57,941 nucleotides of DNA. It comes from Candidatus Dormibacteraceae bacterium. Its GTDB lineage: Bacteria > Chloroflexota > Dormibacteria > Dormibacterales > Dormibacteraceae. This document shows, one piece after another, positions 1 to 57,941 of the stretch (within the stretch, counting starts at the first letter, position 1; every line of letters starts with the position of its first letter). The DNA lies in contig JBGPEO010000001.1 in assembly GCA_041482895.1 (NCBI GenBank), forward strand, positions 1 to 57,941. Reading direction: 5' to 3'. A program made the translations under genes and the position numbers. The notes under the pieces were generated by a model that worked only from the letters and a program-made list of their open reading frames with translations, searched no databases and was not told the DNA's origin.

Positions 1-740
1 ACGACGGCTGAGTCGATGCCGTCGGGCCCGACCAGCAACGGCAGGGTCAGGATGAGGTCCGCGACGAAGCGGGCCATCGGCCCGACCTGGCTGCGTGGAT
101 CGGTGAGCCCGCCGGGGAGCGCGTAAGCGCCGGTGCTGGGGATGAGGCCCGTCGTCGGCTTGAGAGCTGCGATGCCACAGTAGTGCGCAGGCATGCGGAT
201 GCTGCCGCCCGAGTCGCTGCCCAGGCCGAGCGGAGAGCCGCCCGCGGCGATGATCGCCGCCTCGCCGCTGCTGCTGGCGCCCGGCGAGCGCGCGATGTCG
301 TACGGGTTGCGCGTCCCTCCGTGCAGCGAGTTCCAGCTGTCGCCGCCGACACCTCCAGGCGGGCAGAGCGTCTTTCCGATCAAGATCGCGCCCGCCGCGC
401 GCATCCGGGCAACGACGGTGGCGTCCCGATCGGGGATGTTGCTCCGCAACATGCGAAGCCCGGCGGTGGTCGGAAGCCCGGCGGTGTCGAAGATGTCTTT
501 GGCGGTGAAGGGCACGCCGTGCAGCGGGCCGAGCACGGCCTTCCGATTGCTCCCCTTGCGATCGGCCGCGCGCGCCTGTTTGAGCGCGCTCTCGCCCGTG
601 GCGAAGACCACCGCGTTGAGTCGCGGGTTGACCGTGTGAATGTGCTCGAGGTGCGCCCGCACCACCTCGAGCGAGGAAACCTGTTTCGTCCGAATCGCAC
701 GCGCCAGCCAGCCGGCGGGCGCGCCGATGATGTCTCTCAT
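1..740 (-). CDS. Amidase-signature family amidase (partial; 3' end beyond window edge)
   Basis: The minus-strand frame is open to position 1, so it is absent from the ORF track. My translation from ATG at 740 reads MRDIIGAPAGWLARAIRTKQVSSLEVV...GKTLCPPGG...SPGASSSGEAAIIAAGGSPLGLGSDSGGSIRMPAHYCGIAALKPT, which carries the amidase signature (Gly/Ser-rich block plus GSDxGGSIRxP). Confidence 0.85.
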   Translation of the reverse strand, partial: MRDIIGAPAGWLARAIRTKQVSSLEVVRAHLEHIHTVNPRLNAVVFATGESALKQARAADRKGSNRKAVLGPLHGVPFTAKDIFDTAGLPTTAGLRMLRSNIPDRDATVVARMRAAGAILIGKTLCPPGGVGGDSWNSLHGGTRNPYDIARSPGASSSGEAAIIAAGGSPLGLGSDSGGSIRMPAHYCGIAALKPTTGLIPSTGAYALPGGLTDPRSQVGPMARFVADLILTLPLLVGPDGIDSAV

Positions 741-975
741 CAGTGCCTCGACCCTGCGGTCCGCCGCATATTCGCGGCATCGGCGGCCGGAGCCAAGGAG
801 ACGACGAGCACGTGAGGGAGCGCTTCGCGTAGATGCGTGACCGAACGCGAGCAGGAGTCGACGCAGGCTTCAGCGCCCGTCCGGGGTCCCCGCGAAATCG
901 ACGATTTCGCGGGGTGGGCAGGCGCCCGACCGCCTGGGCCGCGAAGATGCAAGGAACGTCGGGGTCGAGGCACTG
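741..975 (-). promoter_or_regulatory. Structured 5' leader element, copy 1 (candidate cis-regulatory RNA; MITE not excluded)
   Basis: Shares two long near-identical blocks with 42644..42903. A 14-bp perfect closing helix pairs RNA 5' CAGUGCCUCGACCC with GGGUCGAGGCACUG immediately before the amidase AUG, and this helix contains the GAGG Shine-Dalgarno. There is an internal 12-13 bp hairpin CCCCGCGAAAUCG/CGAUUUCGCGGGG (888..914). Confidence 0.45.
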
Positions 976-990
976 TCACGGGGAGTAACG

Positions 991-1701
991 CTATACCTTG
1001 TCTCCGGGGTTGATATCCAGCACTTTGACACCGGGGCCGACAAGGTCCTGTAGCTCTTTTGGCCGGCCGGCGAGTGCCGGGAACGTGCCGAAATGCATGG
1101 GCACCACCGTCTTGACGCCAAGCAGCGAGACTGCTTTGGCGGCGCGGTCCGGTCCCATCGTGTAGAAGCCGCCGATCGGCAGGAATGCCACGTCGAACTC
1201 GCTCAGCTCGGAGATGAGCGCCATGTCGCCAAACACGTCGGTGTCGCCCGCGAAGTAGATGGTGAAACCGTTTTCGAACTCGATCACCAGGCCGCTGGCA
1301 TTCCCGCCGTAGATGATCTTGTCGCCGTCCGAGATGCCGCAGCTGTGCTCGGCGTGCACCAACGTGACCTTGATGCCGTCCACGTCGACAGTGCCGCCCG
1401 TGTTGATGCCCATGATGCTGTTGCCGTCAACCCCCTTCGACCCGAGCCAGGCGCTGATCTCGAAGTTGGTCACGATCTTGGGATTGGTCGCCTTCGCGAT
1501 CTCGAGCGCGTCGTGGACATGGTCGAAATGACCATGCGTGATGAGCATGAGGTCGCAGCTGTCGACCTTCTTCAGGGCGTCCGTCGCGACCGGGTTGTTC
1601 ATGACCCAGGGATCGATGTAGATGGTCTTTCCCTTGGCGCTCCGGACCTTCCAGGTCCCATGCCCGATCCACGTGAAGCTGACCTCATTGTTGAGCGCCA
1701 T
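991..1701 (-). CDS. UPF0173-type metal-dependent hydrolase (MBL fold)
   Basis: Inner part of ORF 991..1926, starting at MALNNEVSFTWIGHGTWKV. It has HGHFDH and HAEHS motifs typical of beta-lactamase-fold hydrolases. GGGAGG lies 6-7 nt upstream of the ATG at 1701. Confidence 0.85.
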   Translation of the reverse strand: MALNNEVSFTWIGHGTWKVRSAKGKTIYIDPWVMNNPVATDALKKVDSCDLMLITHGHFDHVHDALEIAKATNPKIVTNFEISAWLGSKGVDGNSIMGINTGGTVDVDGIKVTLVHAEHSCGISDGDKIIYGGNASGLVIEFENGFTIYFAGDTDVFGDMALISELSEFDVAFLPIGGFYTMGPDRAAKAVSLLGVKTVVPMHFGTFPALAGRPKELQDLVGPGVKVLDINPGDKV

Positions 1702-2959
1702 TCGGTACCTCCCTCTCGATAGCCCTGCCCTCCGGTGGACCGACCTCCCGGAAAAGGCGATTTTCCCACACGCCGAGAACGAAGATGCCGATCGCCGCGA
1801 TCGTCCAGATGTTGGGGAAGATGAGGTCGCACGGCGCGCGATAGAACCCGAGCAGGAGGATGACCAGGACCGCGAGCGAACCGAATCTTCGCTGCTCGAT
1901 CCCGCGCACGACGAGCAGGAGGACAAGCGGCAGCAGCGGCAGCCATTGGTACGGCCAGACCTCGTTGGGAATCAGGGCCCCGAGAGCGAAGCCCATCGAC
2001 ATGCCGTAAGCCGCGTTCCATCCGCTGCGCCAGGCGGCCCACGTCGCCGCCGCCGCGAAGACGAGGGCGCTCGTATAAGAAAGCGCGAGCGCCACCGCCG
2101 GCAGATGCACCGGCGAGGTGACGAGAACGTAGCCGGTGCTCGTGGGCTGCGCGTACTGCTCCCCGCCGATCGTGCGCATGAACAACGTGCGGACCGAGTC
2201 GTAAGCGCAGTCGGGATTGTGCGACGCAAGCGAAGGGAGCAGCACGTGCTGGAAGTAGAAGACGGCGCCGCCAAGCCCGAGCGGCACAAAGCTCGCGACG
2301 GTGACGAAAACCAGCACGGCGGCAAGAGCCACCGCGTAACGGATCCGATGCTCGGGGCGTGTGCCGATCACCATCGCGGCCGGGTAGTACTTGAGCGCTG
2401 CGACCAGCCCGCCTGCGGCGCCCGCGAGCGCCGGGCGGTTCGCCTCGAGTGAGATCGAGGCGATCGCCCCCAGCAGCAGCACGCCGCCACGCTGGCCGGC
2501 GACCACGTCCGAGAACAGCGGCGGGAAGTACGCCGCCACCATCCAGAACGCGGGCCGTGCCAGCGGATGCCGGCTCGCGACCAATCGGTAGAGAAGCAGC
2601 AGCGCGAGCAGCATCGCGACGCCGTCGATACCGGTCCAGACCTGCACGGCGACAAACTTGGGCAGCAGCGCGACCGGGGCCGCAAGGGCCGCCAGCGGAG
2701 GCGGGCTCACGAACTCATCGAGCCCGCCGGGCGGCGCGATGATGTGAAAGCGCGCGATGTACTGCGCAGCCGCGTCGTACATGTGGGAAGGCTCGGTGAT
2801 GTAGGCGTGGGCGCCTTCCCACATGCCCTCGGCGTCGAAGCGACGCGGCGTCAGGATGGTGAGGATCGCCACCCGAAGCCAGAAAGCGGCGGCGATCGCC
2901 CAGTAAAGGGCCGGCCGCCCGAACACGTCGGTGGCGGCACGGCCCAGCCGGCCGATCAA
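1685..2959 (-). CDS. Polytopic membrane protein, DUF2029/GT87-like glycosyltransferase (tentative)
   Basis: 424-aa ORF with many hydrophobic helices. Its overall look (AALKYYPA, long loops) resembles polyprenol-phosphate-sugar-dependent GT87 enzymes. The start is TTG, and an alternative GTG exists at 2926. Confidence 0.55.
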   Translation of the reverse strand: MIGRLGRAATDVFGRPALYWAIAAAFWLRVAILTILTPRRFDAEGMWEGAHAYITEPSHMYDAAAQYIARFHIIAPPGGLDEFVSPPPLAALAAPVALLPKFVAVQVWTGIDGVAMLLALLLLYRLVASRHPLARPAFWMVAAYFPPLFSDVVAGQRGGVLLLGAIASISLEANRPALAGAAGGLVAALKYYPAAMVIGTRPEHRIRYAVALAAVLVFVTVASFVPLGLGGAVFYFQHVLLPSLASHNPDCAYDSVRTLFMRTIGGEQYAQPTSTGYVLVTSPVHLPAVALALSYTSALVFAAAATWAAWRSGWNAAYGMSMGFALGALIPNEVWPYQWLPLLPLVLLLVVRGIEQRRFGSLAVLVILLLGFYRAPCDLIFPNIWTIAAIGIFVLGVWENRLFREVGPPEGRAIEREVPNGAQQ

Positions 2960-2962
2960 ACG

Positions 2963-3026
2963 GCAGCCGCGCGGCGATGGCGCGCGGTCAATCTGCAGCC
3001 GCGCGGCGATGGCGCGCGGTCAATCT
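2963..3026. repeat. Perfect 32-bp tandem duplication (2 units)
   Basis: GCAGCCGCGCGGCGATGGCGCGCGGTCAATCT occurs at 2963..2994 and again at 2995..3026. Each unit carries a 7-bp inverted repeat (CCGCGCG/CGCGCGG). The second unit contains the LysR stop codon. Confidence 0.9.
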
Positions 3027-3949
3027 GTCGGAGGTCTGAGGTGGCCTCGCGCATCGTTGCGCGTGAGCCAGCTCGTGTCCTTCAAGAATTCGATGAAAGC
3101 TAGCACGGACGCCGGGAGGCGGCGCCTGCGCAAGTGCACGATGTGCCAGTCGCGGCGGATGGGGAAACCGCGCACGTTCAGCTCGACCAGGCGGTGGCCC
3201 GATAGTTCGAGCGCGCACGCGTAGCGCGAGATCACGGCCAGGCCGAGCCCCGATTCGACGGCATGCTTGATCGCTCCATTGGATCCGAGCTCCATGGCGA
3301 CATCCAGCTTCGCTCCCGCCTTGCGCGCCGCTTTCTCGAGCGACCACCGGCTGCCCGAGGCCGGCTCGCGCATCACGAAAGGTTGGTGCTCGAGGTCCTT
3401 CAGGCCGAGCGCCCGGCGTCCGGCCAGCTTGTGGCCGGCGGGCGCGATGACGATGAGCTCGTCGCTCACGAAAGGAAGAATCGCCAGGTCGGGATCCTTG
3501 AGCGCCGGCCCGACGACTGCGAGGTCGAGCTCGTTGGCGAGCACCTGCTCCTGGACTCGAGCCCGCGTGCCGATCTCGAGCGAGATGACAAGACCCGGAT
3601 GAAGCTTCTTGAAGGCGCCGAGCGCCGCGGGTAGCAGGTAGATCCCGACCGTTGTGCTCGCGCCGACGCGCAGGTTGCCGCGCTTGATGCCGCGCATCTC
3701 TTCGAGCGCAAGCGATGCCTCGTCGAGCACGTCCAGGGTTCGTCTCGCATACGAATAGAGGACGGTGCCGGCCTCGGTCAGGTGCACCTGGCGGCCGAGA
3801 CGATCCAGGAGCGGCAGGCCGATCGCCTCCTCGAGCTCCTTGACCTGGTATGAAACCGACGGCTGGCTGAGGCGCAGCTGCTGCGCGGCGAGGCTGAAGC
3901 TGTTGAGGTCGGCAACCGTCTTGAAGGTGCGTAGCTGGCGCAGAGTCAC
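3020..3949 (-). CDS. LysR-family transcriptional regulator
   Basis: ORF 3020..4087 contains TLRQLRTFKTVADLNSFSLAAQQLRLSQPSVSYQVKELEE (LysR wHTH) and a C-terminal substrate-binding domain. GTG at 3949 gives the canonical N-terminus. The longer ATG start at 4087 would overlap the divergent carboxylase gene. Confidence 0.85.
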   Translation of the reverse strand: MTLRQLRTFKTVADLNSFSLAAQQLRLSQPSVSYQVKELEEAIGLPLLDRLGRQVHLTEAGTVLYSYARRTLDVLDEASLALEEMRGIKRGNLRVGASTTVGIYLLPAALGAFKKLHPGLVISLEIGTRARVQEQVLANELDLAVVGPALKDPDLAILPFVSDELIVIAPAGHKLAGRRALGLKDLEHQPFVMREPASGSRWSLEKAARKAGAKLDVAMELGSNGAIKHAVESGLGLAVISRYACALELSGHRLVELNVRGFPIRRDWHIVHLRRRRLPASVLAFIEFLKDTSWLTRNDARGHLRPPTD

Positions 3950-4009
3950 GGAGCGGTCGATGTCCAGCCGGGGGCCGTATTCGGGCACGGCGCCTACGAT
4001 ATATGCGCT

Positions 4010-5647
4010 ATGGCTGCAAGGAGACCTAAATCGCTGACGCCCGTTCGCAGGACGACTCCCACCCTCGAAGGTGTCGAAGCTCCCCACCGGGCTCGAACCA
4101 CCGTCTCAGAACAGAAGATCAACCAGTACCGCAAGCGTCGCTACCAGGCCCTGCATGCGGAAACCGAGGCCGCCAACCGGCGGCGCGCGGCGGGCAAGGC
4201 GACCGCGCGGGACCGCATCGAGATGCTCCTCGACAACGGATCGTTCGTGGAGCTCGACGTGTTCGCGAAACATCGCGCGCATGGGTTCGGCATGGATGAA
4301 CGGCGGATCTCGGGTGACGGCGTGGTCGCCGGTTTCGGCGAGATCGATCGCCGCCCGGTCGCGGTTTACGCGTACGACGCGACCGTCTTCGGCGGTTCCC
4401 TGGGCGAGGTCACAGCGGAGAAGATCGTCAAGGTCCAGGAGCTGGCTCTGCGCAACCGCGTGCCGATTATCGGCATCAACGACTCTGGTGGCGCGCGCAT
4501 ACAGGAGGGCGTTGTCGCGCTGGCGGGCTACGCCGACATCTTCCTCCGCAACGTGCGCTCGTCCGGCGTGATTCCGCAGCTCAGCGTCATCGCCGGACCG
4601 TGCACCGGCGGCGCGGTTTACTCGCCGGCGATCACCGATTTCATCTTCATCATCGCGGGCCAGGGATACATGTTCATCACCGGCCCGGAGGTGATCCGGG
4701 TCGTGACGGGCGAGTCGGTCTCCTTCGACGAGCTGGGCGGCGGCGACGTACACAACGCGACGTCGGGAGTTGCACATTTCCTGCCCCAGACCGAAGAGGA
4801 TTGCGCGGCCGGCGTGCGCAAACTCCTGTCCTACCTGCCGTCCTCGAACGGCGAAGCCCCACCGTTCATCCCGACCAGCGACGACCTCGAGCGAGCCGAT
4901 CCTGAGCTGCAGACGATCGTCCCGGAATCGCCCAACAAGCCGTACGACATGCGCGAGCTGGTCGCACGTGTCCTCGATAATCGCGAGTTCTTCGAGGTGC
5001 AGCCTTTCTTTGCGCCGAACATCATCGTCGGGCTTGGCCGGCTAGGCGGCCACGTCGTCGGCATCGTCGGCAACCAGCCCAAGGTGCTGGCCGGGGCGAT
5101 AGACATCAACGCGTCGGTCAAGGCAGCCAGGTTCATCAGGTTCTGCGACGCGTTCGGAATCCCGATCATCTCGTTCGTCGACGTCCCGGGGTACCTGCCC
5201 GGGCGCGACCAGGAGCACGGGGGGATCATCCGGCACGGCGCCAAGCTTCTCTACGCCTATGCGGAGGCCACCGTGCCGAAGCTGACGGTGATCACGCGCA
5301 AGGACTACGGAGGCGCCTACTGCGTCATGTCCCCAAAGCAGATGGGAGCGGACCTCAACCTCGCGTGGCCGACCGCCGAGATCGCGGTCATGGGACCCGA
5401 GGCCGCGGTCAACATCATCTACAGGCGCGACCTCGCCGGCGCGAAAGATCCCGCCATGCGGCGCAAGGAGCTCGTCGCTGAGTACACGGCGAAGTTCGCC
5501 AACCCGTACGTGGCTGCGGAGCGGGGATACATCGACGACGTGATCGAGCCGAGCCAGACGAGGCGCGAGCTGGTCCGGGGTCTTCAGCTCTGCTTGCGCA
5601 AGACGGTCGAACGGCCGCCGCGCAAGCACGGAAACATCCCGCTCTAG
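4010..5647 (+). CDS. Acyl-CoA (propionyl/methylmalonyl-type) carboxylase carboxyltransferase beta subunit
   Basis: 545-aa ORF with the typical N- and C-terminal carboxyltransferase halves (RDRIEMLLDNGSFVELD, GGARIQEGV, ITGPEVI, PGYLPGRDQEHGGIIRHGAKLLYAY). Confidence 0.9.
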   Translation: MAARRPKSLTPVRRTTPTLEGVEAPHRARTTVSEQKINQYRKRRYQALHAETEAANRRRAAGKATARDRIEMLLDNGSFVELDVFAKHRAHGFGMDERRISGDGVVAGFGEIDRRPVAVYAYDATVFGGSLGEVTAEKIVKVQELALRNRVPIIGINDSGGARIQEGVVALAGYADIFLRNVRSSGVIPQLSVIAGPCTGGAVYSPAITDFIFIIAGQGYMFITGPEVIRVVTGESVSFDELGGGDVHNATSGVAHFLPQTEEDCAAGVRKLLSYLPSSNGEAPPFIPTSDDLERADPELQTIVPESPNKPYDMRELVARVLDNREFFEVQPFFAPNIIVGLGRLGGHVVGIVGNQPKVLAGAIDINASVKAARFIRFCDAFGIPIISFVDVPGYLPGRDQEHGGIIRHGAKLLYAYAEATVPKLTVITRKDYGGAYCVMSPKQMGADLNLAWPTAEIAVMGPEAAVNIIYRRDLAGAKDPAMRRKELVAEYTAKFANPYVAAERGYIDDVIEPSQTRRELVRGLQLCLRKTVERPPRKHGNIPL

Positions 5648-7638
5648 CGAACAGTCGCGTTCGCGGAGCGTCGAAGGCGCTCCGACTTCCTGCAGAACTC
5701 GTCGACAGTGACGACGAATTCAGCGTGCGACCACGTGAGCGGCGACACCGACAGCGGCGCGCCCGTGTTGGGGTCGAGCTGCTCCGAGAGCAGGCCGCCT
5801 GGAAGCTGGTGCGCCGCCACCCAGTTGATGATGTCTTGCGCGGGCTGGAGCTCGCCGGTGTCATTGGCGATGGCGATGTACCACTGCGCGAGCCACATCG
5901 TGCACATGAACCATGGGTTTCCCGGAACCTTCCTGGTGTCGGGCTCTACTTTGAAGTAATAGTCGTCCTGGTATCTCGCGATGCCACCGGACGCCGCCTT
6001 GTTCGAAAGCTGATCGCGGATCGCGTTCATCGTGTCGGTGATCCGCTGGTCGGTCGGGGGATACATGCCGAAGCGCCACAGCCCGTAGATCGCGCTGTCG
6101 AGGATCATGTCCACCGTCTCGGTTCCGTCCTCCTCGATGGCGATGCGGCGAGCGAAGCGACCGAGCTCCGCGCTGTACAGGTGCGTGTCCGCCGCCTTGC
6201 GGAGGCGGTCCGCCGCATCGCGGTACCGGACGTAGGCCGCGACGTCCCCGAACAGGTCGGCGAAGTTGCGCGCCGCGTCGAGCCCGCCCCACACCGCGCC
6301 GACCGTGAAGGCATGGATTCCCCAGCGCTCCTCCCAGAGGTCCCAGGACGGCAACAAGAGCCCGTTCCGCTGGTCGACGTACGAGACCATCCATTCCGCG
6401 GCCGGCACGACCAGCGTCGTGTACAGGCCGACCACAAAGTCGAGGTTGCCGTGAATCCGGTAGTGCTGCCAGAGGGCCCACAGCACGAGGCCGGTCTCGT
6501 CCTCCTGGATTGGCAGCGTCCTGGTTCCATGAGAGTCGACCCACGGCAGCCAGGAGCTGCCCGGCAGGCAGTAAGGCGTGTACTTGTGGAGGAAGAAGCC
6601 CTCTTCCACCAGCGCCTGCTGGCAGAACTGGAAGAACTGCCGCGTGATGTCCTCATGGCCGGCCCTGTCGAGCGCGTTCGCGACTAGCGCGCCGTCCCGC
6701 GGCCACGCGTACGCATATGTGTCGCGAGCGAACTTCGTGATGTCGAAGTCGGTGGACGCGATGATCGCGCCATGGTTGTCGGCGTGGGTGCGCGCGGTGA
6801 GGATGCTGCGCCGGTACAGCTGAGTCACGTCCGAGCCAAGCTCCTCGTCGATGTGGCGGTGGTCCTTCTCGACCCACACGTGCCAGTACGTGATGGTCCG
6901 GCCGTGATAGGTGTCCGGCCCGCGGCTCACGATCAGGTCCTGGCCGTACGAGGTGACCTCGCTCAGCCGGGTGCCCATGCAAACCCAGTGAGTCAGGGTG
7001 CTGGACCCAAGGGGCTTCGCCGGGGCGAGGTCGAACCCGACTGTGCAGTCCACGGAGCCCTGCTCGATCGGGTTTCGGCCCAATATCCCGTCCTCGGCGT
7101 CGACCCACGTGCCGGCCAGGCCATTTCCTTTCTTGCCGTTGGCCCAGGTGTCGATCCCGAACTCCGGTCCGCTGTCGCCGCCAACGAGGAAATAGCGGTT
7201 TCCCTTGTAGGCGATGATCCCTCGGTGCCGCGGGTCGAACGCCACGGTGTTGCCGATGTCCGAGCCCTCGATGAACCAGTCGTAGTGAAAGAAGACGCGG
7301 CCCGTGTTGAAGCCGGCCGAAGACTGGACCTCGACGTTGCGAATGAACCAGTTGCGGGCGAGATCGACGTAGTCCGCGAATTTGACCGTGATCCCGAGGC
7401 CGGGGTGCTTCAGCGTGACGTCGCTGACCAACGAATCCTCGGCGTAGCCGAGGCGCCGGTCCCATGCCGGGTCGTCAAGCCATGCGAACTTGCCGTCGAT
7501 GAAGAAGCCGGTGCGGCAGACGTTGCCCATCGTCTGGTTGGCGTCGCCGACACGCGGGAAGTAGAGATCGCGAACTGAATAGGTCGCGTCGAAGCCCACC
7601 AGGACGTTGCCATTTCCGATGACGAGGCTTCTGGGCAC
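5644..7638 (-). CDS. Glycoside hydrolase family 15 (glucoamylase/trehalase-like)
   Basis: 664-aa ORF. The N-terminal MPRSLVIGNGNVLVGFD beta-sandwich and C-terminal (alpha/alpha)6 region (WPRDGA, LWEERWG, WSHAEF) are typical of actinobacterial GH15 enzymes. The start is GTG. Confidence 0.85.
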   Translation of the reverse strand: MPRSLVIGNGNVLVGFDATYSVRDLYFPRVGDANQTMGNVCRTGFFIDGKFAWLDDPAWDRRLGYAEDSLVSDVTLKHPGLGITVKFADYVDLARNWFIRNVEVQSSAGFNTGRVFFHYDWFIEGSDIGNTVAFDPRHRGIIAYKGNRYFLVGGDSGPEFGIDTWANGKKGNGLAGTWVDAEDGILGRNPIEQGSVDCTVGFDLAPAKPLGSSTLTHWVCMGTRLSEVTSYGQDLIVSRGPDTYHGRTITYWHVWVEKDHRHIDEELGSDVTQLYRRSILTARTHADNHGAIIASTDFDITKFARDTYAYAWPRDGALVANALDRAGHEDITRQFFQFCQQALVEEGFFLHKYTPYCLPGSSWLPWVDSHGTRTLPIQEDETGLVLWALWQHYRIHGNLDFVVGLYTTLVVPAAEWMVSYVDQRNGLLLPSWDLWEERWGIHAFTVGAVWGGLDAARNFADLFGDVAAYVRYRDAADRLRKAADTHLYSAELGRFARRIAIEEDGTETVDMILDSAIYGLWRFGMYPPTDQRITDTMNAIRDQLSNKAASGGIARYQDDYYFKVEPDTRKVPGNPWFMCTMWLAQWYIAIANDTGELQPAQDIINWVAAHQLPGGLLSEQLDPNTGAPLSVSPLTWSHAEFVVTVDEFCRKSERLRRSANATVR

Positions 7639-7764
7639 TTGTATGCGCGGCCAATCCTAGGGGAAGCGCCCGGGGACGGCCATTAACAACCTGGGTTTCC
7701 GCGCCGGGCCGCGCCTCCCTACAATCGCGGCAATCGCTTCCCGCAAACAACGGAGCACAACGTC

Positions 7765-8283
7765 TTGGAACACGATTCGAACGAGTTTCGGCCACCCGTA
7801 CGCATAGTCGCCTCGCGGCAGCGCCGCAGAACCGTAACCGCCCGCCTGCGCTCAGGCGTCCTCGAGCTGCTCGTGCCTTCGTCCATGCCTCATGCCGAGC
7901 GGGAGCAATGGGCGGAAAGGATGCGACAGCGCCTCGAGCGCCGGATGCGTCGATTCCGCCCCACCGACGAGCGGCTCGCCGAGCGTGCGCGAGCTCTCAA
8001 CCTCCGGCATTTCGGCGGCCGCCTGCGGTGGACGTCGATCGGTTATGCCGAGATGTCCCATACGTGGGGAAGCTGCACCTTCACCGTCGGGGCGATCCGT
8101 ATCGCCAGGCGCGCGGCGGCGCTGCCGGACTGGGTGCTGGACTACCTGCTGATGCACGAGCTGGCCCACCTCGAGCACAGCGACCACGGGCCGGCATTCC
8201 ACGAGCTCGAGAATCGCTACCCGTTGACGGAGCGGGCGAAGGGCTTCCTTATGGCCATCGACGTCGGGGCTGCTAGGGCCTAA
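7765..8283 (+). CDS. DUF45/YgjP-like M48-type metal-dependent hydrolase
   Basis: 172-aa ORF with WGSCT and HELAHLEH (HExxH) motifs. Confidence 0.75.
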   Translation: MEHDSNEFRPPVRIVASRQRRRTVTARLRSGVLELLVPSSMPHAEREQWAERMRQRLERRMRRFRPTDERLAERARALNLRHFGGRLRWTSIGYAEMSHTWGSCTFTVGAIRIARRAAALPDWVLDYLLMHELAHLEHSDHGPAFHELENRYPLTERAKGFLMAIDVGAARA

Positions 8284-8576
8284 GGACGACCTTAAGCACG
8301 GGGGAGGCAGGCCTCCCCCGTGGAGCCCCCTCCCGTAAGACGTTGCCTGGAGGCGCCTGGAAGGGGCATAAGGGACGGCCGGAGTAAATCCGGCCTAGGG
8401 CTCCCCTAGAGGTACGTGTTCTAGGGAGTAAGGACGATCTTAAGCACGGGGGAGGCAGGCCTCCCCCGTGGAGCCCCCTCCCGTAACACGTTGCCTGGAG
8501 GCGCCTGGAAGGGGCATAAGGGACGGCCGGAGTAAATCCGGCCTGGGGCTCCCCTAGAGGTACGTGTTCTAGGGAG
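8281..8576 (+). repeat. Tandem pair (148-bp period) of the GGCCGGAGTAAATCCGGCC repeat family
   Basis: Units at 8281..8428 and 8429..8576 differ at only a few positions. Each contains the hairpins CACGGGGGAGG-cagg-CCTCCCCCGTG, GGCCGGA-gtaaa-TCCGGCC and CTAGGG-ctc-CCCTAG. A third partial unit start (TAAGGACGATCTT, 8577) is the 3' end of the ADH gene. Confidence 0.9.
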
Positions 8577-9606
8577 TAAGGACGATCTTGGTCGCTTCGC
8601 GGGCGTCGAACATCTTGTAGGCGTCCGCGGCCTGGTCGAGCTTCATCCGGTGGCTGATGATCGTCTCCGGCTTAAGCCGCCCGGCGGCGATCAGGTCGAG
8701 GAGCGGGCGCATGTATTTCTGCACGTTGCACCGGCCGGAGCGAAAGGTCAGCGCCTTCTCCCACATGTGGTAGTAGTTGAAGTCGGCGGTGAACTCGCTC
8801 GGGACGCCGACCACCGAGATCGTGCCCCCTCCGCGCACGCACTGGATCGCTGTGTCAACCGTCGCGGTGAGGCCGACGGCCTCGATACTCGAATCGGCGC
8901 CGATGCCGCCGGTCTGAGCCGCGATCGATTCCACAGGGTGAGAGCGAGCTGCGTTGATCGGCGTTCCTCCCAGCTCCTGCGCGATTTCGAGCCGCGACTC
9001 GACCATGTCAACCACGAAGACGCGCGCAGGTCCGAACAGCTGCGCGCACATCGTCGCCATCAAGCCGACCGGACCCGCCCCGATCACCGCGACGTTGTCG
9101 CCCGGGTGGATCTCTGCTCGGTCCGCGGCGAACATCCCGGTGGAGAGGATGTCGCCGACGAAGATCGCCTGCTCGTCGGTCATGCCCTCCGGAATGAGCT
9201 CCATCGAGTGGTCCGCGAGAGGTACGACTACGTATTCGGCCTGTCCCCCACCGAGTCCACCGAGCACGGCGCCGAATCCGAAGGTGGCTATGTTGAGGCA
9301 CTGGTTGAACCAACCCTTGCGGCACAGCGCGCAGTGGCCGCAAGAGGTGTAGAAGCTCACTACCACGCGATCCCCCGGCTTGAATCGCTTGACCGCCGGC
9401 CCAACCTCCTGGATCACTCCGACGAACTCGTGCCCGAGCAGCTCGCCCGCGACCATCGGAATCCGCCCGTGGTAGGCGTGCAGGTCGGATCCGCAGATGG
9501 CTCCGAGGGTCACCTTCAGCAGGGCCTCGTCGGGAGCCTGGATTGACGGCTTAGGTACATCCATGACCTGGACCTGTCCGACCCCTTGAAAGGTCGCAGC
9601 CTTCAT
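8569..9606 (-). CDS. Zinc-dependent alcohol dehydrogenase (MDR family)
   Basis: Inner part of ORF 8569..10062 from MKAATFQGVGQVQVMDVPKP. It has GHEFVG, the structural-Zn cluster CGHCALCRKG and the GAGPVG Rossmann motif. Confidence 0.9.
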   Translation of the reverse strand: MKAATFQGVGQVQVMDVPKPSIQAPDEALLKVTLGAICGSDLHAYHGRIPMVAGELLGHEFVGVIQEVGPAVKRFKPGDRVVVSFYTSCGHCALCRKGWFNQCLNIATFGFGAVLGGLGGGQAEYVVVPLADHSMELIPEGMTDEQAIFVGDILSTGMFAADRAEIHPGDNVAVIGAGPVGLMATMCAQLFGPARVFVVDMVESRLEIAQELGGTPINAARSHPVESIAAQTGGIGADSSIEAVGLTATVDTAIQCVRGGGTISVVGVPSEFTADFNYYHMWEKALTFRSGRCNVQKYMRPLLDLIAAGRLKPETIISHRMKLDQAADAYKMFDAREATKIVLTP

Positions 9607-9640
9607 GCTGCGGAATTCTATGCCGACCCGCAAGTAGGCT

Positions 9641-10450
9641 TTGGACGTGCGCCTGAAGGGAGCTGTGGTTCTGATCACCGGCGCCTCCAGCGGCATCGGA
9701 GCAGCGACCGCCGTCGCGTTCGCGAAGCGTGGCGCGAGGCTCGAGCTGGGCGCCCGGCGCGTCGACCGTCTCGAGACAGTCGCCGAGAGGTGCCGCAAAG
9801 CCGGCTCGCCAGAGGTCAACGCGCGGCGCCTGGACGTGGGCGAGCGCGGCGACGCGCGCGCATTCGTCGCGGGCGCGCTGCGCACGCACGAACGGCTCGA
9901 CGTGCTCGTCAACAACGCGGGCACAGGGTGGATGGGCCGGCTGCACCAGATGCCTGAGGAGAAGGTCGACGAGCTGATCGCGACCAACCTGAAAGGTGTG
10001 ATTGCAACGATCCAGGCGGCTCTGCCCTGGATGCTCGAACGCCGCCGCGGCGTGATCATCAACGTCGCCTCGATCGTCGCCTTTCGCGCGTCGCCATACT
10101 CGGCGGTTTACTCCGCCACCAAGCATGCGGTCGCGGGACTGTCGCACGCGCTTCGCGGAGAGCTGTCCGGCTCGGGCGTGAAGGTGTGCGTCGTGTATCC
10201 CGGCGTGACCGCGGGCACCGAGTTCTTCTCGGCGACCGAGCGCCCGGTCGGTCCGCAGTATCCGGCGACGTGGGTCGCCAACGTGATCGTCCGCACTGCG
10301 CAGTTTCCACGCCGGGACGCGATGGTGCTTCCGATTCGGGCCGTCCAGCTGGCCGAGCCGGTTTTCGGCGGCCTGATGGACCATGCGCTGGGCGAGGCCC
10401 GGCGGCTGGCGTCTCCGGACCTCAGCGGAACGGGCATGCCGAAGAGCTAG
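9641..10450 (+). CDS. SDR-family oxidoreductase
   Basis: VLITGASSGIGAATA (TGxxxGxG), NNAG and YSATKHA (YxxxK) motifs. The start is TTG, divergent from the ADH. Confidence 0.9.
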   Translation: MDVRLKGAVVLITGASSGIGAATAVAFAKRGARLELGARRVDRLETVAERCRKAGSPEVNARRLDVGERGDARAFVAGALRTHERLDVLVNNAGTGWMGRLHQMPEEKVDELIATNLKGVIATIQAALPWMLERRRGVIINVASIVAFRASPYSAVYSATKHAVAGLSHALRGELSGSGVKVCVVYPGVTAGTEFFSATERPVGPQYPATWVANVIVRTAQFPRRDAMVLPIRAVQLAEPVFGGLMDHALGEARRLASPDLSGTGMPKS

Positions 10451-10453
10451 CGG

Positions 10454-11356
10454 CTACTTCTGCCACGCCTCCAGCAGCTTCTCGAGCTGCCTGGCGTTCT
10501 TGACCGAGTAGTTCGAGTAGTTGTTGTTCATCAGGGCATGGACCTGCTTGGCCGAGCGCTCCATCTCCTTGATCCGGGGCACCCATTCCACGAGCTGCTC
10601 GTCCTTGTAGTCGTGGCGGAAGCGGAGGTTCGGCGGCGCGCCCTTGATGTCCCAGGTCTCGTGGTTGCGGCCGTGAAAGCGAACGACCGCGAGCTTGGTC
10701 GAGGTGACCTCGTGGACCGGCGGCATGCTCGTCTTGTGCCCTTGAGGCACGTCGACCGCCACGTAGGGGATGTCGCGGGTGCGTAGGAAGGCGAGAGTGC
10801 CCTCGAGATGTCGCGCGTCCAGCCATTCCGGCTTGCGGAACTCGACGGCGACTTGGAAGCCGAACATGCGCTCCTGGCACTGCTCGATGTAGGCCAGCGA
10901 GCGCGACGAGGGCAGGAACCACGGCGGGAACTGGAAGAAGACGGCGCCGAGCTTGCCCGCGGCCCGCAGCGGCTCAAGCGCCGCGCGGAACCTGTCCCAC
11001 GACTCGTCGACCAGCCCGTCAGGCATCTGCTCGAGGTAGATGTTCTTTTCGCGCAGCTTTTCAGGGAGCTCGTCGCGGATGTCCTTGGGGAGGGCCATCG
11101 GTTTGGTGGGATGGTTGGTGAACAGGGAAAAGGACTTGACATCGAAGGTGAAGCCTTCAGGCGTGCGCGCCACCCACAGCTCCGAGTTCTCGGGCTTGGG
11201 CATGCCGTAATACGTCGAGTCGACCTCGACCAGCGAGAACTGGCTTGCGTAAAAGTTCAGCCGCTCCTCCGAGCTCTTGGCGTTGAGCGGATAGAACAGC
11301 TTGGAGTCGATGAGCGACTTGTCGATCCAGCCCGCGATCCCGACCCGTACCGTCAT
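10454..11356 (-). CDS. DUF72 (UPF0759) family protein
   Basis: MTVRVGIAGWIDKSL...YASQFSLVEVDSTYYGMP...FQFPPWF matches the characteristic DUF72 layout. Confidence 0.85.
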   Translation of the reverse strand: MTVRVGIAGWIDKSLIDSKLFYPLNAKSSEERLNFYASQFSLVEVDSTYYGMPKPENSELWVARTPEGFTFDVKSFSLFTNHPTKPMALPKDIRDELPEKLREKNIYLEQMPDGLVDESWDRFRAALEPLRAAGKLGAVFFQFPPWFLPSSRSLAYIEQCQERMFGFQVAVEFRKPEWLDARHLEGTLAFLRTRDIPYVAVDVPQGHKTSMPPVHEVTSTKLAVVRFHGRNHETWDIKGAPPNLRFRHDYKDEQLVEWVPRIKEMERSAKQVHALMNNNYSNYSVKNARQLEKLLEAWQK

Positions 11357-13598
11357 GGGTCCGATCGTGGCACAGGAGAGATATGATCCGTGCCTCCACG
11401 TGGGCCGCTACATCCGCTACTGGTACACGTACCGCACCGTGGTAGCGGTCGTCATCGCCGTCGTGCTCAGCGGGGCCATCTACTGGCTCTACACCCAGCA
11501 GGTGGCGTGCGACACGCACGTGGGGGTCTGCGCGATCAATGTCTCTGTTCACCCGCAGGACCGCTTCGTCGGTCAATCGGCTACAGACCAGACCATCGAG
11601 ATCGTCGGTCTTGACGACGCGAGCGTCCAGCAAATCGGCAGGTACCCCATCACGCGCAACCACTACGCGGACGCCTTGACGAATCTCGAGAAAGCCGGCG
11701 CCGCTGTGGTCGCCTTCGACATCGGGTTCCCAGACGCCACCAACGACGCCTACGACGACGCCTTCGCCAAAGCGTTGGCGTCGAGCACCATTCCAGTCAT
11801 CCTTTCCTACGGGGGCGAGAACACGGTCGCCGGGAACGGGAAGATCATTCAGACCGGGCCAGGCACCACCCCTAAGGGGATCGACCAGATACCTCTGCGC
11901 AAGCTCTGGTGCGCCGATGGCAACTCAAACCCGAACGCTCCGTGCCAGAAGCCATATCCAAACGTCGTCCTCGCGTCCACCGATATCCGGCTCGACGCCG
12001 ACGGAGTCGTGCGACGCATGTCGATGTTCGTGCAGCCTGCATGTTTTGCGACCGGCGCCTGCGACACGCCGACCATCTATCCCCTCGGTTTCGCGGCCTA
12101 TCGGGCTTTCGTGCTGCAGGGATCGAGCGGACCCGGCCTTCAGGAATCAGGCAGCGCCGTCGCGTTCGACACGAACTGGACGCAGCCCCTTCAGGTCGAC
12201 GGTACCGGTGCGGCGTTGATCAACTTCACCGGCCCCGCCGACAATTTCAAGGCCAATAAGCAGTACCTCTCATTCGGCGACGTAGCGACCGGCAACTTTC
12301 CGGCAGACGCCGTCACGTATGTGAATGCGGTGGGTAAGCGCGACGGCAAGATCGTCCTGATCGGCGCTTACAACCTCACCGGTTTCCACGACGAGCAGCT
12401 AGTGACGACGAGCGCCGGCTCCAGCGGAACGCCGATGACCGGCGTGGAGATTCACGCCAACCTGGTCCAGATGTTGCTCAAGAACGGATCTGCGTTTCTC
12501 ACCACCGAGTCGCCGCTGCTGCTCTTTCTTCTGATCCTTGCGCTCGGGCTGGTAACCGCGGTCGGCGTCTCACGAGTCAGCGTTCTTTGGGGTCTCGCCG
12601 GCACGCTGTTGGCGTTGGTCGTGTTCACGTTTGGCATGAGCTATTTCGCCAACTTCGGCGGCTTCGTGCCCGACCTGTTCCATCCATGGCTCGCCATCGG
12701 TCTGACCTACTCAGGAGTGACCGCGTATCGGTTCCTCTACGAGGATCGCGAGAAGCGCAAAGTCACACGGCTCTTTGGGGTTTACCTCAAGCCTGAGATC
12801 GTGGCCCAGCTGGCCAAGACCCGCGGCGGCGTGGACGACATCATGCGAGGCGGAGAGCGGCGCGACGTCACACTGCTGTTCGTCGACATCCGCGGCTTCA
12901 CCTCGATGTCGGAGTCGATGGCCGCGAACGACGTGACCGAGGTCGTGCAGATGTACCTCGACCACCTGAGTGGAATCATCTTCACGTGGGATGGGACGGT
13001 CGACAAGTACGTTGGCGACGAGATCGTGGCTTTCTGGAACGCGCCTCGCTTGCAGGAAAACCATGCGCTGCTCGCCGTGCGCTGCGCGTACGACCTGGTC
13101 AACCGCGCTCCCGAGCTGCAAGAACGACTTCTGGCCAAAGGCCTACCCCCCATACGGTGGGGCATCGGCGTGAACACGGGGCCGGCAGTCGTCGGAATGA
13201 TGGGCTCGCGCAGCCGCCTGCAGTACACCGCGCTCGGTGACACGGTCAACACCGCTGCGCGCTTCTGCGCCCACGCGCCTGCATTCCACTTGCTGATCGG
13301 CCAGCAGACATACGAGATGTGCAAGGACTACATCGCCGTCGACCTCGTGCCGGGCGTTCAGCTGAAGGGCAAGTCAGCCGAGACCTTCCGCATCTACCAG
13401 GTGACCGCGATCCGGGAGACACCGACGTCGCCCTGGGTCCACTTTCCGACCGAGATGGCGACACAGGCTCACCACACGTTCACGTCGCAGTACACGCAGC
13501 AGGGCGTCATCGCGGCGGGAGAGTCGGGCTCGCGCGACATCCTGGTCGGCGAAGCGGCGGAGCAGGCGCTGGCGGGCCAGGGCCCGTCAACGAACTAA
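11355..13598 (+). CDS. CHASE2-sensor class III adenylate/guanylate cyclase (paralog 1)
   Basis: N-terminal TM helix, periplasmic CHASE2-like region, a 3-4 TM block, then the cyclase domain (RRDVTLLFVDIRGFTSMSE, DKYVGDEIVAFWNAP, GIGVNTGPAVVG, ALGDTVNTAARF). The start is uncertain (ATG 11355, GTG 11367 or 11400). The track ORF begins at 11301, inside DUF72. Confidence 0.85.
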   Translation: MGPIVAQERYDPCLHVGRYIRYWYTYRTVVAVVIAVVLSGAIYWLYTQQVACDTHVGVCAINVSVHPQDRFVGQSATDQTIEIVGLDDASVQQIGRYPITRNHYADALTNLEKAGAAVVAFDIGFPDATNDAYDDAFAKALASSTIPVILSYGGENTVAGNGKIIQTGPGTTPKGIDQIPLRKLWCADGNSNPNAPCQKPYPNVVLASTDIRLDADGVVRRMSMFVQPACFATGACDTPTIYPLGFAAYRAFVLQGSSGPGLQESGSAVAFDTNWTQPLQVDGTGAALINFTGPADNFKANKQYLSFGDVATGNFPADAVTYVNAVGKRDGKIVLIGAYNLTGFHDEQLVTTSAGSSGTPMTGVEIHANLVQMLLKNGSAFLTTESPLLLFLLILALGLVTAVGVSRVSVLWGLAGTLLALVVFTFGMSYFANFGGFVPDLFHPWLAIGLTYSGVTAYRFLYEDREKRKVTRLFGVYLKPEIVAQLAKTRGGVDDIMRGGERRDVTLLFVDIRGFTSMSESMAANDVTEVVQMYLDHLSGIIFTWDGTVDKYVGDEIVAFWNAPRLQENHALLAVRCAYDLVNRAPELQERLLAKGLPPIRWGIGVNTGPAVVGMMGSRSRLQYTALGDTVNTAARFCAHAPAFHLLIGQQTYEMCKDYIAVDLVPGVQLKGKSAETFRIYQVTAIRETPTSPWVHFPTEMATQAHHTFTSQYTQQGVIAAGESGSRDILVGEAAEQALAGQGPSTN

Positions 13599-14974
13599 TG
13601 CAGGTACGCCGCCGCTAGCACGATCGCCACAGCGGCCACGGACAGCGTGGCCATGACGCCCATGCATCCGGCGGACTGCTTGACCACGGGCTTGACCGGT
13701 GGCGCCGGGTTGTAGACGGCCTGGGGTGGCACGGCCATCGTAGGTTGCTGAATCGCGATACCGATCGGCGTGGCTGGAAGTACAGCAGGCTGAGGATTGG
13801 AGCCCGGAACCATCCTGGAAAGATCGGCTCCTGGCTCGAGGCTTCGCTGCCAGCCTGGGAAGAGCCGATCGCCGATCCGCGAGACAGCGTCGTCGAACTC
13901 CTGGCCAGTCTGGAAACGGTCCTCAGGCCGCTTCGAGATGGATTTGAGGATGCACTCCTCGAGCGTAGGGTCGAGCCCCGGGCGATGGACGGATGGGGGC
14001 TTCGGCGGCGCCTGGACATGCTTGGCCATCAGGGTGAACGGCCCGTCGGACTCGTTCGCGGTGAACGGCGCCTGGCCGGCCACCAGCTCGTAGAACATGA
14101 TCCCAGCCGAGTAGAGATCGCTTCGCCCGTCGACCTTGCTCGAGGCGACCTGTTCGGGCGACATGTACTGCGGGGTGCCGACGGTCGTGCCGGTCTTGGT
14201 CGCCGTTCCCCCGACGCCGCTGTCGTCGGTCAGCCTCGCGATCCCGAAGTCCGCGACCTTGACCATGCCGTCCTCGGAGAGAAGGACGTTCTCCGGCTTC
14301 ATGTCCCTGTGAACGATCGCGTGCTTGTGCGCGTAATCGAGAGCCTGCAGCACGCCATGCATGACCGCGAAGACCTGTGGCGGGGGTATCGGGCCCCGGT
14401 TGAGCCAGTCCCTGAGCGACTTGCCGCGCACGAACTCCAGGACGATGTAGTTGGCTTCGCCGGTCAGCTCCAGGTCGTGGACCTGAACGAGGTTGGGGTG
14501 GCTGGTCCGGGCCATCACCTGGGCTTCCTGCAAGAAGCGCTTCAAGGCGAGCGGGTCGGTCGCGGCGGACTGGATCAGCTCCTTGATCGCAACCTCACGT
14601 CCCAGGCCAGGCTGCTCGGCGAGGTAGACGGTGCCCATCCCGCCGCGGCCCAACTCGCCCTTCACCCGGTACTTGCCGATATATCGCTCGCCGGCCGGCG
14701 TCGGGGTTGTTGCGATCATCACCGGGATCGGCGGCGGCGGGGCCGACGGCGGCGGCACCGGTATGAGTCGCATCGTTGCGGAGACGTCAGACACGTACGG
14801 TGCAGGCGAGGCGAGCGCCGGCGCGGGGCTGGCGGGGGTCGCCTGGGCGGGCGGGTGCGCCGCCGGGCGGGGAGCGTCGGCGGAGGCAGAGTCTTGCTGG
14901 GTCGGAGCCCACGGAGGAACGCCTGGGGTCGGCGAGTCGGGCGGCGTGCCAGGGGGTTGACCGGAATCGGTCAT
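13595..14974 (-). CDS. Ser/Thr protein kinase (Hanks type) with Pro-rich N-terminus and C-terminal TM anchor
   Basis: GRGGMGTVYLA, VAIKEL, HRDMKPENVLL, DFGIAR and GTPQYMSPE motifs, with a C-terminal hydrophobic helix MGVMATLSVAAVAIVLAAAYL. Confidence 0.9.
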   Translation of the reverse strand: MTDSGQPPGTPPDSPTPGVPPWAPTQQDSASADAPRPAAHPPAQATPASPAPALASPAPYVSDVSATMRLIPVPPPSAPPPPIPVMIATTPTPAGERYIGKYRVKGELGRGGMGTVYLAEQPGLGREVAIKELIQSAATDPLALKRFLQEAQVMARTSHPNLVQVHDLELTGEANYIVLEFVRGKSLRDWLNRGPIPPPQVFAVMHGVLQALDYAHKHAIVHRDMKPENVLLSEDGMVKVADFGIARLTDDSGVGGTATKTGTTVGTPQYMSPEQVASSKVDGRSDLYSAGIMFYELVAGQAPFTANESDGPFTLMAKHVQAPPKPPSVHRPGLDPTLEECILKSISKRPEDRFQTGQEFDDAVSRIGDRLFPGWQRSLEPGADLSRMVPGSNPQPAVLPATPIGIAIQQPTMAVPPQAVYNPAPPVKPVVKQSAGCMGVMATLSVAAVAIVLAAAYLH

Positions 14975-15109
14975 CGCCTCGCGAGCCTAGCAGAGTGCGT
15001 TGGGAGTCAGATGACGTTCAGACCAACCCTGCTCTGGCTATAGCGTTTTCGCGTCATTCAACCCATAATCGGGCCCGCAGCAGCCCGCCAATAGGAGGAG
15101 AGAGAACCA

Positions 15110-15499
15110 ATGTCGCAGATCCCACCGCCGCCCCCAGGGCAACCGGCACCAATGGGTGGAACGCCGAGCGCCGCGGGCAGCAACAAGAAGACCTATACGA
15201 TCCTTGCCTACCTGCTCGGCTGGATCACCGGACTCATATTCCTGTTCGTCGGCAAGGACGATCCGGACGTGAAGTGGAACGCCGCCAACGCGATCGTCAT
15301 CTTCGGCAGCCTAGCCGTGGTAAGTATCGTCGCGAGCTTCGTTCCCCCTGTGAACGTCGTGGTATTCCTCGTTGGCTTCATCTACTGGGCGATCATCATG
15401 TTCCAGGCCCTACAGGGAACCGGCCAACGCATCCCGGCACCCGGGATAGCTCCATACATCAACAAGTACGTAGACCAGCTGGCGAACTCCGTCAACTAG
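15110..15499 (+). CDS. Small integral membrane protein (DUF4870-like, weak)
   Basis: AGGAGGAGAG RBS 8 nt upstream of the ATG, three predicted TM helices and a Pro/Gly-rich N-terminus. It is followed by a canonical terminator. Confidence 0.65.
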   Translation: MSQIPPPPPGQPAPMGGTPSAAGSNKKTYTILAYLLGWITGLIFLFVGKDDPDVKWNAANAIVIFGSLAVVSIVASFVPPVNVVVFLVGFIYWAIIMFQALQGTGQRIPAPGIAPYINKYVDQLANSVN

Positions 15500-15515
15500 T
15501 CCCGACCTCTAAGTC

Positions 15516-15549
15516 AAAAGGCTTCGCTAACGCGGAGCCTTTTCTTTTT
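15516..15549. terminator. Bidirectional rho-independent terminator
   Basis: AAAAGGCTTCGC-taac-GCGGAGCCTTTTCTTTTT is a GC stem flanked by an A-tract and a T-tract. It lies between the convergent genes 15110..15499 (+) and 15548..15829 (-). Confidence 0.65.
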
Positions 15550-15829
15550 AGATGCCGGCGATCTGCTCCAGGACGCGTTCGATTCCGGCCCGGAGCTCAT
15601 CGCGCTCTTCGCGCATCAGCCGTGCCTCGGCCCGCGCGGACGCGAGCTGGTACCTGAGCCGCTCGATCTCCGCCTGAAGGTCGCGCACCCGTGGGTCGGG
15701 CCCGCCCGCGGACGTTTGGACCTCGGCGAGCTCCAGCCGCAGGCGTTCGATGGTGACCTTCAGCTCGCGTCGCTCGGCGAGCAGCTGCTGGACGACGGAC
15801 TCAGACGGCTTTGTCGGCTCTTTCGACAT
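15548..15829 (-). CDS. Hypothetical coiled-coil protein (93 aa)
   Basis: Heptad-like R/E/L-rich sequence (LAERRELKVTIERLRLELAEV...LQAEIERLRYQLASARAEARLMREERDELRAGIERVLEQI). It ends at the terminator. I recognise no family. Confidence 0.5.
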   Translation of the reverse strand: MSKEPTKPSESVVQQLLAERRELKVTIERLRLELAEVQTSAGGPDPRVRDLQAEIERLRYQLASARAEARLMREERDELRAGIERVLEQIAGI

Positions 15830-16097
15830 AACGACACAGGCCTGGCTGGAACTCGCGCAGGCGCAGGTGCTCCATCTCGCCGCGCAGATAGCGCGCCTTG
15901 ATGCCCAGACCCTTGATGCCTTTCGCTGTTTCGTACGGGAACCTGTAGAGCTTTCCCGAATCGACCAGCAGGCAGACGGAGAGCTTCTCGCCGTCCTTCT
16001 CGATCACGTGCTTGTAGCACGGCACCGTGCGGCGCGCAATCTCCATCTTCTTGAAGCCGCCCACCCTGCCGGCGAGCACGTCCATCGGGCTTCGCAT
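15801..16097 (-). CDS. Hypothetical protein (98 aa), unrecognised family
   Basis: Its composition is unlike the shadow ORFs (K/E/Y-rich: FKKMEIARRTVPCYKHVIEKDGEKLSVCLLVDSGKLYRFPYETAKGIKGLGIKARYL). It overlaps the next ORF by 29 nt. Confidence 0.5.
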   Translation of the reverse strand: MRSPMDVLAGRVGGFKKMEIARRTVPCYKHVIEKDGEKLSVCLLVDSGKLYRFPYETAKGIKGLGIKARYLRGEMEHLRLREFQPGLCRYVERADKAV

Positions 16098-16114
16098 GTT
16101 CGAAATCCTAGTGT

Positions 16115-16133
16115 CCCGCTGCTTTGCAGCGGG
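16115..16133 (-). terminator. Stem-loop after the radical SAM gene (weak terminator or processing hairpin)
   Basis: CCCGCTGC-ttt-GCAGCGGG, an 8-bp stem 4 nt after the stop at 16138. The U-tract on the minus strand is poor. Confidence 0.35.
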
Positions 16134-16137
16134 CCCT

Positions 16138-17058
16138 TCAGTTGAGAAGTGAGAGCTGCTCGGGCTCAGGCGGAGGTTTCAGGATGACCTGGCGCCGGTC
16201 CGACACTCCGTGAACCGCTTGGAGACGGGACACGGTCTTCATCGTCGTCTCGCCGAAGGCAGGTGGAAGGTAGGCGCGCTGCTGGTACGCCTTCTCGTAG
16301 CGAGGCACCAGCTCCGGCCAGTGCCTGGCCAGGACCGACATGAAATGCTCGCGTGTTCCGTCCTTGAGGTGAAGCATCCCGGCCCAGAGCCCCGTTGCGC
16401 CGGCGGCTCTCGCGGCTTTGATCACGGCCTCGAGACGATCCGGCCGGTCGGAGAGCCCCGGCAGGATCGGCGCCAAGCCGACGCCGACGTCGATACCGGC
16501 CGAGACCAGCTTCTCGATCGCGCGAAGCCGCTGTCTTGGATGCGCCGTGCCCGGCTCGGTCCGCCGCCAGACCTCGTCGTCGACTGTGGGGATGCTGAAG
16601 GTGATGTGAAGGTCCGCGCGTCGCGCGAGGTCTGAGAGCACGTCGATGTCGCGAACGATCATCGGGCCACGAGTGATCATCGCCGTGGGATTGGAGAAGT
16701 CGCGCAGCACCTCCAGGCACCTACGGGTCAGCTTGTAACGCCCCTCGGCGGGCTGGTAGGGATCTGTGGCGGCGCCAATCACCACCGTCTCTCTGTGCCA
16801 TGACTTCCGCGAAAGCTCGCCGCGCAGGACGCCGGCCACGTTCACCTTGATTCGAATCGCGCGGCCGTATCGATCATCGGAGGGCCGGTCAGCCCGAAGC
16901 TCGAAAGCGCGGACGTAACAGAACGCACACCGGTGCTCGCAGCCGGTGTATGGGTTGAGCGACCAGCCAAAACCCATGCCCTTGACCGGGTTCAGCGCGG
17001 ACTTGCACTGCACCTCGAGGTACTCCACGTCGGCGAGGCGAGGCTCGGGAGATTCCAT
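16138..17058 (-). CDS. Radical SAM protein, SplB-like (COG1533 'DNA repair photolyase' family)
   Basis: LNPYTGCEHRCAFCYVRAF gives the CxxxCxxC radical SAM cluster. Length and layout match the Rv2578c-like family. Confidence 0.85.
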   Translation of the reverse strand: MESPEPRLADVEYLEVQCKSALNPVKGMGFGWSLNPYTGCEHRCAFCYVRAFELRADRPSDDRYGRAIRIKVNVAGVLRGELSRKSWHRETVVIGAATDPYQPAEGRYKLTRRCLEVLRDFSNPTAMITRGPMIVRDIDVLSDLARRADLHITFSIPTVDDEVWRRTEPGTAHPRQRLRAIEKLVSAGIDVGVGLAPILPGLSDRPDRLEAVIKAARAAGATGLWAGMLHLKDGTREHFMSVLARHWPELVPRYEKAYQQRAYLPPAFGETTMKTVSRLQAVHGVSDRRQVILKPPPEPEQLSLLN

Positions 17059-17069
17059 CCGCCGATGGT

Positions 17070-17083
17070 AGAACAGATGTTCG
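17070..17083 (-). promoter_or_regulatory. LexA (SOS) box
   Basis: The gene strand reads CGAACATCTGTTCT, matching the Gram-positive/actinobacterial consensus CGAAC-N4-GTTC(G/T). It lies 11 nt upstream of the radical SAM ATG (17058). Confidence 0.55.
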
Positions 17084-17203
17084 CTCTTAACAAGCTGGGT
17101 TGCGGCGACGAGCTTCTGTCTGTTTTGCTGGCCTCAGGCGTGCCGGTTGGGGGCAATCAGTAGGTCCGATCCTTATCGCCGCTTTGCGCGCTGGGCCCTC
17201 GGT

Positions 17204-17932
17204 TCAGGTTGCTTTTTTGCGGGTGCGGCGTTTGGGTCGGGTCGTCGAGGACGGGCAAAAGTCGTTGAGGACGCACTCCTCGCAGCGCGGCCGGCGCGCG
17301 ATACAGACCCGCCGTCCATGGAGGATCAGCCGGAGCGACATTCCTGTCCACTCCTCTTTTGGAACCATTGCGCACACCTGGTGCTCGATCTTCACCGGGT
17401 CGCGGGTCGCCACCAGGCCGAGCAGGTTGGTGAGCCGCGTTACGTGAGTGTCGACCGCAAGACCCGGCACGTTGAACCCGACCCCAAGGATGACATTCGC
17501 CGTCTTGCGGCCGATCCCCGGGATCTTGACCAGGTCCTCCAACGTCGGCGGAATCTGACCACCGAACAACTCGACGATCTTCCGGCTGGCGTCGATGATC
17601 CTGCGCGTCTTGAGCCTGAAGAACCCCGTCGGTTTGATCAGCTGCTCGACCTCGGCGGGATCGGCGGCTGCCAGGTCAGCCGCGGTCGGATAGCGCTTGA
17701 ACAGCTCCGGCGTGACGAGGTTCACGGACCGATCGGTGGTTTGCGCGGAGAGGATCGTCGCGATCACCAGCTGGAAGGGATCCTGGTGGGCCAGCTCCGT
17801 CACGGCTGGGTACAGGTCGCGCAAGCGCTCGACCGTGAGGAGCGCGCGCTTCTTCGCCCCGCGCGGCGGCGGGGGCTGCATCCATGACTTCTTCGGCTTC
17901 TTCTTTGGGCCCTTGGCGGTTTTAGGTGCCAA
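17204..17932 (-). CDS. nth: Endonuclease III
   Basis: HhH-GPD core (LVKIPGIGRKTANVIL) and a C-terminal 4Fe-4S cluster loop (CIARRPRCEECVLNDFC). It has a Lys-rich N-terminal extension, and an alternative ATG lies at 17881. Confidence 0.9.
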   Translation of the reverse strand: MAPKTAKGPKKKPKKSWMQPPPPRGAKKRALLTVERLRDLYPAVTELAHQDPFQLVIATILSAQTTDRSVNLVTPELFKRYPTAADLAAADPAEVEQLIKPTGFFRLKTRRIIDASRKIVELFGGQIPPTLEDLVKIPGIGRKTANVILGVGFNVPGLAVDTHVTRLTNLLGLVATRDPVKIEHQVCAMVPKEEWTGMSLRLILHGRRVCIARRPRCEECVLNDFCPSSTTRPKRRTRKKAT

Positions 17933-18374
17933 GGAGCTTGCGCGCAGCTGCGGCGACCTGCGCGCCTTCGGCCCGGCCCGCGAGCCTCGCCGTCGCCTCC
18001 TTCATCACCATCCCAAAACCCTTCGGCCCTTCGGGCTTGAGGTGAGCTATGACTGCGGCGACCTCGGCCTCCACGTCCTGCTCGCTCATCGCGGCGGGAA
18101 GGTACGTCTTCAACACTTCCATCTCCGCCTCCTCGCGGCGCGCCGAGTCCGCGCGCCCCGCTTTGCGATACACGTCGATCGCCTCTTCACGCCGCTTCAC
18201 CTCTTTGCGCGCGAGGCGAACCACGAGCTCGTCGTCGATCCTTCCGCCGGCGCCACTCTCCTTGCTCGCCTTCACCAGCTCGCTCTTCAAGAGCGAAAGA
18301 GTGTCGAGCGTGACGCCGTCTCGGCGCCTTCGCGATTCGATCAGCTCGGACTGGATGCGGTCGTAGAGGGCCAC
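17922..18374 (-). CDS. GatB/YqeY domain-containing protein
   Basis: Inner part of ORF 17922..18590 from GTG at 18374: (M)ALYDRIQSELIESRRRRDGVTLDTLSLLKSELVKASKE...VLKTYLP...GFGMVMKEA. Confidence 0.8.
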   Translation of the reverse strand: MALYDRIQSELIESRRRRDGVTLDTLSLLKSELVKASKESGAGGRIDDELVVRLARKEVKRREEAIDVYRKAGRADSARREEAEMEVLKTYLPAAMSEQDVEAEVAAVIAHLKPEGPKGFGMVMKEATARLAGRAEGAQVAAAARKLLGT

Positions 18375-18422
18375 GGCGGCGATTGTCACACATGCCCACC
18401 GATCGCCGATAATCGGCGCCTG

Positions 18423-19223
18423 ATGCCTTACGCCCTGGTACTCGGACCGGCCGCTGCGCTGCTCGGCATCGTGGCGATCTTCTTCGTACTGAGGCGCAAG
18501 TCGGTGGACAAGCGCTCGATGTATTCCGCGCGGCGGTCCCAGATCGAGCACAAAGTTCGCGCAGCCCGGCAGCGCACGCTTACCCCGCACGGAAGGGCTG
18601 AGAAGCCTGAGGAGACCGCGAGCGCCGCCGCGCCGGCATCTCCATTCGGTGGAACGCAGGCTCCGATCGCGACCTACGAGGCTTCGGCCTACGAGCCACC
18701 TCCCGCCGCGGCAGCGCCGGCTGTCAGGGGAGTCTCCGATGCGCCGACGAGCTCGCCGTGGGACGTCGGCCCTACCGTCGCGCCCCCAACCCAGTTCGAC
18801 GCTCCCATACCGGGCCAGTTCGAAGCCCCGCCGGCGGCGCCTCCCTATGAGCCCGCGGCGCCGAGCGAGCCCGTCTGGACACCCGCCCCCGCGCCGGCCG
18901 AGCCGGCGGCGCCTGTGGAACCCGTCCGTCCGGCGGCAACCGCGGCCTCTCCGGCCGCCTGGTCGGTCGTGGGCGAAGCAAAAGAGTCAGCCGCCACCGT
19001 TGAGCCTCAACCGAAGAAAAAGAAGGGCAAAGACCGGGAGGCGGCCCCCAGTGGCTCATGGACGCTTGCGTCAGGCAACGCTCCGGGAGATGAACCCGAG
19101 GAGGGGGAGGTCAAACCGCCGGGCCAGGCTGTTGCGATCGCTCAGTACGCGATAGTCGTGGTCGGGTTGATTGCGGTGTTGATCGGCGTACTGATCATGG
19201 TGGCCGGCTCCAGCGTCAAATAA
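18423..19223 (+). CDS. Pro/Ala-rich membrane protein (hypothetical)
   Basis: In-frame ATG at 18423 within ORF 17697..19223. It has an N-terminal TM helix (LVLGPAAALLGIVAIFFVL) and a C-terminal TM helix (IVVVGLIAVLIGVLIMVAG) flanking a low-complexity P/A region. It is divergent from yqeY. Confidence 0.5.
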   Translation: MPYALVLGPAAALLGIVAIFFVLRRKSVDKRSMYSARRSQIEHKVRAARQRTLTPHGRAEKPEETASAAAPASPFGGTQAPIATYEASAYEPPPAAAAPAVRGVSDAPTSSPWDVGPTVAPPTQFDAPIPGQFEAPPAAPPYEPAAPSEPVWTPAPAPAEPAAPVEPVRPAATAASPAAWSVVGEAKESAATVEPQPKKKKGKDREAAPSGSWTLASGNAPGDEPEEGEVKPPGQAVAIAQYAIVVVGLIAVLIGVLIMVAGSSVK

Positions 19224-20115
19224 ACGCCGCGAGGATCGCGCCGGCTAACGCTCGTCCACCATCCGCCATCACCGTGTCGAGCACGAGCGTTCGAAATCCC
19301 AGCTCTTCCAGGTCCGCGGCAAGCTCCTGGTCGCGGCTGTCGAGCACGAAGCTGGCGGCGACCTCGCGGTACATGCGTGCCACCTCGACCGGGGTTGGTT
19401 GAGGACCGACCGCTCGCATCATCTCCACCGTAGGACCTTTCAACGACGCGCCGCGAACGATCGGAGTAATCGCCACGGTGCGCTCGCGTGGCATGTGCGC
19501 GCCGATGACTTTGAGGATGGGAGCGATCGAGATCAGCGGGTTGGATGGCCCGATGATGACGAGCTCCGAGTCATCCAGCGCCGACACCACCTCGCGAGTC
19601 GGCCGCGCCTGATCGATGCCGGCGAGCTCGATGCCGCGCAGAGCAGGCCCAAGCCTCTCGCGCACGAAATATTCCTGGAACGAAAAATCTCCTCTTTCGG
19701 TGAGGAACCGGGTCCGCACGCGCTCGTTGGTCATGGGCAGAACACGCGTGACGAGACCAAAGCGGGCACTCAACGCCAGCGCGCACTCCGTGAGGGTGCA
19801 CCCCCGGGCGAGCATGTCGGTGCGCAGAACATGTGTCGCGAAGTCCTTGTCGCCGATGCGAAACCACGCCGGCTCGCCAAGGCGGGCCAGCGCGTCGAGC
19901 ACGTGAAAGGAATCCCCTTCCACCCCGTAGCCGGCCGACTCGTTGAACACACCGGCCAGCCGGTAGATCACTGCGTCAACGTCGGGTGAGACGAGGTGGC
20001 CCCAGAACTCGTCGTCGTCCGCGGTGTTCGCAATGACAGTCAGGTGTCCGGGTGGAAGCAAGGGCTGCATCGCGGCGGCAAGCCTGGCGCCGCCCGTTCC
20101 GCCGGCGAGGAGCAC
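19216..20115 (-). CDS. cofD: 2-phospho-L-lactate transferase (F420 biosynthesis)
   Basis: Inner part of ORF 19216..20544 from GTG at 20115: (M)LLAGGTGGARLA...VIANTADD...WFRIGDKD...IGPSNPLISI. Confidence 0.9.
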   Translation of the reverse strand: MLLAGGTGGARLAAAMQPLLPPGHLTVIANTADDDEFWGHLVSPDVDAVIYRLAGVFNESAGYGVEGDSFHVLDALARLGEPAWFRIGDKDFATHVLRTDMLARGCTLTECALALSARFGLVTRVLPMTNERVRTRFLTERGDFSFQEYFVRERLGPALRGIELAGIDQARPTREVVSALDDSELVIIGPSNPLISIAPILKVIGAHMPRERTVAITPIVRGASLKGPTVEMMRAVGPQPTPVEVARMYREVAASFVLDSRDQELAADLEELGFRTLVLDTVMADGGRALAGAILAAFI

Positions 20116-20120
20116 CGTCC

Positions 20121-20858
20121 TCAGCGGAAAAGATCCTCGGCCGCGGGCCGGATCAGGTCCCGGCCGGTCCCTGTCCCCTGCCATGCCATGCCCCGGACGA
20201 TTACGGCCGGAGCTCGATTCGTCTTTCCCATCACGAGCCCGGCCGCGGCCGCGATGTCGTCGGCGATCGCAAGGACGGTCGCCTGGAGCTCTTTGCCGTT
20301 GTCGTCGGGGCCGCCCCGCAGGTCGACCAGCGCTGGCAGGCCGGCGACGCCGAGAGCCACGTTGACGATTCCGAGCCTCCACGGCCGGCCGAACGTGTCG
20401 GAGACGATCACACCCACTTCGACGCCGGTCAGCTCCCGCAGCCGGCCGCGCAGCCGGCTCGCGCTGGCATCCGGATCCTCGGGCAGCAGCGCCAGCTCGT
20501 CCGAGCCCGGGACGTTGGAGTGATCGACGCCACCATTCGCGCACACGAAACCGTGCCGGGTCTCGGTGATCAGGACTCGTTCCGATCGAAGCACCCGGAC
20601 GCTCTCGTTCAGGATCACCTGCACGATCCGGGGATCGGGCGACGCCACGAGCCTGGACGCGATGCGTTTCGCCTCGTCGCTCGCCTGCACCGAGCGAAAG
20701 TTGATGAGCCGCCCTTCGGACTTGGACACGACCTTCTGGGCGACCACCAGCACGTCGCCGTCTTCGAGCCTGGATCTGGAGCCGATCAGCTCACCGAGGT
20801 CGTCTCCCGGCCGGACCTCAGGCAGGCCCTCCACTCCGATCAGCTCGAGCTGCGTCAC
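20121..20858 (-). CDS. cofE: F420-0:gamma-glutamyl ligase, single-domain form
   Basis: Inner part of ORF 20121..21494 from GTG at 20858: VTQLELIGVEGLPEVRPGDDL...VVAQKVVSKSEGR...CANGGVDHSN...VSDTFGRPWR. There is no C-terminal nitroreductase-like domain. Confidence 0.85.
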   Translation of the reverse strand: MTQLELIGVEGLPEVRPGDDLGELIGSRSRLEDGDVLVVAQKVVSKSEGRLINFRSVQASDEAKRIASRLVASPDPRIVQVILNESVRVLRSERVLITETRHGFVCANGGVDHSNVPGSDELALLPEDPDASASRLRGRLRELTGVEVGVIVSDTFGRPWRLGIVNVALGVAGLPALVDLRGGPDDNGKELQATVLAIADDIAAAAGLVMGKTNRAPAVIVRGMAWQGTGTGRDLIRPAAEDLFR

Positions 20859-21448
20859 ACCGCACGCCGCAACCGCGCCAGGTCGCCCGGCTCGTCGAGG
20901 TCGAGCGCCATGGCGTCCGAATGATGCACGACGAATTCGACGCCGAGGCTCTGTGCCTCCTGGCGGAACTTCGCCAGAGAATCCGAACCAAAATGAAGTG
21001 AGATCGCGGTTGGCGGTCGCACGTAGAGCGCGTTGGTGCCGCCCCGTCCGACCGCCGGCACCGCCACCACGACGGGAGCGTCGCGGCGCGCAGCCGACTC
21101 GAGCACCTCGCGCACTGCGTCGGGCGTGACGAGGGGCAGGTCGCTCGAGAGAAGGAGCACCGCGTCGGCGCCGCCGCCCACCGCTCGGGCGATGCCGCGC
21201 GCCGCGGCCACGTTCTGTCCCTCTTGCCTTGGTTCGCGCAGGACGTTTACACCCCAGCTCTCTGCCAGGCCGGCGACCTCTTCGCTGCCGGCGACGACGA
21301 GCACGTGATCGCCGGCGGCCGCCGCTTGCACGGCGAGCCAGGCATTGTTCCGCGCGAGATCGCGCCGCGCCTGTGGCCCGAGGGCGGGTTGCAAGCGCTG
21401 CTTCGCCGAACCGAAGTCCTTGATCAGAACGATCACCCAGCTGGACAC
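20855..21448 (-). CDS. cofC: 2-phospho-L-lactate (or PEP) guanylyltransferase
   Basis: VIVLIKDFGSAKQRL...LLLSSDLPLV...GGTNAL. GTG at 21448 lies 2 nt after the fgd stop, and the alternative start is 21460. It has a GTGA overlap with cofE. Confidence 0.8.
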   Translation of the reverse strand: MSSWVIVLIKDFGSAKQRLQPALGPQARRDLARNNAWLAVQAAAAGDHVLVVAGSEEVAGLAESWGVNVLREPRQEGQNVAAARGIARAVGGGADAVLLLSSDLPLVTPDAVREVLESAARRDAPVVVAVPAVGRGGTNALYVRPPTAISLHFGSDSLAKFRQEAQSLGVEFVVHHSDAMALDLDEPGDLARLRRAV

Positions 21449-21450
21449 CG

Positions 21451-22449
21451 CTAACCCCACCGCTCGCGCAAGCGCGGAAGAATCTGCGAGCCATACAACT
21501 TCAAGAAGCGCGCCTGGTCGTCGCCGGGTGCGTGGAAGACGAGGTGATCGAAGCCCAGCTCGAGGTATGGCTTCAGCTGCTCGATGTGCTCATCCGGGTC
21601 GTTCGAAACGAGCCAGCGCCGGTGCGCGACGTCCTCGACGCCGCGCGCCAGCCGCTCCATCTCGCGAGGATCGTCCACGCCGGCTTTCGCTTCGGCCGGC
21701 AGGGCCAGCGCGGCCCAGATCTTCGTGTCTTCCATGGCACGCGAACGATCCGTGTCGTAAGACACCTTGACCTCGATCATGCGGTCGAGGCCGCTCGCGT
21801 CACGACCCGATTCCTTAGCCCCATCTGCGAACGACGGGAGCAACTGCTCCGAGTAGAGCTCCATTCCCTTGCCCGACGTGCAGATGAGCCCATCCCCAGC
21901 GCGCCCGGCGTATTTGGCCACCTGCGGCCCTCCGGCGCCGATATAGATCGGAATTGGCTGGTCAGGGCGGTCATAGATAGTCGCGTTGCGCGTGTGGTAG
22001 TACTCGCCGTCGAATGTGACCGACTGCTCGGTCCACAGGAGACCGATCAGCTTGACCGCCTCGCGTAGCCGGGCGAAGCGCTCCTTGTTGTCGGGCCACT
22101 GGATTCCAAGCGCGCCTTCGTTCAGATGCTCGCCGGTGCCGACACCGAGAATCATGCGGCCGGGGAACAAGGACCCAAGCGTCCCGAACGCCTGCGCGAC
22201 GATCGCTGGGTGGTAACGGAAGGTTGGAGTCACAACCGAGGTGCCAAGCGCAACGCGTTTGGTCCGCTCGCCTGCGGCCGCAAGCCATGCGAAAGCAAAG
22301 GGCGCGTGCCCGTCGGAATGGCGCCAGGGCTGGAAATGGTCGCTGACGAACACGCTCTCAAATCCGTTGGCTTCGGCGGCGACTGCGAAATCGAGCAGCT
22401 CACGCGGGCCGAATTGTTCGGCCGACGCCTTATAGCCGAGGCGCAGCAT
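21451..22449 (-). CDS. fgd: F420-dependent glucose-6-phosphate dehydrogenase (LLM family)
   Basis: [58 protein letters not shown] matches the diagnostic Fgd N-terminus. Length is 332 aa. Confidence 0.85.
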
Positions 22450-22451
22450 CG

Positions 22452-22655
22452 TTAACGATCAGCGCGGGGAACCCGCCGGTAATACCGCCCCCAGCTGAAT
22501 GCGACCCCGCTGATCGCGCTCACGACAACCACCACTGCCAGCGCGATGAGGCTGCGGCGGTCGAAGCTACGGACTGCGCCGGCGGTCATCAATACGACCA
22601 GACCCGCGGCCATGAGCATCATCACCACGAGCGTGATCGCGCGGTGGGGCCTCAT
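22452..22655 (-). CDS. Small two-TM membrane protein (hypothetical)
   Basis: 67 aa with two hydrophobic helices. Its stop is 2 nt before the fgd ATG. Confidence 0.4.
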
Positions 22656-22701
22656 CGTGCTGTTAGCTTACCGGCGCGTGGGCCAGCCAAGCCGGAGGGT
22701 C

Positions 22702-23295
22702 GTGAGACTCAAATCGGTGACGTCGACACAGGACGTCGCTCGCCCGATGCCGATCGGGTCGATCGTCGTCGCCGATCATCAGACGGCGGGCCGCGGCCGC
22801 CTCGATCGCAGGTGGGAGGCTCCGCCTGGAACGGCTCTGCTGGTCTCGTTCGTGCTGCGCCCCAACCCGGTCCTGAGCCTGGCGGCAGGCGTCGCTGCCG
22901 CCCAGGCGTGTGGGGATGGTGTCCGGCTCAAGTGGCCCAACGACCTTTTGCTGGCCGGCTCCAAGGTGGGTGGAATCCTGGTCGAGGTCACACCAACCAC
23001 CGCGATCTGCGGCATCGGCATCAACCTCACCTGGGCGCCACCCGGCGCCGCGAAGCTGAACCTTGACCGTGACCGGCTGCTGGACAGGCTTCGTGACGAG
23101 CTCGACCGCTGGACCGCCGCGGACCTCGAACAGGTCCTCACCATCTGGAGAGCGCTCTCCGACACGTTGGGCAGGCGAGTCCGCGTCGACCTGGGCGAAC
23201 GCGTCATCGAAGGCATTGCGGAGGACATCGGACCCGCAGGCGAGCTCATCGTCGACGGCACGCGGGTGAATTTCGGCGGCGTCACGCACCTGTGA
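22702..23295 (+). CDS. birA: Biotin--[acetyl-CoA-carboxylase] ligase (group I, no HTH)
   Basis: LKSVTSTQDVA...VVADHQTAGRGRLDRRWEAPPG...KWPNDLLL...KVGGILVE. The start is uncertain (GTG at 22702; upstream GTGs near 22678 and 22660). Confidence 0.8.
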   Translation: MRLKSVTSTQDVARPMPIGSIVVADHQTAGRGRLDRRWEAPPGTALLVSFVLRPNPVLSLAAGVAAAQACGDGVRLKWPNDLLLAGSKVGGILVEVTPTTAICGIGINLTWAPPGAAKLNLDRDRLLDRLRDELDRWTAADLEQVLTIWRALSDTLGRRVRVDLGERVIEGIAEDIGPAGELIVDGTRVNFGGVTHL

Positions 23296-24025
23296 GGCTC
23301 GCGATCTCGGGCAGGATCTCTCCTGATTTGCCGCGGATGACGACGGCCGCGAGGTTGTCGAATGGGGTCGGCTCCGCGTTGACCACGATGAGCTGCGCCC
23401 CGGACCGGACGGCCACCAACGGGATGTCCGCCGCCGGGTAGACGGCCAGCGAAGAACCCACGACGAGCATCACGTCAGCCTGCCGGGCGAGCGCGAAGGC
23501 TTGCTGGATCGCCGCCTGCGGCATCGGTTGACCGAACAGGACCACGGTCGGCTTGAGGAACGATCCGCCGCATCGCCTGCACCGAGGCGGCATCTCCACC
23601 TCGAGACGAGCCTGGACCTCGCCGCGCGCTTCTCGGTTCCCACAGTCGAGGCACTCGACGGTCCGGCCGGATCCATGGATCTCGATCACCGTCCCGCTGC
23701 CCGAGTCCTGGTGCAGCCCGTCCGTGTTCTGCGTCACGACGGCGACCAGGCGTCCCGACGCCTCGAGCGCGGCGAGCGCATGGTGGCCGGCGTTCGGGCG
23801 GGCCATCAAAGCCACCCGTCCACGCTCCTTCGACACCTTCCAGTAGGCGCTCGGGTCCGCCATGAAGTACTCGATCGAGGCGACCTTGATGGGGTCGTAC
23901 TGCGTCCAGAGGCCGCCCGCTCCTCGGAACGTCGGAATGCCGCTCTCCGCCGACACTCCGGCCCCTGTCAAGGCCAGGCCGTGACTGGCGCCGCCGATGA
24001 TGTCGGCCGCCTGCCGGATGGTCAA
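23282..24025 (-). CDS. cobB: NAD-dependent protein deacylase (CobB-type sirtuin)
   Basis: Inner part of ORF 23282..25291. It has GAGVSAESGIPTFRG, QNTDGLH, a Zn ribbon (CLDCG...CRRCGG) and VVGSSLAVYPA. The only start upstream of the GAGxS motif is TTG at 24025, which overlaps the cyclase stop (TTGA). Confidence 0.85.
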   Translation of the reverse strand: MTIRQAADIIGGASHGLALTGAGVSAESGIPTFRGAGGLWTQYDPIKVASIEYFMADPSAYWKVSKERGRVALMARPNAGHHALAALEASGRLVAVVTQNTDGLHQDSGSGTVIEIHGSGRTVECLDCGNREARGEVQARLEVEMPPRCRRCGGSFLKPTVVLFGQPMPQAAIQQAFALARQADVMLVVGSSLAVYPAADIPLVAVRSGAQLIVVNAEPTPFDNLAAVVIRGKSGEILPEIASLTGA

Positions 24026-25956
24026 GCCCCGTCCTGTGTCGTGGCCACGACGGGGCTCTGTGCCTTCTGGCGGCGGTACTCCGCATAGCTCGTCATCGCG
24101 GCAGCGGTCGGAAACTGTACCCACGGCGAGGTCTTCTCCTCCCGGATCGCGGTCACGTTGAACAGCCGGAAGGTCTCCGCCGACTTGCCCTTGAGCTGTA
24201 GGCCCGGCATCTCGTCGACCGCGATGAAATCCGAGCACGCCTGGAACGTCGTCCAACCCACCAGCAGGTTGAAAGCGGGCGCTGCGCCGCAAAAGCGCGC
24301 CGCGGTATTCACGGTGTCGCCGAGCGCCGTGTACTGAAGGCGGTCTTTGCTCCCCATGTTCCCGACGACCGCGGGCCCCGTGTTGACTCCGATGCCCCAG
24401 CTGATGGCCGGCAAACCTTTGGCCGCGAGCCTGGCTTCGAGGATCGGCGCATGGTTGACCAGGTCGTAGGCGCACCGGACGGCTAGCAGGGCGTGGTCCG
24501 GCTGGGCGACCGGCGCATTCCACAAGGCCACGATCTCGTCGCCCACGTACTTGTCGATCGTGCCGTCCCATTTGAGGATCAAGGTGCTCATGTCGTCGAG
24601 GTACTCGTGGATGACCGCCTGGACGTCCTCTGCGGACATTCCCTCGGACAGGGCAGTGAACCCGCGGATGTCGACGAACAGCAGCGTGATGTCGCGGCGT
24701 TCGCCCTTCGAGATGATGTCCTCGACCGAGCGCGACGCAGCGAGCTGCTGCGCAATGCGAGGGTCGACCCAATGACCGAAGATGCGCTCCACCTTGCGGC
24801 GCTCGCGCTCCACGAGGACGTAGCGCGCGGCGAGCGAGAAGCCTGCGGCCAGCACGATCGCGACCGGCGTGTAGATCGGATCGACCAGGAAACCTGAACG
24901 TCCGAGAAGGATGGCCAGCAGCGCATAGGCGGCCAGCACGACGCCGGTGACGAGCATCGCCCGGCGAAACGACAGGAGGTAGACCGCCACGCCAATCAGC
25001 GTCCCCATCAGAAGAGTGGCGAGCAGATCCGAAGAGTCGGGCTGCGGCCGGACGTAGCGATCCGCGAGCACGGTGGAGATCGCGTCGCCCATGATCCGGT
25101 AGCCGTAGTTCTGGTTGGGGACCATGCATCTCGGCCGGCTGGTAGGGCAGAAGCTCGGATCGTGGCCGAAGCTCACCGCCTGCGCGTACACGTCGTCGGC
25201 GTCGACCAGCTTTATGCCGACGACCACGATGTGGTTTGTGATCAGGCTCGGAGCGGGGCAGCGCCCGTTTGTCGCGAGCAGGTAGCCGCACGTCGGGCTC
25301 TTGCCGTTGGTGAAGTTGATCAGCATCTCGCCGTTCACCAGCGGAATGGTGTGCTGCCCGAGGTGTGCCTCATCTCCATTCGTGGTCAGGGGCTCGTACG
25401 TGCCTTCGGCGATGCGCAGAGCCCGCACGAATGCCGGTTCGCGACTCGGGTTGTCGGGGCACGACTTCGCGATTCGAATCGGGACGCCCCTCACCGCATT
25501 GGCCGGATCGGGAACTCCGAGCTCGCGGCCCGCGACAGCCGCGGCGGCGCCGGCGAAGATGGGAAGCGGGCTGTCGTCGGCGGTGCAGACGAGCACGACG
25601 TTGCCCGCATCGGCGATCGCCTTCGCCAGCTGGGCGTCGCCAGGGCCAGAGTGGTCGAGCATCACGTCGAACAGGATCACCTTGGGATGCAGGCTCGCCA
25701 GGTAGTTGATCACCTTCGCGTGTATGTCGTTGCCCCACGGGTAGGGACCGAAAGGCCTGGCCGCCGTCGAGTCGAGCGCGACGAGGGTCACCTGCGAAGA
25801 AGGCTCCGGCGCCGGAAACAGCTGGTCTTGAAGGCCATAGAAAAGCGGCGCGACCACAGCCGTTTGAGAGGTCGCGACAACGAGGAATCCGGCGAGCAGG
25901 CCGGCGAGCGCGAAACGCCAAGCCGAGCGCCAGTCGCCCACCCGCTCGCGGACCAT
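24022..25956 (-). CDS. CHASE2-sensor class III adenylate/guanylate cyclase (paralog 2)
   Basis: 644-aa ORF with the same architecture as 11355..13598. There are long identical runs in the catalytic domain (RRDITLLFVDIRGFT, DKYVGDEIVALWNAP, HALLAVRCAYDLVN, GIGVNTGPAVVG, RLQYTALGDTVNTAARFC, LKGKSAETFR). Confidence 0.85.
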   Translation of the reverse strand: MVRERVGDWRSAWRFALAGLLAGFLVVATSQTAVVAPLFYGLQDQLFPAPEPSSQVTLVALDSTAARPFGPYPWGNDIHAKVINYLASLHPKVILFDVMLDHSGPGDAQLAKAIADAGNVVLVCTADDSPLPIFAGAAAAVAGRELGVPDPANAVRGVPIRIAKSCPDNPSREPAFVRALRIAEGTYEPLTTNGDEAHLGQHTIPLVNGEMLINFTNGKSPTCGYLLATNGRCPAPSLITNHIVVVGIKLVDADDVYAQAVSFGHDPSFCPTSRPRCMVPNQNYGYRIMGDAISTVLADRYVRPQPDSSDLLATLLMGTLIGVAVYLLSFRRAMLVTGVVLAAYALLAILLGRSGFLVDPIYTPVAIVLAAGFSLAARYVLVERERRKVERIFGHWVDPRIAQQLAASRSVEDIISKGERRDITLLFVDIRGFTALSEGMSAEDVQAVIHEYLDDMSTLILKWDGTIDKYVGDEIVALWNAPVAQPDHALLAVRCAYDLVNHAPILEARLAAKGLPAISWGIGVNTGPAVVGNMGSKDRLQYTALGDTVNTAARFCGAAPAFNLLVGWTTFQACSDFIAVDEMPGLQLKGKSAETFRLFNVTAIREEKTSPWVQFPTAAAMTSYAEYRRQKAQSPVVATTQDGA

Positions 25957-27187
25957 GCGCCGCTATCTTAGGTTCGTGCGCGTGACCGTCCCGGACTCGC
26001 GCCGGACGGTTGTGCTTTACATTGCCGCCGGCGCGTCATTCGCGGCTCTATCTGCTCGCGGGCTCACCGTGCCGCTGTACGCGCACGACCTTGGCGCAAG
26101 CAGGTTCGAGGTCGGCGCTCTCTTCTCGGTCTCTACTCTGGCGGCGGCCCTGCTCTCGCTGCCGTCGGGAATCCTTGTCGATCGCTTTGGCCCTCGAGCC
26201 CTACTGGGCACCTCGTTTGTGCTCGCGGCGGGATCGCAGCTCGCGACTGCGTTCACGCCCAACGTCCCTCTTTTGTTCCTCTGGCAGGTGATTGGCGGAT
26301 TGGCCGCCGGGGCCCAGCAGTCGGCGCTCTTCAGCGCGGTGACGGAATCCACCGCCGGCAGCCGCCTTGGACGCGCCATGGGCTGGTTGACCTTTTCCAT
26401 GCAAGCGGGCTTCTTCCTGGGACCATCGATCGCCGGCGTCGCGCTGCGCTGGATCGACTTGAGAACGGACATCGGGGTGACGACCGCGCTTCTGCTTTTC
26501 GCTGCCCCCGCAGCATTTGCGGCGAGCGGGACTCGACAGCACACGGGTCGAGGCCTCAACTTGAGCGCGCCCCTCCGAGCGCTGCTCGGGAACCGCTCGT
26601 TCGTGCCGGTGTCGATCGGTTTGGTTGCGGCGACGCTCGTGATGGGAACCGTCGGGGCATATCTCCCGGTGTTCGGGCGCGAGGGGCTGGGTCTGCCGAG
26701 CGCCCAGGTGGGCTACCTGCTCGCGCTGCAGGCTGTGGTCAACGGACTCTCACGACTGCCGGGCGGCCGGATGGTGGACCGCGCGCGTCAACGCTGGCCG
26801 ATCGTATTCGTCGGCGTCCTCGGCTGGTCGGCCGCGTGCGTCGTGCTCGGCCACCTGACCGGCTTTGTCGGTCCTGCCATCGTCCTGGCGGTCGGCACCC
26901 CGTTCATCGCGACGGCTTTCGTCGCCATGGGAGTTGTGTTCGGCGACCTGTCTGCTTCCTCGACCCGCGGAGTGACGATGGGCGTCTACGGCACGATCCT
27001 GTTCCTGGGGCTGTCGATCGGCCCGCTTGTGTTCGGGCCGGTGGTGCAGAGCTTCGGCTACGCGGCCGGGTTCACCGCCGCTGCCGTGGCTGCGTCGGCG
27101 CTTGTGCTCGTGATGGCCGCGCTGCACGCCGAGCCGCTTCGCGGTCGGGCCGAGGTCCCTCTGCCTCCGCCGGCGCCAGGGACCTGA
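25955..27187 (+). CDS. MFS transporter
   Basis: 410 aa, about 12 TM helices, with a GxLVDRFGPR-type motif between TM2 and TM3. Confidence 0.8.
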   Translation: MRRYLRFVRVTVPDSRRTVVLYIAAGASFAALSARGLTVPLYAHDLGASRFEVGALFSVSTLAAALLSLPSGILVDRFGPRALLGTSFVLAAGSQLATAFTPNVPLLFLWQVIGGLAAGAQQSALFSAVTESTAGSRLGRAMGWLTFSMQAGFFLGPSIAGVALRWIDLRTDIGVTTALLLFAAPAAFAASGTRQHTGRGLNLSAPLRALLGNRSFVPVSIGLVAATLVMGTVGAYLPVFGREGLGLPSAQVGYLLALQAVVNGLSRLPGGRMVDRARQRWPIVFVGVLGWSAACVVLGHLTGFVGPAIVLAVGTPFIATAFVAMGVVFGDLSASSTRGVTMGVYGTILFLGLSIGPLVFGPVVQSFGYAAGFTAAAVAASALVLVMAALHAEPLRGRAEVPLPPPAPGT

Positions 27188-27671
27188 CGTATTCCGCCAC
27201 CACTCTCGTGTGGCTGGGGAATGCAAGCGGGGGTAACGAGTTCGGTGGGAAAACTCTGACTTCGAGCATCTCCGCTCCGGCGGCCGGCCGCGCTCCATCG
27301 ACCAGGCGACCCCTATATGCGATGCCGATCATGCTCGGCGCGTCGGTCTTCGCGATGTGGTACACCCCGATTAGCCCGGTCAGCTCGACGGGCGCGCAGA
27401 TCTCCTCGCGGCACTCGCGCACGGCCGCGAGCGCGGGGTCCTCGTCATCGTTGACGAACCCACCCGGCAGGCACCAGAGGCCATAGCCGGGCTCGATCGA
27501 CCTGCGCCCCAAGACGATCCCGCCGTCTGCTTCTACCACCACCGCCGTCGAGACCTTCGGGTCGTGCCACAACACAAAGCTGTCGCGCGGGCAGGCCTCG
27601 ACCTCGCGACCTTCGATGACGCGTGGCACCAACGCTGCGCCGCAGTTGACGCAGAAATGTCCCATTACCAA
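27072..27671 (-). CDS. Nudix hydrolase with N-terminal Zn-ribbon-like motif (NudC-like)
   Basis: Nudix box GGFVNDDEDPALAAVRECREEI and N-terminal CVNCG...ACP. The low-complexity R/A/P C-terminal tail overlaps the convergent MFS gene by 116 nt. Confidence 0.8.
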   Translation of the reverse strand: MVMGHFCVNCGAALVPRVIEGREVEACPRDSFVLWHDPKVSTAVVVEADGGIVLGRRSIEPGYGLWCLPGGFVNDDEDPALAAVRECREEICAPVELTGLIGVYHIAKTDAPSMIGIAYRGRLVDGARPAAGAEMLEVRVFPPNSLPPLAFPSHTRVVAEYVRSLAPAEAEGPRPDREAARRAARPSRAQAPTQPRQRR

Positions 27672-27695
27672 CTGGACTGTAGCGGCCGGACGAGG

Positions 27696-28847
<1,152 letters not shown>

Positions 28848-28914
28848 GGGACCAAAACCCTCCCTGGGCTGAAGTTGTCATAGGTTAACGCTCGAGCCCC
28901 GAACTTGAGTCGGC

Positions 28915-29080
28915 GATCTACGCGGGGGAGGACAGCCGTCGCGCGCAAGCGCGATAGGGTTCGGCCTCCTGATCGCTCCCCCACGGTACCCCCTCCTCTC
29001 CTCAGCGACGCAAGGAGTCGCTTGGAAGTGACGCCCTTGGGTGACGGCCGGAGTAGATCCGGCCTAAAGCTCCCCTCAGC
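28915..29080 (+). repeat. Copy of the GGCCGGAGTA(A/G)ATCCGGCC dispersed repeat family (long variant)
   Basis: Contains CGCGGGGGAGGACAGCCGTCGCGCGCAAGCGCGAT...CCCCCACGGTACCCCCTCC...GACGGCCGGAGTAGATCCGGCCTAAAGCTCCCCTCAGC. It is collinear with the reverse complement of 57661..57865. Confidence 0.8.
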
Positions 29081-29121
29081 CCCGGGTCGAAAAAGGCCCG
29101 TCGGGATATACTCGCCGTGAT

Positions 29122-29934
29122 CTGGAGCCCCTCTCTTTCGACGACCTCCCGCTAGGTGGTGAATGGACCACCCGGCGACGCACCATTTCTGAATCAGAGA
29201 TAGCTCTGTTTGCCGGTGTCTCCGGCGATTTCTCGCCCCTTTCGATCGAAGCCGCCCCTGGCCACGCCCGCCCGGTGCCACCCACGCTCCTCGTCGCCAT
29301 CGCGGTGGGCCTGGGCACGATCGACATGCCGGTGCCGTCGGTCGAGGAGTGGGAATGGCTCAACTGGACGTTTCCCCGCGCGGTGCATGCCGGCGACACG
29401 GTCTACGCGCGCTGGTCGCTGACCCAGAAACGGCCCCCACTCGGCGAGGCGCCGACCTCGATCGTCGTCTGGCGGGTCGACGTCCACACGGCCGACGGCG
29501 TCCTGTGCGCCGAGGGCGAGGTGGGAGCCAAGGTCAGGCGCCGCCTGCTCCCTAAGGAGCGTGAGCGCGCCCAGGAACCAGCCGCGGCCGGTCCCGCGGG
29601 AGCCGCCGGGGCGGCCGCCCCTCGCAGCAGGCGCCGGAGACGCCGCCCGGCCGGCGCGACTGGGCCGCTGCCCGACGCGGCGCCGGTCGTCGCCACCCCA
29701 ACCGCCGCGGTCGCCAAGCCTGAAAGGGCCGCTGGAGCGCCCAGAAGGCGGCGGCGGCGGCGGCCATCCGGCGGCGCGTCAACCCACGACGGGGAACCTG
29801 GCGGGAATCCGTCGCCCTCGGCTGAGTCTGCATCTCCGCCCCCTGCCGCTGCGGCCCCACCGAGCGCCAGCGCGACCGAACGCGGCGGGCTCAGCGGGGT
29901 GATCCGGCGGCTCCGCCAACCGAGACGAACCTAG
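29122..29934 (+). CDS. MaoC-like (R)-hydratase hotdog protein with Arg/Pro/Ala-rich C-terminal tail
   Basis: My translation from CTG at 29122: LEPLSFDDLPLGGEWTTRRRTISESEIALFAGVSGDFSPL...WTFPRAVHAGDTVYARWSL...VVWRVDVHTADGVLCAEGEVGAKV. The track ORF starts only at GTG 29275, which would cut off the conserved N-terminal half. Confidence 0.6.
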   Translation: MEPLSFDDLPLGGEWTTRRRTISESEIALFAGVSGDFSPLSIEAAPGHARPVPPTLLVAIAVGLGTIDMPVPSVEEWEWLNWTFPRAVHAGDTVYARWSLTQKRPPLGEAPTSIVVWRVDVHTADGVLCAEGEVGAKVRRRLLPKERERAQEPAAAGPAGAAGAAAPRSRRRRRRPAGATGPLPDAAPVVATPTAAVAKPERAAGAPRRRRRRRPSGGASTHDGEPGGNPSPSAESASPPPAAAAPPSASATERGGLSGVIRRLRQPRRT

Positions 29935-30788
29935 AGGGCTTCCAGGAACTCGATCACGCGCCTGGTCAGCTGGGTCGGAGTCGAGGCGCCGCTCGTCACG
30001 CCGACCTTGCGGGCGCCGGCGAACCAGCTGAGGTCGAGGTCCTCGAACTTGTCGACCAGGTAGGCCGGCTTCTTGCCGAGCTTCTTGACCACCTCGACCA
30101 GGCGCAGCGAGTTGGATGAGCGCGGGCTGCCGACCACGATCACGAGGTCGACGTGCTGCGCCGCTTCGACCGCCGCCTCCTGGCGCTCCTGGGTCGCCCG
30201 GCAGATCTCGTTGTGCACCTCGGCCTGCGGATAGCGTGCCCTGACCCGATCGATCAGGTCCTCCGTGTCCCAGACGGATAGCGTCGTCTGGCATGTGACT
30301 GCGATCCGGTCGCCCTGCAGGTCGAGCGCCTCGATGTCCTTGGGATCCTGGACGAGGTGAACCTTGCCGGGGGCCTCGCCCATCACGCCTTCGGGTTCGG
30401 GGTGGCCCTTGCGGCCGATGTACACGACGTCGTAACCCTTGTTCGCGAGGTCGGCGACCAGCTCGTGAGTGCGCACGACGTCTGAGCACGTGGCGTCGAC
30501 GGGCTTCAGACCCAGCTCGACCGCGCGCTGTTTGACCTGCGGCGACACACCGTGCGCCGTGAAGATGACCGTACCTTCCTTGATCTGGTCCAACCCGGCG
30601 AAACGGTCGGGCTGATCGACCAGCGCGATTCCCTGCGCCTGCAGGTCATCGGTTGCGTGGGTGTTGTGGACGAGCATGCCGAGCATGTGCACGGGCCCGT
30701 TGGTCTCCTCCCGCACGCGCTTGGCGATCCGGAAGGCGTCTACCACGCCGTGGCAGTACCCGCGCGGCGTGATCTTGAGGACTTCCAT
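29931..30788 (-). CDS. ispH: 4-hydroxy-3-methylbut-2-enyl diphosphate reductase
   Basis: MEVLKITPRGYCHGVVDAFRIA...HMLGMLVHN...FTAHGVSP, with conserved Cys/His positions. Length is 285 aa. Confidence 0.9.
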   Translation of the reverse strand: MEVLKITPRGYCHGVVDAFRIAKRVREETNGPVHMLGMLVHNTHATDDLQAQGIALVDQPDRFAGLDQIKEGTVIFTAHGVSPQVKQRAVELGLKPVDATCSDVVRTHELVADLANKGYDVVYIGRKGHPEPEGVMGEAPGKVHLVQDPKDIEALDLQGDRIAVTCQTTLSVWDTEDLIDRVRARYPQAEVHNEICRATQERQEAAVEAAQHVDLVIVVGSPRSSNSLRLVEVVKKLGKKPAYLVDKFEDLDLSWFAGARKVGVTSGASTPTQLTRRVIEFLEAL

Positions 30789-30811
30789 GGTCTCGCTCGA
30801 GTCTACGTGAG

Positions 30812-31651
30812 ATGATTTCGCGCGCCATGGCAGTCGCCGCGGCCGGCCTCGTCCGGTCCGAACGGGCCCTCTACGCCCGCGAGGCGCGACTCGCCCGCGT
30901 CTTGGCCGTGCTGGTCGACACCGTGATCGTTGGCGCGCTCACCTTCGTCGTCAACAGCGTCTTCGGGGTGGAGCAGGTGACCTCGGGATCGCCGGTGGCC
31001 GATGTCGCCGGTTTCTCCCACTACACCACCAGCACCATGGTGGCCTGGCCATGGCTGACCGTGTTCGGGATTCTCTACTTCGCTACTACCGAAGCGATGT
31101 TTGGAGGTTCGCCGGGCAAGCTCTCGGTGAGGCTGCGAGTGGTCCGGGCCGATGGGCTGCCGCTCAACCTCAGTGCGGTGGTGATCCGCAACCTGTTGAA
31201 ACCGATCGATTGGCTGCCGGTCTTCTACCTGCTGGGCGGAGCTTCTGTGCTTGCCACGGCTAACAGCCAGCGGCTTGGGGACCTGGCTGCGGGCACGACG
31301 GTCGTTCACCGGCACCGCGCGTTGGAGCCTGGCGCAACGCGAAGCTCGAGCCCCTACGCGCGGCGGGTGGCCGGCCTCATCCTGGCCACCGCGTTGTTGT
31401 TCCTCATCGCGTTCAACTACTTCGGCCGCCCACCGCTCGTCATCGAGGGACTCTTCAATACCAATCGCCTGGGCCCGCGACAAGCGGCCTCTTACGTGCT
31501 GGGCTCGCCGCAATGGGGTTTTGGCACGGTGACGTATTCAGTGGCAACGCGCAGTCCCGGAATCAATGGCACCTGCGGAGGGATGATCACGTTGAACTGG
31601 TTCGTACTCGGCTGGACCGAAGGAACCTCGTCATTCAGCTGCCTGTATTAG
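30812..31651 (+). CDS. RDD-family membrane protein with C-terminal extension
   Basis: RLARVLAVLVDTVIVGAL...GGSPGKLSVRLRVVRADG matches the RDD domain layout. Confidence 0.75.
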   Translation: MISRAMAVAAAGLVRSERALYAREARLARVLAVLVDTVIVGALTFVVNSVFGVEQVTSGSPVADVAGFSHYTTSTMVAWPWLTVFGILYFATTEAMFGGSPGKLSVRLRVVRADGLPLNLSAVVIRNLLKPIDWLPVFYLLGGASVLATANSQRLGDLAAGTTVVHRHRALEPGATRSSSPYARRVAGLILATALLFLIAFNYFGRPPLVIEGLFNTNRLGPRQAASYVLGSPQWGFGTVTYSVATRSPGINGTCGGMITLNWFVLGWTEGTSSFSCLY

Positions 31652-32451
31652 CTGATCCCCGCGAACAGGTCGTTCTCCGGTAGCTCCGAGCCCGGCTTGC
31701 CACGCGCCAGCTGGTAGTACTCCGTGCCGAACGCGAGCTCGTAGATCTGGCTCGCCATCGTCGCGAACCACGAGTTGGGATCGTTCTGGCTCACATGCGC
31801 GCCAAACGCCTGGCGTTTCTGGTCGACGTAGTCGTGGACGTCGACGCGCGTCGTCACTAGCTCGTCGGGCGTGCCGGCGATGCGCATGTTTGCGTTCTGG
31901 CGCTGCGCCTCTTCCGGCATCTGCGTCATGAACGCTTCCATCATCGATCGGGGAATTGCGGTGTAGTAGAGCTTCTTCGGAGCCCAGCCTTCACGCTCGA
32001 GCAGGTCGAGGGCCGCGTTCGTGACGAAGTGCGCCTTGATGTGGTCCGGGTGCCCGTAGACGCCGTCCTCGGCGTACGTCGCCACCACATCCGGCCGCTC
32101 ATCGCGCATGAGCGCGGCCAGCTTGGCGGCCGCTTCGTCAAGTCGCGCCTGGTGGAACGAACGCGGGTCCTTGTTGTCCGCCGTGTCGACCATGCCTGAG
32201 TCGCGGTAGCCGAGGAACTCGATCCGGTCGACTCCTAGAATCTCGGCCGCGTTCTTCAGCTCTTGGGTCCGGATCTCGCCCAGGCGCGGACGCGACGACG
32301 TCTCATCCATGTTGTAGATCTCGCCAACCTCCCCGCGAGTCGCGGTGGCGAGCACCACGCGGTGACCGTGGGCTTTGGCCTTCATCATCACGCCGCCGGT
32401 CGAGATCGACTCGTCGTCGGGATGGGCGTGAACGAGGAGCAGTGTTCCCAT
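31648..32451 (-). CDS. PIG-L family deacetylase (MshB/Mca-like)
   Basis: LLLVHAHPDDESISTGG...TRGEVGE...HPDH matches the LmbE/PIG-L zinc deacetylase motifs. Its ATG directly follows the stop of the upstream HAD gene. Confidence 0.85.
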   Translation of the reverse strand: MGTLLLVHAHPDDESISTGGVMMKAKAHGHRVVLATATRGEVGEIYNMDETSSRPRLGEIRTQELKNAAEILGVDRIEFLGYRDSGMVDTADNKDPRSFHQARLDEAAAKLAALMRDERPDVVATYAEDGVYGHPDHIKAHFVTNAALDLLEREGWAPKKLYYTAIPRSMMEAFMTQMPEEAQRQNANMRIAGTPDELVTTRVDVHDYVDQKRQAFGAHVSQNDPNSWFATMASQIYELAFGTEYYQLARGKPGSELPENDLFAGIS

Positions 32452-33237
32452 CTAGTTCGCTCCGATCAACATGTCGGCGAGCTGCTTGATTCCCCCGTGT
32501 CCCGGTCCGGGGATGGTCCGATCGGCGGCGGCGACAACCTCCGGAGGCGAACCCTCCACGGCGACGCCAAGCCCGGCCCACGCGATCATCGTTGCATCGT
32601 TGCGCCCGTCACCAACCGCCACACATTGATCTTGCGGTATGCCGAGCCTGTCGCACAGAAACGCGGCTGCCGAAGCCTTGTCGCTCTCGACACTGGTGAA
32701 CTCGAGATAGGTCGGCACTGACGTCGCGACGTTCAACCTGCCTTCCCACCGCTTCCTCGCCTCCGGCATGAGCGTCTCCAGGGTCGAGGCCGTCGAGACG
32801 ATCACGAGCTTCGGCGTGGTCGGGCCCATCGCCGCGTCAAGGTCGCCCACCACATGGATCTCCATGCCGGCGTGGTTCGCATATTCGTGAGCCTCAGGCC
32901 TGTCGCGCTCGACGATCAATTTGTCGTCCCGATACGCCTGGACGTGCAGGTCTCCCTCGCGGGCGAAGCGGATCACCTCCATCGCGAGATCGTGCTTCAC
33001 TCCGTGGTCGAGGATCTTGGTGCCATCCGGCAGCCGGATCTCGGCGCCCTGGTAGCAGATGATCGGACCGTCAAGGCCCAGCCTCTCGACCCAGGGCAGC
33101 GCGCCCGGAAAGGGCCGGCCGGTGCACGCGATGACGGTCACGCCCGCGAAGATGATCTGGCCTAGCGCCTCGACGTCGCGCGGGTCGAGGTTCAACTTCA
33201 TGTCCAGGATCGTCCCGTCGAGGTCGAGGGCAACCAG
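32452..33237 (-). CDS. Cof-type HAD-IIB phosphatase
   Basis: The track ORF starts at ATG 33201, but the in-frame upstream sequence reads YRLVALDLDGTILD, the HAD motif I with its catalytic Asp. The start must therefore be CTG 33237 or ATA 33264 (ATAG overlap with the upstream stop). Downstream motifs are CTGRPF and GDGRNDATM. Confidence 0.75.
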   Translation of the reverse strand: MVALDLDGTILDMKLNLDPRDVEALGQIIFAGVTVIACTGRPFPGALPWVERLGLDGPIICYQGAEIRLPDGTKILDHGVKHDLAMEVIRFAREGDLHVQAYRDDKLIVERDRPEAHEYANHAGMEIHVVGDLDAAMGPTTPKLVIVSTASTLETLMPEARKRWEGRLNVATSVPTYLEFTSVESDKASAAAFLCDRLGIPQDQCVAVGDGRNDATMIAWAGLGVAVEGSPPEVVAAADRTIPGPGHGGIKQLADMLIGAN

Positions 33238-33260
33238 GCGGTATTGAAGGGCCGCTTTCG

Positions 33261-34244
33261 CTATCTCTTGACCTCTGGATTCAACAGGTTCGGCGGGCGG
33301 CCGCCGCGCACCGCGGTCGCCATGTTGCGCGCGGCCATCGCGGACATCTCCGATCGCGTGCGCACGGTGGCGCTGGCGATGTGCGGGGCGAGAACGACGT
33401 TGGGCATTGGGATCAGGCCTGGGTGGACAGCCGGCTCCCGCTCATAAACGTCCAGGGCCGCGCCCGCGATCTTCTTGGCGTTGAGCGCATCGACGAGCGC
33501 CGCCTCGTCGACCACCGGGCCGCGCGAGGTGTTGATGAGGATCGCGGTCCTCTTCATCTGGCCGAACTGCGGAGTGCTGAGCAGGTGCTGGGTCTCCGGG
33601 GTCAAAGGCACGTGCACCGAGACGAAATCGGATTCCGCGAGCAGCCTGCCCAGGTCGACGCGCGTCGCGCCGAGGTCTCGCTCGGCGTCCGGAGGCAAGG
33701 GCTGAGGGTCGTAGTACAGCACTCGCATGTTGAATCCCTTGGCCCGATGCGCCACGCCGCGGCCGATTCTGCCCACCCCGATCAGTCCAAGCGTCGCACC
33801 ATGGACGTCCGCGCCCAGCATCATGTCGATCGCCCATCCTCTGAAGCGTCCCTGGCGGGTGAAGCTGTCGGCCTCGACGATTCTTCGCGCGGCGGCCATC
33901 AGCAGAGTGAAGGCAAAGTCGGCGGTGGCGTCGTCCAGCACGCCGGGTGTGTTCGTGACCATGACCTTGTGCGCGGTGGCCGTAGGTACGTCGATGTTGT
34001 CGAACCCGACGGCCACATTGCTGACGATCTTCAAGCCGGGCGCCGACAGGACGGTCTCGCGAATCGGGTCCATCAGCTGGCTCATGATCCCGACACAGCC
34101 TTCGGCGGCTCGCCGGATGCTCGCCTCGTCGAGCGGCTGGCCGGCAGGGTAGGCGACCACCTCGGCGGCTTCGGCCAGGATCGCCGGACCCGGGTCGAGG
34201 ATGGGGTGCAAAAGGAGGACGCGTGCTCGACCGCCCGTGCTCAT
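33261..34244 (-). CDS. D-2-hydroxyacid dehydrogenase (glyoxylate/hydroxypyruvate reductase-like)
   Basis: Inner part of ORF 33261..34469 from MSTGGRARVLLLHP. It has the GLIGVGRIGRGVA Rossmann motif, INTSRG and APHIASAT. Confidence 0.85.
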   Translation of the reverse strand: MSTGGRARVLLLHPILDPGPAILAEAAEVVAYPAGQPLDEASIRRAAEGCVGIMSQLMDPIRETVLSAPGLKIVSNVAVGFDNIDVPTATAHKVMVTNTPGVLDDATADFAFTLLMAAARRIVEADSFTRQGRFRGWAIDMMLGADVHGATLGLIGVGRIGRGVAHRAKGFNMRVLYYDPQPLPPDAERDLGATRVDLGRLLAESDFVSVHVPLTPETQHLLSTPQFGQMKRTAILINTSRGPVVDEAALVDALNAKKIAGAALDVYEREPAVHPGLIPMPNVVLAPHIASATVRTRSEMSAMAARNMATAVRGGRPPNLLNPEVKR

Positions 34245-34819
34245 GGATTCAGTCCCAGCTCCTGTGCGATCGGTTTCAGGGCATCGCGGACGAGCTCCAC
34301 GTGCTCGTCGAAGGGTATACCGAGCGCCTCTGCTCCTGCGACCAGCTCCTCGCGGTGCACGCCGCGGGCAAACGCCTTGTCCTTCATCTTCTTGCGCACC
34401 GTGCTCGGCTCGACCGCGCTCAAGGACTTGTCGGGCTTGACCAGCGCGCAGGCGATGATGAAGCCGCACATCTCATCCACGGCGTTCAGCGCCTTGCGGA
34501 TGTTGGTGTCGCGAGGGACGCTCAGATAGTCGGCGTGCGAGGCGATGTCGTCGAGGATGTCCTCGGACCAGCCTCGCTCCCGCAGCATCGCTATCCCGCG
34601 CATCGGATGGAGGTCGAGCGTCGGGCCCGATTCGTAGTCCCAATCGTGGATGAGGCCAAGCACGGCCCAGCGCTCCTCGTCCTCGCCAAAGCGACGCGCG
34701 TAGGCGCGCATCGCCGCCTCGACGCTTCGCATGTGGCGGCGCAGCTGATCTGTCTTTGTCATCGACGTGACGAGCTCCCACGCTTCGTCCCTGGTCGGTT
34801 GCCGAGTCGGTTGCGTCAG
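34241..34819 (-). CDS. HD-domain phosphohydrolase (COG2316-like)
   Basis: HDWDY and the VEAAMRAYARRFGEDEE block. The conserved N-terminal PTRDEAWELV lies upstream of the first ATG (34762). CTG at 34819 overlaps the hisC stop as CTGA and sits 8 nt after AAGGGAG. Confidence 0.75.
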   Translation of the reverse strand: MTQPTRQPTRDEAWELVTSMTKTDQLRRHMRSVEAAMRAYARRFGEDEERWAVLGLIHDWDYESGPTLDLHPMRGIAMLRERGWSEDILDDIASHADYLSVPRDTNIRKALNAVDEMCGFIIACALVKPDKSLSAVEPSTVRKKMKDKAFARGVHREELVAGAEALGIPFDEHVELVRDALKPIAQELGLNP

Positions 34820-35871
34820 ATCAATATCTCCCTTAGAGCCTCGAGGAGGCGTTCGTGCTGGTCGCGTGTGCCGACCGTGATCCGGAACCAGCCGGCGATC
34901 GGGTCACGATCGTAATGGCGGACGAGTATGCGCCGCTCCCGTAAGGCGTCCGCGACCGCAGCCGCCGCGTTGCCCGGGGCCGGCTTGACGAAGACGAAAT
35001 TGGCCTCCGAGGGCGAGTGCTCGAAGCCAAGCTCGTGGAGCTGGAGCTCCAGCCAGCGGCGCTCCGCGACGACGTGGTCGACGATCTTGCGGTGATGCTC
35101 CTCGTCCTCGATCGCGGCTTTAGCCGCCACGATCGCCAGGCGGTCCAGGTTGTACGAATCCTTGACCGCATCCAGGTCCGCAACGAGCTCCTGGCTCCCC
35201 AGCGCGTAGCCGATTCGCATGCCCGCCAACGCGTAGGACTTGGACATCGTGCGAAGGATCAAGAGGTTGCCGTGCTTCGCCAGCAGGGAAACCTGCGACT
35301 CGAACGCGAAATCGACGTACGCCTCATCGAGCACGACCACGCCTTTCGATCGGACGAGGACGCGCTCGACCGACGCGCCGCCGTGCCAGGTCCCCGTCGG
35401 CGAGTTCGGGTTGACGAGGAACTTGAGCGGCGCCTGGTCGTCCATCAGTTCGCTTGACCAGGTGAACATGTCGTTGCTCGGGTTGGGCGCCGGAACGGCG
35501 TCGTGGAGCCTGCAGAGCGGCTCCAGCAGCGGATAGGTGGGAGTGGGATAAGCGACGCGGTCGCCGGCGCCGGCGAAGGCGCGCAGGCACATCTCGATCA
35601 GCTCATCCGCGCCATTTCCCAGCGTGACCTGCGACACGTGGAGGTCGAAGTGCTTCGCGATGGCCTCCCGCGCCGGGGCCGCCGTCGGGCTCGGATACAG
35701 ACGCAGCGACTCGTCGGTCGCCGCCTTGATCGCTTCGATCACCTTTGTCGACGGCTCCAGCGGCGACTCGTTGGTGTTGAGCTTGACCCAACCCTCGCCG
35801 TCGGGCGGCTGCTCGCCCGGGACGTATGGCCGGAAGCCGGCCAGGCCCTTTCTCAGGAAGCTTTTCGACAT
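34816..35871 (-). CDS. hisC: Histidinol-phosphate aminotransferase
   Basis: FRPYVPGEQP...VKLNTNESP...SKSYALAGMRIGY (PLP lysine motif). Length is 351 aa. Confidence 0.85.
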   Translation of the reverse strand: MSKSFLRKGLAGFRPYVPGEQPPDGEGWVKLNTNESPLEPSTKVIEAIKAATDESLRLYPSPTAAPAREAIAKHFDLHVSQVTLGNGADELIEMCLRAFAGAGDRVAYPTPTYPLLEPLCRLHDAVPAPNPSNDMFTWSSELMDDQAPLKFLVNPNSPTGTWHGGASVERVLVRSKGVVVLDEAYVDFAFESQVSLLAKHGNLLILRTMSKSYALAGMRIGYALGSQELVADLDAVKDSYNLDRLAIVAAKAAIEDEEHHRKIVDHVVAERRWLELQLHELGFEHSPSEANFVFVKPAPGNAAAAVADALRERRILVRHYDRDPIAGWFRITVGTRDQHERLLEALREILI

Positions 35872-36803
35872 TCGAGCAGAAATGTTTCCAGAGCCAGGCG
35901 TGGGCTGACGTTTTGCTCGAGGTAGCCGAGCGTGTCATACGAGAGCTCGATCAATCGTGCCCAGCGGCCCTGCTCGCGGCCGCGACTCGCCAGCATCCTC
36001 TTGCGCAGCTCGAGCTGCCAGCTCGCGATCGCGAAGAGCGCCGGGTCCTCCGCCTCACCCTCGTTCTTCCGCCAGGCCATCTGTCCCGCATCGAGCTCCG
36101 CCGCCACCCGCAGCGGCACGTCCGCGGGAGCGCCGAAGACCTCCTCGAGGCGGCGGGTCCATTCGTGGTGGAGCTCGATCACGCCCTGGTCATCGGCGAC
36201 GCGCGCCGCCCATCCCGGGCGGCCTCGCGCAAGCTCGGCGATGAGACGTGCCCGGCCGGCGTCGACGCCCTGCCCCGCGAGCAACTTCTCGATCTCGGGC
36301 GCGGGCACTGGGTGAAAGAACACGCGCTGGCAGCGCGATACGACCGTGGGCAGCACGACGAACGGATTGAGGCTCGGCGTTGTGAGGACGATCACGCGAT
36401 GCGGGTGCGGCTCCTCGAGCGTCTTGAGCAGCACGCTCTGGTCCTGGTCGCGCAGGCGGCCGACGTTCGCAAGCAACGCCACGCGGCGCGTCCCGACGGC
36501 GGGTTTGAGGTTCAGGAAAGCCTGGAGCGACAGCTCGTGGAACTCCGGCGGCTTCTCCGGCAGGAGGCGGATCTCGTTGATCGAGAGCGGCTTGATGCGG
36601 TCGTCTTCCCAGTAGTCGGGGTGCCGGCCGAGCGCGGCCTCGGGCAGCAAGGCTGCCGCAAGCAACCGCGCAACGGTGGTCTTTCCCAGGCCCGACTCAC
36701 CGACGAACAGGTACGCGTGAGCGAGGCGGCTGCTCTCCACCTGGGAGCGCAGCTGCTCGAGCGCTTGCGGCTGACCGGCGACGCTCGAGAACGGGTCGGT
36801 CAC
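35853..36803 (-). CDS. holB: DNA polymerase III subunit delta'
   Basis: Inner part of ORF 35853..37310 from GTG at 36803 (GTGA overlap with the pgsA stop). It has AHAYLFVGESGLGKTTVARLLAAAL, LKTLEEP and VSRCQ. Confidence 0.8.
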   Translation of the reverse strand: MTDPFSSVAGQPQALEQLRSQVESSRLAHAYLFVGESGLGKTTVARLLAAALLPEAALGRHPDYWEDDRIKPLSINEIRLLPEKPPEFHELSLQAFLNLKPAVGTRRVALLANVGRLRDQDQSVLLKTLEEPHPHRVIVLTTPSLNPFVVLPTVVSRCQRVFFHPVPAPEIEKLLAGQGVDAGRARLIAELARGRPGWAARVADDQGVIELHHEWTRRLEEVFGAPADVPLRVAAELDAGQMAWRKNEGEAEDPALFAIASWQLELRKRMLASRGREQGRWARLIELSYDTLGYLEQNVSPRLALETFLLECRKAS

Positions 36804-37495
36804 GGCGTCTGAGGAGGCGCGGCTCGCCGGGCTTTGGTCTCGCGCTCGAGGGCGAGGCGCTGCGCGCGACCCTGCAGCCACACCTCGCGGATCCGCTGCA
36901 GCGCGGTAAGGTTGGTCACGACCGCAAGCAGAAAGACGACCGCGTAAAGCACTACGCCGCCGAAAACTCCAGAAAAGACGAGGCCAATCACCGTCACGAC
37001 CACGCGTTCCGGCCGCGCGAAGAGCCCGGAGTCGCAGGTAAATCCGAGGCTTTGCGCACGGGCCCGCACGTAGCTGACCAGGAAGGATCCGGCCAGCGCC
37101 GCAAGCGTCGCCAGCACCAGCCATCGCTGGAGCGGGCCGCCCAGGCCGATGAAGTACGCAGTGAGACCGGCGTAGATCGCCCCTTCCGAATAGCGGTCGA
37201 GGGTGGAGTCGAGGAATGCGCCGTACGGATAGCTCGCATGGGTCGAGCGTGCCAGGGCGCCATCGAGGATGTCGCACGTGCCGGCGAAGATCAGGACCAC
37301 GCCGGCCCACCGCAGCTGGCCGAAAGCCACCAGGAATGCCGCGGCGAACGTGAGCGCCACGCCCACGACGGTGACCTGGTTCGGAGTCAAGGGCACGCGC
37401 CCGACCGCCGACATCAGGGCTTCGGCCTTGCGGCGGACCCAGGCTTCAAACCGCGTTGTGAACATGTCGCTCCCCTGGTTGCCGGGCCCCGTCAT
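36800..37495 (-). CDS. pgsA: CDP-alcohol phosphatidyltransferase (phosphatidylinositol-phosphate synthase type)
   Basis: DILDGALAR-x8-GAFLDSTLDR matches D(x2)DG(x2)AR...G(x3)D(x3)D. It has multiple TM helices, and an alternative ATG lies at 37465. Confidence 0.85.
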   Translation of the reverse strand: MTGPGNQGSDMFTTRFEAWVRRKAEALMSAVGRVPLTPNQVTVVGVALTFAAAFLVAFGQLRWAGVVLIFAGTCDILDGALARSTHASYPYGAFLDSTLDRYSEGAIYAGLTAYFIGLGGPLQRWLVLATLAALAGSFLVSYVRARAQSLGFTCDSGLFARPERVVVTVIGLVFSGVFGGVVLYAVVFLLAVVTNLTALQRIREVWLQGRAQRLALERETKARRAAPPQTP

Positions 37496-38612
37496 GTGCG
37501 GCCTCGCGCGCTTCTTCGTAAACCTCGATCACCTGCGATGCCACAGCGTCCCACGCGTAGCGTCGGGCCTTCTCGTGGCCATACGCTCCCATGCGACGCC
37601 GCAGCTCGGCGTCCCTGGCCAGGATGATCAGCGCCGAACCCAACTCCGCCCATCCCTTCGGGCGCACGGTCAGGCTGTCGTGCCCGGGCTCTAGCACCGA
37701 CATGTAGCCGGGAACCTCGGTGGCGACCACGGGCAGCCCAGAGGCCATCGCCTCCAGGAGCACGATGCCGAAGCTCTCGGCGCCCGTGGCCGGAGCGCAG
37801 AAGATGTCCGCGCTGTTGTAGTAACGCGGCTTCACCGAGTCGGGGACATAGCCCGCCATCACGACATTCGGAAGCCGGTGGCGGGAGATGTAAGACTCGA
37901 CCCGGCCCCGCAGGGGTCCGTCGCCGACGATGATCAGGCGGGACTGCGGCACGCGCTCTCGCATGAACTCATAGCCCCGCAGCAGGTCGCCCAGCCCCTT
38001 TCGCTTCTCCAGCCGGCCGACGAAGAGGATGTTCAGGTTGTCATCGCGCAGGTGACGGATCGGTGCAAGACCTGGCTTGAAGACGTTGACGTCGATTCCG
38101 TTCGGGATGACCCGGAGAGGGAAGTTGGGGAAGTAGCGGTTGAAGAACATTCGAGCGGGCTCGCTCACGGCGATCCCTCGATGGATGTGCTCGAGGTATG
38201 GCTGCAGGATTCCGCGGCCGTAGTAGTACCCGATGTTGGAGTGGGAGAAGGCGTGGAAGGTTCCCACGTTTGCTGTGACCGACATCCGCAGCATTGTGAG
38301 CGGCAGTGCGGGCAGCAACGGCTCGTGGAAGTGAAGCACGTCGAAACGCTCCTCCTCGATGATCGCGGCCACGCGGTTGCCCAGGTGAAAGCTCAGAGTG
38401 ATGCGGGCCACCGAGTCGTTGACCGGGACAGCGATAGGGGTCCCGATCCGGTAGAACTCGGGCGTGTCGAAGTCGATGTCGGAGCGGCTGGAGGGGGCGA
38501 AGATGCGCACCTCCTGGCCCTGCTGCCGGAGCTGCCCGGCAAGGTATCGGACGTGGTCGTTCACGCCGCCGGGCGAAGCGAAATCGTAAGGCGAAACGAG
38601 CCCGACCTTCAC
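37446..38612 (-). CDS. pimA: GT4 glycosyltransferase, phosphatidylinositol mannosyltransferase PimA-like
   Basis: Inner part of ORF 37446..39038 from GTG at 38612: VKVGLVSPYDFASPGGVNDHV...FHEP...GRLEKRKG...ESFGIVLLEAMASG. It is collinear with mycobacterial PimA. Confidence 0.75.
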   Translation of the reverse strand: MKVGLVSPYDFASPGGVNDHVRYLAGQLRQQGQEVRIFAPSSRSDIDFDTPEFYRIGTPIAVPVNDSVARITLSFHLGNRVAAIIEEERFDVLHFHEPLLPALPLTMLRMSVTANVGTFHAFSHSNIGYYYGRGILQPYLEHIHRGIAVSEPARMFFNRYFPNFPLRVIPNGIDVNVFKPGLAPIRHLRDDNLNILFVGRLEKRKGLGDLLRGYEFMRERVPQSRLIIVGDGPLRGRVESYISRHRLPNVVMAGYVPDSVKPRYYNSADIFCAPATGAESFGIVLLEAMASGLPVVATEVPGYMSVLEPGHDSLTVRPKGWAELGSALIILARDAELRRRMGAYGHEKARRYAWDAVASQVIEVYEEAREAAHDGARQPGERHVHNAV

Positions 38613-38624
38613 CGTGATTCCCCG

Positions 38625-38738
38625 CGTCGCGACAAGGCCGGATTTACTCCGGCCGTCTCCCACGCGTCCCTTATCAAGGCGCCTCCCCCTCGTGGCCAGG
38701 AGAGGGGGGTCCGTGGGGGGATCCTGATCCCCCCGCGC
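38625..38738 (-). repeat. Copy of the GGCCGGAGTAAATCCGGCC repeat family inside the PIM operon
   Basis: The plus strand reads ...AAGGCCGGATTTACTCCGGCCGTC...CCCTTATCAAGGCGCCTCC...GGGGGGTCCGTGGGGGGATCCTGATCCCCCCGCG. It fills the 130-nt gap between the acyltransferase stop (38743) and the pimA start (38612). Confidence 0.8.
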
Positions 38739-38742
38739 TTTT

Positions 38743-39615
38743 TCATGGCGAGTTGGCCCAGATGGCGTGTGGAACATGCCACTGCTCGGGATGGCGCCGG
38801 ATGAAATTCTCGATCTGGTGCAGCACCTGCTCGGTGGCGCGCACCTGGTCCGCCCGCGGGTTCCCCGTGTCCTCGGCGAAAACCAGCGGAGCGGCCTCCG
38901 CCTGGTACGTATCGTCCGGCAGCCGGTAGACACAGACAGGGAGGATCGGCGTGCCCGTCCGCAACGCAATCGCGGCGGGGCCCAGCGGAATCGGCGCGAG
39001 CCGCCCGAAGAACGGCATCGGGAAGCCCGTACCGACAATATCGCGGTCGATCGCCGTGACCACCATCTCCTCGTCGCGCAGCGCCTGCAGAACTTTGCGA
39101 ATTCCCCCCGTGTCGAGCGTCAGGACGCTGATCCCGAGCCTGGCTCGTGTGTCGCGATACCACTCGAACATCTCCCGTGGTTCCAGCTCCTCGGCAAAGA
39201 AGCTGACCGGGGTGATCGTCGCCGACCAGATCGCGGAAACGACCTCGTACGAACCCATGTGGCACGACACGACGAGCACTCCCTTGCCGAGAGCGCGAGC
39301 CTGCTCGAGATGCTCCATTCCCTGCACCTTCAGCCAGGGTCGCATGGTCTCGACGGAAGTCCTCGGCAGCATCATCAGGTCCGCGTATGCCTTGGCGTGA
39401 TTTCGAAAGTTGAGCCACGAAACGCGTCGCAGCTCGCGCGTGTCGTGTTCCAGCTCTGGGCACGCGATCTTCAGGTTGTATTCGAGGCGCGGTCTGGCCA
39501 GCGGGGAGAACAACCATGCAAATCGCGCCGCCAGCACCGCGAGCGCGTACGCCAGCGGGCGCGGGAACCGCTCCACCACCGATTGCACGGCCTTGAACGC
39601 GCGGTATCGCCACAA
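38743..39615 (-). CDS. LpxL/HtrB-family lipid acyltransferase (PatA-like), paralog B
   Basis: 290 aa, collinear with lauroyl/PIM acyltransferases (NFRNHAKAYADL..., VSCHMGSYE HX4-type motif). The TTG start is 1 nt after the upstream stop. Confidence 0.8.
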   Translation of the reverse strand: MWRYRAFKAVQSVVERFPRPLAYALAVLAARFAWLFSPLARPRLEYNLKIACPELEHDTRELRRVSWLNFRNHAKAYADLMMLPRTSVETMRPWLKVQGMEHLEQARALGKGVLVVSCHMGSYEVVSAIWSATITPVSFFAEELEPREMFEWYRDTRARLGISVLTLDTGGIRKVLQALRDEEMVVTAIDRDIVGTGFPMPFFGRLAPIPLGPAAIALRTGTPILPVCVYRLPDDTYQAEAAPLVFAEDTGNPRADQVRATEQVLHQIENFIRRHPEQWHVPHAIWANSP

Positions 39616-39616
39616 C

Positions 39617-40534
39617 TCACCGCTCGGCGTGAGTGAACATCGGACGGAACGCGTACCACTGGTCAGGACGCTCTCTGATGAAGTCCTCGAAGCGGTTGAC
39701 CACGCGCTGCATCAAACCTTCTTTCGTCTCACCGGGCGCCCACGTCAGCGGGGCGTCGAGGTGGACGTGATGGTGACCCGGGGAGGTCGCGTACTGCCAC
39801 GCGGGCATCAGCGACGCGCCCGTCTTGAGCGCGATGGCGGCCGGTCCGCCGGGAACCACCGCGCGCCTGCCAAAGAATCGAACGCCCACCCCCGGGCCCT
39901 GCTCGAGATCGCAGAGCAGGGCGACGATGGCGTTGGCCTGCAGGGCCTGCGTGATGCCGCGCACCGCCGACCGGCCCAGCGCGATGACGTTCAGCCCAAA
40001 ACGCTGGCGGGTGCGAACGACCTCATCGTCGAGCGATCCCGGGAAGCGCTCCGCCACAGCAGAGATCGGATATCCAAGGGCGCCCGCGTAGGACCCCGCC
40101 ATGTCCCACGAGCCCATGTGGGGAACGGCCATGATCGCTCCCCGGCCCCTGGCGAGCGCGGCATCGACGTGGTCGAGGCCGTCGATGCTCATGCGCTGAC
40201 GGAGCTCTTCGGGGCTGAGGCTGCCCATGAGCAAGAAGTCCGTGAGCATGCGCCCATAGTTTTGAAACGCGCGGCGAGCAATCCGCGCAACCTCTGGGTC
40301 TGAGCGTTCGCGGCCGAGCGCAGCCGCGTAGTTCTCCAGGGCTGCACGCCGCTGCCCGGCGCTGAGCCAGAACCACGCCGCACCACCCGGCGCAGCAGCG
40401 GCGTGCCGGAGCCCCGGCGGAACCGCCCGCAGAACCCTGGCACTGACGCGGTAACTAGTGCCGAGCAGGCGCAGTCGCGGTCTTGGTGCGAGCGACCCGT
40501 CGGGGTACGCGGCCGTTTCCTCCCGCTTTATCAC
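39617..40534 (-). CDS. LpxL/HtrB-family lipid acyltransferase (PatA-like), paralog A
   Basis: 305 aa with AVPHMGSWD and RHPEQW/ERPDQWY blocks parallel to paralog B. The start is uncertain: the track start at 40534 overlaps ino1 by 80 nt, while CTG at 40468 would overlap by only 14 nt. Confidence 0.75.
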
Positions 40535-41639
40535 CCTCGATGAACTCCTCCACCAGGCGTCGTGCCTCGTTGTCGCTGTACTGGACGGGCGGAGACTTCA
40601 TGAAGTACGAGCTCGGGCTTTCCAGCGCGCCGCCGATTCCGCGGTCGAGAGCCAGCTTGATGCAGCGAACCGCGTCGATCACGATGCCCGCCGAGTTCGG
40701 CGAGTCGTGGACCTCGAGCTTGAGCTCGACGTTCAGCGGCACGTCGCCGAAAGAACGGCCCTCGAGCCTGATGTAAGCCCACTTGCGGTCGTGCAGCCAG
40801 GGCACGTAGTCCGAGGGACCGATGTGCACGTTTTCCGCGCCTACGTCGTAGTCGAGCTGCGAGGTGACCGAGCGAGTCTTCGAGATCTTTTTCGACATCA
40901 GCCGGTCACGCTCGAGCATGTTCAGGAAGTCGGTGTTGCCACCGAAGTTCAGCTGGTACGTTCGCTCGAGCTTCACGCCGCGGTCCCGGAACAGGCGCGT
41001 CAGCACGCGGTGGATGATCGTCGCGCCGACCTGCGACTTGATGTCGTCGCCGATGATCGGGAGACCCTTCTCCTCGAATCGCTTCTGCCAGTACGGTTCG
41101 CGAGCGATGAAGACCGGGATGCAGTTGACGAACCCGACACCCGCAGCAAGCGCCTGCTCGACGTACCACTTGGTCGCCTCTTCGGAGCCGACCGGCAGGT
41201 AGCTGACGACCACGTCGGCCTTCGTCTTCTTGAGGATGCCGACAACGTCCGCCGTCTCGCCTGGCGCCTTCTGGACGATGTCCGCCAGGTATTTGCCGAT
41301 CCCGTCGTGCGTCATTCCGCGCTGGACCTTGACGCCCAACGGGGGTACGTCGCTGAACTTCACGGTGTTGTTGGGGCCGGCGAAGATCGCCTTCGAGAGG
41401 TCGAGGCCGACCTTCTTCTTGTCGATGTCGAAAGCGGCTACGAACTCGATGTCGCTGATGTGGTAGCCGCCAAGGTTGACGTGCATGAGGCCGGGCACGG
41501 CCTCAGTCTCTGATGCGTTGCGGTAGTAGTGCACGCCCTGGATCAGTGAGGAGGCACAGTTGCCGACCCCCACGATGGCGACGCGCACCTTGCCATTGCG
41601 ATGGCCATTCTTGTGGCCGTTCTTTTGACCGTTCTTCAC
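40455..41639 (-). CDS. ino1: myo-Inositol-1-phosphate synthase
   Basis: [22 protein letters not shown]...NCIPVFIA...[12 protein letters not shown] at 41639 overlaps the ArsR stop (GTGA). The N-terminus carries (KNGx)4, and an alternative GTG lies at 41588. Confidence 0.9.
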
Positions 41640-41959
41640 GCCCCGACCTCCTCACGAACTTTCACTCGATCTTTGATTCCAAGCAGCTGATCCAGCCGCG
41701 CACGCTCGCGCGCGATGGTTTCCAAATCCAGGGAGCAGTAGACCTGCCGGCCCTCGCGCCGGGTACGGATGATGCCACCAACGCGGAGCATCCGTAGGTG
41801 CCATGAGATCCGCGGCTGGCTCATGTGCAGGTGGGTGGCGAGGTCGTTGACGTTCTCCTCGCCAGCCTTGCCCAGACGCTCCAGGATGCGGAGGCGGGTG
41901 GGGTTTGCAAACCCCAAAAAGTGGTCCGGAAGCTCGTGACGCTGGGTCTGGAGAAACAT
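41636..41959 (-). CDS. ArsR/SmtB-family transcriptional regulator
   Basis: [58 protein letters not shown] matches the ArsR wHTH. Confidence 0.85.
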
Positions 41960-42004
41960 AACGGTTGCTTTATATGGAGTCTAACGCATAAAGAGTCCGT
42001 TATG
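41957..42004. promoter_or_regulatory. AT-rich imperfect palindrome abutting the ArsR start codon (candidate operator/promoter)
   Basis: CATAACGGTTGCTTTAT-...-ATAAAGAGTCCGTTATG has outer arms CATAACGG/CCGTTATG and inner arms GCTTTAT/ATAAAG. On the gene strand TATAAA lies 9 nt upstream of the ATG, with no SD, so a leaderless or short-leader mRNA is possible. Confidence 0.3.
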
Positions 42005-42064
42005 TGTGCGGGGGCCTTCACACCGGCCCGATTGGCGGGATTTCCAGCTAAGCGCGGAGCTTCG

Positions 42065-42643
42065 CTAGTGGCGGCGGACCAGGTCCAGGAACTCCGCGCG
42101 CGTGCGCGGGTCTTTGCGGAACGTGCCGAGCATGCACGACGTGATCATCTGGCCGCCAGGCTTCTCGACTCCGCGCATCTCCATGCAGAGGTGACGCGCC
42201 TCGACCACGACCCCCACGCCCTTCGGGGTCAGCGTCCCGTTGAGCGCCTCCGCGATCTCCTTCGTCATCCGCTCCTGAAGCTGTAACCGGTGTGCGAAGA
42301 CGCCGACGAGGCGCGGGATCTTGCTCAGCCCCACCACCTTGCCGCGTGGCAGGTAGCCCACGTGGCAGGTGCCAAAAAACGGCAGCATATGGTGCTCGCA
42401 CAGGCTGTAGAAGGGGATGTCCTTGACCACGACCATCTCGTCGTAGTCCTGGTCGAACACCGCATCCGAGACGACATCCTCGGGCTTGACGCCGTAGCCG
42501 TCGGTGAGCTGGCGCAGCGCCCTCGAGACGCGCTCCGGGGTCGCCCTCAAGCCCTGGCGCTCCGGGTCCTCACCCAGCTCGGCCAGCAACGACTCGACCA
42601 GGTCGGGTATCTGGTCACCTGAGCGGGGCTTGCTCTTGGCCAT
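42065..42643 (-). CDS. folE: GTP cyclohydrolase I
   Basis: Inner ATG at 42643 (MAKSKPRSGDQ...). It has GLRATPERV, FYSLCEHHMLPFFG, KIPRLV and QERMT. Confidence 0.9.
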   Translation of the reverse strand: MAKSKPRSGDQIPDLVESLLAELGEDPERQGLRATPERVSRALRQLTDGYGVKPEDVVSDAVFDQDYDEMVVVKDIPFYSLCEHHMLPFFGTCHVGYLPRGKVVGLSKIPRLVGVFAHRLQLQERMTKEIAEALNGTLTPKGVGVVVEARHLCMEMRGVEKPGGQMITSCMLGTFRKDPRTRAEFLDLVRRH

Positions 42644-42903
42644 GCTAGTGCCTCGGTCCCCGGGGACCGCCGCATATTTCGCGGCATCGGCGGCCGGAGC
42701 CAAGGAGAGGGTGGCGCAAAGAGGAGCGCCCCCTGCGGGATCCCTGCGCCGTGGTTGCGCGGGGGCGGCGACGCGGCGCCGGGCCCCTCGACGCAGGCTT
42801 CAGCGCCGCCCGGGGTCCCCGCGAAATCGCAGATTTCGTGGGGTGGGCATGCGCCCGGCCGCCTAGGCCGCGAAGATGCAAGGGACCCGGGGGCTGAGGC
42901 ACT
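42644..42903 (-). promoter_or_regulatory. Structured 5' leader element, copy 2 (candidate cis-regulatory RNA; MITE not excluded)
   Basis: Same conserved blocks as 741..975, in the same orientation relative to the downstream gene, with a longer variable insert. The closing helix AGUGCCUC.../...GAGGCACU ends 3 nt before the folE AUG and contains GAGG. Confidence 0.45.
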
Positions 42904-42927
42904 CGTGAATGCTCACACAATTGATGG

Positions 42928-43935
42928 GTGGATGCGATCCCGGCGGCACAGGTCCTCTCGGAGATCGGGTACCTGCTGCGCCAGGACCCCGACGAGAAGT
43001 TTCGCGCCAAGGCGTTCTCGGCCGCGGCATGGTCGCTGGCGATCGAACGGCCTGACCTCGAGTCGCTCCACAGCCGGAACGAGCTGACCTCGCTCGAGGG
43101 GGTGGGCGCCGGCATCGCCAAGGTTATCGCCGAGGTGCTCGAGACAGGCCAGAGCCGCTACCTCGAAAGACTGCGCGAGCAGATGAAGCAGCCCGCCCGA
43201 GAAGACGAGTCGGTGCTCGACTTCAGCAAGTACAAGGGCGACGTCCACTCCCACTCGACCTGGAGCGACGGCAAGTCGACGATGTTCGACATGGCCAGGG
43301 GCGCCGAAGCGATGGGCTACATGTATCTCGGAGTCACCGACCACTCCCCGCGGATCAAGGTCGTCAATGGCCTTGACGCCGACCGGCTGCTCGCGCAATC
43401 GCGCGAGATGGCTGAGGTGCAGGCCCAGGTGCCCGGCGTTGCGCTGCTACAAGGCATCGAGGTGGACATCCTCGAGGACGGGTCGCTCGACCTTCCAGAC
43501 ATGGTCCTGGAGCTGCTCGACGTGGTGATCGCGTCGCCGCACGTGAAGCTCCGCCAGGAACCGGCGGCGATGACGGAACGAATGCTGCGCGCGGTCTCGC
43601 ACCCACACGTCGACGTGATCGGCCATCCGACCGGACGCCGCCCGGGTTCGCGCGAGGGAGCGAACTACGACTTCGAAGCGGTCTTCAAAGAGGCGGCGCG
43701 GAACCACGTGGCGCTGGAGATCGACTGCGACCCGGCGCGCATGGACCTGTCCCCGGAGATGGCGCGGTTTGCGCTGGAGCTGGGATGCAACTTCAGCCTG
43801 GACGCCGACGCCCACGCGCCGGCCGAGTTCGCCTACGTCCCGATGGGAATGTGGATGGCGCGGCGGGCCGGCATCCCGATGGACCGCATCCTGAACTTTC
43901 TGCCGCTGGACGAGCTCACCGACGCTCTGAGCTGA
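42928..43935 (+). CDS. HhH + PHP-domain phosphoesterase (PolX C-terminal-like; no polymerase palm domain)
   Basis: The N-terminal helix-hairpin-helix region (LTSLEGVGAGIAKVIAEVLETG) is followed by PHP motifs (GDVHSHSTWSDG, GVTDHS, IASPH, GHPTGR, LDADAH). Confidence 0.8.
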   Translation: MDAIPAAQVLSEIGYLLRQDPDEKFRAKAFSAAAWSLAIERPDLESLHSRNELTSLEGVGAGIAKVIAEVLETGQSRYLERLREQMKQPAREDESVLDFSKYKGDVHSHSTWSDGKSTMFDMARGAEAMGYMYLGVTDHSPRIKVVNGLDADRLLAQSREMAEVQAQVPGVALLQGIEVDILEDGSLDLPDMVLELLDVVIASPHVKLRQEPAAMTERMLRAVSHPHVDVIGHPTGRRPGSREGANYDFEAVFKEAARNHVALEIDCDPARMDLSPEMARFALELGCNFSLDADAHAPAEFAYVPMGMWMARRAGIPMDRILNFLPLDELTDALS

Positions 43936-44015
43936 GGTGTTTCTGCTCGCCAACTGAGCCCGCGCTGCGGGCACTTCCACATCGCGCGCACCGGCGCGGC
44001 TTACGATCTGAACCG

Positions 44016-44924
44016 ATGACCAAGATCGGCATCATGATCGAGGGGCAGGAGGGCCTCAACTGGGACAGGTGGCGCCGGATCTGCCACGACGCCGACACCC
44101 TTGGCTTCGACTCGCTCCGCCGCAGCGACCACCTCATCTCGCTGATGAGCGCGCCGGAGCGCGACTGCATCGAAACGTGGGCCTCGCTCGCGGTCGCCGC
44201 CGAGTGGACGAAGCGGATCCAGTTCGGTCCGATGGTGAGCCCGATGACCTTTCGGCTGCCGGCCATCCTGGCCAAGATGGCGGCCTCGGTGGACGCGCTC
44301 TCCGGCGGCCGCGTGATCCTCGGGGTCGGCGCCGGATGGAACGAGAACGAGCACAGAGTGTTCGGGATCCCTTTTTACACAGAGAAAGAGAGATTCGACC
44401 ATCTCGAGACCGGCATCCGGACGATGCGCGAGACATGGAACAAGTCGAACCCGAAGCCGGTCCACAACCCGATGCCCCTCCTTCTGGGCGGCAAGGGTAG
44501 GAAGCGGACCATCCCCCTGGTGGCGCGGGAGGCATCCGAATGGAACGTGTCGCGGCTAGACGTGGATCTCTACAGGGAGGCCAGCGCAGACCTCGAGGCG
44601 TCGTGTCGTGAGATCGGTCGCGATCCCAAGACGATCCGCCACTCGGTGATGACGAGCTACATCATCGGGCGCGACAAATCAGAGTTGCGCGAGCGTGCCG
44701 CCCAGGTTTCGAAGATCGTCGGCGGCCTGGGCGGAATGAGTCCTGACGAGGTGATCGAAAACCGCAAGCACGCCTGGTTCGTAGGAACCCCTGAGGAGAT
44801 CGCTGAGAGGATGCGGGGAGTCGCGGCGCTCGGGGTGGACCTGTTCATGCTTCAGCACTTCCTGCTCGATGACTCCGACGCTTTGAAGCTCCTGGCCTCC
44901 GACGTGATCCCGGCGGTCGGGTAG
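44016..44924 (+). CDS. LLM-class (F420-dependent-type) oxidoreductase
   Basis: Inner part of ORF 43785..44924 from MTKIGIMIEGQEGLNWDRW. It has GFDSLRRSDH and GRVILGVGAGWNENEH. Confidence 0.85.
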   Translation: MTKIGIMIEGQEGLNWDRWRRICHDADTLGFDSLRRSDHLISLMSAPERDCIETWASLAVAAEWTKRIQFGPMVSPMTFRLPAILAKMAASVDALSGGRVILGVGAGWNENEHRVFGIPFYTEKERFDHLETGIRTMRETWNKSNPKPVHNPMPLLLGGKGRKRTIPLVAREASEWNVSRLDVDLYREASADLEASCREIGRDPKTIRHSVMTSYIIGRDKSELRERAAQVSKIVGGLGGMSPDEVIENRKHAWFVGTPEEIAERMRGVAALGVDLFMLQHFLLDDSDALKLLASDVIPAVG

Positions 44925-44951
44925 CCAGCGCGACAGGTCAGAATTAGGCTC

Positions 44952-46103
44952 ATGGACTTCGACCTCAGCGAGTCCGAGAAGGCGTTTCGCGACGAAGTCA
45001 GGGCCTGGCTGAAAGCCAACGTCCCAAGGAAGGGCGGCCAGCCGAACGAGTCAGACATGAAGTCTTTCGTCGAGAGCCGGCGCGCCTGGCAGAAGAAGCT
45101 ATACGAGGCCGGCTATGTCGGCATCACCTGGCCAAAGGAGTACGGCGGGCGCGGCGAGGGCTTCATGCAGCAGCTGATCTTCAACGACGAGATGATCCAG
45201 GCCCAGGCGCCGGAGCCGATCAACGTGATCGGGCTCGGAATGGGCGGCCCAGTCGTCATCTCTCATGGCACCGAAGAGCAGAAGAAGCGATACCTGGCGC
45301 CACTTCTCTCCGCAGAGGAGATCTGGTGCCAGGCGTTCAGCGAGCCGAACGCCGGCAGTGACCTGTCGGGCTTGCAAACGCGCGCCGAGGACAAGGGCGA
45401 TCACTACGTGGTCAACGGACAGAAGGTCTGGACCACGCTTGCCCACGTCGCGAAGTGGTGCATGTTGGTCACGCGCGAGCGCAAGGAGGCCAACCCCCGC
45501 GACGGCCTCACCTACCTGCTCGTTGATATGGAAAGCCCTGGCGTCGAGGTGCGTCCGCTCGTCCAGATCACCGGCGATGCGGAGTTCAACGAGATCTTCT
45601 TCAAGGACGTCAAGGTTCCGAAGTCACAGATCCTCGGCGAGGCCGGAAACGGCTGGGCCGTCGCCATGACGACCCTGCTGCACGAACGCGGCACGCTGGG
45701 AATGGCTCTCGCCACCAGGGCGCAAATCACCGCAGCAGAGCTTGCGGAGCACGCGCGGAAGCTGGGCCGTGGCTCGGACCCGCTCGTTCGCCAGAAGGTC
45801 GCTCAGCACACGATCGAGGCACGGGCGCTGCAGCTCAACGGCTACCGCGCCGTGACGGCAGTGAAGCGAAGCGGGATCCCGGGACCCGAGGGGTCGATTC
45901 TCAAGCTCATGTGGTCGGAGCTCAATCAGCGGATGACCGAAACGGCCGTCGACATGGCTGGACCGGCCGGGCAGGTGGGCGATGGCGACGGATGGCTGTA
46001 CCAGTTCCTGCGCTCGAGGGCGAACACGATCGAGGCCGGCACATCAGAGGTACTGCGCAACATCCTGGCTGAGAGGGTCCTGGGCCTACCGCGCAGCCGC
46101 TAA
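44952..46103 (+). CDS. Acyl-CoA dehydrogenase
   Basis: 383 aa with WCQAFSEPNAGSDL, GQKVWTT and a C-terminal TIEAGTSEVLRNILAERVLGLP. Confidence 0.9.
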   Translation: MDFDLSESEKAFRDEVRAWLKANVPRKGGQPNESDMKSFVESRRAWQKKLYEAGYVGITWPKEYGGRGEGFMQQLIFNDEMIQAQAPEPINVIGLGMGGPVVISHGTEEQKKRYLAPLLSAEEIWCQAFSEPNAGSDLSGLQTRAEDKGDHYVVNGQKVWTTLAHVAKWCMLVTRERKEANPRDGLTYLLVDMESPGVEVRPLVQITGDAEFNEIFFKDVKVPKSQILGEAGNGWAVAMTTLLHERGTLGMALATRAQITAAELAEHARKLGRGSDPLVRQKVAQHTIEARALQLNGYRAVTAVKRSGIPGPEGSILKLMWSELNQRMTETAVDMAGPAGQVGDGDGWLYQFLRSRANTIEAGTSEVLRNILAERVLGLPRSR

Positions 46104-46141
46104 CCGCCGATGGAAGCTTTCGTCTTACTGAATAGTTTAGT

Positions 46142-46151
46142 GTTTCGAAAC
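46142..46151. promoter_or_regulatory. Perfect 10-bp palindrome in an AT-rich patch at the MarR start (candidate MarR operator)
   Basis: GTTTCGAAAC ends 1 nt before the MarR ATG (46153). It sits in the locally AT-rich sequence TCTTACTGAATAGTTTAGTGTTTCGAAACTATGTTTCAAT, which stands out in this high-GC window. Confidence 0.35.
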
Positions 46152-46152
46152 T

Positions 46153-46611
46153 ATGTTTCAATCCTCAACCGAAGACGCTCTCGCGGCCTACAAGACGTTA
46201 CACCGCGCACTCCTGACGTCCACCGCGAGCAAATGGCGTGACCTCGACCTCTCCATGCAGCAGCTGCGCGCGATGTACTTCCTTCGAGACGAGGAGGACG
46301 TGTCGGTGGGACGGCTGGCGGAGCTGTTCGGAATCGGCCTTCCCGCGGCCAGCCTGCTCGCGGACCGCCTCGTGCGATCTGGTTATGTCGAGCGCCGGGA
46401 CGACCCGGCGGATCGCCGGCGCGTGCTGCTCAGCCTGACGAAGGTCGGGCTCCGCCTGGTGACCGACCTCCGCGAGGGCAGCCACTCGCTCCTGCGACGC
46501 TGGATGTCATCGCTTTCGCCAGAGGACCTGGCGGCTCTGACTCGCGGTTGGCGTGCGCTCGCCGACGTCGCATCGCATCACGGCCACTTGTTGGAGCACA
46601 GCGCCCTATGA
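46153..46611 (+). CDS. MarR-family transcriptional regulator
   Basis: LSMQQLRAMYFL...VSVGRLAELFGIGLPAASLLADRLVRSGYVERRDDPADRRRVLLSLT matches the MarR wHTH. Confidence 0.85.
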   Translation: MFQSSTEDALAAYKTLHRALLTSTASKWRDLDLSMQQLRAMYFLRDEEDVSVGRLAELFGIGLPAASLLADRLVRSGYVERRDDPADRRRVLLSLTKVGLRLVTDLREGSHSLLRRWMSSLSPEDLAALTRGWRALADVASHHGHLLEHSAL

Positions 46612-48188
46612 CCGCAGTCGCCGCTCGCGAGACAACCGCAGCCACTGAGAAGAAGGGCATCGATCGCGGCGTCCTGGCCGTCTTCGCGGGCCTGATGCTT
46701 GGCTCGCTCGTCGCGTCGTTGAACATGACCCTGGTCGCGCCGGCGCTGCCCACGATCGTCGCGGAGCTCGGCGGAATCGCCGATTACAGCTGGATACCGA
46801 TCTCGGCGATGCTCGCGTCCACGATCGTCGTGCCTGTCGCCGGGAAGCTGTCCGACATCTACGGCCGCAAGCCTCTCTACATGACCGGCATCGTCGTGTT
46901 CGCCGTCGGCTCGGCATTGTCCGGCGTGGCGCCGAACTTCTGGTTCCTGGTTTTCGCGCGCTTCGTGCAGGGCGCCGGGATGGGCTTCATCATGCCGCTG
47001 TCGCAGGCCATCATCGGCGACATCATCTCGCCGCGCGAGCGCGGCAAGTACCAGGGGATGATGGGCGCCTCCTTCGGCCTCGCCTCGATCATCGGCCCGG
47101 CCGCGGGCGGCTACATCACCCAGAATTTCAGCTGGCGCTGGCTCTTCTTCATCAACATCCCGTTCGCGATCCTCACGCTCCTCGTGGTCGCCCTCTACAT
47201 GCACGTCCCCAACGAGCGCCGCAAGCACGCGATCGACGTGTGGGGCAGCATCACGCTTTCGAGCGGCATCACGTGCGCCCTGCTCGCGACCGTCTGGGGC
47301 GGAGGTCAGTACCCGTGGTACTCGTGGCAGATCATCGGCCTCTATTCAGCCGCCGCGGTCCTCCTCGCCTCTTTCGTGTGGGTCGAGACGCGCGCGGCGG
47401 AGCCGGTCCTGCCTCTGCGCCTGTGGAAGAGCGGCATCTTCACCTTTTCCAACATCGCGGGCGCGGGCGTCGCAATGTCCATGTTCGGGGCGATCTTCTT
47501 CCTACCGGTTTTCGTCCAGGGCGTGATCGGCAACAGCGTCACCAACTCCGGCGCGATCCTCGTCCCGATGCTGGTGGCGATGATCGTGACCAGCATCGGA
47601 AGCGGCCAGTTCATATCGCGGACCGGGCGTTACAAGATGCCGCTGCTCGTTGGGCTGGTCTTCATGGGCGCCGGCTTCTACATGCTCTCGACGTTCGACG
47701 TCCACACGACCAACCAGACGGCGATCGAAGCGATGATCCTGATCGGTCTCGGCCTCGGCGTCTCGATGCAGACCTACACGCTGGTCGTGCAGAACTCTGT
47801 GAGCCGGCAGGACATGGCCGTTGCGACTTCCGCCACCCAGCTCTCACGCTCGATCGGAGCGGCGGTCGGACTTGCTGTTCTCGGCACGATCCTGACCTCG
47901 GGCATGGCATCGTCAATGGCCAAGTACATTCCAGCGTCAGCCCTCAAGCAGTTCCAGGCCGCCGGCGCATCGACCGCGGGGGCGGTTTTCGACCCGACCC
48001 AGCTGGCGCGCCTTCCGCCCGCGATCGCAGCGGGCATCAGGCACGGCCTGGCCGACGCCATTCACCCGGTTTTCATGGCGGGCCTTCCGATCATCGCCAT
48101 CGCATTCATCGCGACGCTCCTGATCAGAGAGGTCCCTCTGCGGCAGACCGCGCACGTGGCCGCCGGACGCACCCACCCCGGGGATTGA
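46608..48188 (+). CDS. MFS drug efflux transporter (DHA2/EmrB-QacA type, 14 TMS)
   Basis: ATG at 46608 overlaps the MarR stop (ATGA). It has LNMTLVAPALPTIV and GKLSDIYGRKPLY (motif A-like), with about 14 helices. Confidence 0.85.
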   Translation: MTAVAARETTAATEKKGIDRGVLAVFAGLMLGSLVASLNMTLVAPALPTIVAELGGIADYSWIPISAMLASTIVVPVAGKLSDIYGRKPLYMTGIVVFAVGSALSGVAPNFWFLVFARFVQGAGMGFIMPLSQAIIGDIISPRERGKYQGMMGASFGLASIIGPAAGGYITQNFSWRWLFFINIPFAILTLLVVALYMHVPNERRKHAIDVWGSITLSSGITCALLATVWGGGQYPWYSWQIIGLYSAAAVLLASFVWVETRAAEPVLPLRLWKSGIFTFSNIAGAGVAMSMFGAIFFLPVFVQGVIGNSVTNSGAILVPMLVAMIVTSIGSGQFISRTGRYKMPLLVGLVFMGAGFYMLSTFDVHTTNQTAIEAMILIGLGLGVSMQTYTLVVQNSVSRQDMAVATSATQLSRSIGAAVGLAVLGTILTSGMASSMAKYIPASALKQFQAAGASTAGAVFDPTQLARLPPAIAAGIRHGLADAIHPVFMAGLPIIAIAFIATLLIREVPLRQTAHVAAGRTHPGD

Positions 48189-48215
48189 CGCGCGCCGAAT
48201 AAACTAGGCCGCACC

Positions 48216-49022
48216 GTGACCAACTCGCCTACCTCCCCGACCGAGCAGCGCGTCGTGTGGGCTTTCTGGCTCGCGTGTGTGCTTGCCGTGCTCGCGGGAA
48301 TCGCTCCGTTCGTGTTTGGCGGCGGCTCGAGCCGGCTCGGCGGAGCCGTGTTCCCGTTCGCTCTTGCGGCGATCGCGCTCGGGGCGTGCGCCTTGCTCTA
48401 CACGCAGGGACGGCCGATCGCCACGACGCTGTACTTCCTGGCCAGCCTCGCGATCGTCTACGGCATCCTGGCCATGCTCGCCGTGCCGCTTCGGCTGGCG
48501 GTGCTGGGCACCTGCGCCCCAGAGCCCGCTCCGTGCGGAGCAGGGCTCGAAAGGCCGCTCATGGGTGCCGAGTCGACAGCGCTGGGCTTCGCCATCGGGA
48601 TCGGGATCGTCGCCATCCTCACCGGCTTCTTCGGCCTGGTCACGCTGTACCGCCGCCACGCGGCGCCCCCGCCACCTCCGACGCCCCCCACGCGCCGCAT
48701 CGCGCCGGTCGGAGACAAGGCGGCGCCCGCCGCGGCGGTCGGACCAGCCCCGTCTCAGCCGTCTCCGCCACCGCCGGCGGCAGAGCCTGAGCCCATCCCC
48801 GAGCCAGAGCCCGAGCTGCCGGCCCACGCTCCGGACCTCGAGCTTGCGGCCCCTGCCGAGATGCTGGATCTGCCGGCGGTGGGGACCGCAGACCCGCCGG
48901 TCGGGACCGAAAGCTCGTCGGAAACCGCGCCACCGGCGCCGCAGCCGAAGCCAAGGAAGCGCCGTGCGCCCAAGCCGCCGCCAGATGCCCCAGCCACACC
49001 GAGCACGGAGGCGCCCGCCTGA
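48216..49022 (+). CDS. Four-TM membrane protein with Pro-rich C-terminal tail (hypothetical)
   Basis: 268-aa ORF with a GTG start. Four hydrophobic helices are followed by PPPPPTPP...PEPEPELP low complexity. Its stop overlaps the next ATG. Confidence 0.5.
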   Translation: MTNSPTSPTEQRVVWAFWLACVLAVLAGIAPFVFGGGSSRLGGAVFPFALAAIALGACALLYTQGRPIATTLYFLASLAIVYGILAMLAVPLRLAVLGTCAPEPAPCGAGLERPLMGAESTALGFAIGIGIVAILTGFFGLVTLYRRHAAPPPPPTPPTRRIAPVGDKAAPAAAVGPAPSQPSPPPPAAEPEPIPEPEPELPAHAPDLELAAPAEMLDLPAVGTADPPVGTESSSETAPPAPQPKPRKRRAPKPPPDAPATPSTEAPA

Positions 49023-50152
49023 TGGATTTCGCCTTTTCCGAAGAACAGGAGATGCTCCGCCGCTCCGCGCGCGACTTCCTCGCCAAGGAGTGCAGCCCCA
49101 AAGTCGTGCGCAAGCTCATGGAGAGCCGCGACGCCTACGACCCTGATCTGTGGCGGAAGGTGGCGGACCTCGGCTGGACGGCGCTCGGCATTCCCGAGCA
49201 GTACGGCGGCGTGGGGACCTTCCTCGACCTCGTCGTGGTTCTCGAAGAAGCCGGCCGCGCGCTGCTCCCGGGACCGTTCTTCGCGACGATGGGCCTGGCG
49301 GTGCCGGCCCTACTCGAAGCAGGCACCGAAGCTCAGAAGAAGGAGGCGCTGGGCGCGATCGCGCAAGGCTCGGCGCGGGCGACCCTTGCCTTCACCGAAC
49401 CGGCTGGCAGATGGGATGCGGCGTCTGTGACTCTGAGCGCCAAACCGAGCGGGGGCGGCTGGCAGCTGGATGGCGTGAAGCTGTTCGTGCCCGACGCCGA
49501 GGCAGCCGATTACATGGTGGTCGCGGCCCGCACCCGCGGCGAAGGCGAGGACGGCATCTCCCTCTTTCTGGTCAAGGGCCGGCCCGCCGGCATGAAGGTC
49601 ACATCGCTCAAGACCCTCGACATGACGCGGCGCTGGAGCGAGGTCCGCTTCGACGGAGTGAAGCTGGACGGCGGCTCGATCATGGGTCAGGCCCACAACG
49701 CATGGCCGCATCTGAAGCGAGCGCTGGATTGGGGAACCGCGGCGCTGTGCGCCGAGATGATCGGGGGCGCCCAGAAGGTGCTCGAGACCTCGACCGAGTA
49801 CGCGAAGACGCGCCACCAGTTCGGCAAGCCGATCGGCATTTACCAGGCGGTCTCGCACAAGCTCGCCGACATGCTGGTGCTGTCGGAAAGCGGCCGGTCC
49901 GCGACCTACTACGCGGCCTGGGCGGTCGACGCCGACGCGCCCGACCGATCGCTCGCGTCGTCGATGGCGAAGGCCTATGTCTCCGACGCGTATCGCAAGG
50001 TCGCCGGCGACGGAATCCAGGTGCACGGTGGCATCGGGTTCACCTGGGAGCACGACATGCACCTGTACTTCAAGCGCGCCAAGTCCTCAGAGGTGACGCT
50101 CGGCGACGCGACGTACCACCGGGAGCTGGTCGCACAGTCGCTGGATCTCTAA
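49022..50152 (+). CDS. Acyl-CoA dehydrogenase
   Basis: 376 aa with MDFAFSEEQEMLRRSARDFL, QFGKPIGIYQAVSHKLADM and QVHGGIGFTWEHDMHLYFKRA. Confidence 0.9.
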   Translation: MDFAFSEEQEMLRRSARDFLAKECSPKVVRKLMESRDAYDPDLWRKVADLGWTALGIPEQYGGVGTFLDLVVVLEEAGRALLPGPFFATMGLAVPALLEAGTEAQKKEALGAIAQGSARATLAFTEPAGRWDAASVTLSAKPSGGGWQLDGVKLFVPDAEAADYMVVAARTRGEGEDGISLFLVKGRPAGMKVTSLKTLDMTRRWSEVRFDGVKLDGGSIMGQAHNAWPHLKRALDWGTAALCAEMIGGAQKVLETSTEYAKTRHQFGKPIGIYQAVSHKLADMLVLSESGRSATYYAAWAVDADAPDRSLASSMAKAYVSDAYRKVAGDGIQVHGGIGFTWEHDMHLYFKRAKSSEVTLGDATYHRELVAQSLDL

Positions 50153-50160
50153 GCCGACTC

Positions 50161-50483
50161 ATGCCGTGGGTGCCCCTCGGCGCCGCCATCGCCACTGAGG
50201 TCGCACTCTCGCCCTTCGCGCCTCGAACGGGCTCACCCGGCTGGTGCCTTCGATCATCGTGGCCGTCGGATACCTCGCGAGCTTCGGACTGCTCGCGCTC
50301 GTACATGAAATCGCTCCCGGTCGGCATCGTCTGTGCCATCTGGGCCGCGGTCGGAGTCGCGCTCGTCGCCATCCTCGGCAAGATCATGTTCAACGATCCA
50401 GTGCCCCGGTCGCGATCATAGGAATGGTCTTGATCGTCGCCGGCGTGGTGCTGGTCAGCCTGTCAGGGGCGACCAGCCACTAA
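50161..50483 (+). pseudogene. SMR (EmrE-like) small multidrug resistance gene disrupted by three frameshifts
   Basis: EmrE-collinear segments alternate between two frames. MPWVPLGAAIATEV is in frame 1, TLALRASNGLTRLVPSIIVAVGYLASFGLLALV in frame 3, KSLPVGIVCAIWAAVGVALVAILGKIMFNDPV in frame 1, and PVAIIGMVLIVAGVVLVSLSG in frame 3. The shifts lie near 50200-50204, 50301-50308 and 50404-50407. Confidence 0.7.
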
Positions 50484-52867
50484 CCCGCCGCGAGGAGGCG
50501 GAAGACCACCAGGCCGAACAGCGCGCACGCGGGGATGACGAGGCCTCGAAACAGCGTCCAGTAGCCCGACCATGCTTCGCGGAGGCGATCCAGCCTCCTC
50601 CCCGAGCCGAACACCAGTGACCAGTAGATCGGCAGGGCCGCGCCTGTGTTGACGGCGAGCGCGAGCAGGGCGATGCCCCCCGCGCCGGCGAGCCAGGGCT
50701 CCAGCGGGGCGGCCGCCCCAAAGCCCGCCTGCGTGCCCCAGAGCGCACCGGCTCCGATCAATCCGAGCAGCGCGGGCAGGCCGAGCAGGAAGAACGCGGA
50801 AAACGAAACGATCACCATCACCAGCATCAGCGCGAGGGTGGCGACGAGGCCCGCGAGCGCGGCCGCCGCCACCGTGATCCCGCTGGCCGGCGAGGCGCCT
50901 GTGCGGGCAGGCGCGGCCGACGCGGGCGCCGGGTCGGCCGGTGACGACCCCGTGACCGCGGCCTGGACGTCTTGCCACGAGTGCCAATGCGCGCTTGCCG
51001 TGATCGCGCCGGCGACGCCCGCGGAAGCCGCGGCGATGACCACTCCGGCGGCGATGGCGGCGGCGTTGCGGCGCAGCACGGCCATAGGGATCCAGATCCG
51101 GCGGCGGCGCAGACGTCCGAGGCCGGTTTCCATGAGCCGCTCCCGGTCGAAGGTCGTGCCGCAAAGGATCGTCAGCGCGAAACAGGCGGTGATCGGAAGC
51201 AGCAGCGACGCCAGGGCCAGCGGCGAGCGAAAGACGAAGAGGGCGAGCGGCAGGTCGGCGACCGCGGCCGAAACCGGCGAGAGCAGGAACGACCACGCGC
51301 CGCCGGCCGCCCCTTCGCGCGGAAACAGCATGAAGCCGAGCATCCTCCCCATCGCCGCCCAGTACGCCGTCACGGCAGCGACGAAGGCAAAGACAGGAAG
51401 CAGGTCCCACGGCGCAGGCTGGCCGAACAGGCTCAAGAAAGCCATGCCCGCGCCCATCCACAACGTCACCCAGACGGTGCTGACCACCGCGCCGGGCAGC
51501 ACCTCGAGCCAGATCAGCGAAGGGTCGTCAACCGGTGTGTAGAGAAGAACCTCGAGCGACCCCTGCGCTTTCTCCCACCAGATGCCGATCGAGCTCTTGA
51601 TCGATTCGAGCAGGGCGAACGACATGAAGAACAGAGGCAGCAGCAGCCCGGCCTGGAGCGCCGTTCCGCCGGCCAGGCGCTGTGCGACCTGACCGGCCGC
51701 ACCGGGCAGCTGTCCGAAGAGTGAAGTCGCGGCCACCAGTAGCAGCACGAAGGCGTTCAGGTACATGACCCAGCTCAGGTCTCCGCGTCGCCACCACGAG
51801 CTGACATAGAAGGGAAGCGCGTGCCGGAGCAGGTCCCACTGCGAGCGCAGCGATCCGAACATGCGCGCGGCCGGAATTCCCGAGACGAATTGCGTGGCAG
51901 GCGGCTGGACATCGGGCCGTGGCGCGAGCGGCTCCTCCATGGCGTTGATGTAGAGCGACTCGAGGCTCGTCTGCTCCTCCTTCAACTGATGGAACGGCGC
52001 CCCGTGGTCCGCGAGCCTGGTCTGCAGCTGCGCCGCGAAAGCCGCACGGTCGCGCGTGGTCGTATCCCACGGAAGTGAGTAGGTGAGGCGGTCGCCATCC
52101 AGCTGAGAGCTGAGGGCGTGGTCGCGAAGCCACCGTTCGAGCGGTTCGCGGTCGGACGGTGGCGCGGCGAGCTGAGCAACGAAGAGCCGTCCGGTCCCCG
52201 CCTTGCTGCGCAGCTCGTCGAGCGTGCCGTGCGTGACGATCAGGCCTTTGCGCATGATGGCGATCCGGTCCGCCATCAACTCAGCTTCGCTGAGCACGTG
52301 GGTCGTCACGATCAAAGCCGCGCCGCGAGCGCGCTGCTCGCCGAGGTAATGGCGCATGTCGGCGGCGGCGACTGGGTCGAGGCCGGCGGTGGGCTCGTCG
52401 CAGAAGATCCAGTCGGGCTCGTGCAGGGTTGCCCGTATCAGCGCCACCTTCTGCGCCATGCCGCGCGAGTAGGCGGCGAGCACGGTGTCCGCGCGGTCGG
52501 CCAGCTCGAATCGCTCGAGCAGGCTGGCGATCCGCGGGCGGCGAACCGCCTCGGGGACGCCGTACAGGTAGCCGAAATGGTCCAGGTACTCAGGCGCGGT
52601 GTTGCGGCCGTAAAGACGTGCCTGGTCGGGCACGACGCCGAGCCGCGCCCGGACCTCATCCAGCCGGTCCGGCAGCTTGAGCCCGTCGAGCTCGATCAGG
52701 CCTGAGTCGGGATGCAGGATGCCGCCGAGGCAGCGGAGGGTGGTCGACTTGCCGGCGCCGTTCTGCCCAAGCACGACCAGAAGCTCGCCGCTTTCGACGT
52801 GCAGGTCGACGCCATCGACAGCGCGTACTTCGCCGAAGCTCTTGCGCAGGCCCTCGACCAGGATCAC
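50480..52867 (-). CDS. Fused ABC transporter: N-terminal ATPase plus large C-terminal polytopic permease
   Basis: Walker A GQNGAGKST, signature YSRGMAQKV and Walker B IFCDEPTAGLD lie in the first 230 aa or so. A soluble linker and at least 10 hydrophobic helices follow. Length is 795 aa, with a GTG start. Confidence 0.8.
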   Translation of the reverse strand: MILVEGLRKSFGEVRAVDGVDLHVESGELLVVLGQNGAGKSTTLRCLGGILHPDSGLIELDGLKLPDRLDEVRARLGVVPDQARLYGRNTAPEYLDHFGYLYGVPEAVRRPRIASLLERFELADRADTVLAAYSRGMAQKVALIRATLHEPDWIFCDEPTAGLDPVAAADMRHYLGEQRARGAALIVTTHVLSEAELMADRIAIMRKGLIVTHGTLDELRSKAGTGRLFVAQLAAPPSDREPLERWLRDHALSSQLDGDRLTYSLPWDTTTRDRAAFAAQLQTRLADHGAPFHQLKEEQTSLESLYINAMEEPLAPRPDVQPPATQFVSGIPAARMFGSLRSQWDLLRHALPFYVSSWWRRGDLSWVMYLNAFVLLLVAATSLFGQLPGAAGQVAQRLAGGTALQAGLLLPLFFMSFALLESIKSSIGIWWEKAQGSLEVLLYTPVDDPSLIWLEVLPGAVVSTVWVTLWMGAGMAFLSLFGQPAPWDLLPVFAFVAAVTAYWAAMGRMLGFMLFPREGAAGGAWSFLLSPVSAAVADLPLALFVFRSPLALASLLLPITACFALTILCGTTFDRERLMETGLGRLRRRRIWIPMAVLRRNAAAIAAGVVIAAASAGVAGAITASAHWHSWQDVQAAVTGSSPADPAPASAAPARTGASPASGITVAAAALAGLVATLALMLVMVIVSFSAFFLLGLPALLGLIGAGALWGTQAGFGAAAPLEPWLAGAGGIALLALAVNTGAALPIYWSLVFGSGRRLDRLREAWSGYWTLFRGLVIPACALFGLVVFRLLAAG

Positions 52868-52953
52868 CGGAGGCTGGAGTCTACCGGTCTGCCGGCCGGT
52901 TTAGAGCCGCGTGCGCTGCGTGTCCTGACCCCTGACGACGGCGATCACCAGCT

Positions 52954-53556
52954 TCACGGCTTCGATTCGAGCAGCGGCGCCAGGCGGTCCCGGACCGCGA
53001 ACTGGATCTTTTCGCGCGATCCGGTTGCGTCGAGACGCACGAATCGCTCCGGCTCCGCTGCCGCCAGCCGGTCGTAGGCGGCGGCGACCTTCCGGTGAAA
53101 GTCGAGCGACTCCTGTTCCATGCGATCCGGCGCCTTGCCCGCCGCGACGTGGCGTTCCAGTCCGTTCTCGACCGGTCCCTCCAGGAGGAACGTGATGTTC
53201 GGCCGGGGAAAGGTCGACGGCCAGATCGCAGGCACGCCTCGGGCGCCGCCCTGGTAAGCCAGCGTCGAGTCGTGATACCGATCGGCGAGCACGATCTGAC
53301 CCGCCGCCAATGCGGGCGCGATCACCTCGGCAATCAGCTGCCGGCGCCCGGCCATGAAGAGGTACATCTCCGCCTCCGCGTCGATGTCGAGGCCCGCATA
53401 AAGCACAACCTCGCGCACGCGCTCACCGAGCTCTGTGCCGCCAGGCTCCCGGACGACGACGGGGTTGCGTGACGACAGCCACTCGCCCAGCATTTCGACC
53501 TGGGTTGTCTTGCCGGAACCCTCCGTGCCCTCGAAGGTTATGAAGAGGCCAGGCAT
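52954..53556 (-). CDS. tmk: Thymidylate kinase
   Basis: FITFEGTEGSGKTTQ (P-loop), REPGGT and DRYHDSTLAYQG. Confidence 0.9.
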   Translation of the reverse strand: MPGLFITFEGTEGSGKTTQVEMLGEWLSSRNPVVVREPGGTELGERVREVVLYAGLDIDAEAEMYLFMAGRRQLIAEVIAPALAAGQIVLADRYHDSTLAYQGGARGVPAIWPSTFPRPNITFLLEGPVENGLERHVAAGKAPDRMEQESLDFHRKVAAAYDRLAAAEPERFVRLDATGSREKIQFAVRDRLAPLLESKP

Positions 53557-53569
53557 GTGCCGGGACAGT

Positions 53570-55135
53570 CTATGCGGGTTCTTCGGGCGAAGGCGTGATG
53601 CGCAGGCGGCGCTGCGGCTCCTTGCCCATGCTGCGGGCGGAGAGCTCGTTCTCGGTGACGAGCTGGTGCTGCAGCCGTCGCAGATAAGCGTTCTGGGGCG
53701 AGATCTCGACCGGGCGGAGCGTTGACTTCACGGCTTTGATTGCCGCCGCGGCCTCAGCCAGCGCTCGCGTCGTGGCCTCATCGCGTCGGTCGACGCCGTA
53801 GATGCGAGTGAGCGCATCGCGCACCTGTGTCACCGAGTTGCTCTTCAGGATGTGGATCGGCAGCCCGCGGCTCTCGGCCTGCCGCAGGCTGTCGGGCCTC
53901 CGGCGGTAATGATTCTTCAGGGTCAACACAGCACCGGCGCCGTCGAGGTTTCCGAGCACCCGGACGGGCAGATCCAGCTCCTTGATCGATTGCTCCACGT
54001 GGTGGCGGCTCACGCCGTACGGAAAGATGCCGAGCGGCTTGGTTGGGCTTGGCGGAGCCGGCGGCGGGTCAGGCGTCACGACGACCGGTGAGTCGACATT
54101 CGAGATGACCCGCCCCTCTCGCGTCCGCATGCGGATCTTGGGCGTGAGCAGCGGTCCGCGCAGAGCGGTGTCGACGATGTCCGCGAGCGGCATGTGAATC
54201 GCGACTCGGTCGCGGTCCTGGATCTCGACGAGCACGTCGAACGTCGGCGGGGCCTTGCGCTCGAGAACCGATTTCTGCGTCCCTCTCCGGCGAGCTTCCT
54301 CGTCGGACAGCGTCACGCTCTGGATGCCACCGAGGAGGTCGTTGAGCGTCGGGTTGACCAGGAGGTTCTCCAGCGTCTGACCGTGCGCGGTGGCGATGAG
54401 CTGAACTCCGCGCTCGGCAATCGTGCGCGCCGCCGACGCCTCGAGCTCAGTGCCGATCTCGTCGATGACGATGACCTCGGGCATGTGGTTCTCGACCGCC
54501 TCGATCATCACCGCGTGCTGCAGCATCGGAGTCTTCACCTGCATGCGACGCGCCCGTCCGATGCCGGGATGCGGGATGTCGCCGTCGCCGCCGATCTCGT
54601 TTGAGGTGTCGACGATCACCACGCGCTTGCGCAGCTCGTCGGCGAGCAGCCTCGCGCACTCGCGGAGCATCGTGGTCTTGCCGATGCCCGGACGCCCGAG
54701 CAGAAGGATGCTCTGGCCGCTGACGACGATGTCGCGGATGATCTCGCCCGTGCCGGTGACCGCGCGGCCCACGCGCATCGTCAAGCCTGTGATTCGACCC
54801 GATCTGTTGCGAATGGCCGAGACCCGATGCAGCGTGCGCTCGATGCCGGCGCGGTTGTCGTCACCGAATTGCCCGACGTTGTTGGCCACGTGCTCGAGGT
54901 CGGATGCCGACACCGGGTGATTGGCGAGCAGTACCTCGCGCCCCGGCACGCGGGCCTCCGGCTCGCGGCCGAGATCCAGCACGATTTCGAGCAATTCGCG
55001 GGGGTCGGTCCGTTCGTGCAGGGCCTGTGCAAGGTCGGGCGGCAGGGCACGAGCGAGGAGCTCGATCTCCTCGTCCCACTTCGGATCTTCGGTTCGTGAG
55101 GCGACCTGGCGAGCGATTCGAGCTTCTGAGCTCAT
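53570..55135 (-). CDS. SpoIIIAA/Ycf45-like AAA ATPase with C-terminal R3H-type nucleic-acid-binding region
   Basis: ILLLGRPGIGKTTMLRE (Walker A) and VIVIDEIGT (Walker B). The IGGDGDIPHPGIGRARRMQV block is typical of the SpoIIIAA/Ycf45 family. The C-terminal 150 aa or so contains LPIHILKSNSVTQVRDAL. Confidence 0.7.
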   Translation of the reverse strand: MSSEARIARQVASRTEDPKWDEEIELLARALPPDLAQALHERTDPRELLEIVLDLGREPEARVPGREVLLANHPVSASDLEHVANNVGQFGDDNRAGIERTLHRVSAIRNRSGRITGLTMRVGRAVTGTGEIIRDIVVSGQSILLLGRPGIGKTTMLRECARLLADELRKRVVIVDTSNEIGGDGDIPHPGIGRARRMQVKTPMLQHAVMIEAVENHMPEVIVIDEIGTELEASAARTIAERGVQLIATAHGQTLENLLVNPTLNDLLGGIQSVTLSDEEARRRGTQKSVLERKAPPTFDVLVEIQDRDRVAIHMPLADIVDTALRGPLLTPKIRMRTREGRVISNVDSPVVVTPDPPPAPPSPTKPLGIFPYGVSRHHVEQSIKELDLPVRVLGNLDGAGAVLTLKNHYRRRPDSLRQAESRGLPIHILKSNSVTQVRDALTRIYGVDRRDEATTRALAEAAAAIKAVKSTLRPVEISPQNAYLRRLQHQLVTENELSARSMGKEPQRRLRITPSPEEPA

Positions 55136-56103
55136 CCGAACGAAGGCACCAGTCCTTTCTCGCGCACCGGTACGCGGACCGCAAGCTCTTTGACCAACAA
55201 CAGCTGAGTCAAAAGTACGCTGAATCCACGCCCGCGGAGGGCGTCGATCATGTGGGAATCGTAGTGGCGCAGGCTGGACCAGGTCGGCGTGTCAGAGTCC
55301 CCCAACAGCGAGAGGCCGAAGTCCGCGAGCTCCCCCGGAAGCGGGCCCTCGGGCAGCGCCATGAAGCTCAACGTGTTCGGTCGCGCACCTGAGCTCCGCT
55401 CTGCCTTGACCCATCCGACCAGCTCGATGCGATCGACAACGTACTCCTGCTTGTCCGAGCCACGCGCAGCCAGCCTTCCTGTCCATTCGCCGCCGTGCAG
55501 CGCCCTCCACTCGCGATAGGTCGGGGCTTCGAGCTGCGAGACACCCTGGGGCGTGATCTTGCGATACAGCTGATAAAGCATGCGATTGTCAGCGCGTTTG
55601 ACCGGGCGACCACCGTCTGGAAAATTCTCCGAGCGCAGGACGGGATGGTCTGCGTAGACGACGACCTCGGTCGCGTATTGACGGAAGCCGCGCAGTCGAA
55701 AAGCCGGCAGCAGCGGGTCGCGCTCGGGCAGCCGGACGAACAGCCGGAGCGCACCGCGTTCGAGCGCCTGGTTGGAGAGATGCTCCACGAGCGCCGTCGC
55801 AACTTCCTCGGAATCCGACTCGTCAGCCACCTGCAGGTTCAAGACCTGCAGCACGGTGGCGCGTCGCAGGTCGAGGCCGAGCGGCCGGCCGGAGGCCTGG
55901 ATGTAGCCGACCACCTTGCCGTTCTCCTCCGCGACGTAGATCAACGTCTCCTGCGAGAGAGGCAGCAGAGCGGAAAGCGTCGAGCTGAGGAGCGACCACA
56001 GCCTTGCCGCCGGCGGCACGGCCTCGCTCAGGCGGACGTCCGACGAGCGGTGCATCTCCTCAATGCGCGCAAGGTCCAGCAGGCCCGCCGTCCGAATTTT
56101 CAT
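55132..56103 (-). CDS. GNAT-family N-acetyltransferase (N-terminal GNAT plus C-terminal uncharacterised domain)
   Basis: ATG at 56103 overlaps the pdxT stop (ATGA). The GNAT-like core is VAEENGKVVGYIQAS...QVLNLQVADESDSEEVATALVEHLSNQALERGALRLFVRL. Its stop overlaps the ATPase ATG (ATGA). Confidence 0.65.
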   Translation of the reverse strand: MKIRTAGLLDLARIEEMHRSSDVRLSEAVPPAARLWSLLSSTLSALLPLSQETLIYVAEENGKVVGYIQASGRPLGLDLRRATVLQVLNLQVADESDSEEVATALVEHLSNQALERGALRLFVRLPERDPLLPAFRLRGFRQYATEVVVYADHPVLRSENFPDGGRPVKRADNRMLYQLYRKITPQGVSQLEAPTYREWRALHGGEWTGRLAARGSDKQEYVVDRIELVGWVKAERSSGARPNTLSFMALPEGPLPGELADFGLSLLGDSDTPTWSSLRHYDSHMIDALRGRGFSVLLTQLLLVKELAVRVPVREKGLVPSFG

Positions 56104-56720
56104 GATGCGGCCAGCTTCACGAACTCGCGATGCAGGCGCAGGTCGTCGGTCAGCTCCGGATGGAAGCACAGAGCGACGATGCGTCCCTGGCGGACCGCAA
56201 CGGCGTGACCGTCATGCCGGGCGATCACCTCGGCGGATCCTGTCGATTCGACAAGCGGCGACCTGATGAAGACGCCCGGAAATGGCTTGCCTTTCAAACC
56301 GGTGACGTCCAGGTCGGCTTCGAAGCTGTCGACCTGCCGGCCGTAGCCGTTGCGCCGGACGCTGATGTCGAGCAGTCCGAGGCCTCTCTGATCGGCCATC
56401 CCGTCCACCACGTCTCGCGCGAGCACGATCATGCCGGCGCACGTGGCAAAGGTGGCGAGGCCATGACCGATCGCTTCGCGCAGCGGTTCCAGCAAACCAG
56501 TGCGCTCCATCAACATCGTCATCGTCGTGCTCTCCCCTCCTGGGAGCACGATGCCGTCGAGCCCTTCGAGGTCTTCACGCGTCCGGACCAGTCGCGTGCG
56601 CGCGCCGGACTTCTCCAGGGCTCGCACGTGCTCCGCAAACGCACCCTGCATCGCGAGGACCCCGATGAGGGGGGTTCTGGTCTTCTTGGAAGCTGACGCC
56701 GACCTACCAGCCTCGGGCAG
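56100..56720 (-). CDS. pdxT: Pyridoxal 5'-phosphate synthase glutaminase subunit
   Basis: [32 protein letters not shown] (catalytic Cys) and FHPELT. The conserved IGVL strand lies upstream of the first internal ATG. CTG at 56720 sits 9 nt after AAGGAAG. The only canonical upstream start (56849) is 145 nt inside pdxS. Confidence 0.85.
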
Positions 56721-57621
56721 CGAGCAGCTCTTCCTTGGGGATGGCGGGGATCTCGAGACCGTCCATCGCCTTCCCCAGTCCCGCGGACACCTCGGCCAGG
56801 CGTTCCGGCTTGTCGTAGTAGGTGGTGGCCGCGACGATTGCCTTGGCACGCTTCAAGGGGTCCTCGGACTTGAAGATGCCTGAACCGACGAAGACTCCGT
56901 CCACTCCCAGCTGCATCATCAACGCCGCGTCCGCGGGCGTCGCGATGCCACCGGCAGCGAAGTTGACGACAGGCAGGCGGCCGAGGCGCTGGCACTCGGC
57001 AAGCACGTCCACCGGAGCGCCGATGAGCTTGGCCTCGTGAACCAGCTCCGCGTGGTTGAGTCCATGCAGCTTGCGGATGCCGGCGTTGACCGCGCGCGCG
57101 TGGCGAACCGCCTCGACGACGTTCCCCGTTCCAGCCTCACCCTTGGTGCGGATCATTGCCGCGCCTTCGGCGATCCGCCGGGTCGCCTCGCCAAGGTCCC
57201 TGCAGCCGCACACGAAGGGCACCTTGAACGGGTGCTTGTCGATGTGGTTCTCCTCGTCCGCGGGCGTCAGCACTTCCGACTCGTCGATGTAGTCGACGCC
57301 CAGCGCCTGCAGGATCTGTGCCTCGACAAAGTGCCCGATGCGGCACTTCGCCATGACCGGGATGGTCACCGCCTCCATGATCGAGCGGATCAGGTCGGGG
57401 TCGGACATGCGTGCCACGCCGCCTTCTTTCCGGATGTCGGCCGGAACTCGCTCGAGGGCCATCACGGCGCACGCGCCGGCCTCCTGGGCGAGGCGGGCGT
57501 GCTCGGGCGTGACGACGTCCATGATCACTCCGCCCTTCAGCATCTGGGCCAGGCCGGCCTTGACCTTGAAGGAACCTTTCACGGCGCCGTTTCCATTACG
57601 CGAACCATTGCGTTCGGCCAC
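56704..57621 (-). CDS. pdxS: Pyridoxal 5'-phosphate synthase lyase subunit
   Basis: [47 protein letters not shown] and [18 protein letters not shown] are near-universal PdxS motifs. Confidence 0.95.
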
Positions 57622-57660
57622 GATCGGAATTCTACGCCGGGGCTTTCTTTCTCTAGGTAA

Positions 57661-57865
57661 GTTGCTGAGTGGAGCCTTAGGCCGGATTTACTCCGGCCGT
57701 CACCGATGCCCGCACGTTCCAGACGCCTCCAAGCGTCGCCGAGGCGTTCAGTAAGTCCCATCCTGATCGCGCTTGCGCGCAGAGGAGGGGGTCCCGCGGG
57801 GGAGCAATCAGTACGTCCCACCCTCATCGCCGCTTGGGCGCGACAGCTGTCCTCACCCGCGCTCT
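57661..57865 (-). repeat. Copy of the GGCCGGAGTAAATCCGGCC repeat family (longest variant, with internal sub-duplication)
   Basis: The plus strand reads GCTGAGTGGAGCCTTAGGCCGGATTTACTCCGGCCGTCACC...GAGGAGGGGGTCCCGCGGGGGAGCAATCAG...GCGCGACAGCTGTCCTCACCCGCG. The sub-unit CGCGC(C/G)CAAGCG(G/C)CGAT..GGGAC(G/T)TACTGA occurs twice. It lies upstream of pdxS. Confidence 0.8.
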
Positions 57866-57887
57866 TCTACTCCGGGGGTTGGGAACC

Positions 57888-57941
57888 CTAGAGTCGTTCC
57901 AGAACCAGCGTTCGTTTCGAGGCGTACTCGCCGTCGGTCAG
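57888..57941 (-). CDS. 3' end of an unidentified gene (partial)
   Basis: The minus-strand frame is open from the window edge to TAG at 57890..57888 (...LTDGEYASKRTLVLERL*). It is too short to assign. Confidence 0.25.
   Translation of the reverse strand: MTDGEYASKRTLVLERL

Follow-up and report, generated by a model that had tools for sequence, protein, structure and literature searches.

The window, a stretch of 57,941 nucleotides from a Candidatus Dormibacteraceae bacterium (contig JBGPEO010000001.1), holds two minus-strand copies of one element, each directly ahead of a gene on the same strand. Copy A (42647..42903; 257 nt, long form; nhmmer 4.6e-35) precedes folE, which encodes GTP cyclohydrolase I (42065..42643, minus strand; 192 aa; Pfam PF01227, 9.4e-75). 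It is sandwiched between the putative folE promoter, an extended -10 box TGTGAGCAT at 42909..42917 (minus strand), and the folE start codon. Specifically, the element begins 5 nt past the box, whose hexamer GAGCAT (42914-42909) ends 6 nt ahead of the GTG of copy A, and stops 3 nt short of the ATG (42643-42641). A divergent gene with HHH_8 and PHP domains (42928..43935, plus strand; Pfam) starts 24 nt off the 5' end of copy A and also lies next to folE in 7/7 relatives. Copy B (742..974; 233 nt, medium form; 1.9e-52) precedes the 5' part of an amidase gene (1..740, minus strand; Pfam PF01425, 3.5e-70) that runs past the window edge, and the amidase ATG (740-738) overlaps a TGA arising at the end of the copy. 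Upstream of copy B is a -10-like hexamer, TAGCGT (988..993, minus strand), a candidate promoter element that lies 8 nt ahead of an in-frame GTG (979-977) and overlaps an upstream MBL-fold gene at its stop codon; the same layout is repeated in the two orthologous filled counterparts of copy B (L051 and L027). A scan of both copies for strict sigma-70 and terminator consensus sequences yielded neither a promoter nor a relevant terminator. An internal promoter candidate, TTGGCU-N17-GAAUAU, was dropped because the strict sigma-70 scan found no promoter.

The original prediction had described two co-oriented copies ahead of folE and the amidase gene, with near-identical blocks on either side of a non-homologous middle of unequal length, and this description was confirmed, with the exact limits given above. 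Between the two copies, 103 of 117 columns are identical in the 5' block and 55 of 61 in the 3' block (60 nt), and the middles (80 versus 57 nt; 40/82 columns) are essentially unrelated. Conserved stretches of 28 nt and 19 nt each occur exactly twice in the window, where shuffled sequences lead one to expect 0.00 and 0.04 occurrences. The pairing of GCAUCUUCGCGG with CCGCGAAUAUGC that had been proposed does exist, as a portion of a much longer terminal stem that spans each window copy from its first to its last nucleotide (AGUGCCUC...GAGGCACU). The minimum free energies of the two copies are -161.8 and -140 kcal/mol (z-scores, -5.4 and -7.2). What had been overlooked is that both blocks belong to a single palindromic unit, as its arms and core, and that this unit is one of a family of many copies, has sites both filled and empty, and contains a stop-free frame.

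Extent and fold of the repeat family

We searched for the family by the exact 22-mer CUCCUUGGCUCCGGCCGCCGAU, which consists of a junction and the inner 3' strand of the terminal stem P1 (42686..42707, minus strand, in copy A), and by nhmmer in 744 kb of genome loci. The exact 22-mer gave 98 loci, nearly all of them in Dormibacterota MAGs, and the 744 kb contain 83 full-length copies, a sample ascertained through the exact core 22-mer. An independent metagenome scan by a 5' anchor returned at least 120 loci and at least 69 non-redundant copies, and just a quarter to a third or so of unbiased copies retain the 22-mer. Units are 190-260 nt long, in short, medium, and long forms, and throughout 1.5 Mb of loci they are single palindromic units with no tandem copies. 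Plasmid and phage collections gave no match to the repeat, and nothing relevant emerged from literature searches on repeats or leaderless mRNAs in Dormibacterota. Several bins assigned to other phyla contain the repeat. Judged by its sequence, the element is a previously undescribed, dispersed, rod-folding repeat of the uncultured soil phylum Dormibacterota, non-coding in appearance.

Listing further copies with their downstream genes, as the original prediction had suggested, did reveal a multi-copy family, but the downstream genes proved unrelated. They fall into more than 40 unrelated housekeeping gene families and include ispH, hom, thrC, purF, tpiA, glpX, gltX, relA/spoT, atpC, tmk, trmD, and coaE. 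Orthologous sites are kept across species at hom, purF, ispH, relA, glpX, and a glmM-like gene.

In the family fold, P1 (about 45 bp, the arms pairing over about 45-50 nt) joins the 5' and 3' ends and closes a branched core made up of P2, a junction CUGAAGCC, a P3/P4 domain, and a junction CUCCUUGGCU, with optional hairpins; the terminal inverted repeats are AGUGUCCCG...CGGGACACU. The P3/P4 domain occurs across the family in two alternative self-complementary versions, forms A and B. All of these parts can be placed on the minus strand of copy A. Its P1, supported by the minimum free energy fold and family covariation, has a 5' arm AGUGCCUCAGCCCCCGGGUCCCUUGCAUCUUCGCGGCCUAGGCGGCCGG at 42854..42903 and a 3' arm at 42647..42698 that ends in CGAGGCACU and contains a Shine-Dalgarno (SD)-like GAGG 7-10 nt ahead of the folE ATG. 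P2 and its optional extension, taken from the fold and the alignment, occupy 42803..42854; this stretch includes a near-perfect hairpin, CCCCACGAAAUC-UGC-GAUUUCGCGGGG (42817-42843), that short-form copies do not have, and P2 base pairs show compensation in two other copies (L059 and L033b). The alignment further places the invariant junction CUGAAGCC at 42796..42803 and the variable P3/P4 domain (80 nt) at 42708..42787. This domain is of form B, with an enlarged inner hairpin, and that of copy B is of form A. Selection for an SD sequence in the 3' arm was considered and rejected, with only a weak asymmetry seen (28 versus 15 of 83 copies).

A conserved, structured leader element, co-oriented with both genes, had been predicted, and its helices were found to covary across the family. 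In the alignment, 95.6% of cells are paired, and 19 pairs are changed on both sides, compared with 8.7 +/- 1.5 after shuffling (0/500 shuffles reach 19) and at most 13 in slid controls. The termini vary and covary and are not the most conserved portion, the junction sequences are invariant, and the core helices contain conserved G.U pairs (such as the G.U of P3 form A). Among mismatches of the outer stem, A.C outnumbers G.U by 67 to 12, which is the opposite of the prediction for a selected sense-strand RNA helix; correction templated at the DNA level within a quasipalindrome could give rise to covariation without RNA function. As had been anticipated, no Rfam family scored above its gathering score in the window or in 19 further copies, and relaxed searches gave noise only (best E values of 0.7 to 8, on the wrong strand or as fragments).

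Position, insertion, and reading frame

The repeat typically ends 0-5 nt ahead of a start codon. A co-oriented gene lies downstream in 64 of 75 copies, most starts falling at -2 to +5 nt, and the gene-facing orientation is favored about 4:1. The original prediction had named scatter in both orientations and at arbitrary distances from genes as the mark of a MITE; placement is mostly tight and co-oriented, but about one-fifth of copies are reversed relative to the nearest gene start, only some of these with an open frame, and some copies lie between convergent genes. At the other end, 25 copies overlap an upstream stop codon by nt 1-2, and TANNNT boxes concentrate 5-9 nt ahead of nt 1. Ordinary genes here have TANNNT boxes 6-10 nt ahead of the start codon (99 cases among 459 ORFs). 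The 5' end of a repeat that follows a -10 box lies where these genomes usually place a leaderless start codon.

Two sites could be compared in filled and empty states. Ahead of folE, all seven close relatives lack the repeat and have a spacer of 11-26 nt, arranged as TGTGAGCAT-N7-start with the box ending 7 nt ahead of the start codon; by this arrangement, folE of the relatives is a plain, apparently leaderless gene. At the hom-thrC junction, L034 carries the repeat, and L070 and L082 have an empty spacer of 7-10 nt. We found no 2-4 nt direct repeat above shuffled expectation at any boundary offset, and no duplication at the folE and thrC insertions. Nor was an autonomous partner or transposase with the same termini noticed, incidentally, in about 1.5 Mb of loci, and IS110 genes near folE in L102 and L105 have no similarity to the repeat. 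The term mobile therefore rests on the two filled/empty comparisons. An origin of the arms from target sequence was ruled out, as the empty sites at folE and thrC are unrelated to the arms. A possible stump and a possible footprint of the repeat were also observed.

Nucleotides 2-4 of the repeat are GTG, and the frame that they open has a consistent layout. The length is 3n+2 in 53/83 copies, all major size classes included, and the frame is open in 58/83. Its first stop falls at -8 to +1 of the gene start in 37/57 copies (3/57 and 1/57 for the other frames), a result replicated in metagenome copies (25/40 versus 6 and 3), and 14 of 15 RTGA overlaps are in the GTG frame. The 5' junctions take the forms TAGTG, TAAGTG, and TGAGTG, and the 3' junctions are TAG, TGA, or TAA, or else ATGA, GTGA, or TGATG. 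In copy A, the frame (42645..42902, minus strand) runs from GTG 42902-42900 through 85 stop-free codons to TAG 42647-42645, with the folE ATG one nucleotide further on. In copy B (740..979, minus strand), GTG 973-971 represents element nt 2-4, the GTG at 979-977 is in the same frame, and the first stop, TGA 742-740, forms a TGATG overlap with the amidase ATG. A variant subfamily keeps the layout of stop/start, ORF, and stop/start in 9/10 copies despite a quite different P1 and even ATG starts. Fusion with the downstream frame is not usual: a stop precedes the downstream start, and an upstream stop lies at the 5' boundary. Altogether, this relay is intact in about 65-70% of the forward copies that adjoin a start; the remaining forward copies need another route, and often a -10-like box separates the element from the start.

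Readings of the repeat

We think it probable that the element is a mobile, or recently mobile, palindromic repeat that is tolerated, or used, because translation would be relayed to the start codon that it displaces. The repeat would be transcribed as part of the mRNA, and its GTG would substitute for the displaced start codon, with initiation either leaderless or via a stop/start overlap such as TAGTG. A ribosome would then translate the stop-free frame across the whole repeat, melting the rod, terminate at a stop built from the last T of the repeat and two bases of the flank (or within an ATGA, GTGA, or TGATG overlap), and re-initiate at the true gene start. The encoded peptide would itself be irrelevant. 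When free of ribosomes, the rod would bury the 5' end and the region just ahead of the start codon. For the repeat, the start of transcription, its translation, the re-initiation, and a regulatory benefit, if there is one, are all inferred. Several observations weigh against this relay: it does not account for the conservation of the roughly 150-nt core, it is intact in only the fraction of forward copies given above, about one-fifth of copies are reversed, A.C exceeds G.U in the outer stem, and the GTG, being paired within P1, should work badly as a leaderless start when the rod is fully formed.

Core conservation is one point in favor of a reading that we consider unlikely, in which the element is a host cis-regulatory RNA module and not a selfish insertion, its core serving as a protein site or switch and its rod gating many housekeeping genes. 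Such a module might be a translation-coupled attenuator or latch, a stabilizer that protects the 5' end, or an RNase III processing ("punctuation") site yielding near-leaderless mRNAs. In the 22-mer-ascertained sample, any two copies are 87% identical over the core and orthologous copies are 88-98% identical, and adjoining genes are saturated at third codon positions; the core is conserved about as well as the first and second codon positions of neighboring genes. Identity within genomes equals that between genomes (0.869 versus 0.864), and concerted evolution or recent within-genome bursts were rejected for this reason. The invariant junctions, the sites kept across species, and the paired 5' and 3' ends, which resemble rRNA processing stems, also favor a host module. 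However, these conservation estimates are biased by selection through the exact core 22-mer, folE and thrC of close relatives lack the element, G.U pairs are not in excess, and processing alone needs no frame continuity. The module and the relay are partly compatible and not mutually exclusive. In a further reading, which we regard as quite unlikely, the element is more than tolerated and is a phylum-specific expression device: a latch on housekeeping genes that depends on ribosome traffic, spreads without duplication, and has its core bound by a dedicated protein or enzyme. The structured, translated relay would separate dozens of housekeeping genes from their promoter or upstream cistron. 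If translation stopped, the rod would close and conceal the 5' end and start region, and the mRNA would be stored; such a global translational latch would fit a dormancy-prone organism rich in leaderless mRNA.

Very unlikely, in our estimation, is a palindrome acting purely at the DNA level, of the REP/REPIN or MITE type, kept by a DNA enzyme or hairpin-templated repair with no RNA or translational role; the pattern of positions and frames would then simply be a record of the insertions that a compact genome tolerates. The terminal inverted repeats, the many copies, the filled and empty sites, outer-stem A.C at least as frequent as G.U, the reverse-oriented copies and those between convergent genes, and the possible stump and footprint are all in keeping with this. 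Against it stand the missing target-site duplication, termini that vary and covary (the opposite of transposase-bound inverted repeats), and conserved core G.U pairs, which favor the sense strand. Moreover, survival filtering itself implies that frame matters for expression, and the DNA-level reading therefore largely merges into the relay.

A small gene encoding a functional protein of 64-86 aa was rejected as highly improbable. The frame is open and its start and stop codons are in coupling positions, but variability shows no 3-periodicity and no excess at third positions (0.379, 0.347, and 0.362 for the three codon positions), codon GC bias is lacking (GC1/GC2/GC3 is 0.69/0.70/0.74 where real genes here have a GC3 above 0.8), and a Pfam search with the through-frame peptide (one frame-2 example contains LHLRGLGGRAPAALKPAS) gave no match. 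Frameshifted copies keep the total length and not the peptide, internal +1/-1 pairs being tolerated although most of the peptide is altered. A metabolite riboswitch controlling folE and the amidase gene through a pterin-, folate-, or GTP-related ligand, as the original prediction had entertained, is effectively refuted: the leader is large, structured, and covarying and sequesters an SD-like GAGG in P1 of the two window copies, but the downstream genes come from unrelated pathways, the element is absent ahead of folE in 7/7 relatives, Rfam gave no match (including THF, THF-II/folE motif, ZTP, and preQ1), and a closing stem of about 45 bp is much too stable for ligand-dependent switching. Group I/II introns, integron attC sites, IS200/IS605, retrons, and bridge RNAs were dropped because the defining size, conserved termini, adjacent enzyme gene, and array context are missing.

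Relation to known repeats and significance

Some of the nearest parallels are repeats that keep or contact reading frames. MIRUs are described as intergenic repeats within operons, co-transcribed and numbering about 40-50 in each genome, with small ORFs that overlap the stop and start codons of flanking genes and with sites filled or empty between species (PMC3184786, which cites Supply et al. 1997). The ORF ends of the Dormibacterota repeat likewise overlap flanking stop and start codons, in frame in 37/57 copies. MIRUs differ in being direct repeats of 40-100 bp, often in tandem, without a long terminal stem or conserved branched core, with tetranucleotide direct repeats at filled sites, and in a different phylum; by description, then, they are set apart from single palindromes of 190-260 nt. 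We know of no described take-over of leaderless start positions by MIRUs. RPEs are summarized as mobile Rickettsia palindromes of 105-146 bp whose frame is kept open and whose insertion is tolerated (PMC3184786, citing Ogata et al. 2000). The Dormibacterota repeat may share this tolerance through translation, and it is also palindromic with an open frame. RPEs, however, insert in frame inside protein-coding genes and join the protein, whereas the Dormibacterota repeat is intergenic, larger, and a separate start-to-stop unit with a conserved multi-helix core.

Like DDE-derived MITEs, the repeat has terminal inverted repeats, dispersed copies, and filled and empty orthologous sites. Correia elements of Neisseria and MITEs of the ERIC/IRU type are described as multi-copy elements with inverted repeats, 100-170 bp long and co-transcribed with neighboring genes, whose RNA hairpins can affect expression (PMC3184786). 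Correia elements come with a TA duplication, end in conserved 26-bp terminal repeats, and occur in either orientation; the Dormibacterota repeat has no duplication, covarying termini, the gene-facing bias, a 3' end at start codons, and a through-frame. Hairpins of the Correia/ERIC type are processed by RNases. With REPs, BIMEs, and REPINs, the repeat shares an extragenic and also intercistronic position, a palindromic form, hairpin covariation, and the lack of target-site duplication. REP elements usually lie at gene 3' ends and are untranslated; they are linked to a RAYT gene, and their doublets measure about 100 nt. They are given as 20-40 nt long with a GTAG or CGTC tag (PMC3733652), unlike the branched Dormibacterota repeat, which starts with AGUG and lies at gene 5' ends. 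Finally, attenuators and coupled uORFs also have a short leader ORF whose translation sets downstream RNA folding and expression of the next gene; the Dormibacterota repeat has no pathway-specific regulatory codons, places the same sequence before unrelated genes, has no canonical terminator that we found, and ends its ORF on the downstream start codon.

These results remove a false lead, in that no new folate or GTP riboswitch lies here, and they document an abundant, undescribed repeat family in a phylum known from MAGs alone. The repeat would be a marker of Dormibacterota contigs in soil metagenomes, and gene callers are prone to take its frame for a hypothetical protein or to misplace the start codons of the genes that follow. 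It would also represent an unusual kind of harmless insertion, one that occupies a leaderless start or a stop/start junction and passes translation to the displaced gene. If confirmed, this would offer a natural system for leaderless initiation, termination-reinitiation, and the unwinding of very stable RNA by ribosomes.

A palindromic repeat in the window and across Dormibacterota

The original prediction of one element at two minus-strand loci held: copies lie at 42647-42903 (257 nt, minus strand, before folE) and 742-974 (233 nt, minus strand, before the amidase gene), and the existence of the element is confirmed. As described, two near-identical blocks (103 of 117 columns identical in the 5' block, 55 of 61 in the 3' block) enclose unrelated middles of 80 and 57 nt, and the downstream genes indeed encode GTP cyclohydrolase I and an amidase. 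Each conserved stretch has exactly two occurrences in the window, against approximately zero expected. Each copy begins and ends in inverted repeats (AGUGCCUC...GAGGCACU), and the predicted fold of the whole unit is a rod that branches inside (-161.8 and -140 kcal/mol; z-scores -5.4 and -7.2). Consistent with the original failure to recognise a known riboswitch class in it, we found zero Rfam matches at curated thresholds and noise below them, both for these copies and for 19 others from 18 loci.

The element is a repeat family rather than a leader particular to folE. A 22-mer taken from its 3' block matched 98 stretches in species-representative genomes, nearly all of them in Candidatus Dormibacterota MAGs (soil bins named "Chloroflexi bacterium CF_xx" among them), with several per MAG. 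Searched with a profile, these stretches (744 kb) yielded 83 copies of full length, along with partial and variant ones. Lengths fall mainly into three classes, about 194, 233-236 and 257-260 nt, set apart by whether hairpin P2 is extended and by how large the P3/P4 domain is. A 5'-block word, scanned independently against metagenome contigs, gave at least 120 loci and at least 69 further non-redundant copies, only 25 of those 69 carrying the 22-mer among the matches listed. Copies not used for ascertainment occur at a density of approximately one per 80-100 kb, which amounts to tens in each genome; collections of plasmids and phages gave zero copies. Ten repeat-carrying contigs from a single soil-MAG catalogue (L022, L030, L050, L051, L061, L063, L068, L071, L077 and L078) are labelled as other taxa, namely Eisenbacteria, Nitrosopolaris (an archaeon), Verrucomicrobiia, Gemmatimonadales and Sulfotelmatobacter. 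L051 is an orthologue of the window's amidase locus, so these contigs are probably mis-binned Dormibacterota.

Behind the copies lie ordinary housekeeping genes drawn from a wide range of pathways, for example ispH, hom, thrC, purF, a glmM-like mutase, tmk, atpC, pckA, tpiA, glpX, gltX, relA/spoT, coaE, trmD, selB, liv transporters and acyl-CoA dehydrogenases. This excludes a ligand-specific riboswitch, and the earlier suggestion of a pterin, folate or GTP ligand is rejected.

Gene starts and the frame through the repeat

With genes called from codon-position GC, a co-oriented gene followed the 3' end of the element in 64 of the 75 copies that could be assessed (shadow-ORF miscalls account for several exceptions), and its first in-frame start codon lay mostly -2 to +5 nt from the terminal CACU. 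The stop codon of a co-oriented upstream gene overlaps element nucleotides 1-2 in 25 copies (T/AG, TA/A or TG/A, the slash marking the element boundary), and approximately 33 copies have a divergent neighbour starting 11-35 nt off. No target-site duplication was found at the element boundaries. Across the genome sample and the metagenome matches listed, forward-only adjacency to gene starts outnumbered reverse-only adjacency by 77 to 20; reverse copies lacking the frame follow stop codons, lie where two genes converge, or keep a distance of 47 nt or more from the next start. A 192-nt subclass in metagenome loci (e.g., L145, L208, L118, L133, L123 and L126) is typically flanked by CAT-TAG/AGUG, which places an opposite-strand gene start 3 nt from its 5' end. 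This layout mirrors the usual arrangement, and in five such copies the reverse strand has an open frame.

Among 459 coding-like ORFs, 99 have a TANNNT box whose end lies 6-10 nt upstream of an in-frame start codon (background 2-4 per position), which points to leaderless or near-leaderless mRNAs being common. Shine-Dalgarno (SD) motifs are few in the window and the collected loci; examples of the box layout are window genes with TAGACT-N10-11-ATG and, separately, the folE relatives L099-L105. Such mRNAs appear to be the norm in these Dormibacterota genomes, with -10-like boxes at no fewer than a fifth of coding-like ORFs. Where the element precedes a first gene, TANNNT boxes form a single cluster within the 60 nt upstream, 5-9 nt before nucleotide 1, and the leftover nucleotides on both sides of the element sum to 7-12 nt, the normal box-to-start distance.

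Nucleotides 2-4 of the element are GTG (positions 1-4: A 74%, G 91%, T 81%, G 92%). Length is 3n+2 in 53 of 83 copies, with every major size class among them, and the GTG frame is stop-free inside the element in 58 of 83. Approximately 33 copies have this frame closed by a stop made from the last T and two flanking bases (TAG, TGA or TAA); in others the stop comes 3-6 nt further on and overlaps the next start (ATGA, GTGA or TGATG). For the 57 copies with a confident adjacent start, the first stop of the GTG frame fell -8 to +1 nt from that start in 37, versus 3 and 1 for the other frames, and the metagenome replicated this (25 of 40 versus 6 and 3, among the matches listed). RTGA overlaps were in the GTG frame in 14 of 15 cases (approximately 12 independent loci). 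A relay-type frame, running through the element to the stop/start junction, was present in 39/63 forward and 2/18 reverse copies with an adjacent start in the genome sample, and in 26/36 and 9/28, respectively, among the metagenome matches listed. A variant subfamily keeps the start-frame-stop layout in 9 of 10 copies despite its other arm sequence, and in two of those nine the start codon differs too (ATG). In one locus (L029, 5049-5118), a 10-nt tandem duplication in the 3' arm (GCGGCGAAUCU twice) produces a 246-nt unit, the only one in which the GTGA junction and the element GTG are in different frames.

We reject a conserved peptide as the basis of the frame. The three codon positions are equally variable (0.379, 0.347 and 0.362). 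GC content by codon position is flat (0.69, 0.70 and 0.74), a Pfam search of the frame peptide gave zero matches, and copies with an early +1 insertion and a late -1 deletion keep their total length with most of the unit in another frame.

The reading with the best support is a palindromic repeat that moves, or once moved, and has specialised in the 5' boundaries of genes in a compact genome rich in leaderless mRNAs. On this reading it is tolerated, possibly exploited, because it leads with a start codon and continues in a stop-free 3n+2 frame. Translation would enter at the element's first codon and be delivered to the stop/start junction at its end; transcription start, translation and re-initiation are steps that we infer from geometry and statistics, the whole account being computational. 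The main rival, which is not exclusive of this reading, is a host regulatory role: a latch or attenuator gated by translation, protection of the 5' end, or punctuation by RNase III.

Stem anatomy and covariation

In an alignment of 31 short-form copies, the 47 predicted pairs were 95.6% paired. Covariation was borne out, with 19 pairs changed on both sides versus 8.7 +/- 1.5 in shuffles (0/500 as high) and a maximum of 13 in slid controls. It is located almost entirely in the outer 20 bp of P1, the terminal stem pairing the element ends, and in P4, a small hairpin of the enclosed core (CGCAUC/GAUGCG replaced by GCACC/GGUGC, GCGUC/GACGC or GCAGC/GCUGC). P2 (GCGCC/GGCGC), which bears an optional 40-nt hairpin, is compensated in loci L059 and L033b, P3 has two alternative self-complementary versions, and the junctions CUGAAGCC and CUCCUUGGCU are invariant. 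The variant subfamily keeps the core with a completely different P1 sequence.

Family-wide, A.C/C.A mismatches in the outer 15 bp of P1 far outnumber G.U (67 versus 12), which is contrary to the prediction for a sense-strand RNA helix under selection. Read on the sense strand they are G-to-A changes, and most fall in the 3' arm (GGGAC to GAGAC or AGGAC); a weak excess of SD-like tetramers in that arm (28 versus 15 of 83) may account for part of the asymmetry. Templated correction in a DNA quasipalindrome could be an alternative source of the apparent compensation. A purely DNA-level repeat is a possible origin of the covariation, but a frame filter would still be needed to explain the positions.

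Filled and empty sites, age and described analogues

FolE proteins 86-94% identical to that of the window are common, and the divergent PHP/HHH neighbour is shared at folE in 7/7 contigs examined. These seven relatives have no profile trace of the element at folE and a spacer of only 11-26 nt. Their upstream region reads ...TTGTGTGA(G/C)(C/G)AT-N7-(A/G)TG GC, in which exactly 7 nt separate an extended -10 box from the start codon; that of the window reads ...TTGTGTGAGCAT-TCACG-[257-nt element]-AGC-ATG GCC. Comparing the two layouts places the element GTG, 6 nt past the box, in the old start-codon slot, and the frame of this copy ends in TAG one nucleotide before the displaced ATG. The hom-thrC junction is filled in L034 (TAA-GCGC-[element]-GACG-ATG) and empty in L070 (TAG-CCAGTGCCCG-ATG) and L082 (TAG-CAAUCCC-GTG). 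Together, these sites show that copies were gained or lost among close relatives with clean boundaries, and parsimony favours a gain of the folE copy in the window's lineage.

The empty L070 spacer (approximately 1809-1821) reads CCAGUGCCCG, resembling the element's first 8 nt (AGUGCCCG); this could be the footprint of a lost copy or a preferred target. A 7-bp hairpin at window positions 16097-16140 (AGUGUCCCGCUGC-UUUG-CAGCGGG) bears the terminus typical of the family (AGUGUCCCG / CGGGACACU on the other strand) and immediately precedes a minus-strand gene, the ATG of which (16097) is 7 nt past a TAGGAT box. This hairpin could be what remains of a deleted copy, or else a minimal relative. Directly downstream of folE, L102 (3124-4317) and L105 (2109-3302) carry an IS110-family transposase gene (DEDD_Tnp_IS110 and Transposase_20) that is not in the window; neither gene has any sequence relation to the repeat.

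Orthologous copies (e.g., before hom, purF, ispH, relA and glpX) are 88-98% identical in the core and 60-90% in the outer arms. Identity of the adjoining genes falls to 49-69% at third codon positions, against 87-97% at the first two. Similarity among paralogues of one genome does not exceed that between copies of different genomes (0.869 versus 0.864), which gives no sign of concerted evolution or recent bursts. All these figures are inflated by ascertainment on the core 22-mer; "second" copies free of that bias vary from well preserved to fragments.

The closest analogues, in the passages of PMC3184786 that describe them, are MIRUs, whose ORFs overlap flanking stop and start codons, RPEs, which are in-frame palindromes, and the Correia and ERIC elements, which are co-transcribed hairpin MITEs; none, as described there, unites all features of the Dormibacterota repeat. 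Interspersed palindromic repeats are already known as a kind; what is new is one with an unusual translational design, and the folE site is a natural before-and-after example.

Follow-up and report, generated by a model that had tools for sequence, protein, structure and literature searches.

Three groups of structured interspersed repeats come closest to the element described here. REP/BIME sequences, among them the REPIN doublets, are palindromes of 20-40 nt that are mobilised by RAYT enzymes (Y1 HUH), whose genes commonly have REPs on either side, and REP-like repeats are normally lineage-specific. ERIC sequences, or IRUs, occur in Enterobacteriaceae and Vibrio; they are conserved across many genera and exert orientation-dependent effects at the mRNA level, and we know of no transposase that moves them. 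BOX elements of Streptococcus pneumoniae are built from modules in the order boxA-boxB(n)-boxC. The Candidatus Dormibacterota (formerly AD3) are abundant in soils and permafrost, uncultured and known almost wholly from MAGs, and to our knowledge little has been learned about their non-coding genome. Here we describe an element found in five copies in a stretch of 57,941 nucleotides (hereafter the window) from a Candidatus Dormibacteraceae bacterium. Based on its multi-copy extragenic spread, covarying hairpins, modular nesting, tandem amplification, strain polymorphism and syntenic retention, we propose that it represents a new family of non-coding, non-autonomous interspersed structured repeats, REP/ERIC/BOX-like in kind and characteristic of Candidatus Dormibacterota. 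We put the probability of this reading at roughly 0.6.

The 19-nt core GGCCGGAGTAAATCCGGCC is found on the forward strand of the window at 8377, 8525 and, with one mismatch, 29046, and on the reverse strand at 38636 and 57680, against a chance expectation of 0.02 matches across the window. A covariance model trained on copies from other genomes only, with which the whole window was scanned with filters off, calls exactly five copies at four loci, and its next-ranked matches are noise. The model calls agree within a few bases with the coordinates and orientations given in the initial annotation, and the five copies are confirmed (Table 1). The modules named in that annotation, a G/C-rich long hairpin, CCCCCTCC, GGAGGCGCC and a 7-bp stem with a gtaaa loop, were all recovered, as was the extra module of the long variants, which is present twice in the 57661 copy and once, in diverged form, in the 28915 copy. 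The proposed 3' tail GCTCC(C/A)CT holds for four of the five copies and fails for the 38625 copy, which has GTCGCGACGC. One feature had been missed, a stand-alone module of the kind here called M. The match of the model to copy 5 is split in two because of the inserts of this copy; in copies at other loci that are free of these inserts the joints are 57704->57781 and 57804->57847/57849. The window as a whole has a GC content of 66%. GC skew was considered as the cause of the forward copies lying in its first half and the reverse copies in its second, and was rejected, as there is no skew switch.

Table 1. Positions of the element copies and their parts in the window
Feature	Position	Strand	Support	Parts
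Tandem array	8273..8589	+	Tandem Repeats Finder: 148-bp unit x 2.1, 97% identity	Unit is one element plus ~21 nt of flank
Copy 1, short type	8295..8409	+	Covariance model, 86.1 bits, E 2e-17; fold z-score -4.0	P1 hairpin 8297-8322; C-rich mirror strand 8326-8333; core hairpin 8377-8395
Copy 2, short type	8443..8557	+	Covariance model, 85.4 bits	Core hairpin 8525-8543
Copy 3, long type	28919..29078 (28938-29078 in one run)	+	Covariance model, 77.9 and 91.7 bits	Diverged nested M module within P1; core hairpin 29046-29064, loop GUAGA
Copy 4, short type, six-G subfamily	38621..38739	-	Covariance model, 73.4 bits	P1 38712-38737; core hairpin 38636-38654; polymorphic segment 38612-38746
Copy 5, long type, two nested M modules	57666..57863	-	Covariance model, 59.1 + 19.9 bits	Core hairpin 57680-57698; M cores 57747-57764 and 57807-57824
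Stand-alone M module, ~45 nt	17150..17197	-	Exact match to M consensus	GCGCGC-AAA-GCGGCG, then AUAAGGAUCGGACCUACUGAUUGC; no core hairpin nearby

All five copies are intergenic, as had been claimed, and have ordinary genes as neighbours. A YgjP-like peptidase gene and a zinc alcohol dehydrogenase gene converge on the pair at 8281-8576, and the last six codons (the C-terminus) of the dehydrogenase gene fall within the repeat unit. The 38625 copy is placed within an acyltransferase/GT4 glycosyltransferase operon, and the 57661 copy ~40 nt upstream of pdxS and 24 nt past the stop codon of the preceding gene. The 28915 copy adjoins a GAF-GGDEF gene; the supposed divergent partner (29275-29934, + strand) is a weak ORF with no Pfam match. 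No transposase is present among the flanking genes examined at the window copies, which agrees with the earlier remark that none is nearby.

The family reaches far beyond this genome. An exact-pattern scan with the 20-mer CGGCCGGAGTARATCCGGCC over one genome per prokaryotic species found it in no fewer than 114 contigs, the majority of which belong to a wide range of Candidatus Dormibacterota MAGs. The initial annotation had allowed for similarity limited to local duplications, should the genome hold no further copies; with at least 114 contigs carrying the core this clearly fails, and the family is not a local duplication. Among the matches listed, the MAGs are labelled Candidatus Dormibacterota, Dormibacterales, Dormibacteraceae and 'Chloroflexi bacterium CF_nn', the last of which are taken to be older labels for the Dormibacterota lineage. 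A few member copies are found in MAGs labelled Limnocylindria, Acidobacteriota or other groups, by mis-binning or by real spread, and Vicinamibacteria contigs contain the same 19-nt hairpin preceded by G6CG...CGC6-AAA-C5G, that is, by a hairpin and a mirror C-run. Conservation of the core throughout a phylum and its presence in Vicinamibacteria contigs are unusual for REP-like repeats and count against the reading as a repeat. In the 0.73 Mb of fetched loci the covariance model detects 100 copies at E <= 1e-5. This genome is present in runs X1-X8, and in the soil, peat and sediment metagenomes that contain it assembly depth climbs at the core, by ~10- to 100-fold in those from soil and peat; in run X6, a peat metagenome, it is 1,041-1,166 over the core versus 9-120 in the flanks. 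A dense and conserved repeat explains the breaks in Dormibacterota assemblies, which show depth spikes and contig ends at the core. A search of viral contigs gave a single match, due to chance and outside the family, and the element is not phage-borne. The earlier remark that no named family could be recognised is borne out by Rfam (release 15), which at gathering and at permissive thresholds has no family matching the window or its element regions, the best sub-threshold scores, which are noise, being 21 bits for rpsL_pseudo (cut-off 70) and 16 bits for sR60 (cut-off 50); 18 loci of the type B subtype described below and the loci from other phyla likewise yielded no family, only tRNAs and noise. 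A literature search for the core sequence, and for Dormibacterota with REP, retrieved no paper from the searchable library.

The unit measures ~115-125 nt in its short form and 115-250 nt across the whole family. At its 5' end there is an A-rich edge (A = 60-66% at positions -4 and -3), followed by P1, an 11-13-bp G:C hairpin (for example GCGGGUGAGGAC-loop-GUCCUCCCCCGC). A linker of 2-4 nt leads to a C-rich strand, CCCCCUCC, that mirrors the 3' strand of P1. The middle part, ~55 nt of repeated (A)CGC-YUGG motifs, contains an SD-like GGAGG; behind it come UGAC, the near-invariant core hairpin GGCCGGA-GUAAA-UCCGGCC, a U, and a tail of ~12 nt that reads GCUCCAC... or GC(C/G)ACGC.... In an alignment that had been fitted to the model, 12 of the 13 P1 pairs are changed on both sides in a compensatory manner and 92% of cells are paired, and over both helices, P1 and the core stem, the paired share is 94.9% of cells, compared with 38-55% when the partner is slid; none of 500 shuffles reaches the observed value. 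Compensatory changes are also apparent by eye in the P1 of syntenic copies (CGCGG/CCGCG, CGAUG/CAUCG, CGUUG/CAACG), and the covariation strongly supports P1 as a real helix. In the core stem the sole variation is at three top pairs, where AU->GC changes are compensated, and the loop is GUAAA in 83 of the 97 copies (GUAGA, GUGAA, AUGAA, AUAAA, AUAAU or GUAA in the rest), a conservation that is partly inflated because the loci were ascertained by an exact core match; extra copies in those loci, found by the profile only, also keep the core. Because of length variation, RNAalifold run on MAFFT and on model-based alignments recovers the core hairpin only.

Further helices were sought in the middle part and the tail. 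A candidate hairpin P2, ACGCY-UGGA-GGYGU, is paired in 76% of cells versus 29-58% when slid, and varies by GC<->GU only, which fits a structure read from one strand, as the same changes are mismatches on the other. The candidates P3 (GGCGY/RCGCC) and P4 (GCCAC/GUGGC) were rejected at 57% and 48% paired, little above their slid controls, and the 3' tail can pair with sequence flanking P1 in the 8.3 kb copies only, not across the family. Counts of G.U against A.C in P1 were dropped as a test of strand, since the hairpin finder biases the count.

Covariation in P1 and the one-sided variation of P2 speak for the main alternative explanation, according to which the family is a structured RNA that works from the strand of the element itself, whether in cis, for regulation or processing, or as a large set of small RNA genes. 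We consider this unlikely; the functional parts of such an RNA would be the single-stranded CCCCCUCC, which is anti-Shine-Dalgarno-like, and the GGAGG motif. CCUCC is paired with GGAGG in 82% of U-class cells, and an association A95-U171 with an odds ratio of 5.4 links the C-rich strand to GGUG, both to the credit of an RNA. Family fragments from other loci are also present in soil metatranscriptome contigs, but such contigs may hold DNA carry-over or read-through. Against an RNA, no promoter-like site lies at the three window loci scanned and no U-tail follows the 3' hairpin, and a frequency of five copies per 58 kb, tandem arrays and polymorphism in presence and copy number characterise repeats rather than RNA genes. 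The reading as a repeat and the reading as a strand-specific RNA are mutually compatible.

The modular growth proposed in the initial annotation is evident from nested M modules and from a second 5' domain. M is ~40 nt long and consists of a GCGC-tetraloop-GCGC hairpin followed by AUNAGGAUGGGACUUACUGAUUGC. In the long forms it has one of two insertion points, the first within the 3' strand of P1 and the second behind the C-rich strand; the 57.7 kb copy has both insertions. Eight of the 20 M matches in the fetched loci and the window stand alone, with no core hairpin nearby. The subtype type B has the middle part, core and tail common to the family and a different 5' domain, made up of an AUGAG(R)GGAA...UUCCYCUCAU hairpin, a GC hairpin and a CUCAUC...GAUGAG hairpin that covaries; it occurs with or without M. 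A reading of M as a K-turn or C/D box was also considered; it rests on Rfam noise matches of 11-16 bits and is unsupported.

Where in the genome do the copies settle? With gene orientation called at all loci by a crude GC3-based gene caller, 39 copies lie between convergent genes (>E<) and nine between divergent genes (<E>), while co-directional genes enclose 35 copies in the sense (>E>) and 31 in the antisense (<E<) direction. Convergent sites are enriched and divergent sites depleted: the copies prefer gene 3' ends, often 10-40 nt from a stop codon, and avoid promoter regions. There is no orientation bias relative to genes, and the near balance of 35 sense and 31 antisense copies argues against a purely sense-strand RNA element, although some strand-specific signals remain. 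Units are often arrayed in direct tandem, from two to four at a time, with up to four at loci L046 and L056, and the multi-copy clusters (8273-8589 in the window, L039, L046, L056, L069 and L089) are direct tandems throughout. The GAF-GGDEF gene next to the array at L046 shares its BLAST cluster and domain layout with the one in the window. Eight MAGs have retained an element at one syntenic site, behind a YebC-family gene, and five MAGs at a second such site. In the YebC set the mean identity of the element is 0.74 versus 0.64 at third codon positions of the adjacent gene, an excess which indicates that the element is either under selection or being homogenised. That syntenic copies are more conserved than synonymous sites is a point for the structured RNA; that the element is antisense to both neighbours at the YebC site, the best conserved of the syntenic sites, is a point against it.

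The enrichment beside gene 3' ends would also suit intrinsic terminators that resemble one another merely as GC hairpins. On the strand opposite to the element the A-rich edge 5' of P1 becomes a run of U's after P1, and 38712-38737 is a textbook terminator-like site. However, the terminator-like strand of this 38.7 kb site is antisense to its operon, a scan of the three window loci at 8.3, 38.7 and 57.7 kb gave no terminator-like site at the first and the last, and five or more A within the 8 nt at the 5' edge are present in only 19 of 93 copies. Nor would terminators from dozens of species have in common 120 nt of conserved sequence in several modules, with a second hairpin that is invariant. 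We therefore regard this account as extremely unlikely, and as a general explanation it is ruled out by the sparse U-runs, which occur in ~20% of copies and on the opposite strand.

Strains differ in the copies that they hold. A contig from run X6 has one unit versus two at the 8.3 kb array, with the joint 8299->8449. In an X6 contig with flanks ~95% identical, 15 nt (TCCTTCCGACCTTAC) replace the 135 nt of 38612-38746, and the two operon genes, here without the element, are 10 nt apart. The filled site at 38.6 kb reads CCATGA/AAAAG...AATCAC/GTGAAG and the empty site CCGTAA-GGTCGGAAGG-ATGAAG. No duplicated flank was found at this single site compared, and as there is no clean target-site duplication, insertion and deletion are indistinguishable here. 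Close relatives have the element at 28.9 kb as well, and a more distant relative has 147 nt there versus 246 in the window.

The presence/absence polymorphism at 38.6 kb, together with a size of 115-250 nt, an extragenic multi-copy distribution and nested insertions, is what might be seen of a MITE that arose from an insertion sequence by internal deletion and relies on the transposase of that sequence for movement. We judge this very improbable. The aligned ends of the element have no terminal inverted repeats (5' end AAAGCGCGGG, 3' end GCUCCACUCAG or GCGACGC), 5' AAAG+GCGCGGG and 3' GCUCCAC/GCGACGC not being complementary, the polymorphic 38.6 kb site is without target-site duplication, and retention at syntenic sites across species is unlike the typical turnover of MITEs. 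Nor did a transposase come to light: tblastn with RAYT and IS608 TnpA queries against 114 element-bearing loci and the window, ~0.9 Mb in all and thus a weak test, gave a best E of ~1, none lies beside the window copies, and the recurrent neighbour gene clusters, searched for a linked enzyme, are all housekeeping (GGDEF, ABC ATPase, acyl-CoA dehydrogenase, YebC and others). Of the original proposal of a REP/MITE-like element or a structured RNA, the dispersed repeat family stands, and the MITE part is unsupported for want of terminal inverted repeats and a clean target duplication.

A further reading concerns the structure that P1 might adopt. The 3' strand of P1 and the C-rich strand that follows it are mirror images (CCUCCCCC-GCGGAA-CCCCCUCC), so that the C-rich strand is the parallel complement of the P1 purine strand GGGGGAGG. 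Such an arrangement could fold back into a pyrimidine-motif triplex in single-stranded DNA or RNA, or form H-DNA in the duplex, and would then, along with the GUAAA hairpin, be recognised by an enzyme or binding protein; we hold this to be quite doubtful. In its favour, the C-run before U tracks the G-run before A (5/5 in the main group, 6/6 in the 38.6 kb copy and its relatives, 4/4 in another group), the YebC-linked lineage has lost the one run along with the other, and the C-rich strand is missing wherever P1 is not homopurine. Parallel complementarity amounts to 71% versus 64.7 +/- 0.8% with third strands permuted among copies, and the antiparallel and shifted-register controls give 40% and 44-53%. 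The combination of a hairpin and a mirror C-run beside the 19-nt hairpin in the Vicinamibacteria contigs points the same way. Against the triplex, the third strand has A, not U, at the single A-U pair in 22 of the 77 copies in which a purine-strand A and a third-strand base are present, independent events are few, and the C-rich strand can pair conventionally with GGAGG. In addition, runs of C+.G-C triples need low pH.

How might a repeat of this kind be spread and kept? Returning to the family as a set of non-autonomous interspersed repeats, we infer that the invariant hairpin and its fixed flanks, UGAC before and U after, would be recognised in trans by a protein whose gene lies elsewhere. 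It may be a recombinase or transposase with hairpinned single strands of DNA as its substrate, or else a protein of the host that binds DNA or RNA. Three results count against the repeat reading: no cognate enzyme turned up in the ~0.9 Mb searched, the empty site shows no clean target-site duplication, and P2 varies by GC<->GU changes only. Within transcription units the hairpins would probably act as barriers, with consequences for transcript ends, for transcript stability and for the coupling of neighbouring genes, as in the case of REP, ERIC and BOX; effects of this sort would explain why copies are retained at syntenic sites.

What are the implications of such a family? The element is a phylum-specific marker and offers a handle for typing in the manner of REP-PCR and ERIC-PCR. 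It also provides a clean case for studying how REP/ERIC/BOX-like elements spread without an obvious transposase, and its invariant 19-nt hairpin can be used as bait for the binding protein. Retained syntenic copies and the polymorphism inside an operon permit a direct test of effects on the expression of neighbouring genes. The layout of purine, pyrimidine and mirror-pyrimidine strands makes a natural triplex testable by simple biophysics; if true, soil phyla would have in common a nucleic-acid structure, mobile or regulatory, of a new kind.

How does the element compare with systems already described? The layout GGGGGAGG ... CCUCCCCC-GCGGAA-CCCCCUCC has the order of a triplex foldback, as known from H-DNA mirror repeats and from RNA major-groove triple helices like those of the ENE elements in MALAT1 and PAN; in contrast to these systems, the element would need many adjacent protonated C+.G-C triples and is a candidate only. 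With REP/BIME it shares an extragenic location, high copy number (five per 58 kb), a conserved GC-rich hairpin, mosaic organisation and a preference for gene 3' ends and convergent sites (39 convergent versus nine divergent). Strict membership of the REP class, however, is not supported. The unit of 115-250 nt with several hairpins differs from a short palindrome with the 5'-foot GTAG, and its arrays are direct tandems, whereas REP clusters consist of alternating inverted pairs. Conservation of the core extends over a whole phylum rather than one species group, and the weak tblastn test over ~0.9 Mb turned up no RAYT. In the 97 copies the core hairpin is followed by UAA in 21, UAC in 18, UAG in 16, UGA in 12 and other triplets in 30; as only the UAC copies (18/97) give GTAG on the other strand, this hallmark is not conserved. 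In some copies UCCGGCCUAC may resemble GTAGGCCGGA, the REP foot of E. coli.

ERIC and BOX, understood as a functional class and not as a sequence family, are matched by the element, which forms extragenic, structured multi-copy units of 100-250 nt with modular insertions and has neither coding capacity nor, in the DNA searched, a transposase. ERIC sequences are likewise structured and extragenic, ~125 nt in length, present in either orientation and subject to insertions at fixed internal sites. They differ in being one long imperfect palindrome, where the element is a row of separate hairpins with a mirror repeat, and tandem arrays, set against ERIC, are common for the element; no sequence relationship between the two is apparent. 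BOX resembles it in its intergenic location, its hairpin-forming modules and the variable number and insertion of one of them. Its modules and its phylum are others, and in the Dormibacterota element the core hairpin is essentially invariant and M exists alone. Taken together, these comparisons support an element that is REP/ERIC/BOX-like, neither a MITE nor a known RNA, phylum-wide in its distribution and unusually conserved.

The small module nested within the long forms of the hairpin-rich repeat, module M, also occurs alone. An intergenic M copy of about 45 nt lies in the window with no core hairpin nearby, and in the fetched loci and the window together 8 of the 20 M matches are solitary. 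Therefore, M is an independent small dispersed element as well as a module nested within the larger one. At 8.3 kb, the tandem unit takes in the 3' end of the convergent alcohol-dehydrogenase gene, namely its final six codons plus the stop codon; the duplication thus carried flanking coding sequence along. Of the copies of this segment, the leftmost is diverged and overlaps the YgjP-like gene at that gene's end. Tandem Repeats Finder also detected, at 2956-3027, a 32-bp tandem repeat (2.2 copies, 95% identity) that is separate from the family and bears no relation to it.

Features of the repeat family and of loci sharing its 19-nt core hairpin (window positions unless a fetched locus, L, is named)
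Feature	Location	Strand	Sequence or detail
Stand-alone M module, ~45 nt	17150-17197	-	GCGCGC-AAA-GCGGCG, then AUAAGGAUCGGACCUACUGAUUGC
Alcohol-dehydrogenase 3' end segments in tandem unit	8569-8589, 8421-8441, 8273-8293		CTAGGGAGTAAGGACGATCTT
Associated positions	8331/8359 in copy 1		columns 95 and 171 of alignment A4
Intrinsic-terminator-like site	38712-38742	+ (opposite to element)	P1 then TTTTT
19-nt hairpin, UBA10199-like MAGs	L030 2285-2303; L065; L111		
Vicinamibacteria hairpin units	L016 (around 3990), L033 (53-71 + next unit), L062 (around 3210), L097		

Within the element, in the alignment of family copies, whether the variable position of the C-rich strand holds U or A is correlated with whether a downstream GG(C/U)G has C or U (odds ratio 5.4, naive p = 0.002). 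The correlation is suggestive of two alternative pairings, CCUCC/GGAGG and CCACC/GGUG, in competition with the small candidate hairpin P2. At 38.7 kb, the 5' hairpin P1 and the T-run after it, read on the strand opposite to the element, compose a terminator-like site of textbook form. Its direction is opposed to that of the acyltransferase/GT4 operon, so that it could stop antisense transcripts; a comparable U-run is found in ~20% of family copies. A contig from a soil metatranscriptome (run X21) covers pdxS and breaks off precisely at position 57621, where the GTG start is predicted; beyond that point it runs into Illumina adapter sequence. The break, ~40 nt downstream of the element, may represent a leaderless or processed 5' end.

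The core hairpin recurs in other genomes. In UBA10199-like MAGs it is directly preceded by a sigma-70-like TTGACA-N17-TATTCC and followed by a conserved UCCAUUGACCGCCCAAAAAUCCUUCGGAUUUUCGGGGCCCGCCAAUCCGC, an arrangement that looks like the start of a small RNA gene; comparison of this site with Rfam gave no match. An identical hairpin is present in MAG contigs of Vicinamibacteria (Acidobacteriota), within a shorter unit ordered G6CG...CGC6, AAA or ACA, CCCCCG, UCGCUU and then the hairpin. This unit is tandem in L033 and placed after a tRNA gene in L062. For the Vicinamibacteria units the alternatives are convergence and membership of a related sub-family in a second phylum.
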